A stretch of DNA of 64,000 nt from Magallana gigas (GCF_963853765.1 NC_088859.1:8866001-8930000), one strand, 5' to 3'. Positions 1 through 64,000 are shown, numbered from the stretch's first letter. Program-made: numbers and translations. The notes: generated by a model not told the origin, from the letters alone.

Positions 1-3000
1 TGCTCCAGGTGGCAGTAACCCTAAAAAATAATCCCCCACAAAAACAAGATCACAAATCATTTTTATTTGAAGCAAAACTTAACTAGCAATATCCGCCGCC
101 CACAAAATGACATCATTTCATTGATTACTGGGAGAGGGTGAACTGGTAAATGAAATAGCTGCAATTCTGTTCGTTTTTTCTCGGGCATGGATTGGTGATA
201 ATGCGATAAGGACGTTAACAATTTGATTCAAAGCTCATCGCAACCTATTATTTACATGAATTAGTGTACATGTAAATACATGACATCCAAATCTATTGAT
301 TTAGTCAGCGACATTCTAGGACACTCATCTTTCCCCGATTTTGTTTACCAAGTCTCTGGACAGTAAATCCATATTCAGCAATTCCATACAGAACCGATCT
401 CTAAAATTGTATGGAAGTCGTTTTCCCGATTTCAGAATTTATACCTGCTTTGCGTCGAGTACATTGATCAATGCAATCTAATTAAAGAACCTATACTACG
501 ACCCGAAGCCTTGTATCTGGTATTCAACCTCATAATTGATTTAAGAATCTAAATCTTAATCAGACTGATAACAATTGATCTGAAATTAAATAAAGATGCA
601 AGAGAATAAATAAGTCCGAGATTTAACCGAATTTTTCAACAGTATTATTTAAAGGGTTATAAATCTATGTCTTCTAATATTCAAAAGTATATTTTATATG
701 AACAAAGTCTTGAATTATACTGTAAAAAAAATGCTGGATTCCTTGTTCTACAATCAGAAAATAAATCAAGACACATAATTCTATTATAATTTTTTTTATA
801 ACTATCTTAGGGACTAGCGATGGTCTACCAGATACTATTTAAGTGCTACTTTATTTCGCTATAAACAAATATGATTAGAAACTGGGAATTTTTTAAAATA
901 AACCACAAACGACAATTTTAAAAGATGAAAATATTTCATCAATTCAATTCCTTTTGAAAGAGAACAACACGATAGTGTTGAAGTAGAAGGAATAACAGGA
1001 AAGCCAACTCATAGCATTGAACAACCCACAAACCTTATCATCGATTTATACACCTGAGATGGACTTTCAATTACCTGTGATTTTCTCGTACACCGATATA
1101 AAAAGTCAAGCTCCGGAACTGTCATTGGGGGTTCTTAAACGTTTATTGATTCGAAACAGCCAAAAAACGAAGCAAAGCATACAGATTCCTACAGCATAAC
1201 GGTTAATGTATAGGGTCAATTAATTGGTAGCGATAGCGAAACGCAATAAAAATGACTCTGTATTGCTGATTTTCAGGCAATGAGATGGAAATGAATGAGA
1301 TACAAATAAAAAGCCCAAAAATATTCCATGAATACTGTGGAAAGGAATAAACCATACTGATGGTTTGAGTTAGAGATCGTTACGTGCAAATGAACGCATG
1401 TTAGCAGGAACCACTTCGCATGCGAGTCTAAAGTTGTGAAATAACGTTACGTAGGAAGAGAACTGACGTCATCAGACAAAATGCCACCAATAACAGTTGA
1501 TAGTACAATACCATATGACCTTTTAACGTTAAATACGTCATAGAATTTTTGATTAAATGTTGATTGCAGGTCTCTATTCAAATTAAGCGATACTCCAAAT
1601 GTGGTTCACACATTAATTTACAGTTAAATCCCAAGTGGAATACCAAAAAATCCATACTGTACATTGCTTGTCTTCTGTGAACCAGATAAGTTATTGGAAT
1701 AGATAGATTCCACTCTTGGAAATTAAATTAAGTCATTATGATCTAAGAATGCAGTTTAGAGGCCTCAAGTAAGGAAATCGATCTTACTTTACAATTCCCC
1801 ATAATAACCGATGTAAATCTATAGATACTTAACGATTTTTTAAGAAGTCAGACCATGGAATACAAATCTTGCAAGAAATTTTTATATGACTTTGATATAA
1901 TTGTTCGTGGATTTTTTATTTTCATCTCACTGTTGACAGTAATCTAAAAAAAACCCCAGCTAGTCAATAAATTGATGCTTGAGTCTACTTAATCATCAAG
2001 TCTCTACAATATGACGAAGGTAAATTAATTAATGTCAATGTTTCATTGGTATATTATGTCAACCATTGACGCACACTATTACTCTGATAATTAAAGTACG
2101 CATCATCCCACTATTGAGTTTCATACACGTAGAGCTACCTTATATATTGGTATTAGCACCTGACCTTTTCCTGGAAGGCTAATGTCTCATATAATTCATA
2201 CCGTAATGATACATCAGATGGAACTACTAACACTTTGCCTGCAATGCCGAACCTTCTTCAGGTGAAAACTCAAAACTCGTTGGTGTGATTTATCGATCAT
2301 TTGTAAGTCTACATGTTTTAAAGATCGAATAAGTTTTAAAACTAATAATTAAAATACATTTAGTTTAATTTAGACTAAAAAATAAATTCTTTATACCGTT
2401 GACTTACAAAACAATTGCTACTTCGTAAGTGCAGTTTTTTTTACTGCTTGCCAAAAAGTAGAAATTCAATTCAATTTAAAGCTACAGATAGTGCATCGTA
2501 AATTTGAACCGAAGAAACACTGGGCGAAAAAGAGCCAAGGGGCAAAATGGGAAAAGCTTGTTGCCTAGCAACATGGAATTAATTGTGATCATAACTAAAT
2601 TAAATATATTGACGTTTAGACAGATCACATTACACACTTATCTAAAATATCAATTTCATGAATGAATTAACCGTCCAACTATGCTGATAACATTTAATAC
2701 TATACTATCAGAAATCATTTTATTTCACAGTCAGTATGTACATTAGTACATGTACTTTAATATTCAGCAGAACTAGATAAGCACTAATGAACATACACCG
2801 GTAGCTGAACATCCGAGATACTAGGAGTTTTGTGACAACCCTCTCACGACGCAGTCATCAAAACATGTCACTTGCTAATGAGTGCTATAGTTTATGCATC
2901 AACATTGCAATTTCTCAATATAGTTCATTCCTATCAATATTGTTTATAAAAATTAACTTTGAGGTGAATGACAAATTATCTGTTCTTTTTGTATGAAAGA

Positions 3001-3157
3001 GAGCCGAATGATCACGGCCATTTTTAGACCCTATTGTTCTCCTTTTGAAGAAGAGCTTTATATAACGATATACATATATCTAATTTAAAAAGCAGAAATA
3101 TATGGAATTTTTTTTCTCTAATCAATAATTTATAACCAAAAAATCATATTTACAGAT

Positions 3158-3496
3158 TTAAGGTGGAATAACACACCTGGAAAAAGTCACTCAAATTAAC
3201 AGGAATTTTTTTGATAATGAAAGATATAGTGATAAATAAACTGCACAAATGTCAAATAAGCGAAAAATTTGCAGTTTGGGGATAAAAAATGAATATCTTA
3301 AATAATTATTCCAGTAATAATGATAAAAGCCCCTGCAAGATACGAACTCGGGACGTACGGATCACAAGTCCGACACTTTATCCACTCGGCTATGGAATAA
3401 GTCACATTTGTCAGTCCATACAATCTTTTTAATAAAACGAAATGTCGTTTCGATCAGCGGTCAGCCATTTTGTGATGATGTGTCATTCCACCTTAA
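3158..3496. mobile_element. TTAA-flanked non-autonomous DNA transposon (Kolobok/piggyBac-like MITE) with an internal tRNA-derived segment
   Basis: TTAA at 3158-3161 and 3493-3496. 13-bp TIR GGTGGAAT(A/G)ACAC with 1 mismatch. Minus-strand tRNA-like stretch at about 3329-3397 with A-box-like TAGCCGAGTGG and B-box-like GAGTTCGTATC. Confidence 0.7.
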
Positions 3497-6400
3497 GGCA
3501 TATCTGATGACCACTAAGCCTCCTTAAAAGGAAATTCGAACGATACAGTCATCACCCATCGGTCTGACAAATTGACTAATCAAATAACTATAAAATATAC
3601 CATTCATTCCTTAAAATCGGACAACGTACGTAGGAAAAATGAATAAAAATTTCACGCCATTTGTAACATTTTAATCCCGTCTATATACAATTATGACTCC
3701 AGAGAAAAAACCCTATGAGGAGCATCTATTGAAATATTGCCCAAATCTATGTTGTTCATTTCATATTCTTGAAAACAAGTTCGTGTATGCAATGTATTTA
3801 GTTTCAACGTATATCTTGTTTAAAGCAATATATTATTTTTGACCCAATAAAGATTGCCACTAAAAGAACAAAAGAAAAGTTTATGACAATGATTCTGATC
3901 TTAGAGGGCTTGAATTTTGTAAGATTGACGTCTGTCTGTCTGTCGGGCATACTTCACACAACATTCAAGTAGATTCTGCACCTGATGTTGACGAATACAA
4001 CAACACAACAATGTTAATTACTGCTGATAAGACATACAAGGAACATTCCTCTGCATTCATGCTCTAATACTAGCAATGATATGTGCTTATAAAGGAATAA
4101 ATAAGCTTGTTATGATCAACCCATTGAATGCTTACAGATATGGATACTTAGTTTGTTCTCGCTAACAATAATAGCACTAGAAAATGAATTCGAATTGCTC
4201 TCAAGGCAACTTAAAATCAACCATTCTATACACTATACTGATGTATGTAGACATTTATCACAAAATCTTTAGATATTAATCAATACAAAACAAAATACAT
4301 ATATACTTACGTTCTACGAAATTCACAGGGCAAAGGGTAAGTAAAGACAACCATTAAATCAGCAATCTCTCTATAAGCCGAGATTGCGGGAACCGAGAGT
4401 GGGCACTGCTAAGTACACAGCGCATGTGTCAACCCAGACCTAGCGATCAATACATCTCAATGTAATCATGGTTACCATTCTCCAATGAAAAAAAAAATGT
4501 TTTTAACAATTTTTGTTTACAGTCAGGCAATCAATTTCCTTTCTGACTTGGGAAAAATAGTTTCTTCACGCCGTAATAAGTGCAGAAAACGGTAAATAGC
4601 GTGATGTCCTTGGTTTATTATTTTTCAAATTGATCTTAGGAATAATTTGCTGCAATGTCCATCGATTTTTATTTCGTAATGATGGACACAACGACAGTGA
4701 CATCCCGCCATTATGGACGAGACTTTTGCATTACAAGAGATGACAGATTGGCGTAGTTCATACGTTCACCATACTCAAGCCATAATGCTGAGCCGACCCA
4801 CCGCTTTTCAGGAAACATGTTCTGTAATTCTCTGAGAGGCGTATCCAGGAGAGATGTGATCTATTAAACACCTAAGACCACAAGAAAATCAATTGATTTT
4901 CTCAAGAACGAGTTAACTCTAATTTGAACGCAAGAATACATGAAATATAGATTAACCCCCCCCCCCAAAAAAAAAATAAAACAAGAAATAAAATTTGTTC
5001 CCAGATTATGTTTTTCCAACGAAAATATAACCTATTATGCTGCGATGTTAGATGCGATCTTTTGTTTATTGGACCGAGTTGAGTTCAAACTTTCTCAAAA
5101 GGTCGTTGAGGAAAACAACTGTTATTTTACTGTAGACTAAGAGAGTCAAATTGTCACATATACAGCAAGATCCAATGTTGGAACAGAATGTTTCCAGCAA
5201 ACAGTATTATAAAATGTTAAAGTACATGTATTTAATGTATCCGCTGACAACAAAAATAATTACAGTAAGAAATACACCAATAGCCTCTTGTTATTGTCGG
5301 TTTTGATGATTCCTATTCAGTCGCGCGATAATACATAGAAAGTATCTTTTATTGGTACTCTGCAGTCTTAAAAAAATTGCTTCTTTTACATATATGAACA
5401 ATCATGTCTATGTCAGAATATCCGCAAAGTTTTTTTTTAAATCAAAGTTTTATTCAATACAAACTAGAATTTATTACTTATTGATTGGTATGATGAAGTG
5501 CAAATTAATAAACATTTGCTTTATTTGATTATTTATTTTCATTTAATTGGCAATATATGAGGGTAGAGTATCCGTGTAAAAATATTTCAATTTTTTTCTC
5601 TTTCTAAAGTGATGCGCGGTTTTTTACACCATGCAGTTTCACGGTTATTTTTCTTTGATTGGCCAAATACAAAACTATCATTGATTTTTTTTGGAGGGGT
5701 GGGGAGGGGGGGGGGGAGTCCAGAGTTTTAATAAAATTCTGCTTTACTACTGAAAATCATGTTACAAATAGAGTAATTATGAAAAATTGAGTTATCGAAC
5801 TTTGGTAAGGAATGAAAAAACACTGACAAACATGCATAAATTTAAAAGGTTCCAAACCCCCATTGAAAAAGAAATGCACATTTAAATTAGTTCAAAAACG
5901 TGGTATTTATCGATTGGAATATAATTTTTAGACTTTGAAGTCGTCATTTACTATACAGCAAAACGAACTCTATGATTTTAAATTTTATGCAGGTGTAGCC
6001 CTATTGCTTAGAAATAAGCAACTTTTTAACATTTATAAAGATACAAAAGATCGAACAGTACAAAATTAACCAAAAAATTAAACATTCTTGGCCGCTGACA
6101 TACATATGAATTTTAAAAGGGCGTTCTAACTACTTCAAATATAGTACTATAGAATTTTTAATTTCGTTATAACCTTTTCAGCTTCGTGTTAACATTTTTT
6201 TAAAAATTGACAGAGTGTAAGTATTCAATTACAATTTTAATTTGATCCAACAAGGCGTCCTTAGTAATGAACTCGTGATTTGTTTGTAAAGTGATTTTTA
6301 AAAAGTGAAAATGTGTTTAAGGTTATGTCTATATTTAACCCTACTTAAGTAGTTTCACAAATTAATTTGAAAATGTGCATCTTGAAGCATACCCTCTTTT

Positions 6401-6565
6401 TCCCAGGAAGTATGAAATGGTGATATTAGCTGGGTAAAAAATATATTACACTATTAACACTAGATTAAGTAAATAAAGAATAAATTAACTCGAAGCTGTA
6501 AGTATAGTGATCGCCTTCAACGGTTTTCACCTCCAACAGGAAATCTTATAGGATGATGTAATCCC

Positions 6566-6567
<2 letters not shown>

Positions 6568-6614
<47 letters not shown>
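6568..6614. repeat. (GA)n microsatellite
   Basis: Perfect GA dinucleotide run read directly. Confidence 0.97.
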
Positions 6615-6616
<2 letters not shown>

Positions 6617-8138
6617 AACAACAAGGTGTATCGTATATCGCGAGAGCAAGTAGTTCAAATTAGATTTCCTAATGTATGTTATATCATTGGGCACATGACA
6701 GCAAAATATATATCAGATGCCTGAATCGAAAGTAGTCTAGAGTTCTAAATATTTTCAGAAATCACGACTGGGCGTTCCGATCTTAGCATCTTCGTAAACA
6801 CACTACAAATACTGCACTACAAATTGTTAGTCACTTCGCAAGGTCCGATGTTTTTATAAATCCGGGAAAGTTATTCTGGCCAACAGGATTGTGAAATGCA
6901 TAAACTGTTACTCATGATAAGTTGTCATGTTGTAATTTTTTTTGTATCTACAACCGTCAAGTATATTTAAACTTTAAACAAGATGGGATAGTGAGCTCTA
7001 GCCTTTCCTCGTCCATAAATCAAAGATAACTTTAAAAATATAGTGGAAGATATACACTAATTTAAAATTTAAATGGAAAATGATTTTGTTCTTCAACAAA
7101 GCAAACTTAACGATTACTTATTTTTTTTCAGTTTCAAATACATGTAGTATCTTTGAGTATAGTTGAGTAACAGTTGACTATGCGAATATAATATTTTCTT
7201 TTGGTTACTAAGTATTTGTATTGATAATTACCTCTAGTCTTAATTTTTTTTTATGTGGATTTCATTCCTAAATGGACGTAATTAAAATCTGAGTAGTATT
7301 CAAGATTGATAGTATTTGGCGATGATAAAATGATTGATCTGTCAGAGCGTCCCTTATTATGATTTTTATCTTTTCAAATTATATGCAAGTTCAAAAGTTT
7401 AAATCGTTTATGATCAATATTGAGGAAGAAATTCTCTGTACATTAGATAAAAATCATGTAATAAAAAGCTGGTTATGTCATATGATAGATTTTTTAAAGA
7501 TAAAGTGTAAATTTCCTATCTTTTCTTTCTCATTTTCCCTGGATATTTATTGGCATATCAAATCCATAAGTATAAATGCAAAATTGAATTCAACTAAAAT
7601 GAACCAGAGCTTGTGCAATGCATGCACATTATAGAGATATACTGTAAGCATGAAAATACAAGCCAAAGGCATAACATCACGAAATCTTTTTCCCATATTA
7701 TATTCGTATTTCATAAAGTACAGTTCAACTATTTTAACTCATATTAACTAGTGTTGTTGGTTCTACAGACAGAAGCACATTAAAAACCGCATGGATATGT
7801 GGACATACTCCTCACAGCGGACAGACTGCCCAGTACGTCATCGTGCATTCCTAGAGGGCGAACTGAGGGGGCCAATCTCATCTGGTATATATCTGCACAC
7901 GTATATGCTCATCTGAATCGGACTGCAATTTTAACGAGTCATTGATTGTCTAAGTAGAGCGATTAATCAAAACATGACACTATTTAAAGAGTACTAGTAT
8001 TCAAGTATCTCCAGATGATCAGATTTGTAGCTTCACTTAGTTCCTGACTTGATTTGATTGTTTAATCGCGCCCTTTCCAATATTTAAATTTGGACTTAAT
8101 TCTCATTCCTTATTGTTTCCTGCTTTGTATGTAAAAAT

Positions 8139-8160
8139 CAACAACAACAACAACAACAAC
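8139..8160. repeat. (CAA)n microsatellite
   Basis: About 7 perfect CAA units. Confidence 0.9.
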
Positions 8161-8757
8161 CGCATAGTGTTTAAGTGATCCATCGCTAACCTTCTTTCAA
8201 TATCTCTCTGTCTCTCTAGATTTAAATTCCCTTCATTTTAGAGAAAAGGGTAATAGATATGACATTCTAGTGTAGTTTATCAATATCTCAGCTTATAGCA
8301 GACAATAATAAACGAATGCGATTACCTGTCGAAAAAGTTTCTCTCAATGAAATGTGTGTAAACAAAAAAGAAAATAGAACACCCATCTCCAAAGGTGTAA
8401 TTTTTTTGACCATCAGTTTTACATACTCATGTGTATGTGGAGTATGACTATACTGGGATAAGTATTCATTTATATAAAATCTCTCGGAGCGTCCATGTAC
8501 CGATCATGAACAAGTTCCTTCCTGGATGAAGTTTCAACGATGTCTAAAAATAGGTTAATGTATTTCCACAAGTAGTCACATGTTTCAAACTATATAAAAC
8601 GACATGATCATTGACTTTCGATGATTTGGAAAAAATTAAAGCCAAAGATAGCAACGCGTACACAGTCGTTGTTAACAACTAACAGAATAAAATATTACGT
8701 TCATCATCAAGTTAGTGTTTTTGCAGGACTGAATTATACAAAAAAGGAAGTTTAAAT

Positions 8758-10780
8758 ATGTCGAGAGCGAGCTTAAAAATGATCCAAAGAAAAGTGCAGC
8801 GACAAGCATTGCCACAAGGTAAAGTACATGTTTCAAAATTTCAGTATTAGAAATAACATTGATTCATTCATCCGACAAACTAGATTCGGCGAATGGTAGT
8901 CATTTTCCATGAACAATCATTCTTATAACTGTAAGAGTTAAATTATCATGATCCACAGATATAAGTTATATGAAATAGACCAAAACAGAATGGTTGTACA
9001 GATTTAATATATTCCAGCGGTCAGACTTGTTGTCCACTATTTTCTTTGTTAACGTTGTGTAACCGTATCGATATGAAATGAACTTATTTTTTTATGTTTG
9101 ACAGATACTAGTATCTGAAGTAAACACTAATATACATGTTTGTATCAGATATGAAATATTTAAACCTTTAAAATAAGAAATAAAGAGAAATTAAGAAACC
9201 AGCAATGGTCATATAAAATCATGATATTCTCTCTTGTTAACAGTGACTCATTTCAATTTTCCCGAGAGCTCCTTGTCCGACTGGACTGCGCAACATGTGT
9301 CGAACTTTTCTTCAAAACAATTGTCTGACCGCGTGAGATACCGGAGCAAGAGAATGATACTGGACATCATAGGAGTCGGTCTGATTGGGTCTACAACATC
9401 CTTCTCCAAAACAATTCAACATTTTGCAGAAACAACTGACAGAATCAGCGACAAGGAGCCGGCGCTTATTTGGGGAACGTCTAACAAACGCACTCGACCA
9501 GGTATGGCGGCGTTTATAAACGGATCCAATTGTCATTCGATGGACTTTGACGATACTTGGCACCCTGCTACTCATCCCAGCAGCCCTATTCTCCCTGCCT
9601 TGTTTGCACTGGCAGACTTTCTACCAGAACAGTACAAACCATCGCTTGAGGACATTCTTGTAGCGTTTAACTGTGGAGTCCAAATACAAGGAGTTTTATT
9701 ACGGTGTTCATTGCAGTCTAATAATATTCCTAACAGGTACCGTTCTCTAGCTAAGAAAAATTATTATCTCAGAAAAGAATAAATATATTATTAACAAACA
9801 ACTGCAACATGACATTTTTAAAGACGGATTTTCAAAATATGTTTATTTTCAGATTACATCCCCCAGCAATAGTTGGTGTAATGGGAAGTGCTGCTGCCTC
9901 TGCGAATCTTTTAGGTCTGGAACCCAAGAAATGCCTACACGCATTATCTATTGCAGCCTCGTTTGCTGGTGCTCCAATGGCAAATGCTGGAACCCTTGCC
10001 AAACCTTTACATGCTGGCAAATCAGCCCGATGCGGGTTAGAAGCAGCTTTTCTGGCAGATCAAGGAATCGAAGGAAACGAGCGTATTCTTGACATGGAAT
10101 CTGGCTTTGGGGCATTTTTCACCGACTATGATCCATCCACTTTTTTTCAAGAATTACAAACTTCTGAAAACCTAATTCTGCACCACCAGGACATTGCTAT
10201 CAAAAGTTATCCCTGTCATCTTGGGATGCACTGGGCCATCGAGGCATCACTTCACGTCAGAAAACAAATTGTAGATCTTTATGGAAACATGGATGCCAGT
10301 TTTGTAAAATCCATTGAAATCTTTGCTCCAAAATCCAAATATATTAACAGACCGGTACCATCTTGCGAACACGAGGCAAGGCATTCGTTTCAATTCACTA
10401 CCAATTCAGCATTGATAGACGGAAAAGTATCTCCTGAAACTTTCGTCTTTGGAAATATTGAAAAAGAGAGAAAAGAATTGTTCACTTTATTACAGAAGAC
10501 AACCATTGTTCACAGAGCCGACAATAAGCCTTGCTTTGACACAATGTACGTCGAAGTTACTGTTACTCTACAAAACGGAGAGAAATTTTCTGCCAGATGT
10601 CTTGAACCAAACGGACATTGGAGAAAACCTTTAACAGACAAAAGTTTGAAAAAGAAGTTTTTAGCAAACTCAAGGTTACTTCCTGAACACCAGCAGACGA
10701 AAATCATTAAACTTGTTAGCAAGATGTCATCTTGTGATTCGACTGATGGTCTGCTGGAGTTACTTAGAACGAACATATAA
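8758..10780 (+). CDS. ACOD1: cis-aconitate decarboxylase (IRG1; MmgE/PrpD family), about 493 aa, 3 coding exons
   Basis: Exons 8758-8818, 9244-9736 and 9853-10780 join in frame at GT-AG junctions (1482 nt). Motifs DFDDTWHPATHPS, RLHPPAIVG, AGAPMANAGTLAKPLH, IKSYPCHLGMHW and KYINRP match vertebrate ACOD1, including the active-site Asp/Thr/His/His/Lys/Lys/Tyr positions. The basic N-terminus MSRASLKMIQRKVQR resembles a mitochondrial leader. An acceptor (TTGCAG ending 8726) suggests an unlocated upstream UTR exon. Confidence 0.95.
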
Positions 10781-11656
10781 CTGTCATAGAAGATTCACTG
10801 ACTTTAGAAAATAAAACTTGATAAACTCTTTTGTGCCTGTAAAATGTTTGTTTTATTATGATTTTTATTGTTACAAAAAAAGTCATGGTTATCTGTGTGC
10901 ATATAAATATTCGGTGTTTTCTTATTGCATTACATTTATATTGTCTCATTGAAATGTATATCGTTAAGATTACTATCATTCATCTTTTTATTTTGAATAT
11001 TCTAGATTGTTTAGAAAATTGTTTTAGATGTAACAATATAAAATTCAATCGTAAAATACTTTTATTTACTTTAACTTAAGCAAGGAAAGCGTTTGGTATG
11101 ATTTTAATAAAAAGATTTCAATCTTCAATCCGTTAACAACACTTTTTATTATGTTTTACTGCTTGTAAATCAGAAAGCTCAAAATGGCAATATTGATTAT
11201 TGTATACTTGGAACTCTCTCTGAAAGGTTGTAAATTGTAAAATATGAAATAAGAAATGAACATTGTAAACAGTATCAGAATAAAATGTACTAGAGGGCGA
11301 TCTGGCCCTTTGTACATTCATGCGGTATAGGGCAGAAAGACCTGTGACTGTGACTATTTATAGAAGCAAGTCCTTCCGCATAGTATCGCACTGTATTTCG
11401 CTTTTTATATTTTCTATAATCATATTTGTCAAATCCTATTATATTCGTAAATTGCAGATAAATTATGACTTTGAAATGTAATATATACATATATTACATA
11501 TATTTTACAATAAATCTTTACATAAGAAATATGATAAATTCGCACTGTTAAGATATATGTGTGTAATATCTACTATGAATATAATGATATTACTTTATTT
11601 ATTAACTTTCTTTTGTAAAAATATAAACGTATATGTATCATCATTTTTTGGTACAG

Positions 11657-11740
11657 AATTACCGATCCAGGGGGCCCTTGGCACCCCAGGTGAGGTATAT
11701 AATGAGGGCCTCTGCGGTGGTGTTGCCTCAAACAAATGTT
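11657..11740 (+). pseudogene. Isolated 84-nt exon-like segment encoding a Cys-module fragment (..GLCGGVASNKC[C])
   Basis: GC-rich island between GTACAG and GTATGT splice-like sites. Symmetric phase 1-1 and open in frame. No partner exons could be joined convincingly. Confidence 0.25.
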
Positions 11741-11867
11741 GTATGTAATTTCAAATAAAACATTAGAAAAATGTTTTACTTTCAAACATTTGGTAGAAAA
11801 TTCATTATCATAATTCTATCAATAGTAAGGAAGCTCATTGAGGCCAGTGCAGTAAATAAATAAAATT

Positions 11868-12205
11868 ATATTGCGCTTAATCGCAATAGTTATTGCGTTT
11901 TAATGCAATCTTTTGCGTTTCTTCGCAATGTACTTTGCGTTTAAACGCAAAAGATAAAACGCAAAAGGTATTGCGATTAAACGCAAAGTGGATATCGTTT
12001 AAACGCAAAGTTTTGCAATTAAATGCAAAGTATTGCGTTTAATCGCAAAAGATATTGCGTTTAAACGCAAAAAATATTGCATTTAAACGCAAAGCTATTA
12101 GTGCGCATAAACGCAATATATTTTGGGAATAAATGCAAAAGTTTTTGCGATTAAAAAGAATAATTTTGCGATTAAATGCAATGCTTTTTTGCGATTAAAT
12201 GCAAA
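11868..12205. repeat. Degenerate minisatellite of short palindromic units (TTGCG-TTTA/ATTA-AACGCAA)
   Basis: Many recurring TTGCGTTTAA / TTAAACGCAA motifs in both orientations over about 340 bp. Confidence 0.85.
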
Positions 12206-12777
12206 GAAGCTGTGAAGCAACTCATTCGAGTAGCGATCATCACTCCCAATTGTTACAGGACATTTCATCAATAGAAAAAAATGTCCCAGAAAAGAGGGAA
12301 TCGTGGAGAAGAATTTTGCATTCTATATTGCCAATCCGAGTTATGAGGGACTGAAAATTGTTGAAAACAAATTGATCACCATGTTTTTCGATCTGCAGAA
12401 ACGAGTGCTTATTTTACAAGGACACCTCGACTGACACCGATATGCATGAGTTATCAAACTTCGGATGGCAACATCGCTTAGCTGAGTCTGTAGAAGACGC
12501 CAATGATTTATTTTACCCTGCGTCATGTAGCAAATCACGAAATGCTATACTGTATACGCGTACATAAATGTCCCATATAATGCCACTTTTTAATGCAATT
12601 TGTTTTAGTGTTGAAACAATTACATCATGCCAACTTTTAATTTTGGTATTGCATCTTTTTTAAAAGTAAAATCAAAAACCACAATACTTGTATGATAAAT
12701 ACATGTATGCCATCCCATTGTTGAACCTGACGTTGTACGTGATATCAGTTTCCAAGATATGAACGTACGGCACTATG

Positions 12778-13404
12778 TTATATATAACATAATAAAATGT
12801 ATTTGAGCTTGTCCTGCGAACGGTTCTTTATTACTTTTACCTTTGTTTCAGTGTCGCGGAATTTCGCTATCACTGGCCTTGGACCGTCCCTGGCACCTCC
12901 TGGGACCGATGAATCGCGATGACGTCCGCAGGTGCGAGATCGATGTTGACAGTTGTTTTCAGTTTGTGACATATGTCATCTCGCAAGTTTTGGTCTGCTT
13001 TTCTTCCCATTTAAGAAATTTAATATTATTTTTTTGTGAATATTGTTGATTCTGGTTAGCTAACGTTAGTGCGTTCTCTGATGTATTTTGAATGTATTTC
13101 AGATTGTCCATCATGCTTCTCAACTCTCGTGCCCGGTTGCTGAACTTTTCCCGAAGAGTTTCAAATTCAAGATTGAAACCGTCCGAAATATCTTTAGATT
13201 CATATTCATTTGTTTTAGTTTCAATTTTTTGTTCGAATTCTTCATTAACCGCTGTTTTGATTTCTAGTGTAGTTTTTTCTTTGATTTCTTTGATTTCTTG
13301 AAGCAATGACTTTTTAACGTTCTTTTTAATTTCTTCTTTAATATCTTTTTTCATTCTTCTCAGATCGAATTAATCATAACTTTCATTTCTGACTTTTTAA
13401 CCAT
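12778..13404 (-). pseudogene. Degenerate non-LTR retrotransposon ORF1-like protein (coiled coil + RRM, L1TD1/Transposase_22-like)
   Basis: Lys/Glu-rich coiled coil followed by NQQYSQKNNIKF..WEE (compare EQYSRxxNIxIxG). After a frameshift comes PRPVIAKF. Contains stops and frameshifts, and no ORF2 is adjacent. Confidence 0.6.
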
Positions 13405-25453: not shown

Positions 25454-25860
25454 TGTGGTAGAGGCAGGTATATGGCATTCCTACTAGCTCTGGCTAGCGG
25501 GTTAACCCTTTAGCTCGATCGGTAGAGTGCTGGACTAGCGTGCCAGAGGACCCGGGTTCAAACCCCAGCAGAGGCAATAAGTGTCTCTGTTACATTTGGC
25601 GCCCACGTTGGGACCTGGGTATTCTCTAGCGGGTGAGAGAGATTGCGGGTGAGAGAGATTGTTTCCAGAAATTTGGCCCACAGGCATTGGCACTCCAGGA
25701 GAGTCGGGACGCCTCTTTCCTTGGAGGGGGACAATAAGGTAGAGGCAGGTATATGGCATTCCTACTAGCTCTGGCTAGCGGGTTTACCCTTTAGCTCGAT
25801 CGGTAGAGTGCTGGACTAGCGTACCAGAGGACCCGGGTTCAAACAAGTGTCTCTGTTACA
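25454..25860 (+). mobile_element. TRIM-like miniature LTR retroelement (407 bp) with tRNA-derived LTRs
   Basis: 5' LTR 25454-25594 (TGT..ACA). 3' LTR 25735-25860 (15-bp deletion, first bases altered). PBS-like TGGCGCCCA at 25597, complementary to the tRNA-Lys 3' end. PPT GGAGGGGGA at 25723-25731. TATA target-site duplication at 25450-25453 and 25861-25864. The 140-bp internal region is non-coding. Confidence 0.88.
25504..25576 (+). pseudogene. tRNA-derived sequence inside the 5' LTR (truncated twin in the 3' LTR)
   Basis: A-box TAGCTCGATCGGTAG with D-stem GCTC/GAGT. Anticodon-like arm CTGGA-CTAGCGT-GCCAG (AGC). B-box GGTTCAAACCC. The acceptor stem does not pair, so this is not a functional tRNA. 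Confidence 0.7.
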
Positions 25861-26969
25861 TATATTAGAATTTACCATAAAAATTAGTACAACCAACTAT
25901 TATTTTCTTCTTTTTGGTGTGTTTTATGTAAACAACCAATTATTCATACAACAATTATATTTTTTGCGGCCCATTTGACGCTTGCGTCAATATGATTTCT
26001 TGTTTTAACTCTTGAAGACTTTGTAGTCACAATAGTACATACATGTCGTAACATGTTGTACGGATGTTACTTTTTGTCTGAGACGGAAGTTTCTCTCGAT
26101 CGACGTCTAGTTAATTAGGCCTGCAGTTCATTAAGAGCTGAATGTCATTTTAAAAGATTCTCTTCCGTTTTGGTCCAAGAGATGAAACAGTCACCCAGGT
26201 ATCTTTTCCAGTTCTCTTTAATTAATTGCGTAACGTCGGTTTTATCTAAAGGTAATTTTCATCATTGAAGAGGAAATATTTTAGTACAAGTTTTAGTCTT
26301 TGATGATGAAAATTACCTTTAATCTTTTGAACCAAAAAAGAGGAGGATCTTTCAAAATTTCATTTAACTAAATGAACTGCAAGCCTCAATAAAATTTACT
26401 ATAGACGTTGGTCTTGATAAAAAATGAAATGTTAAATTTTCGGAACGTTTACTTCCTTCTTTAGGAGAAAAACTATGCTAAAATCTAATTAAGATAAAGA
26501 TAACGTAGCAACTAAATCCTTGTATCAAAGATCAAAAGCATGAGAAATAAAACCCAACAAACGGTCTATGTGAGATGCTCAAAGATAACGCGAAGGCATT
26601 AATTAGCAGATTAGCTATAGGTAATGATGTTATCTATGGTGTACTTGTAGGGTAACCTGTAATGAAAGTTTGTAGGGGAGACAGACACTGTACATAAACA
26701 AAAAATATTCAAAAAAGTGCAAAAATAATAGGAATTTAATGAAAGAATAAAAATGGATAAAACAAACAAATACATATAGCCAAATCTAAAGAAAGAAAAA
26801 ACATGCATATTAAACAAAAATAACCGATGTAAATTATACCCCGATTAGGGAACCGGTTAACAAGCTGAGTGATTTAAAATGAATGATAGTTTGTACATAG
26901 AGCCAAAAGATGATAATGGTGATACTAATAAGAAAAAAAAATCAGCATGCTTTAGTTGATGATTCTGGT

Positions 26970-27350
26970 TCAGTCATTTAATTTGTTTAAGCCGTCAGAG
27001 CGAAATGATTTCAATCTATGCATCCAGAACTTTTCAATGCCATTTGTTTTTTCCCTCCGCATCTTTCTAATCTGGGTTTTGATTAATAACTAAGACCATC
27101 ATCATGTCCTCCCTTTTGTAGCCATCTAAGTTAAAATGTTCCCCAATGGGTTCTTTAATTTTCTAAGTGTTGATGGTGAAACTATGGTTATCAACGCGCC
27201 TGATGAGGTCCCCTGTTTCTCTACGTATTGTTTCTGAAAAGATTTGCAATTGGTGAGATATATACAGTTGTCTGTACGGCAAGAAGTATTTCAAAATATT
27301 TTGTAAGTCCTGCGAGTAATATGACTGCATCAGAGCTATGTTTGCACAAC
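26970..27350 (-). pseudogene. Penelope-like retroelement GIY-YIG endonuclease remnant
   Basis: Across frameshifts: CRTDNCIYLTNCKSFQKQYV(G)ETG..R.DNHSFTI..PIGEHFNLDG..EKFWMHRLKSF..DGLNKLND*. Confidence 0.75.
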
Positions 27351-27654
27351 AGATAACTAAATTAAAATATTTGGCCAAATACAAGGAGTTTTCTTAATGT
27401 CTGTATTGCAATCAAAAATATTCCTAACAACATAGACACAGATAACATGTTATATATCGTTCTCAAACAAAGTAACATCATCATCGCAGACAAGAATGTA
27501 TATTATAAATAAACACTTACTTCATGGCATTTTTAAGTATAAATAGAAAGTATCCATTATGGATATGATTGACTTGACTGTATGAAATGGAATGATAACA
27601 TCAAACCAACCAATATTTTTTGGTTCATTTACACCACGAAATATGACATAAAAA

Positions 27655-27791
27655 NNNNNNNNNNNNNNNNNNNNNNNNNNNNNNNNNNNNNNNNNNNNNN
27701 NNNNNNNNNNNNNNNNNNNNNNNNNNNNNNNNNNNNNNNNNNNNNNNNNNNNNNNNNNNNNNNNNNNNNNNNNNNNNNNNNNNNNNNNNNN
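27655..27791. other. Assembly gap (137 N)
   Basis: Run of n characters. Confidence 1.
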
Positions 27792-28291
27792 GTATTCTGT
27801 TTCAATGTGTTGCAGAATGTTAATGATAATCTAGTCAACATTAATTTAGATACAAACCCATTTTACAAAATGATATAACGATGATAAAGACTTAAACTTG
27901 CCGTTTGTTTACATGAAAACGATATAGATGATAGTAAAATGTAAAGGTATTATTAACATAAACAGTGGTTTACTTGACTATAAGCATAACAATTTTGTTC
28001 CTGTAGATTGAACGGTTATTTTGCCCAGGTTTCGGTTAAATGTCTAATGTAGAATCAATTAAATGGGTAGTGGGAATGGAAACAACACGGTTTTAATTTT
28101 AGCTCTAAATGTTTCAGTCGTCTCACTTAATTGCTCTTTCTTGGACGGTAAATTGTATTATGTATATATTGCCTGAAATGAAAAAATACGTTAGAATAAG
28201 TCTTCAAGGAAGTTTAATTTAATATATTTCACCTACTGAGTATGATTCCCTCTATTTCTTACGGAAACTTATAGTTAATTCATAGCTCTAT

Positions 28292-28432
28292 AGAAACAGC
28301 CAGACTGAAATCAACACGCTTCTTTATCGATTGGTCGAAACCTACAGCGACCGAAGAAAAATCACGAACCGAACGAAAAAATCATGATGATGTCAGATTC
28401 AAAGTCTCACAGGAGACGATTTGGCTGTTTCT
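28292..28432. mobile_element. Short putative MITE with 11-bp TIR
   Basis: AGAAACAGCCA ... TGGCTGTTTCT ends around a GC-richer core. Confidence 0.4.
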
Positions 28433-28511
28433 TTTATCTAACGTATTGTTGTACATAAACAGTATTTTTATTGAATTTTACTTACATGTTATAATCTATT
28501 TATTAATTAGT

Positions 28512-28690
28512 TAAAAGAAAGATGTAAATATAGATTATAAAATGGTTTTTTGATGATTCATGCATGTTATGAAGGTAGCGATCATTGCAGAAAAATTACA
28601 TAATCCGCTAACGCAGGTTATGTATTTTTTCTGCACTGTCGCCACATTCTAGCCCGCATGAATCACCAAAGAAAGCATTTTATTGTTTAA
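28512..28690. repeat. Interspersed hairpin-type repeat, copy 1 (copy 2 at 57486-57648)
   Basis: Shared TAAAAGAAAG.TGTAAATATA..TGATGATTCATGCATGTTATGAAGGTAGCGATCATTG..AATCACCAAA. Internally self-complementary. Confidence 0.75.
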
Positions 28691-31600
28691 ATAACTTCTT
28701 TTACAGTCAATCACAAATACTGGGTAGGAAGATAAAGATATAACTTAAGGTCAAGATCTAGTAAATGATTCCAGAGTGTCTTTTTGGTGCTAGAACCATT
28801 ATGACTCATAATTGATTTGAAGAACTTTTCCCCCGTACTTAACGGCTTTAAAGCAATTATGTAGAAAATTACACAATGTCTTGACATTCTATGTTAAATC
28901 ACAGGAAAAGTAATCCCGATAACTATATTTAATTTGACATCTTTGCCTGACAGTACTACTTAAGTTTTATGAGAATGTTTTACATTTATAATATCTCGTG
29001 GGAATGTTTACAAATCGACCTCCCCAGATAACAAAACTAGTAACAAAAGATAAACAAATTTTGAATTTTGTTTAAACGTGTTGTAAAGTAGTAACAAGAG
29101 AGTGTTTAAGGAGTGCACATATAAACAACTATTTTTACCTACAAAATGTTATTCGATATAGCGTTATAACCTGTTCGATAATAAATGATCAATCCTGTAA
29201 GCGTATCCGTATCACATAGACCAGGTGCCATCACAATAATTCCCTACAATGACGATAAGGCTTTCCTCATGATATCAATTTAATGTTGGTTTAATAATTA
29301 CGACAAGTTCATTTTATATGGTTCGTTTATGTTAAAAGGAACTAGCTTGTCTCGTCTTGTGTCGACCACGGAAAGTAAAAAAACAAAATAATAATAAATA
29401 TCTGGCAATGATTTCTGGTAAAATATTGTTAACATCCATCTTTTCATCTTTTTCCATAAACTGTTTCAAACAGCCAAATTGGTCAGCTGAATTTAACTTT
29501 AGTATTTCTAGTGTTGGGGTATCTGATTTAATGTGCATTTGCCGTGTGACTTCTTTGTTTTAAAAGTATATTATTTACCAAAACGCCACGTCATGTTACA
29601 TTACATGTTTTTCGGCCACCTGTACTTTTAAAATTAAAAAAGCTTCAAATTTTGAATACCAGTTCTTATCAAAGCACAAAATTTGTTTCGACGACGGAGA
29701 CCCCCTCAAGCATTCGGTTTTTTTAAAAACTAATTATCTCTATTAAGCCTAATTTCAAATTATTCTCGTATATGAAAAGCATTTAGAAAAGAATGTGTGT
29801 ACTAAATTAAGAATTTCTTGATCGTTCCAGAACCTTTTGTTGTATCTGGAGTTGGAGAATTTATTTCTATAATAAATGTAAAGTATCCGAAAGCGAATAC
29901 CAGAATTAGATAAAGCTGAAAGTCTGTGTAGTGATCACAGAGAACATTAAAAGTTTTTTTTCAAGAACAATATAATAAACAGGCGTATGTTTCATTTTTA
30001 AACGATGATAACCACGGCCAAAATAATTCAAATGCATTTGCATTTACTTATCTTTGATATGTTTACCCTTTTAAAATCTTGTTTTAATCAAGACAAAAAG
30101 ATCGATTGGAAGATATACATCCTTATTTACGGAGAGGTACTTTATTAACATACAATATCTATAGGTTTTGTTTGCTCTGTCTCACATTTGAAAGTCCTTA
30201 AATAAAAGACCACCACCAGGTACATTTTTCTCCTTTTTCAAATAGAAAGATTTTGCTAAACTGCATTGACCAGTTACAATTGAGAAATCGACTGTTCTCG
30301 CATGTAGTTTTAAAAAATGCAAAAACCCATTTAGCCTTTCTCACTACAAACGGATTTTGTTTGCGTGTTGTTTATAGTACTAAGACCCACCCATTCTTTT
30401 CATTGTTATTTTTGAAATGCACTTTATTACAAATCGGAAAAAATTAATGCTGCGCCAAATATAAATTTGAAGTTAAAAGCAATTCTAACCATTAACACTT
30501 ATGGTATTTTTTTTTCTTTGCAATAAATATAAAATGCATATAAAGTAATTAACTAGTAGCAATATTAGTTTTTTCAACATAAATAATATTGAAACACTTC
30601 AAGTTAGGGCGTAATATTTACATTTTCCAGTTTCTTTGTCTGTGATAACACTACAAACCAAATATGTAGCCCATAGTCCAATACATTTCATATATGCCTC
30701 AAATGACTTTGTTTTAATGTCTGGTCCAATTTAGTGGACATTCTTTTTAATAATGGCAAACAATTATGTTTTGGTCTAGCATGGGATGTTATCATAAATA
30801 AAGGTTGCTGGGTCCGACTAGCTATACTTACCTTCAAATAAATTGCGTTCAAGTTTTCATAAAGGCGATTAAAAATAATTGTTGTTGCGAACTGCAACAT
30901 TACACAATTCTCTCTTAAAGTCCCTTCAGTTGTATAACTAACAACACGCAATCATAAATTTGTCTTAAACAGTAATTTTTGATAAAAAATGTGCTAAATA
31001 TAAAACATACGCTATCTTAAATAAGGCGTAAAATAGAGTTAGCCTGCCAATCAAACTTTGCTGTATCAAAGATTTGAATTATTAATTATAAAACAAAGGT
31101 GTGTTGAGTCTAAAAAGATATACTGATCTTCACCAAAATAATGTTAAATCGATTAAAATGGCGATTCATATCTTCAGATTTCATATTATTCTCTTAAAAT
31201 CTCTTCAGTGGAACAAAATCAGAAAAGAAACAACCATTTATTCTTTCAGTATTTTAGCTAAAAAAAGTGTGATATTTCAGTTTTTACTTATTTAGCTATA
31301 TTATATGTGTTAGTTTCTGATTTTGAATTTGTAAAAGGCCATTCACTGTAAAGTTGTACTTTTGTATTCAAATCATAAGATTCTTCAACTTAAGTGGTGA
31401 ATTTGCACACATTCAAGTCTAAGGAAGCTTCCGGAATAAAATAGTAAGTCCTTGACATCGACAGCAAACTACCATTTTTAAGTTTTCATCCCGTCTTGGT
31501 TGAGCATGGTGATGTGAACATAACTATATTTGCCTGTCTCCTTACCATTACCTTGTAGTGTGTTTGCTTTTAATGCAAACGTAAGGCATTTAATAAGTTG

Positions 31601-33439
31601 GTGCATATTAATTTTAGTAATAAAGCGATTCGAACCGTGTCAGTGGGCCATGTGTCTTCTCACAATTTTTGATTTTCTGGTCAGTTAATTCTTCCTTTCA
31701 TTGTTGTTTCTGTATTTTATATTGGCAGATGTCTTTGATATGCCGTTGTGTCACACCCTATTACTACAGGAAATGCACCAAATGATTTTTTTCCTCCACA
31801 ACAACATTTACAGGGATGTGAATATAATTAAAAGAGGTTCGAACAACTATTGGAAAAATTAGCTATAAGAATATGTTACAAATCGGTACTTCCATGATTG
31901 AGCAGAACATTTTTAACTCTATGAATGAGATAGATGGTCAATTTAATCTCTGATTTAGAAAATACAATGTCTTTATGATTTCTTCGTTTTCGTCAGGACG
32001 TTAGGGCCAAACCATGTAGAGAATTTTACAAGAAGTCGAAGATAAAGACAGCATCACTACCTATAGAAGGTAAAACTGTTCCTAATAGTCTTGAAAACAG
32101 AAAATTCTCAAGGCTTCCGAAAACATATACCAGGGTTTTGCAAAGATTCGTTATTAAATATAATGCTGGACAAAATGTTAATTTTGAGCAAATTTAAAAG
32201 CAATAATCTTTTTCTAGTGCCTGTGATATAAATGACATAATTATCTGTTCTTAATTAAAACCAAGCACTAGAATAGTTGTCATCGTCGTACACTGTTCCT
32301 AAGTACCCTACTGTACCTCTGTTCTATTAGCTTCTACTAAGAAATAATCAGACGCTTTTAGGTGGTTGCTGGAAGTTCTTTAAAGCCTTTAAACCTCCTT
32401 TTTCAAACCTTTTTTAAAGAAACATTTACATTCTCAAGAACTTTGTAAGCAGTTGGATGCATTTTACTTCCTTATTTTCAATGTCTAGTGTTCTAATATT
32501 ATTATATTATCTTATTGATATGATAAGAAGTTACATATCCCCCGAATTAAAGACTTTTAAAAATGATGAAGTTTGGCTTTCGGTCATTTTTAATTGCCAT
32601 TTTGACCAAATTGATGCCATTTTCATAAAATTATTTCCATATACTCAACACACATTTATGAAAACAAAAAAAAAAGACACAAGAAAAAAACATTGCTAGA
32701 CCGATTTACATTTGTAACCTTACGATTTTTATATCAGGAACTGTAAGAAAAATATTATGCTTAATATTATGCTTAAGTTACCTCGACATCGGTGCGACCG
32801 CTCAACAGAGGATATTTACTTCTTCTTGGCACCCGATTTCACCTTTATACGGGGACCATATTGCTCAGCTTTGAATTAGTTTTTTTTGCAAAATGGATTT
32901 TTGAGATTGTTGCTTTTAATTCAGTGCACTTTAAAAATAAAGAAATACTATGTTTGACGAATTTTGATATCATTTTTGTCATTTTGAATCGATCGGCATT
33001 TTTACCAACTCACTCTTAACGTAAGGACATCATACCGGTATTTTTTTTTTTGGACTAAGCACACTTTAATCATCTTAAAAACCACGTAGATCAAATTGTT
33101 GGTCCTAGATCCCTTTTTAAAAATCAGGACCATACCGGTATAAGATATACTACATGTTTTGGGCGCAAGAGAAATTTGCATAATCATACGAAATGAAATT
33201 GATGAAAAATGTTATTAATTCCATATCTAATCATAAAATTGCTGGAAATTAAAAAAAAAAGAAATGCAGAATTATTTTGTGTATAGCACTTTTTAATAAA
33301 ATAAACACAGTTCATAAGTAAATAGCATTTCCCCCACGTACAAATAAACAGCGTTCAAGGAATTAAAACAATCGCAAATTTTCGTTTGTTTAATACGCAT
33401 TGATATTTGATACTACATTTTCTGGTTTTGATTAGCGTC

Positions 33440-34000
33440 AGCATGCCCATTCGCCTCTCTGTCTACCTGTAAACATTTTACATATTTTACCTCTTCTCCA
33501 GAATTACTTTTGCCAAAATCAACCAAATGCATACCATAAAGCACCTTTGAGTGAGGATTTTTTAGCCTATTTAAATGGAGAACCAGCCCCATCCAAGGGA
33601 ATAGTCATTATGAATGATAAAAATATTTTAGTCATCCACGAAATTATACTCATGTTAAAAATCTCGTAAAGTGAGAGCTTTTACGACAAATTAGCTTAAC
33701 ATCTGTACCAATTAAAAAAAGGCTTTTGAAGGTTATAATTTGACATTCCTCACTTCAGTTAAAGAGGTCACAATAAAAGATTATTTTTTTAAATTTTTTT
33801 GGAAGGGGATAGGTTATTGGGGATAGGGAGTGGTCAGGTCCATGTAGATAGATATAAAAATCGATTTATGAAGAACATGCTATAAAGTAAAAAAATAAAA
33901 GCAAACTTGAATCTACACTATCTGAGGATGCTTTACACAAGTTTCATCTATTCTGGCCAAAGGGTTTTTGAGAAGAAGATTTTTAAAGATTGCAAGAAAA
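33440..34000. repeat. Degenerate oyster-type Helitron/satellite (Cg170-like) remnants
   Basis: Recognised from memory of oyster repeats: AACTTGAATCTACACTA.CTGAGGATGCTT.ACACAAGTTTCA..TTCTGGCCAA..GGTTTTTGAGAAGAAGATTTTTAAAGA. Not verified by search. Confidence 0.45.
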
Positions 34001-37000
34001 TAGTATTAAATTCTAAAGTCTGCTTTAACTATAAAAAAACCTCCCTCCCTTGATATGTTGGCATTAATTAATCATGCTTCGTTACTGGCATCAAATTTGA
34101 CATTCTAGTTTAAGTAAACGAAGGGACTCATAAGGCGTCTGTTTATTAACGACCGAAAAGGATAATATTTTAAAATTCAGCGTACTGACTCATAAAACAA
34201 TGAGGTGTACAAAGACAAAGTTGGAACAGGTAGAAATTCTGTTGACTGGGCGGAATGAGGAAGTCTTTCAGTCGATGGGGAAAGTACAATTATTACATCT
34301 ATCGGAAATCCAGGAGTTCGTTTTCAGTTTTACAAACTCTTGCCCGAAACATCAATACATAACAGTTTGTTTTTTAACGTTCATTTTTGGGAGTCAATTT
34401 TATTCAACTTTCTTATGCAGTTACTCTGGCGAAACGGAGATACAGTGTTTGGATCTAAGGACAAGTCATCACCGGTGACAAGACTTAAGACTTAACACAT
34501 ATTAGATAAACTCGATTTCATATATTAAGAAGCATTGTTTTCCTAGGGGACTTATTAATGAATACTTTGAAAATAGTCAGATTCTAACTGGTACGAACAA
34601 TTTAGATGTGTTTTGTAGTGGTATGTATTCCTACGCCAGAGTTGATTACCAAAGCACCATTTCTACAGAGGTAGCGTGTTGAATGAAGAATAGACTATCT
34701 AATCGAAGATAAAACCAGTAATGGAAAAGACTTGACTTTATTATTTCTCTATCCCGAAAATATTTCAATTACTAATACATTAAGCATTGTAGAGTTCGAT
34801 GACGTTAATTCTTAAATCCAAAATCAACACAATAATTACGCTAAAACATCATTGAATTTTCATATTGTTCATCATTTTTTTAAAAAATTCCAATTTAGAA
34901 TATGAAGAAGACAACCCACTTTTTTTTAATTCATATAAAAAATTTGATGTACGACAAGTAAAGACAAGGGAATGGTGTCGATTTGTATGTCAGCGCTGCC
35001 GATAAGTATAATGAGTAACATTACCTTGACAGAAAAACAGCCTTTTGATGAATGCGCGCAGTTTATTGTTGGTTTACATCGTGCATGTTATCGTGATTTT
35101 TCCTGATCGTTTAATCATTTTTTTCATGTAAATTGATATCAAAGCGTTTTGTCCTAAATATGTTTAATAAGAACTAAGGCAAAGATATAAATTCATTTAT
35201 TTATTATAAATATTGTTGGAAACCACCAACCAAACGTTCTTTTAGATGAAAGGGAATAAAAAGAAATATTTGTATGGACAAGTTAAGTAAGAAAACTTGT
35301 TTACTTGATGCCATGCATTTTCCTGTCATACGGGTTTGATTATTTAACCAAACACAGGTTAAAATCGGCAGAGTTTTTTCTTTTGAAACATTTATTTGTG
35401 TTGAGTGTACTGTGGTTGCACTATCGTTATAACTTATATAATTTCATTTCAACTTCTAACCGTTTTAACAAAAGCCACTCACGATTCAATTATAGTTCCT
35501 TCTCAATCAATTACTTTTGAGAAAAAATCATCATATCAATAATTCATTCTCAAAATATGGGATCCTATGATATTTGATACACGTATAGGTAACATAAAAA
35601 TGTGTATATAAATATATTTCTAGATCATGCCAAAAGAAAAGTGCGTTAGATATGCAAATCAATCCTCAACTGCTTCTATGACTGGATATTGTCATTAGTG
35701 TATTATAGTGTTATTATTGTGTGTCGGTATGTGAATTTCCTTACATTTGCTCAGTGGTATATAGGAGACTGAAAGAAGATGTTCTAAAATGACTGTCTAA
35801 AACTATGTTAATGACTGATACAAAAGTAAACAAAAACATGGTGCAAGCCATATTTACATAACAAAGAATTGTAGGCTCTGCATCTTGTTTATAACTCTTT
35901 GACTGACACTCAAATTTTGATTAATCATTTGAAATGCATTACTAAGCATTGTAAACAATAAAACTACAAAAGTTTAATTTGACTTCAGAAATCAGAAATA
36001 ATAATATACATGTAGTTACCAAATTTAAGTTTAGCTTATGTTTTTTAATTTAAATTTATGAACGTTTTAACAATTACACAGAAAATATTCTTGATAGACA
36101 TCAGTGAAGAATATATTGCAAGTAACGAAATGACATTATAATATGAATCCGTCTAACTGCACAATGTATAATCCAGAAAGATAAATTATCTTCATCATTT
36201 TGGATTTTTTGTCCTACTCGCTGGAGATTGAGAGTGCTCAACCCTAAATATAGCATTATTGAGAATATATTATGAAGTTGTGCAAGAATGTAAGTATTGA
36301 AGACGTACTTTAACCTGCTAGCTAAAAAAAGAAGAAAAAAGAATATCCGTGTTTCATTTTCTCTACGTGTTGATTTTATCATTGCTTTTTTCTGAGAAAT
36401 GTAATTGTTTTAAGTAATTGGGAGAATTTTCACATTGTAGTTTTATTTTGATAGATCATACCCTCCCAGTTTTTCTTCTAAAGGATGAGTAGAATATCTC
36501 AGATATGCATATAATTCAAATGTGTTGTAATTCTCTTTAATAACGTGTTCAATCATCTGTTCTATGTGGTTATTTTCCATGGTTTAACATGGTTCAGAAA
36601 TAATCCTTTCAAGTTAAGTGGCCATTTTCATTACTAACCATCAGACATTTAAAACGAATACAAATATTATTTTAGCTATGAAGGGGCTTTACATATTGTG
36701 AATATTATATGAATCTATACATGTTGATTTATTATACCCAGAAAACCTGCATGAATCCCAAATTAGAATGGAGACATTACAAGAAAGTCAACAAAGCAAA
36801 TAAAGCAGCTTACTTATTGGTCAGAGACACAGCTATTTTTACATACCCGGATATTCGTTATCTTTTTTCTACCTGTTTCGTACTTGTTTCATAGTTTCAA
36901 AGAATTTATCACATTGAATTACGTTAAATGATTTCAGCATTGTCATAATGAAAGTTCATGACTTCCTGACATGATAAAACTCGACTCTAGGATTGTTGGC

Positions 37001-37850
37001 TTCTCTCATTGGTTAAGATAGTCAGTCGTGATTCTCTCGTTTGTTTTGATAGAACATGATGCTAGACAGGTTTCAACAAACTTACGGATCTGGCTAATAC
37101 GCACTGGAAATTTTCCGACGAAATTGTATCCTGCTTTCAATCTTCGACAATATCCTTTTTGTCCAACTCTTATCGAAAAAAGAATAGTCAATATGATTTA
37201 ATTTTGGCGCGTTGCTAAAGTGCGCTACTTGGCCATTGTTTATATTATTTGTGATTTCGAAACTAACCCAGAGCTTCATTTTAAAACGATCATGAACTTT
37301 TAATGCCAATACTTAAAGCGATCAAGACATTCATGTTAGGTGTTGATACACTTTTCCTTTTTTCCTTTTTAAGATTAACCAAAATTATGGAGTTTCGACC
37401 TTCGCTTTGCCACACGCATCATCGATTAAAACTTTTCTTCTTAATTACTCGTAATGAAGCTTATAAACTTGGAAATATCAGATTATTTTGAAACGTTTTT
37501 ATGTAGTAAAAATGTTAAAATAAACCAGTTCGTTTTCATAAAAACTTCAATACTATCACATGCGTGTCCTTTCCCAAATCTTAACCAAAACACAGGCATG
37601 GATAAATCTGCATTAAGTTTCAAAATCTTTTTGATTTAAATACTATTTGAAAACATCTAAAAATATCCGGAAATACTAACGACCGCGAATAAAATATAAG
37701 GGGGCTGGATGGTCAATACACCATCAGATTTTTCTTAAACTTAAACAAAAAAAATGTTTGACAATAAAGTAATTTATGATAAAGGTAACGGCCAAAATGT
37801 TAAAGCATAATTCTAGAATTTTCCTACAACTAAATACGGAGATCTTCGTC

Positions 37851-38170
37851 TTAAGATACCTCAATACAACTAGACTTATAACTTTTAAGACTATGTCACA
37901 AGATTGCGATTTAAATGTTTAAAAAAACCAGTGAATATTGTCATAGCTCAGCGGTTAAAGTATCGGGTTGTGAACCGCAGATCATGAGTTCGAACCTGCC
38001 TAGGCTTTTGTTCATATATACTGAATTAAAATTTTATATCCAAAATTGCTAATTTTTTCGCCTTTATGACTAAAAGTATATTAATGACTAACATACTTTT
38101 TATCCATCATGCTATCTATCATAATCAACTAATTTGATAAACTATTTCAAGGTGCAGAGAGCAGCCTTAA
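37851..38170 (+). mobile_element. TTAA-flanked non-autonomous element with an internal tRNA-derived segment
   Basis: TTAA ends. The left end TTAAGATACCTCAATACAAC matches the reverse complement of the family right end seen at 44333-44352 (GGTGTAGTGAGCTACTTTAA) at about 15/20. tRNA-like TAGCTCAGCGGTTAAAG..GAGTTCGAACC at about 37937-38006. A related partial copy lies at about 44220-44352 in an intron of the 43172-46704 gene. Confidence 0.6.
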
Positions 38171-41019
38171 TAATTCAGGAGTTAAATATAGCCTAAAATG
38201 GCTGCAGCTAACCAGCCCCTGAAACCAATAGAGATACCAATGATAGGACGTCGACAAATGTTAAAAAAACAATTTACTTCCTTTTAATGGTATTATTGAT
38301 CCGAAAGGCATCATCTGTTCCGGGGAGGTGGTGAAGATTTCTTTTGACTTTGTCAATTAAATGAATGTTTGAATAAATTGTTTTAAGTAATTATGCATAC
38401 ATAATTTTACAGTCATATGTAAAGTATTTTGAATATCAATAAAAATATCTTATGTTCTGCACTTTTTAAGGAGAATTAAACTTTTGTATTGTCAGTCATG
38501 TTTTAAGGATAATGTTGAAATAACTATCATTTGCACCGCCATTGAGTATAAATGTTGCTAAATGTAATAGCGTTAGGAGAATCTTATGCAATTGATAAAA
38601 TATATGAATTAAAATAGTAAAAATATCTGAATTTATGAAAGTTTTTGTAACTTTTTAAATATGTGCCAGTTGTAATTATTTAGAGTATAACGAAGAAAAA
38701 AGTTTAAAACTAGATTTTGCTTGATTCTCTCGATTTTTGTGCTGCGGTATCAGGGCTAAATAAATCCAAATCAATCACTCAAGTAACTTTAAAAAAGTCC
38801 TTCAAAAAAGTCTATATAACTTACAAAATTAAAGTAGGCGGAACGAGGAAGGCATTGGATATATGATTATAAATATAAGACATTATGTAAATAGTCTTGT
38901 ACGAAGTGTTAAATCAATATTTTTCCTCATTGTTTATTTAACTATAAATCTATTTGCAATAACTGGTTTATTTTTGGTATCATTCATTCCTTATTGATCT
39001 TATGGATTAAAATCCAAAATCGCAATACACTGTATTTACAATATCACTGAATGAAAATATGAAATAAAACCATCCTATCAATGACCAATAGATAATGAAA
39101 TTGGGGACTTCCCTACTTCTCTCCGTACTTATAATCTAACGTCAATGTTCTAAATTTAAGATGTCCAAACAAGCGAGGATGATACATACGTATGCGTTGA
39201 TATCAAGATGAAAATAAACACGCTTCCTGTTTAACAAAACATTTACTTGTCAGTAACGCAAGTGGTCAGAACCCCCCCCCCCCCTCCAATGTTTTCTTGT
39301 TTAAGGTTCCTCGACACACCGAAATTTTATTTGATGGAACGATAGAGAATCTTGGTTTTTTTTTAAAAATATGATTCCACAAAACAAAGATCAATTTCGG
39401 GTTTCAGTTAAATTATTTTTTAAATAATGATTTTTTGGTATTTTATTCAGTGAAAAAGGAAAACCTGTTTTCTTACAAATCATTTGTGTAAGAAAGTTAC
39501 AGACTATTCGTTCTCCTTTGAAAGATAGAATTATCCAACGGAAATAAAAAATGTATGGAAATACAACCACCACCCCCCCCCCCCCCCAAAAAAACCCCTC
39601 CACACAAAAACCAAAGCAAATGCTGGAGTTTATTCATCCCACATTTAATTCATCATACATAGGTTTCTTTTAGATTTGCCTAAACATATTTTAATCATAT
39701 AACGAAAGTCAAAGTCGATAAACAATTGTTGTTTTCTGGACGCTGAGGACGAATTTTATCAAGGGGGGGAAATAACGACGTAAAAAATTTTATTTATATA
39801 ATTTCGCCCATGGAAATATTGCTTAATAGACCGGGAACGCCAATTATCATACACGTGCTACGCAAAACCGTCTTTTTAAAGCGTATATAAAATTTGATAT
39901 AAAATCGGACCAATCATCTTAAACTCTTTTTTGTCTTTATTAATTTTAACATAAAAGTTTAATTTACATTTAACTTTTGCTACTAAAACTGTCATGCAGT
40001 TAATATCGTATTTTGTTCATTCGATTTTTTGGCCCCCCCAAAATGTATATTCCTTGATTGGAAAAGCTTGTTTCGCGACTGACATAAAATACTTCCTGAA
40101 TTATTGAGTTTAAAGCAAACACACAGCAACAACAGTATTTAAATTCTTAGCATGGCTGTACTCTTGACTTTGTACAAGACTAAATTGTTGTATCTTAAGT
40201 GCAAGCCTCTTGAATCCAAAAAACTCGTGGATAATAAAATTTGGGATTTTACAGTCACCAGTTTGAAAATAGATAACTTGGAAGCCTTTATATTTGAAAT
40301 ACCTGTATTGTATTGACACCAACTGTAGTTTGAGCAAAAAACAGCGAGAAAGAGACCAGATGAAAAAATAAGTGTTTTTCTTTTTTGCTGTCTATATCAG
40401 TGCAAACTGACACAACACACAATAGTTAGTAGATAATGTAGGGTGTGGTGTTATGTTGTAAAGTCGGAATTAAAATAATTCATTACGATAAAGTGATAAA
40501 AGCATTTTTTAAAAATATTTCTTAACTAAGATATCATTAAAAAACAATGGATTTTATAGACTTTATGAAGTTGAAGATTGTGTTGTTTAAAATATTGCCA
40601 AATATAAATATGATGTAAAATCACCCCATAAATGAAGATCAAATTAGGTGTTTTCCCTGCATCTTTCCGTTGATTTCAAATATTAACCTTGGTGTAAGTA
40701 AATATAAGTTGTACAGACAAAAGTGATTGCATCAATAACCAGTTTTAAAATAGTACAAACGTCATGTCAAAGACATGAAAAATCAATTATTTATTTAGCA
40801 GAAGCAGCATAGCAACAAACTACAATTAATAATAAGTGAAACTTCGCTCAAGTCGCGGGTTCGAATACGGCAGGGACTTTTGTTTTCATGAAAAGCGGTA
40901 AAATTTTAAAAGTTAATTTTCCACAAAATTGATTTTCCCCCTGTCATTAGCAAGATAAACATATTCAGAAAATAGGGCGTATATGCAGAACTTTCCCCAA
41001 CGGTGTGGAGGACCCATAA

Positions 41020-41511
41020 AGGGGCATGGTCACGATTTTGGTCAAAATTTTTTTTTTCAATTTAAATGTTTATAATGTTTCAGTAAGGCATTTTTAGTAA
41101 TCAACCAAAATTTGAGTGTCATTTTGTTGAGTTAGAAGCAAGTTACAGAGCTTACAATCCCTCACTATGTAAACAAAGCTTTTGTTTACATTTTGAATGT
41201 TGAAGTGAAAATTCCAGTTTTGGACCTGAAATGAATATGTTTATTGTTAGGAACTGTTTATTTATGCTTAAAATGAATAAGAGTACAGACAAATCATCTT
41301 GAAAAAGATTTTTACTGGTATATTGAACCCATGTAAACAAAACAGGGCACGAGCCTTGTTTACATGACGAAGAATTATGAGCCCTGTATCTTGCTTAAAA
41401 CTCATCGACGGGCACCCAAATTTTTTTTGATCATTAGAAATGCATACATAAAGCATTGTAAATAATAAAAACAGAAAAATAAAATTTGACCAAAATCGTG
41501 ACCATGCCCCT
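41020..41511. mobile_element. Kolobok-like MITE, ~28-bp TIR, (A/T)TAA target
   Basis: AGGGGCATGGTCACGATTTTGGTCAAA ... TTTGACCAAAATCGTGACCATGCCCCT, flanked by ATAA and TTAA. Confidence 0.8.
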
Positions 41512-43171
41512 TTAAAGCATATATCACAACAAAGTCTGACTTCTATAGATAACTGTACTGTTGACTTTTTGAATGACTAATACTTTGTGTCTTGAATGTG
41601 TAAGATTCTAAAATGACTTGTGAATAAAATTGGAGATTTTACAGTCACCAGTTTGAAGGTAGACCGTCGAAACATCTTAAAAATAATACTGGTAATGGTA
41701 TTGTTGTCAATGGTAGCTTAGGTAGGAACAGCAAGCGATCTGATTAAAATCAGATCATCGGCCCACTCCTTTTTTTTCAAAATTGTTGTTACAGGATCCT
41801 CGTGTATCGACAATAGAAAAAAGGAGCGCATCGAATCGAGGATATAATTTAAATCAGATTGGAACAGCAAGGAACGGGATGTAATAAAGAATTGTTTTAT
41901 TTTTGTTGTGATTTTTTTATATGCTACAGTTATGCTACTTGACACAGTTAATAGATTGTCTCATGCCGCAAGTTCTTATTATCAATATATAATGTAAGTA
42001 GTGAATAATTGATTCTTGATTTGCAATGTAAGCACATGTATTGACAAATCATAGTGCAACATTGATTTATCGCATTTTTTTTTAACATGGTTTAAATATT
42101 TTTTGAATTTTAAATTGCATTGGTATACATTTAATTCTGCACGCATATCCGAATTTTTAAAGCATGTTTTATAAACTGCTTTTTCCTTTAGCCTTTTGAG
42201 TTCGTGGATAAAACTGATTGTTAAATGTCCCACTATGATGTACGTGATGATCTTGTATGAGGGACACTATCATTTTCGTTTTGAATTTTTGTCTGTCTCA
42301 ATAGAATTAGAATTCCATGTATTCAAGCTATCGTATTTTGCAATGAAGATTTTTACAAAATTCTCATAATAGCGTTAAAGGTCTGCATTTGTCCTTGATG
42401 AAGATAATATTAATGAATATGGATATTTAAACCATACTTCGACACTTGTTATACAATCTACACTTCGATGGATACTAACCTTTTTTAATTAGCGGTATAT
42501 CACATGTTTTATAATAAACATGGTTGTACGTGGGACATGAAAATGTTTACATGTATTTCGTATCTCAACTTAGTTAAGTATGAAATGAGCCACACATTTT
42601 CTGAAATTTTATGTATATTGATATATTTTATGTATATTAAAAATACCCATTAAGTTGAAAATTTAACAACTTCCAAAACTTGTTAAGCTTGGTTATCCGA
42701 ATGAGTAGTTACAAAGTTTCAAATGGAAATTTCTTTAAATAGACTTTATTCAAGCTATATAGAGTAAAAATATTCAAATACTTTATTATAAGAATAATTC
42801 AATTTTTAAATAAACAACTAGATATATAAAGTAAATTTTGTATCATCAAAAACTAGGAGGAATTTGCTTCATAAATAACTTTTAAGAACCCGCTTGGTAA
42901 ACAATTTTAAAAAAAACCGTAACATGATGCGGAATAATGCTGCGCTTTTTGTGGCGTCCTCAAAATAGTGTATACAGGTGTACACTTTTGATTTAGCCAA
43001 TGAAAAAGCGCTTTACATAGATTGATTAGAGAGGCTAAAATGAATCTAGCACGAAAAGACGACCTTCACACATCTACTGGGTCTTAACAAACAGATCTTA
43101 CGAAAGTGTAATTTCTGATACAACAAAGAACATAACAACGAAATCCTTTATTTCAATATCTTTTCATGAAT

Positions 43172-46100
43172 TTAAGTGTTTAAGTTTTTTTCTTCTTCGA
43201 AAACACCATTAACCTGGGTGATGCCATTTTTATTACTTTTCGGGATTTTTCCATGTCTCTTCAACAGTGTCTCAAAAATGTTTAATATTGTAGATTTAGG
43301 AGTCAGTCCGATTCTAAAGAATGCAAGGTTTCCATTGTCGATATCACGGCAGTCTACGACGGTGGATATGGCATTCTCTCTTGATGGTCCATCACATAAG
43401 ATGCCATCACACTGAAAAAAAGATTAAATACAAATGTGAAAAAGATGGAAAAACATAATACTGTAAGATGAAGATCGCTATGACTGATACTGTTTGCAAT
43501 GTTTGTATTTTTGTACGAACATTTTGCAACCCAAGTTTTGCCAAGACTTGGGCGTGGTGGTAGGTGTCTCCCTCTCCAGTGGGATTTGCTGAAGTCACAG
43601 CCACAGGACCACATTGATCTATTAAATGGCATGTTATAGTACTGTCTGGAATTCGCATCGCAATGCTATCTGGACGACCCAAGTACTTTTCAGATTCGCC
43701 CAATCCAAAAGATTTCACCCAGTCACCTGTTTATTAACAATTGAACATTATGTACAAGCCTTTTTTCCAAGGGGTAAGCAGCTAGCATGTTAATATTTCG
43801 AAGTACCTCTCTTTAAAACAGCTGATACATTGGACGGCCATATTTCATGGAGAAAGTCCCAGAGAAGAGAACTAAACTCGTTTTTTGCAGCTTCTATTTG
43901 TCGAAAGTTCGATATCCACAGGGACATAGGACGATCATCTGCCTGTTTTTTAGACTTGTAGGCTCGCTTAAATAGTAATGTTATATGTTTTATATTTATT
44001 AAGTCATATCTCATTCTTGTTGATTAATACAAAAAAACCAACAAATAATTTTATCTGTAATGTATACGCTTGTTTTTTTAGTATCTCACTACATCAAGAT
44101 TTATACTTTTTATGACAATACGTCACAAGATGAGGATCAAGGTTTTGTTAAGGTGTTTGTGTCAATCATTTTGGTTGAATAGCATCATATCTCAATGATT
44201 TTAGTAACAAAGTTGTTAACTGCAGATCACGAATTCGAATCTGATTGGAGTACCCGATCTATTCAGGTCTTGCGTGTCATGCTTATCCGTTATAGTAAAG
44301 TAATTTTTTGTGGATGTGAGAAACTATTTCAAGGTGTAGTGAGCTACTTTAATGCAGGAAAAATTACATTAGCTCTTACAACAACCTATATGACACCCCT
44401 ACCTTTACAGCTTCTGGTTGGTTACAACACGCTACTAGAATATAAACGGTGTCGGATGGAATTCCACATATGCCACCAGTTTTAAGTTTCTCTATTAAAA
44501 AGTTAACAAAGTATAACATTATTTTAACCATAGAAAATTTAATGTACATGTACAAAAATCAAAGGTAAAATAACTACTGCAACATTAGTAGAAAAATTTA
44601 CCAGCTATTTTCCTTACACCACTTGCCCTCCTTGCAGGTGCCCATAACATCTGGTCCTTGTACTTTTGGATCTTATTGATTTCTTTTAGAGGCCTTCCAA
44701 AAGGGATTATTTCTTTGCCGTAGGTCATTTTAATAATGGACGACAGAAAAGCATATACAAACGAAATAGAAAGGGCAGTGCCAAATATCCGTTCAATCAT
44801 GTATCCATCATTGATCTCTAACACTTGCAAAAGCGTTGCTAGCAACATCAGATCAAAACACAGAAATATGCTTGTCCAAATTTTGTTAACATTTATAGAT
44901 ATACCAGCAAAAAGTAAACCTATCAATAAAAAGCTACATATGCCTACACCCAAAGACATACCTAGATCAGTTTTGAAAAGACCAAGCGACCGTAAACCTC
45001 CCCAGATTAACCAAAAGGAGGCAAAAATTAAAAAAGAAGAACTTTCAAATGTTTGTCCCCGCGAAAAACATATAAAACCAACAACAAACTGGAGGGAGCA
45101 TCCGTACGTTATAATCCAGGGCAAAGAGAGAAACGAATTTTCTTGAGGAACCCAGACAAACGCTAGAACGGTAACAACATTTGCAAGATATCCTAGACTC
45201 TCTGATTCAGCATACTTAGAAAAGCCTAACACTGTGTTTGTTTCAAATAAGTTTTCAGAAATGTTGTTTACTCCAACTGTATTTTTCATAAATGTTTTGT
45301 TGGCAAACATCTTTGAAAGTATTTTCTCCAGCCCGTTTTGTCCTACAGGAAAATTAATTTTGAATGAAAAGGATTTACATAAATAGGATACATATCCATA
45401 AACATTCAGAATAAAAGATAACCAAGCGAAGGTTGAAACGGCAATCTTCGCTTTATTGTCAAAGTTTAAGGTCAGAATCAAGATGGAAAGCAAGAGATAT
45501 TGAAATGAAAGCAAGATTTCAGTTTGAACGAATACAACAGCTACAGATAAAACAATAAAAGATACTGGGATTGAAACAGCCGGAGAGAAAATGTCTAAAT
45601 ATTGTTTTAAGAGTTCCACGTACATGCTCCCACCCACTGAAGTCCAAAGTAGACCATCTATTATTGAGCAAGTAGATACTGTAATGTCGCCCCATCTTAG
45701 TCCAGAAAGCCCGTGAAGAAGAAGAAATAAGCCAGAAGAAAGGGGCCAAACAAAACCTGTGGTGGAGCTCTCGGTTACTGCTAAACTATTCAAGATCCAG
45801 GGTGACAGGCTGAGAGCATTTAGAGCGTACCTTATAACTCGTTTGTTTTGAAAATCAAGTTCCTCTAAGTTATTTATATTTTTTGTGAAGGAATGGAAAA
45901 ATGTTCTCGCGCTAATGTAAGACGTTATGAAGGCCAGCGATGAGAAAGTAACACTACGTCCTTTTAAATTTGTCCACATATTGGTAATAAAACAAACAGA
46001 AGACAACAATGATAAACCCATAAACACAACGTGATCTTTCTGATGGTTGAACAGGAGCAAAAGAAAGGAGAAAATTGCAAATAAAACTATAAGAACTCCG

Positions 46101-46704
46101 TGACCAGGAAGTAATACTTCCATCTGCTTAAAAGTTTCTTCTGAGATATTTTGTGATAACATAGGAGTGATTTCCTTGGATATATCTGACATTCCCATAG
46201 CTGACCAGAATGCACAGGTAATAAAAACTACAGAGGATGTGAGAGCGACATCCTTGGACGGTAAGGTGACAACTGAAAAAAAAAATATCGAGTAAAACGT
46301 TAGCACCAGCTGCGCAAAAATTCCTGTTTGTTGAAGGTAAAATAAATAAGAATTGTTTTTTTTTCAAGAATTTACTCTAGTGCTTAAAGATATATTGAAC
46401 CTAGAATTGAAATAATTAAAACGAAAATAAGATGATTTTGGGGAGGAGGAGGGTAAAATACCACAAACACGAATAAACAAGTAGTTAGTATTTTATATTT
46501 CTAACACTGTATGTAAAACAAATAAAAATGAAAATTTAATTACATACCACTTATAGCTGAAAGAACAGCTAATACCACGGTCACTATTCCTAAGACCAAA
46601 GGTTTCAGTAAGTATAATCCCGTTATTTCTAAAGCTATGTAGTCTATCGTTTGTAACACATAGGCTATACTCAAAGAGAGCAAAGAAAAAGCAATGCTCG
46701 ACAT
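43172..46704 (-). CDS. SatP/Gpr1/Fun34/YaaH-like multi-pass membrane region fused to a YrdC/Sua5 domain (paralogue A), about 840 aa, 6 exons
   Basis: Exons 46704-46548, 46272-44602, 44491-44403, 43966-43807, 43726-43521 and 43411-43172 splice in frame (2523 nt). AceTr-like motifs YAESESLGYLAN and YGCSLQFVVGFICFSRGQTFESSSFLIFASFW. YrdC motifs PSDTVY, MRIPDS, TSANPTG, STVVD and FRIG, but KKQ replaces KxR. Confidence 0.85.
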
Positions 46705-47019
46705 GTTTAATGTTTTATTGAACTGTCTGAGCGTATATTCTGTGATGTAGATTTAATAGTTCTGAAGTTGAGGGGCGGAGCAAAATTTTATTGTACAAAT
46801 ACATCTGATAACACGAAATTGACATTTAAATTTCCAGTGATGATTATTTTTTTTTCTGCTCTTCCTAGTAGCCTTCTTGCGATTCGTTGGTCAAAGAATT
46901 TATATAAATAGGTATGATGCACTCCATTTGTTTGGAATTACTTAACTGAAGCAGAATCGAGTATAAAGACATTATTGAAAGAAGTGTTGATTGGTGAATA
47001 GAGAAAGTTACTATCGCAT
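46705..47019. promoter_or_regulatory. Putative bidirectional promoter shared by the two SatP-YrdC paralogues
   Basis: Only 315 bp separate the divergent predicted start codons. GC box GGGGCGG at 46772-46778. Transcription starts were not determined. Confidence 0.6.
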
Positions 47020-50000
47020 ATGGAGAAAGGGAAAGCTACGAGCGGGCGCTCTGAGCCTTTTCCAGGCATCTTGTACTCAGAACCAGGAGCTTTAGGCCTA
47101 GTATGCAACATAATTGCGGCATTCATTGCTGCTGTCAACAACATACAAGGAGATGAAAAAGGAACTAAATTAACGGCGATTGTGACCGGTAATTATTATT
47201 TAGAGGTGTTAATTGATATTTTTTTTTAATCAAAATCAGATAGAATTGTACACTTTGTTACAAATTAGAATGTTTTGGTTTGTTTAAGTGATATCCTGAA
47301 TACGATAAATATATGTATTTTGAAGTTATTTCTGTTTGTGATTCATTTTTGGAAAAATAATAAAAACAATTTAAGATGCTGAACAAAGACTTTAAATATT
47401 GATTAAACAATGAACAGAAAAAAATAGATAAGGAATTTATACTTTTTGAAATTTTGATTTATTTGGCAGACCTAAAAATCAACTAAATCTCGCATAAACC
47501 TCGTATTGTTTTGTAGGACTCCATTTAATTCTGGTCGGCGGATTTCTTCAGATTACAGCTGGAATTATGAGTTTTCGAAAAAATGACCATCTCGTGGCTA
47601 CCTCCTTAACTGTATTTGCCACACTTTGGGCATTTCAAGGCGGGGCAATTATTCTATCGAAACTCATATACAGTGATGTAACAAAATCAGTTCTTCCGGT
47701 GTACATTGCTTTCGTTACAATTGCGTTTTCGTTATTTATTTGTTCAATATTTGTAAACTTCATAGTCCCTCCTGTATTGGTTGCTATGGCACTGACTCTG
47801 ACATTTGAGTCGATAGGACTCTTTTTCACCTGGGGTAAGAAGACAGCTGTTGCTTTTGAGTTTTTGATAGTTCTGACTGCTATGTATGCTGTAACGGTTA
47901 TGAAAACAAAAGGCATCAGTCAGCGCTACATATTACCAGGTTTCGGTAACGCACCAATTGACCCCCTTCTAATAAAGAGAAACGCAAGCAGAACGAATAA
48001 AAAGGAAAAACGAAAGAATACAAAATATGCTGAACCTATGGGTATGGGTTACATGGGAAGTATCATTCCCGTTTCTGTTGTTTGTTTTCACGGGCTTGGG
48101 TATGTTGACGACATGACGGTGCCCATCTTAGCTGTTAGTTGTGGTGCACTGCTGCAAATAATTGCCAGTTATTACTCTTTTCTTCGAGGTGATCTCTTGT
48201 ACTCCGTACAATTTTTAACACATTTCCTATTCTGGACCTCAAAATCGCTGGTCTATCAATTTTCTGGCAGTGCTGATAGTTTTTCTTCATATGCCAACTT
48301 TTATGGTTCATGGGGTTTAGTTTTGGTTTTGGCTTTTTTCACAATATGTTCATCAACGCAATCAATCGCCGTGTTTCTTTATAACTGCTTATTAACAGTA
48401 ACTTCTATTTTGTCAATGGAACATATTCCTTTGTCAATTCAAAACTATACATTTGGGTTGTCTGCAATTTTGATATGGTTATTCACTGTTTATCTTTCGA
48501 CCGCTCATCTTCTGAATGCATGCGCAGAGAAGCCCGTTTTACCGCTTGGGTCAGAAATTACCACCGAGGAGCGCCTCTTTGGCTGTTGCTTAAAGAAAAA
48601 GTAAGAATAATAAAATGTTCAAACTTTTATTTTCCCAATTTAAGATGATACATGTATATATTCGCTTTGCACAAATACTTGTATATTCATTTTTCATATG
48701 TTTCAGTAATGCAAAGGAAAGTCGGTCCATGACAGACGAAGACATAGACAATGAAAGAAGAGATCAAACGAACAATGTGCTGTTGTTCCTTTGCAACATG
48801 GTAGCCTCATTTGCCCTATCGCCATTCGAAATATCTAATCGAATGATGTCATTGCCATTTCTATTGACAGCTGGAATCTTTGGAAATTTATTGGTGGCAC
48901 GTTTTTCGTACGTCCTGCAGAGTCTCTCGCGATGCTTCATTGCTTTGTCTTGTTGTTTTCTTTGGACATCATGGTCACTGTACATCTTTGATGGTAAACT
49001 TAATGTATATTAACCGCGTGTAAATTGTATGTTGATCAAGTTGTATTAGAGTTCCATTTGATTTTTAACCAAAATTTCAATGAACAAATGACTTTATAAT
49101 AAAAAGTGCCTGCTTTTGTCTTTGAAGCTACAGGGATTGCCATCAGCAGTTCTCTGGCCATTATTAGCGTCGGACTGTGTGTGCTCTCTCTATTGTTGTC
49201 CATCACAATGGCCAAGATTTTCACAGTGTTAGAATTAGCCATTCTTCTTCACTCCATCTCTTTTACAACACACATGTTTAACGCTGATACCAAATACTTC
49301 CCCATGGTTTCATCCATTTTTCTAGGTAAGTTTCCAGTCGTTTTATAAGTCCGATTATATATGTAATTATATCAGTTTTATAATGCATAATGAATTCAAA
49401 TCTTTTCCTCGATTCTTACAGGTCTGGTTGGCATATATGGGCTCATCTTATACACTGTGAAGGGGCTATTGGACAAGACTTTGCTTCCAGAGGGCAAACC
49501 TTTGATAAAGGTAATCATGAGTTTTGTTTGTGTACCATTAGTTAGTGTTTCACGAGTAAGAAAAAAAAACAATCAACCAAAACGTTTTGCGATGTCTGTG
49601 AAAATTTCAAATTTTTCCTACTGGTTTTCTTAAAGATGAGGACACCAATCACGTCAGCTTTACCTTGCCCCATCTTCCGGTCACGAATTGCTAGTGATCT
49701 ATTTAAAGCTGCCAAGGTACTTGAAAAGGGTGAGGTTATTTGTGTTCCCACTGACACAGTGTATGCTTTAGCTGGATCCTGTAGCCAACCGGATTCTATC
49801 TCCAAAATCTATCACATTAAAGGGAGACCGCCAGAGAAGCCGATATGCCTTTGCATATCTAACCTGCAGCAACTCAGAGTAGCTAATCCACCTTTTAGGT
49901 AACACTTATCATACAACAGATGTACTACTTCTACTACTTAAACAATTTTTGCCAAAAATCCTTCTATTTGTTTAAACTTTGAAACAGATTTAAGCACGTA

Positions 50001-51546
50001 ATGTTTTGCCTAAAACACTTCTAAAATGTTGATGGTTGAAGACTTTTGTCTAAATATTTAAAGTCTTAATATATATTTTACGCTGAAGTACGTCATTTGA
50101 ATTCTAGTCCATTGTTATGGAGATTCATGGACAAGTGTTACCCTGGAGGCATTACTTGTGTCGTTAAAAAGGGTCCTTGGCTACAAAATCTTGGAGTAGG
50201 CGAGGCAGCAGACTTCGTGGGAACAAAAGAAAGCGTGGCAATCCGGGTACCTGACAGTTCCGTTCTCTCATACCTTGTTAGCATCACTGGCCCTTTAGCC
50301 ATCACGTCAGCCAATCCAAGCGGGGAGCCTGACAGCACACACCACAATACTGTCCTCGATACACTAGGTATAAATAAAACATTCAATTTGCTGTAGAGTA
50401 CCCCACTCTAATGTAATCATACTTTGAAAATCCGTTAACGGTCATGATTGATCTTGTATAGTTGTTTATTTGGTTTTACTAGTCATTTTATTTGTCACAG
50501 TAGATGCTGAATGCGGAAGGTTTTTCCTCATTGCTCCATCTTACATTCTTCAAATGTTCCAATTTTGATTTTTTTAAGTCTTAAAACCCGAGCTTAATAA
50601 TTTAATTCTTGTATTAGACGTGAAGCCTAGAACTTAAAATTTATGTAAACTAAAGTTGTATGCAAAGTTAAATGTTTCTCTTTTTTAATTGTGTTGTGCA
50701 TAAAAGTGGAAAAAAAACAATACCAGTAAATAGCTTAATACAAATACTTGTACAACTATATGTATACCCATAACGATCTTTTTATACACTATTTATAACT
50801 TTAGAAATTATTTGTATCAATATAATGTTAAATAAACAATAGGATGGGCCATCATTACCTCTAGTGCTAACACGTGTACTTTGTGGGTGTTTTAGGAGGG
50901 AAGCTAGCAGGGGTTGTATGTGATGACGAGTCCAATGAGACAGTGGCGTCCACTGTAGTCAACTGTATGAAGATTGACGAAGGTAAACAAATGCCACATT
51001 GTTTCCTCGTGCCCTTTTCCTATTATTTAAGAGGACTCGATGACCATTGCCATTTTTATGCTATATTGATCTCCTTAAGAAGAAGAGCTCTATATGAAAA
51101 TATAGGAGAACACCTTTTGAAAAAATGAAATGCATGGGTTTTTTTCTTCACTTACTAATGGGTTTGAGATAAACAAATCATATGCTAAAATTTCACGTAG
51201 AGCTGGTGGTCAATTTGCTGACCATCAAGCCTCCTTAAAATCTGATCACATTGTACACAGCCAATAATTATGAATTATATCTACTTAGAGAATTATTTGA
51301 TCTTTTGTATGTTGTGTAGTACATTGTGTACTACATTTAAATGCATAATATTTGTCATGATCAATGAATTAAACTTTGAAGTGTTTGCAAGGTTACATTC
51401 ATATTTTCGTATGCTGTATTTCAGAAATATTTTTATTTTGTATTGCAGGGCTAATTTCGTATTTTCGAATCGGGTGTGTACCGAAGGACATCGTCGATAA
51501 TTTGTTTGATGAAGTAAAAAAAGAACAGTCTGATCAGATAAACTAG
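47020..51546 (+). CDS. SatP/Gpr1/Fun34/YaaH-like multi-pass membrane region fused to an intact YrdC/Sua5 domain (paralogue B), about 844 aa, 9 exons
   Basis: Exons 47020-47188, 47517-48600, 48707-48993, 49128 (or 49134)-49325, 49422-49510, 49636-49898, 50108-50367, 50896-50982 and 51449-51546 splice in frame (2535 nt). AceTr-like YSEPGALGL..GGFLQITAGIMSFRKND..ATLW and YAEPMGMGY..GALLQ..RGD..FLFW. YrdC motifs PTDTVY, KGRPPEKP, IRVPDS, TSANPSG, STVV and FRIG. Confidence 0.87.
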
Positions 51547-52054
51547 ATTACAACGCAACAACCCTTTAGAACATTAAAGTGAAACTTCATTTCCGAAGAG
51601 AAAATATAATATTAAAAAACTCCTACTTTATTTTTCTATTGCTTTTATTTGTTGCAACAATATGAGTATAAAAAATGAATAATTTATGATTTTTTTAAAT
51701 TGATGTTATTCTCCGGATAAATTTATTAATAACTGGTTGTTTAAAAATCGTATAATTATAGCTCTATACATAAATCAAAGATGCCTCAAGCAAAGAAGTA
51801 ATAAAAATGACCATACAAACATTACTTTATAATGATTTTTTGTGGCTATGCCTGTATATGCCACGGCTGCTAACAATAAGAGAGGTAGGCATCAATTATT
51901 GTATTGAGCAATGCAGTGCATTATTATTGGGCATCCGCAACAAGCAAGAATAATGAGTCCTGTGCACAGATGCTCACATGCTTGATCACATAGTATATAT
52001 TAAAACAGGAAACAGGTGCACTACTGGTGAGCCAAATAGACGCCATGAGACTAT

Positions 52055-52706
52055 GGTAGCAAGGGACAGTTTCGAATAAAGTACCCGGTCAATATTTTTG
52101 TAAAATTGAGAGTTGCGGTACTTGATGGCTTATGAGTGTTGCTAAAATTCATGAAATGGTTTTTAATGATTATCATTAGTTAGAGGGGTGTCTGTTGTTG
52201 AAATTGATATGCAATATGTAGGCCCCTTATGTTAGGTACATGAGAATCAGAAGTAAAATGCGAAACCTGCGGCTATGACTGTTGTGCTGACTTTACACAG
52301 TGAAATTGCAAGTTACAGACGGGAGGTAAAATAACACGAAAAGTAGGTGGATGGGACATTGTAAACTATACAGCGGTAAGTTTCTGACATGTGATAGTGC
52401 AACCTGCACGCGGTACGGAAGGTCAACCCTCTGCAGGGAATTAGCTGGGGGAGGTCTAAAAAGCTGAAAAATCATGAAACATTAGCAAAATATGAAAGGG
52501 TCAAAATCTCATAAAAACCAGTATGTAGAGAATTTTACAGGTTTTGACTAACAATTTTCTTCAGAAATTGGTGATTGGCCTTATAAAGAGTGAATTAAAG
52601 GTATTTGTGCTGAATGGGAACTGAGGAAATTCTAGTTACAGAGTTCCGAAGACATGCATCCCTTGGCTACAATGAATTGTATAAAAAAAAACTGTCCCCT
52701 GCCACC
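52055..52706. mobile_element. MITE with 18-bp TIR and 3-bp TAT duplication (PIF/Harbinger-like)
   Basis: GGTAGCAAGGGACAGTTT ... AAACTGTCCCCTGCCACC, with TAT on both sides. The internal sequence is repeated at 63625-64000. Confidence 0.7.
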
Positions 52707-53725
52707 TATGCCAAAGCATAGGCTGCGCCACCAGTCGGGAAATCCCCCAACCGTTAAGCTTGGGTCAATTAAATGTAAAACTAATATAACGGAAAATTTT
52801 ATAATGAAGTTAACGTATTGTTCGAAAACCAAAGGGCGCTTTTGCCACAATAGAAATAAAACAAATGAAATACTTGGTCTTAACACGTGACCAAGACAAT
52901 ACAACAAAATAGTACTAAGTGTGTCAATACAATAGCATAGACCCTTAATAGTCTATGAGTTAATAATCTAGCCTTTGTGGATTATAAAATGTTTAAATAT
53001 AAAATGAAATGTAGCGTTTTGATTGAATTTGCATCATATACAAGTAATGGTTTAGTAAGTTTCTTGAAAAAGTGCACTTGCACAGTTTTATATGACAATA
53101 AAGTCAGCAAAAAGCATTATGTTTTATTTCGAAATTATTAATACATGGAATGAAAAATTGTAATTGGACGTTAAATTATATTTGTCTAAAGGTGACGAGG
53201 CCTTTAGATAATTAATTAAACTTACTGATATCCCCCTACACACACTTACAAGAGAAAGTTCCTGTTGCATATGGTTGATGTACTAGCTATGAATTAATGT
53301 ACAAATCTAAATATGTATGTGTATTTTTGAAGAAATTGTAACAACCTGGTTTTTTCCTATTTACTTTGTCAGTGACAGCTTGTAGCCTGAAATGTACTTG
53401 TATACTATTTTTCCCGAAATATTTTTTATAGAAAAAAATGGCTCTAAAGGTGACCAGACCTTTAATTTATTAAACTGGTAGGGGGACTCTCTGACTTTTA
53501 TCCCCCTATACACACATCTACCAAAGAAATTTACTAGCTGCTGTTGTATGTACTAGCTATTTTATGTAAAAAGATAATATCTTATTTTGGCAGTATCATT
53601 TATTCATGTTGAATGACATTCCAGCTGTTTCTTGGATATTCATATCTTAAGAAAGCATCCAATCACGGGTTGATATATAATAGTTTGTCGTAATTGTCGA
53701 CATCCATAAAAAAGGACGCAACTCT

Positions 53726-57855
<4,130 letters not shown>

Positions 57856-57873
57856 GACTGCTGCGATTCAAAC

Positions 57874-57881
57874 CCGGAAGT
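57874..57881. promoter_or_regulatory. ETS/GABP-type motif CCGGAAGT just upstream of the GLOD5 start
   Basis: Perfect CCGGAAGT about 19 bp from the predicted ATG, in a locally GC-richer patch. Function is inferred. Confidence 0.4.
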
Positions 57882-58017
57882 TATATACCGGTGGATATCC
57901 TATTAATTCTTCAAGTGTCTCGTTCAAGTTCTGCCTTATCAGTTATTAAAAATTTCTACGAAAAAGCAAAAACGCCTTAACTATCAAATTAAATTGGTCT
58001 ACTATATCTCGGGGGCT

Positions 58018-58090
58018 ATCCTCACAATGTCAGGGGTCAGGCTGAGCCCACTCGTGGTCGTGGATTCAGGACCCCTGACATTGTGAGGAT
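58018..58090. repeat. 73-bp hairpin with perfect 21-bp arms
   Basis: ATCCTCACAATGTCAGGGGTC (58018-58038) and its exact reverse complement (58070-58090), flanked by GCT on both sides. Confidence 0.9.
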
Positions 58091-59850
58091 GCTCGAGGGC
58101 AAGCTGTGTCAGTCAAATTCCGATTTAAAGTATAATTATGCACATGCTAGTTTTATAGTAACAATTGGCTTCAAATAAATTATTCACACACTTAATTAAT
58201 GATAACACATATCAGTTCAAAATGGACGCAAGGTTATTTGTGTTTCGTAAATTGTGCGTTTGGAATGTGAGGAGCTGTCAAGCTCTACGGCATGTCATCT
58301 TGATCTGAATGGTTAGATACCGTACTATAACACTAGTAGATGAATCAAAAACGCTTGTCGTCAGTTTGTGCTTTATGTTACTTGTTTTGCGAAGAACTAA
58401 TTTTGAGTAAGCTTCAAAAGTATCGTGAAAATTGATTAAACACAATTTCACAACATCAACACAATAAATCATACAATATAGGTACTGGAATGAACAAGAA
58501 AGCATTGATTTTTCAAGTTGCAAAAGTTTTTTATTTTTTAATATTTTATGGCCTTTATATTGGCGGAGGTTTATTTTGCTGTTGATGAATCGGTCAAATT
58601 GCATTTAAAATATAGCATAATGATTGATAAAACTGGTCCGAATTTATAAATATATAATAACGCACAGCATATAATTCAATTTTACATACATGTATACATG
58701 TAGTCTCATAAATAGATATTGAAAGTTTGTAATTGAAATGATAATAAATCAAAAAAATAAAAAGGAAAAAAAAAACAAAACAAAAAAAACCCCCCAAAAC
58801 CAAATGAACAAACAAAACCAAACCCCCAAAACAAACCCATTTACATCGACCTAATATTACAAAGTTTAAAGTCAATGCATGTATGATGAATTGATGCTAA
58901 AAAGAAAAGGCCTCACGAATATCATATAGTCAACTGAAGTAATTTTTTTCTTTGTAGAAAATACCGGTATTCTAATGCTATAGAAATAATTTTTTCAATT
59001 GCCTGAATTGACTTGATTTAAACATATGTAATAGATAAAACACTTATTACTTTATAGTAATAGAAATTCAGTTGTCTTTGGACTTTGACTTTAAAATTTT
59101 TGGCATTGTTCACAAGTTCATAAATGGAATCTACCGGTTCATCTGATTCATATGTTGCATGAACATTCTGTAAATTGTGTACAACTGTATGCATCAATTT
59201 CAGTATTCATTTGCATTGACCACTCATGTATTAGCTACACTTAGTTGAACCACTCTTTGCATTAGTAACAAATATTTCTATTACTCACTTTTAAAATTTG
59301 TTTGAATGTCTTCTAATGTTATAAGTGTCGGTATCTATATATAGTAACATGTTGGAATTTATTTCCGATATATTTGATTAAATAAAATATGTTCTAATCT
59401 TTGAATAGTAAGGTAAACGTCGTAGACCACCCCCATCCACGGCAAACGCTTTATCCGTCCAAACGCTTTATCCGTCTGGCTTTACATTGATTATAAAACC
59501 TGCCAACTAGAGATAGTAAATTAGGCATTTAGATTAGATATCCGAACAGTCTCCACCGTCACCAAAATTTTCAAATCCCTCAACTCCTTCCTCAACTCAA
59601 ATCCTGTAAAGAAAAGTGCATAAACCTGAGGTCAAACCTAAGAGGCTGAGTATTGACTTGAGGAAAGTTGGTGACGACGAAGCCAGAACACTGGCGTGCG
59701 TGTATGATATGGTACGTCACAGTGATTCACGCGAGAGGAGATGACGTAATCAAATTTATTTTTGTTTTACCTGGAAAGAAAGATTGAGATTTAGATTTTT
59801 TAAAAAGTAGATAGGCCTATGTATGGTTAAAAATCTAATTCCAAACTCTT

Positions 59851-61964
59851 GTGCAAAATATCTTACAGGAGAGTGTACCATCAAAACTCTCATCAACCAG
59901 ATTTCACCAGGCATGGATAACGAGAGATATTAAGAGACTATCAAGACGAAAGAAAAGGAGCTTCATCAAAGCACGTAACACCAACAATAAGGCCGACATC
60001 AAAAGATACCAACGCCTAAAAAAACTAACAGAAAAAGAATGTAAAACAGCATATAAGAACTACATCGAGGACATGATCAGCCCTGAGCTAACAAACAACC
60101 CAAAGCGATTCTGGAGCTTCATAAAGAGCAAACGATGTGAAACAACAGGAGTTGCTCCACTCAGAGACACAGATGGCTTAACTTACTCAGATGGGAAGTC
60201 CAAAGCAAACATCTTAAATCAACAATTCTCCTCAGTCTTCAACAGTGATGAAGATGTAAGTACCATTCCAGATAAAGGGCCAAGTCCACACCCTGCCATG
60301 GATAACATCACAGTGACAGAGAACGGAGTGTGTAAACTGCTACGTAACTTAAACATCCATAAAACAAGTGGCCCAGATGAAATACCAACTCGACTTATTA
60401 AAGAACAAGCAGAAAATTTAGCTCCAATTTTTACAACATTCTTTCAGGCCTCCATTACACAAGGAAAATTACCATCAGACTGGAAAGAGGCAAACGTAGT
60501 TCCAATCTTTAAAAAAGGAGAAAAGTGCAAAGCTGCCAACTACAGACCTGTTTCTCTCACAGTAGTCATATGCAAGGTCCTAGAACACATAATATGCAGT
60601 AGCATTTCCAAACATCTGGAAAAACATGGAATTCTCACTGATGCCCAGCATGGATTTAGAAAGAACAGATCATGCGAGTCCCAATTGATCCTGACAGTCC
60701 AGGACCTAGCCAAGAGTATGGATCTCGGGAAACAGACGGACCTTATCCTTTTGGACTTCTCCAAAGCCTTCGATAAGGTCCCCCACGAGCGATTACTATA
60801 CAAGGCAATGTATTACGGAGTAAGAGGGTCCACACTCCAATGGATTAGGGACTTCCTCAGTGGAAGGAACCAGCGAGTAATAGTTGATGGGAAGAGCTCC
60901 AACAATGCCCCCGTCCAGTCAGGAGTCCCTCAAGGGAGCGTTCTTGGCCCGCTGATGTTCCTCCTCTTCATAAATGACCTCCCAGAATATGTCCATCAAT
61001 CCAATGTTAGACTTTTCGCTGATGATTGCGTACTAGTACTCTATCGTAATATCTGTAACAACACTGACACTATTAAACTACAAGAAGATCTCAATAGTTT
61101 ACTACAGTGGGAAACAGACTGGCAGATGGAGTTCCACCCCAGCAAATGCCAACTGCTGAGAGTCACCAACAAACGAAAACCTGTGACCAACTCCTACAAC
61201 ATCCGTGGACACAGGTTAGAAGTCGTGGACTCTGCCAAATACCTCGGGGTTACCATCCACAAGAACCTCAGATGGAACGAACACATTGATAACATCACTA
61301 AGAAAGCAAACTCCACCAGAGCTTTCATTCAACGCAACTTGCAGCACTGCCCACGTAATACCAAGGCAGCATGCTATACAACAACTGGTAAGACCCTTAG
61401 TGGAGTATGCATGTACTGTGTGGGACCCACACACAGCCCTTAACATCCAGAAACTGGAGGCAGTACAACGACGATCGGCTCGATTTGTGATGAACAACTA
61501 CTCACAAACTAGCAGTGTAACATCAATGCTTGAAATTCTCCAGTGGACATCCTTGGAAGAACGTCGAGCCAGAAACAAAGCTATAATGATGTACAGGATA
61601 GTGCATGGACTAGTAGCTATTCCATCAACTGAGTTACACCCAACGATGACTTCAGCCAGAGGCCACACAAACAGATTCCTGATTCCCTATGCTAGGACCT
61701 TATTATATAAGCATTCCTTCTTCCCAGATAGTATCAGGATCTGGAACAACTTGCCACAGAGAGCAGTGGACAGTACCTCCCTGGATGAATTCCGACAGGA
61801 GGTCCTGGCATGCAGTCTACGTTAGAGCACCACCAACTTTTACCCGGTTTTAATCTCACCTGCACTGTATATACATGCACTTGTTGTCACACCGAGCACA
61901 AGCCGAAGTGCGATGATACTCCAAGGAGTCCTGCACTTTATTGGAAGAAGAAGAAGAAGAAGAA
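59851..61964 (+). mobile_element. 5'-truncated CR1-group LINE (reverse transcriptase region) with (GAA)n tail
   Basis: RT motifs QHGFRKNRSC, LDFSKAFDKV, GVPQGSVLGP, FADD and KYLGV. +1 frameshift near 61384. C-terminus HSFFPDSIRIWNNLP. 3' UTR ends in (GAA)7 at 61944-61964. No endonuclease domain. Confidence 0.92.
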
Positions 61965-63624
61965 GTGACAAAGTATAGTATAGAAAAGCTTGGTAGCGAT
62001 TTCCGTCAGCACCGGCCGTATTTATCTCACGTGACTAATACATCCGGGTGTCTGTTGGTAAGGCCACAGAATAAAGGCCGGAAAACACGACTCCTAGGGT
62101 AATTTAGGTAACTATTTTGGTCTTTTTTACATTTATATGCGATGTGTAGATGATATTTGATACTCATGTGAAAATTCAAACTATATTGTTTAAAATTATT
62201 CATGTTTTGTAAAGGGCATCCATCGTCATTCATAACAAAGCGAACGTGCGTGAATGATGTTTATAGTGTAAATATTAGAAGAACGCGCAGCACGTGCAAA
62301 GTTAAACCTTTAATTTGATTAAATTTTTGTATCCATTAACTAAAGAATTTAATTAATACTTTGTTTAACATAATCAAAGTTATGGCGTGGACCTATTGGT
62401 CAACAATGGAAGAATTTTAGGCATGGTGTGCATCACAGCTATTTCATGTACATATGTACAAGCAGTAGTAATACCTATATATAGCTGTTCTGTTTTGGCT
62501 TCATTGTACCAAAATGAGTTAGAATATTGTTAGAACACATTTACACATATATAATATCACCCATTCATGTTAATCTTAAAAGAATTTGTTAGCTTTACTT
62601 GATTTACTGGCAGGTATACACACATTTCTATGGATGTCTATAAATATATGCATTTTTAATTGAATATGATAAGGAATCGTAGATTTGAGCAGAGATTCAT
62701 TGACATACACAAAAGTATCTGGTTTTATGATTATCAAGAAGCAAATTATGGAATAGCAGCTGATCTCTAGTTTTACAGGAAAATTTAGGTTTCAGTGCCA
62801 TTCTAGTGTGCAACCAATTTTCACTAAATACCATTTCTTGCTGGTGTATTGTTACATCATTTTTCGTATACAATTTTATGTGTTGGTAAAATGACTTATC
62901 AAAGCAATGGCAAAAAATGGTCCTTGGCAAGAATTGGTCTTAAGGCAGTAGAGTTTCAGTTCCTTGCATACGAAAATCTTGCAATTTATGGAGCACCAAA
63001 ATTCTAATGAATGTTCTAATTTCCTAACACATGCTGTGTAACTATTTGATGATTAAAATTTCCTCGTTATCATTACGTTATCATTTACTGGTACTTGCAT
63101 TAGCAAAGTAAAAGTGAAAAAGTGTTCATGCATGTAAAAAAAAAAATTTTATTTGGTCTATGAGCATGTTTAAAAGAAAGTCTGGTTCAAGTTATTTTAA
63201 TATGAGTTAACAAGAAGAGATATTATATATCAAATTGTTATTTGGTATTTTATTGGGAAATAAGGCCAGACTTTGAATTGTAAGTTTTGTTTACTTGAGA
63301 AAGGCTCTACAACATGTCAACCCAGATTTTACCTTACCGCTACTGATCTGCAGCTTTTAACTTATTGTGGACTTTATCAACCTTTATGAAAATTTAAATC
63401 ATGTTTGTAATAAGGTATTCCGAATGAACAAAATCAACACACAGGTCCAGTAGAACTTCACACAAAATCTAATAAGACCTCAAAACTCAACTGAAATGTT
63501 ATTTACTTATATGTTCTTATTTTGAAACTCATTTTTAAAAAAACTCATTCATTGTTCATTGATTCCCAATATACTTGCCTATTCTTGCCAGTTGCAACTG
63601 TTGACAAGCATTGAGTACAGCAAA

Positions 63625-64000
63625 ATAGTACCTGTCAATATTTTTTTGAAGTCGAGAGTTGCTGTACTTTAAGGCTTATGTGTGTTGTTAAAATTCATGA
63701 AATGATTTTTAATGATTATCATTAGTGAGAGGGATGTCTCTTGTTGAAATTTTTTTGCAATATTTAGGCCCCTAATGTTAAGTTCATGGGAATCAGAAGT
63801 AAAATGCGAAACTTGCGGCCATGGCTGTTGTGTTAACTTTACACAGTGAAATTGCAAGTTACAGACGAGAGGTAAAATAACATGAAATGTAGGTGGATGA
63901 TGAGGTAAACTGTGAACTATATACTGGTAAGTTTCTGACATGTGATGGTACAAAGTGCACATGGTACCGAATGTCGAAATCTCAGAAAAACCAGTATGTA
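63625..64000. repeat. Second, diverged copy of the 52055-52706 element, cut by the window end
   Basis: Collinear with about 52080-52525 (e.g. AAAATTCATGAAATG.TTTTTAATGATTATCATTAG, ACTTTACACAGTGAAATTGCAAGTTACAGACG, AAAAACCAGTATGTA). Confidence 0.8.

What the first reader, a model, noticed from the sequence alone, without database searches (positions are those of the whole stretch)
47020..51546. Unusual domain fusion: tandem SatP/AceTr carboxylate-channel repeats joined to a catalytically intact YrdC/Sua5 domain
Seen: about 600 aa of hydrophobic helices with at least two AceTr-like repeats (EPxxLG..GGxxQxxxG..F..W), then a YrdC domain retaining PTDTVY, KxR, RxP and TSAN. Established: AceTr (SatP/Ady2/Gpr1) proteins are acetate/succinate channels mainly of bacteria, archaea and fungi. 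YrdC/Sua5 makes threonylcarbamoyl-AMP from Thr, bicarbonate and ATP, and is normally a small soluble t6A enzyme. Inference: a membrane-tethered adenylating enzyme coupled to its own channel could activate a non-tRNA substrate and export the product (vectorial synthesis). This would be a new YrdC function.
Basis: partly seen in the sequence, partly recalled or inferred. Interest (0 to 1): 0.82.

Follow-up and report, generated by a model that had tools for sequence, protein, structure and literature searches.

The report
Oyster acetate-channel–YrdC fusion gene
This oyster gene really does encode one protein with three acetate-channel-like membrane modules joined to an intact YrdC enzyme domain, but the family was published in 2026; it lies in a conserved, infection-linked gene cluster with the itaconate-making enzyme.

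Summary
Window 47020-51546 (+) holds a 9-exon, all GT-AG gene for an 844-aa protein. It has three six-helix AceTr/SatP-like repeats, not two, followed by a YrdC/TsaC-type domain with an intact active site.

RNA contigs from three studies carry all eight splice joints. These include the joint linking the last membrane exon to the first YrdC exon, so the fusion is one transcript.

The architecture is not new. Ghasemi et al. (iScience 2026, PMC13316224) described "three Ato domains + Sua5/YciO/YrdC" in non-mammalian vertebrates. This gene is the oyster orthologue of the zebrafish si:ch211-153b23.3 type.

- The fusion occurs in at least 20 molluscs, in amphioxus and in an MMETSP eukaryote transcript.
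- Molluscs form one clade, and four introns are shared with chordates, including the one at the fusion junction. This argues for vertical descent rather than horizontal transfer.
- A head-to-head paralogue (43172-46704, -) belongs to an ancient second clade that has lost the Arg of the KxR motif.
- The genes sit beside IRG1/ACOD1-type genes in oyster, amphioxus and catfish.
- The zebrafish genes of the same names are induced 16- to 66-fold by Shigella infection, alongside irg1l.

Best reading: an immune-linked carboxylate channel with a cytosolic adenylating domain. Its substrate is untested. The scan's earlier notes concern this same window only.

The parts
46947..47019 (+). 5' UTR of gene A (minimum extent). 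It lies in the ~315-bp interval between the two divergent start codons (46704 and 47020), a presumed bidirectional promoter region.
   Evidence: RNA contig X2 record 4 starts at 46947 and continues into exons 1 and 2. The gene B start codon is at 46704.
47020..47188 (+). Exon 1: start codon and the first helix of AceTr-like repeat 1 (EPGALGL motif).
   Evidence: Gene model. Splice joint 47188|47517 is present in three RNA runs.
47517..48600 (+). Exon 2: the rest of repeat 1 (to about 47932), the conserved basic linker, and all of repeat 2 (about 48029-48532).
   Evidence: Repeat 2 aligns to SatP 5ZUG residues 5-188. NCBIfam AceTr_1 gives E 3.3e-5 for repeat 1 and 7.4e-6 for repeat 2.
48707..48993 (+). 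Exon 3: linker and the first half of divergent repeat 3.
   Evidence: Joint 48600|48707. AF2 helices 428-513.
49128..49325 (+). Exon 4: middle of repeat 3. The RNA uses the acceptor AG at 49126-27.
   Evidence: Joint 48993|49128 in three runs.
49422..49510 (+). Exon 5: last helix of repeat 3 and the conserved P-x-G-x-P-x-x-K end of the membrane part.
   Evidence: Joints 49325|49422 and 49510|49636. The junction alignment across 24 fused proteins is.
49636..49898 (+). Exon 6: start of the YrdC domain (PTDTVY, KGR). The phase-0 intron before it is the membrane/YrdC junction.
   Evidence: PF01300 8.8e-16. The junction intron is shared in position and phase with scallop, catfish and amphioxus.
50108..50367 (+). 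Exon 7: core of the YrdC domain (RVP, TSANPSGEPDSTHH).
   Evidence: PF01300 4.9e-12. Joint 49898|50108.
50896..50982 (+). Exon 8: YrdC strand carrying the ASTVV motif (equivalent of Sua5 Ser181).
   Evidence: Joint 50367|50896 in X1 and X2. Residue mapping.
51449..51546 (+). Exon 9: YrdC C-terminus (FRIG, equivalent of Sua5 Arg195) and the stop codon. The 3' UTR continues to at least 51819.
   Evidence: Joint 50982|51449. Contigs reach 51803-51819.
43172..46704 (-). Head-to-head paralogue, gene B (clade B, si:ch211-153b23.4 type). Six exons: 46704-46548, 46323-44602, 44491-44403, 43966-43807, 43726-43521, 43411-43172. Product 857 aa with the same architecture, but the KxR motif reads K-K-Q.
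   Evidence: tblastn and homology-guided model. Exon 1 is in RNA contigs of all three contig runs. Tree placement. R58 is Q or L in all six clade B sequences tabulated and Q in gene B.

Best explanation
Shown here. The locus is one real gene and one transcript. It encodes the oyster member of the bilaterian 'Ato x3-YrdC' family, clade A, named si:ch211-153b23.3 in zebrafish and catfish. The protein has three SatP-like six-helix channel modules in one chain. A C-terminal TsaC/YrdC-type domain follows, with the full ATP-binding tetrad and four of five threonine-contacting residues.

Inferred. The three modules form half of a SatP-like six-module ring. The ring is completed by a second chain, either another copy or the co-transcribed clade B paralogue next door. 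The protein acts as a small-carboxylate or anion channel, with the enzyme domain on the cytosolic face.

The gene family is physically linked to IRG1/ACOD1-type cis-aconitate decarboxylase genes in oyster, amphioxus and catfish. The zebrafish genes of the same names are co-induced with irg1l by bacterial infection. The most likely role is therefore in innate-immune carboxylate metabolism. The channel would move itaconate (methylene-succinate) or a related small anion across a membrane. The YrdC domain would use ATP to activate a carboxyl or carbamate group on the cytosolic side; the substrate is unknown, and Thr plus bicarbonate remains possible. It is probably not the housekeeping t6A enzyme.
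For: One transcript: all eight GT-AG joints, including 49510|49636, occur in RNA contigs of three studies, and one contig spans exon 2 to the 3'UTR.

Family membership:
- Full-length collinear orthologues at 41-69% identity in bivalves, gastropods and cephalopods.
- All 10 long representatives found with the membrane profile carry PF01300. They include teleost b23.3 and b23.4, amphioxus and an MMETSP transcript.
- The tree places gene A with b23.3, amphioxus and molluscs.
- Four introns are shared with chordates.

Channel fold:
- SatP 5ZUG at E 1.3e-10.
- Foldseek to SatP at target-normalised TM 0.75-0.81.
- 18 helices in three groups of six.

Enzyme:
- PF01300.
- TIGR00057 at 119.1 bits.
- Best solved relatives are TsaC/Sua5 at E ~1e-17, against 1e-3 for YciO.
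- T35, K56, R58, R121, S143, N145, S147, G148, S181 and R195 (Pa-Sua5 numbering, PMC6004061) are invariant or nearly so across clade A.

Immune and itaconate context:
- MmgE/PrpD, PhyH and Glyoxalase genes lie in the same window.
- MmgE/PrpD is head-to-head with the fusion in catfish and amphioxus.
- The same B/A/glyoxalase order occurs in scallop.
- This synteny was noted independently under the label 'YrdC' in 10.1101/2022.06.17.496652.
- Zebrafish Shigella infection: b23.3 log2FC 6.04, irg1l 5.81, b23.4 4.05, acod1 3.79 (PMC6980646 Table S2).
Against: - No transport or enzyme assay exists for any family member.
- The AceTr signature is altered. NPAPLGL reads EPGALGL in repeat 1 and EPMGMGY in repeat 2, and is lost in repeat 3. 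The constriction Phe is Asn, Ser or Asp in all three repeats. The pore may conduct something else, or nothing.
- The retained threonine-binding residues fit ordinary TC-AMP synthesis at least as well as a new substrate.
- In the oyster the ACOD1-like gene is about 36 kb away with repeats in between, and animal gene neighbourhoods often carry no functional meaning.
- The authors of the IRG1 synteny study saw 'no obvious functionally related clustering'.
- Induction by infection was shown in zebrafish, not in oyster.
- Subcellular location is unknown.
- Whether the oyster has a separate canonical YRDC was not established.
Confidence: 0.55

Rival explanations
1. Housekeeping enzyme on a membrane anchor. 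The protein is simply the oyster's t6A threonylcarbamoyl-AMP synthase (YRDC orthologue), and the channel-like part serves only to localise it.
For: The active site is that of a TC-AMP synthase: the KxR/SxN tetrad plus T35, R121, S181 and R195 are all kept. TIGR00057 scores 119.1 bits, just under the 123.2 equivalog cut-off. No canonical short YRDC from a mollusc appeared among the hits to the YrdC part, although that search only sees proteins sharing 5-residue words.
Against: - The family is reported absent from mammals, which make t6A (PMC13316224). From general knowledge, non-mammalian vertebrates carry it in addition to the canonical yrdc gene.
- It forms its own clade at about 60% identity between oyster and vertebrates, higher than I would expect for YRDC orthologues.
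- The zebrafish gene of the same name is induced about 66-fold by infection, which is not housekeeping behaviour.
- It sits in an IRG1 cluster.
- The 600-aa membrane part is itself under strong constraint, with 60 invariant columns from oyster to shark.
Confidence: 0.1
2. Regulatory-domain model. The YrdC domain no longer works mainly as an enzyme. It binds ATP, threonine or bicarbonate, or hydrolyses ATP slowly, and so gates or regulates the channel.
For: The sister clade B has lost the essential Arg of KxR in every member examined (Q or L; Q in gene B). It has nonetheless kept the domain and the rest of the pocket since before the protostome-deuterostome split. This shows the domain can be retained without canonical catalysis. 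Nucleotide-binding domains attached to channels are commonly regulatory (general knowledge).
Against: In clade A, every catalytic and ATP/PPi-contacting residue tested is invariant or nearly so across molluscs, fishes and amphioxus. This is the pattern expected for a working enzyme. An active A chain paired with an inactive B chain is an equally good reading of the clade B loss.
Confidence: 0.2
3. The YrdC domain adenylates a non-tRNA substrate, and its own channel exports the activated product.
For: An intact adenylating site is covalently tied to a channel. The published paper also speculates that transport and enzymatic conversion are coupled.
Against: - Eighteen helices put both termini on one side of the membrane.
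- The lysine/arginine-rich inter-repeat linkers (for example NKKEKRKNTK) indicate the cytosol under the positive-inside rule.
- SatP-type pores pass acetate-sized anions (general knowledge of 5ZUG/5YS3). An AMP conjugate is far too large.
- Acyl- or carbamoyl-adenylates such as TC-AMP are short-lived (general knowledge).
- Coupling in the import direction, or supply of a small anion to the enzyme, is more plausible than export of the product.
Confidence: 0.05
4. Artefact. Two adjacent genes (a membrane protein and a small YRDC starting at the Met of exon 6) were read as one.
For: Exon 6 begins with ATG, and the intron before it is phase 0.
Against: - The exon 5 to exon 6 splice joint is present at full depth in three RNA studies, and single contigs cross it.
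- Among the 24 fused proteins aligned, the residue at that position is Met only in the three oyster sequences. It is E, P or A in 20 of the other 21, and that row's alignment is disturbed there; the flanking linker is conserved.
- The same junction intron exists in scallop, catfish and amphioxus.
- Contig depth is similar on both halves.
Confidence: 0.02

Closest known systems
Vertebrate Ato-related family with three Gpr1/Fun34/YaaH domains fused to Sua5/YciO/YrdC (Ghasemi et al., bioRxiv 10.1101/2025.05.26.656167; iScience 2026, PMC13316224). Gene names si:ch211-153b23.3 and si:ch211-153b23.4.
   Same: - Same architecture: three six-helix modules plus a C-terminal YrdC domain.
- Same size class (844 aa against about 877-900 aa).
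- Two clades.
- The oyster gene groups with the b23.3 clade, and its neighbour with the b23.4 clade.
- 36% full-length identity to catfish b23.3, and 58-67% across the YrdC exons.
- Four shared intron positions.
   Different: The paper describes the fusion as vertebrate. [quoted passage not shown]

Here the fusion is found in at least 20 molluscs of three classes and in amphioxus. Molluscs are monophyletic and lie outside the vertebrates, and introns are shared. The fusion and the A/B duplication therefore predate bilaterian divergence. The paper does not mention the IRG1 linkage or the loss of KxR in one clade.
Bacterial succinate-acetate channel SatP/YaaH (PDB 5ZUG, 5YS3, 5YS8) and fungal Ato1/Ady2 (AceTr family, PF01184).
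   Same: Each of the three repeats has the six-helix SatP fold (Foldseek TM 0.75-0.81). Repeat 2 aligns over the full length of SatP at E 1.3e-10. The Q of GGxxQxxxG and the FW of YGxFW are kept.
   Different: - Three modules in one chain instead of a homo-hexamer of single modules.
- The signature NPAPLGL is changed to EPGALGL and EPMGMGY.
- The constriction Phe is replaced by Asn, Ser or Asp in all repeats.
- The window protein itself falls below the Pfam and NCBIfam thresholds.
- An enzyme domain is appended.
TsaC/YrdC and Sua5 threonylcarbamoyl-AMP synthases (PF01300, TIGR00057; PDB 6F87, 9DSQ, 1HRU).
   Same: Same fold (Foldseek E 8e-10 to P. abyssi Sua5). The KxR/SxN tetrad and the Thr-contacting T35, R121, S181 and R195 are kept. 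There is no SUA5 extra domain, so it is TsaC/YRDC-type.
   Different: - Tethered to an 18-helix membrane domain.
- H67 is Cys and N62 is Lys.
- Just under the TIGR00057 equivalog cut-off (119.1 against 123.2 bits).
- Expression of the zebrafish genes of the same names and the genomic context are immune-type rather than housekeeping.
Genes syntenic to pIRG1/IRG1L (VOC, YrdC, 2OG-Fe(II) oxygenase, GAT) reported in 'Evolutionary Adaptations of IRG1...' (bioRxiv 10.1101/2022.06.17.496652).
   Same: The window holds MmgE/PrpD (ACOD1-like), a PhyH-type oxygenase, the two 'YrdC' genes and a glyoxalase/VOC gene. This matches the syntenic set reported there for eastern oyster, amphioxus and vertebrate IRG1L.
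   Different: That study labelled the gene only by its YrdC domain. It did not recognise the channel part and concluded there was no obvious functional clustering. A GAT/DJ-1 gene was not looked for in this window; one lies beside b23.4 in Astyanax.

Membership tests
AceTr / GPR1-FUN34-YaaH (PF01184) | Six-transmembrane-helix bundle per module with the SatP fold | tested here: met
   AF2 gives 3 x 6 helices. Foldseek to 5YS3, 5ZUG and 5YS8 gives target-normalised TM 0.75-0.81, prob 1.00.
AceTr / GPR1-FUN34-YaaH (PF01184) | Significant sequence match to the family | tested here: met
   The window's exon pieces gave no Pfam hit at E<=1. P0028 repeats 1 and 2 gave sub-threshold NCBIfam AceTr_1 hits (24-26 bits against a 50-bit cut-off).

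The orthologue profile hits SatP at E 1.3e-10 and true PF01184 proteins. Orthologues P0004, P0014 and P0018 pass the gathering score. Repeat 3 gave no family hit on its own in NCBIfam; it aligns with the other repeats and canonical AceTr sequences.
AceTr / GPR1-FUN34-YaaH (PF01184) | Signature NP[AV]PLGL motif and the Phe/Tyr/Leu pore constriction | tested here: not met
   The motif reads EPGALGL in repeat 1 and EPMGMGY in repeat 2, and is absent in repeat 3. The Phe position is Asn, Ser or Asp in all repeats. The Tyr position is F in repeat 1, H/Y in repeat 2 and L/C/Y in repeat 3. The Leu position could not be placed reliably.
AceTr / GPR1-FUN34-YaaH (PF01184) | Hexameric ring assembly and carboxylate conduction | not testable with these tools
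   Only single-chain prediction was available, and no assay. A dimer of three-module chains is a hypothesis (also proposed in PMC13316224).
TsaC/YrdC/Sua5 TC-AMP synthase (PF01300, TIGR00057) | YrdC alpha/beta fold and a Pfam match above threshold | tested here: met
   PF01300 at 58.3 and 46.1 bits on the two exon pieces, against a 25.1-bit cut-off. Foldseek to Sua5/TsaC2 at E 8e-10 to 4e-8.
TsaC/YrdC/Sua5 TC-AMP synthase (PF01300, TIGR00057) | KxR / SxN tetrad essential for ATP binding | tested here: met
   K671, R673, S764 and N766 are invariant in clade A. The motif definition comes from PMC6004061.
TsaC/YrdC/Sua5 TC-AMP synthase (PF01300, TIGR00057) | L-threonine-contacting residues (Pa-Sua5 T35, H67, R121, S181, R195) | tested here: inconclusive
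   Four of five are kept (T650, R743, S802, R819). The H67 equivalent is Cys682 in clade A and Trp in clade B and the outgroup.
TsaC/YrdC/Sua5 TC-AMP synthase (PF01300, TIGR00057) | Score above the curated equivalog cut-off | tested here: not met
   TIGR00057 scores 119.1 bits against a cut-off of 123.2. TsaC type 1 (NF007919) scores 53.1 against 175. The first is a marginal miss.
TsaC/YrdC/Sua5 TC-AMP synthase (PF01300, TIGR00057) | Makes TC-AMP and supports t6A formation | not testable with these tools
   This needs an enzyme assay or sua5 complementation.
Ato x3-YrdC family (Ghasemi et al. 2026) | Three consecutive six-helix Ato domains, a C-terminal YrdC domain, and a length of about 900 aa | tested here: met
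   844 aa with 18 helices plus a YrdC domain.
Ato x3-YrdC family (Ghasemi et al. 2026) | Phylogenetic grouping with the vertebrate members | tested here: met
   Gene A groups with b23.3, amphioxus and molluscs (99*). Gene B groups with b23.4 and molluscs (100*). This is a quick IQ-TREE search, midpoint-rooted, and gene B is a long branch. Shared introns support the grouping.
IRG1/ACOD1-linked syntenic gene set | Physical linkage with an MmgE/PrpD (IRG1-type) gene and with VOC and 2OG-oxygenase genes | tested here: met
   Oyster window: MmgE/PrpD at 9234-10780, a PhyH exon at 14763-15062 and a glyoxalase exon at 54562-54765. MmgE/PrpD is directly adjacent in catfish and amphioxus.
IRG1/ACOD1-linked syntenic gene set | Co-induction with IRG1 by immune stimuli | not tested
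   Shown only for the zebrafish genes named b23.3 and b23.4, in a published table. Not examined in oyster.

The most novel reading that the evidence does not exclude
The catalytically intact A chain and the KxR-deficient B chain are transcribed from a shared bidirectional promoter. They assemble into a hetero-dimeric, six-module SatP-like ring. This ring is the dedicated channel for itaconate, or for an itaconate-derived metabolite, in non-mammalian animals. Its YrdC domains chemically activate a carboxyl or carbamate group. The whole forms part of an ancient animal metabolic gene cluster retained from before the protostome-deuterostome split and lost in mammals: IRG1-type decarboxylase, PhyH-type oxygenase, VOC/GLOD5, possibly a DJ-1/GAT gene, and the two channel-enzyme fusions.
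Probability: 0.2. Interest if true: 0.85.

Novelty: new member of a known kind. Interest (0 to 1): 0.55.

Why it matters
Two separate reports can now be joined. One describes an unexplained channel-enzyme fusion (Ato x3-YrdC). The other notes an unexplained 'YrdC' gene that travels with IRG1/IRG1L. They are the same gene family.

That gives the orphan fusion a testable setting in innate-immune itaconate metabolism. It also gives the itaconate field a candidate channel in the many animals that make itaconate.

The mollusc, amphioxus and intron evidence corrects the published view that the fusion is vertebrate-specific, with protostome copies possibly acquired horizontally.

The pairing of an intact A copy with a B copy lacking the KxR arginine has persisted since before the protostome-deuterostome split. 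This suggests a hetero-oligomer with one active and one regulatory enzyme domain.

Tried and rejected
- Pfam on the separate exon products found no AceTr hit at E<=1. This looked like a refutation, but orthologues, a family profile and the fold search reversed it.
- My first acceptor for exon 4 (49107) was wrong. The RNA uses 49128.
- The raw-read run X21 gave only one read (about 1 in 100 of the run was sampled), so strand, transcript ends and levels could not be read. All RNA evidence comes from contigs.
- I looked for a canonical short YRDC in molluscs with the word search on the YrdC part. Only fusion-clade sequences and bacterial TsaC/Sua5 came back. Because that search needs shared 5-residue words, this says nothing about absence.
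- The search of earlier findings for threonylcarbamoyl, Sua5, t6A and TsaC found nothing in this genome's notes.
- Papers naming si:ch211-153b23.3 or b23.4 are only differential-expression lists.
- No paper links 'YrdC domain-containing' with oyster.
- Mapping the third constriction residue (SatP Leu131) was abandoned because HMMER and MAFFT disagreed by about 3 residues.
- Model coordinates are not exposed, so the distance between the YrdC active site and the pore mouths could not be measured.

Full report
**1. What is in the sequence**

The window is AT-rich (GC about 0.33) and intron-bearing. Public RNA runs that hold the stretch are labelled as oyster. On the + strand, 47020-51546 assembles into nine exons with GT-AG at every intron and one open frame. 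The exons are 47020-47188, 47517-48600, 48707-48993, 49128-49325, 49422-49510, 49636-49898, 50108-50367, 50896-50982 and 51449-51546.

My first choice for the exon 4 acceptor (49107) was corrected to 49128 by the RNA contigs. This gives an 844-aa product. That product differs at 7 residues from database protein P0028 (844 aa, 373 member sequences). I used P0028 as a reference for tools that need an id.

**2. Is the fusion real?**

Yes. RNA contigs from three independent studies (X1, X2, X9) carry the predicted joints. The joint 49510|49636 links the last membrane exon to the first YrdC exon and is present in all three. The last two joints are present in X1 and X2. A single 2671-nt contig runs from exon 2 through every later exon into the 3'UTR. 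Contig depths are similar on the two halves.

Exon 6 starts with ATG, which could suggest a separate gene. In 24 full-length relatives aligned, that residue is Met only in the three oyster sequences. It is E, P or A in 20 of the other 21, and the flanking linker (P-x-G-x-P-x-x-K, then ...PC-x-x-x-S-R) is conserved.

The raw-read run gave only one read. Transcript ends and strand therefore rest on the gene model, not on reads.

**3. The membrane part**

Hydropathy analysis and AlphaFold2 (mean pLDDT 84.1, pTM 0.73) give 18 helices in three groups of six. These are residues 22-194, 231-393 and 428-596. There are thus three repeats, not two.

The window's own exon pieces give no Pfam hit. NCBIfam AceTr_1 is sub-threshold for repeats 1 and 2 of P0028 and silent for repeat 3. 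Homology to the AceTr family is nevertheless secure:
- Close orthologues pass the PF01184 gathering score on repeat 1 or repeat 2.
- A profile of 24 membrane parts (A1) matches E. coli SatP 5ZUG over its whole length at E 1.3e-10.
- Among 1.84 billion representatives, the same profile finds only 269 proteins at E<=1e-3. The ~200-aa ones tested are all genuine PF01184 members.
- Foldseek matches the model to SatP structures at target-normalised TM 0.75-0.81.

The pore signature differs from SatP. NPAPLGL has become EPGALGL in repeat 1 and EPMGMGY in repeat 2. The constriction Phe that follows it is Asn, Ser or Asp in all three repeats.

The loop between repeats 1 and 2 (KGISQRYILPGFGNAP...EKRKNTKYAEP) is almost invariant from oyster to shark, yet it is modelled with low confidence. 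An even helix count and basic linkers place the linkers and the YrdC domain in the cytosol. This is an inference from the positive-inside rule and from SatP topology.

**4. The YrdC part**

PF01300 is found in exons 6 and 7. TIGR00057 (L-threonylcarbamoyladenylate synthase) scores 119.1 bits, just under its 123.2 cut-off. The best solved relatives are archaeal and bacterial TsaC/Sua5 (E about 1e-17 to 1e-18). YciO is far weaker at about 1e-3. The fold search agrees.

I used the HMMER alignment to P. abyssi Sua5 and the residue roles given for that enzyme (PMC6004061). The ATP/PPi residues K56, R58, S143, N145, S147 and G148 are present. So are the threonine contacts T35, R121, S181 and R195. 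All are invariant or nearly so in the clade A sequences tabulated. H67 is Cys and N62 is Lys. The site looks catalytically competent and still threonine-compatible.

**5. Relatives**

Full-length, collinear fused proteins (766-916 aa, 41-69% identity) occur in oysters, pearl oyster, scallops, limpets, abalone, many snails, octopus and argonaut. All ten long, more distant representatives found with the membrane profile also carry PF01300. They include:
- teleost 'si:ch211-153b23.3' and 'si:ch211-153b23.4';
- amphioxus proteins;
- mollusc proteins of a second type;
- an MMETSP marine-eukaryote transcript.

Shorter vertebrate entries named 'threonylcarbamoyl-AMP synthase-like' or 'YRDC protein, partial' (birds, frogs, sturgeon, fishes) are about 60% identical in the YrdC part. 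The longer ones inspected carry pieces of the membrane repeats at their N-termini.

**6. Already published**

Ghasemi et al. (bioRxiv 10.1101/2025.05.26.656167; iScience 2026, PMC13316224) describe this family. Their account includes:
- three six-helix Ato domains plus Sua5/YciO/YrdC;
- two vertebrate clades;
- absence from mammals;
- a SatP superposition;
- a dimer-to-hexamer idea;
- the speculation that transport and an adenylating reaction are coupled.

That paper says the YrdC domain is absent from protostome clades. It also says the few protostome sequences within the vertebrate clade may reflect horizontal transfer. My data disagree:
- In a 31-sequence tree (quick IQ-TREE search, midpoint-rooted), the molluscs form one clade with a class-level structure like the species tree. 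They lie outside the vertebrates in both paralogue clades.
- Four of the eight oyster introns are shared in position and phase with scallop, catfish and amphioxus. These are at reference aa 57 (phase 1), 514 (phase 1), 609 (phase 0, the membrane/YrdC junction) and 813 (phase 1).

The fusion and the A/B duplication therefore predate the protostome-deuterostome split.

**7. The neighbour**

Head-to-head with gene A, with start codons 315 bp apart, lies a six-exon gene on the - strand (43172-46704, 857 aa). It has the same architecture, and its first exon is present in the same RNA runs. It belongs to clade B together with fish b23.4 and other mollusc copies.

All six clade B sequences tabulated have lost the Arg of KxR (Q in fishes, L in the other molluscs). 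They keep the rest of the pocket. Oyster gene B reads K-K-Q at this motif. The same B/A head-to-head pair occurs in scallop. An intact chain and a KxR-deficient chain kept together for this long suggests a hetero-oligomer. This is inference.

**8. Genomic and expression context**

The window also holds:
- an MmgE/PrpD (IRG1/ACOD1-type) gene at 9234-10780;
- a PhyH-type oxygenase exon at 14763-15062;
- a glyoxalase/VOC exon at 54562-54765.

In channel catfish an MmgE/PrpD gene is head-to-head with b23.3. In amphioxus an MmgE/PrpD gene is head-to-head with one fusion gene, which is followed by a second. In scallop a glyoxalase gene follows gene A, as in the oyster. In Astyanax a DJ-1/PfpI gene lies beside b23.4.

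[quoted passage not shown] It did not recognise the channel part or infer a shared function. It also shows that oyster pIRG1 is haemocyte-enriched and induced by poly(I:C).

Zebrafish larvae infected with Shigella sonnei (PMC6980646, Table S2) give these values:

| Gene | log2 fold change |
|---|---|
| si:ch211-153b23.3 | 6.04 |
| irg1l | 5.81 |
| zgc:174917 (PHYHD1-like) | 5.68 |
| si:ch211-153b23.4 | 4.05 |
| acod1 | 3.79 |
| glod5 | 0.65 (padj 0.50, not significant) |

**9. Interpretation**

Shown:
- one gene and one transcript;
- three SatP-fold modules;
- an intact TsaC-type site;
- ancient, vertically inherited A and B clades;
- conserved linkage to IRG1-type genes.

From the literature: co-induction with irg1l in zebrafish.

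Inferred: this is a channel for a small carboxylate or anion working in innate-immune carboxylate metabolism. Itaconate is methylene-succinate, and SatP conducts succinate and acetate, so itaconate is a candidate substrate. The cytosolic YrdC domain would adenylate a carboxyl or carbamate substrate there.

The housekeeping-t6A reading is unlikely but not excluded for the oyster. I could not search the rest of the genome for a canonical YRDC.

**10. Verdict**

The gene is a new member of a published family. The added value is the mollusc and intron evidence, the A/B active-versus-degenerate pairing, and the joining of the fusion family to the IRG1 gene cluster.

The scan's earlier notes on this topic (s1-395811, s1-395870, s1-395833, s1-395881) are on this same window. 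Nothing was found on other DNA.

Noticed in passing
window 43172-46704 (-): Paralogous AceTr x3-YrdC gene B (857 aa, six exons), head-to-head with gene A. Its KxR motif reads K-K-Q, and the same arginine is lost in every clade B relative examined, including fish si:ch211-153b23.4. It is either a conserved pseudo-enzyme or a specificity variant.
   Followed up: yes
window 9234-9782 and 9809-10780 (+): An IRG1/ACOD1-type gene (MmgE_PrpD N and C domains) read as two ORFs only 26 nt apart. This is a very short intron, a frameshift or an assembly slip; I did not resolve which.
   Followed up: partly
window 14763-16533 (-) and 54562-54765 (-): Exons of a PhyH-type dioxygenase and of a glyoxalase/VOC (GLOD5-like) gene flank the region. 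The zebrafish PHYHD1-like gene zgc:174917 is induced with irg1l and b23.3 on infection, whereas glod5 is not.
   Followed up: partly
window 51062-51418 (inside intron 8 of gene A): Low-depth RNA contigs lie inside the last intron. One carries a non-canonical joint 51107->51219 (GA..GC), and several have loose ends that continue into unrelated sequence. This could be a repeat, an antisense transcript or an unannotated exon.
   Followed up: no
window 47160-47545: In run X9, a contig at about one seventh of the exon depth covers intron 1 unspliced, with 6 substitutions and 3 indels. It could be retained intron, genomic DNA in the library, or another haplotype.
   Followed up: no
window 48707-49300: Run X2 holds a second set of contigs with 7 or more substitutions in exons 3-4 at about 40% of the depth. 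This suggests two haplotypes or pooled individuals. P0028 also differs from the window at 7 residues.
   Followed up: no
gene A protein aa 188-230 (window about 47911-48037): The loop between repeats 1 and 2 (KGISQRYILPGFGNAP...EKRKNTKYAEP) is nearly invariant from oyster to shark, yet AlphaFold models it with pLDDT below 50. It is a candidate interaction or regulatory motif.
   Followed up: no
window 21475-22059 (+) and 59851-61443 (+): A DDE_3 transposase ORF, and a reverse-transcriptase ORF (RVT_1, 530 aa) in a local GC peak of 0.44. These are mobile elements between and beside the cluster genes.
   Followed up: no
L004 (amphioxus) 17109-20748: Amphioxus has a second fusion gene (924 aa) in tandem after the first, on the same strand. 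The first is head-to-head with the MmgE/PrpD gene. The arrangement therefore differs from the bivalve head-to-head A/B pair.
   Followed up: partly
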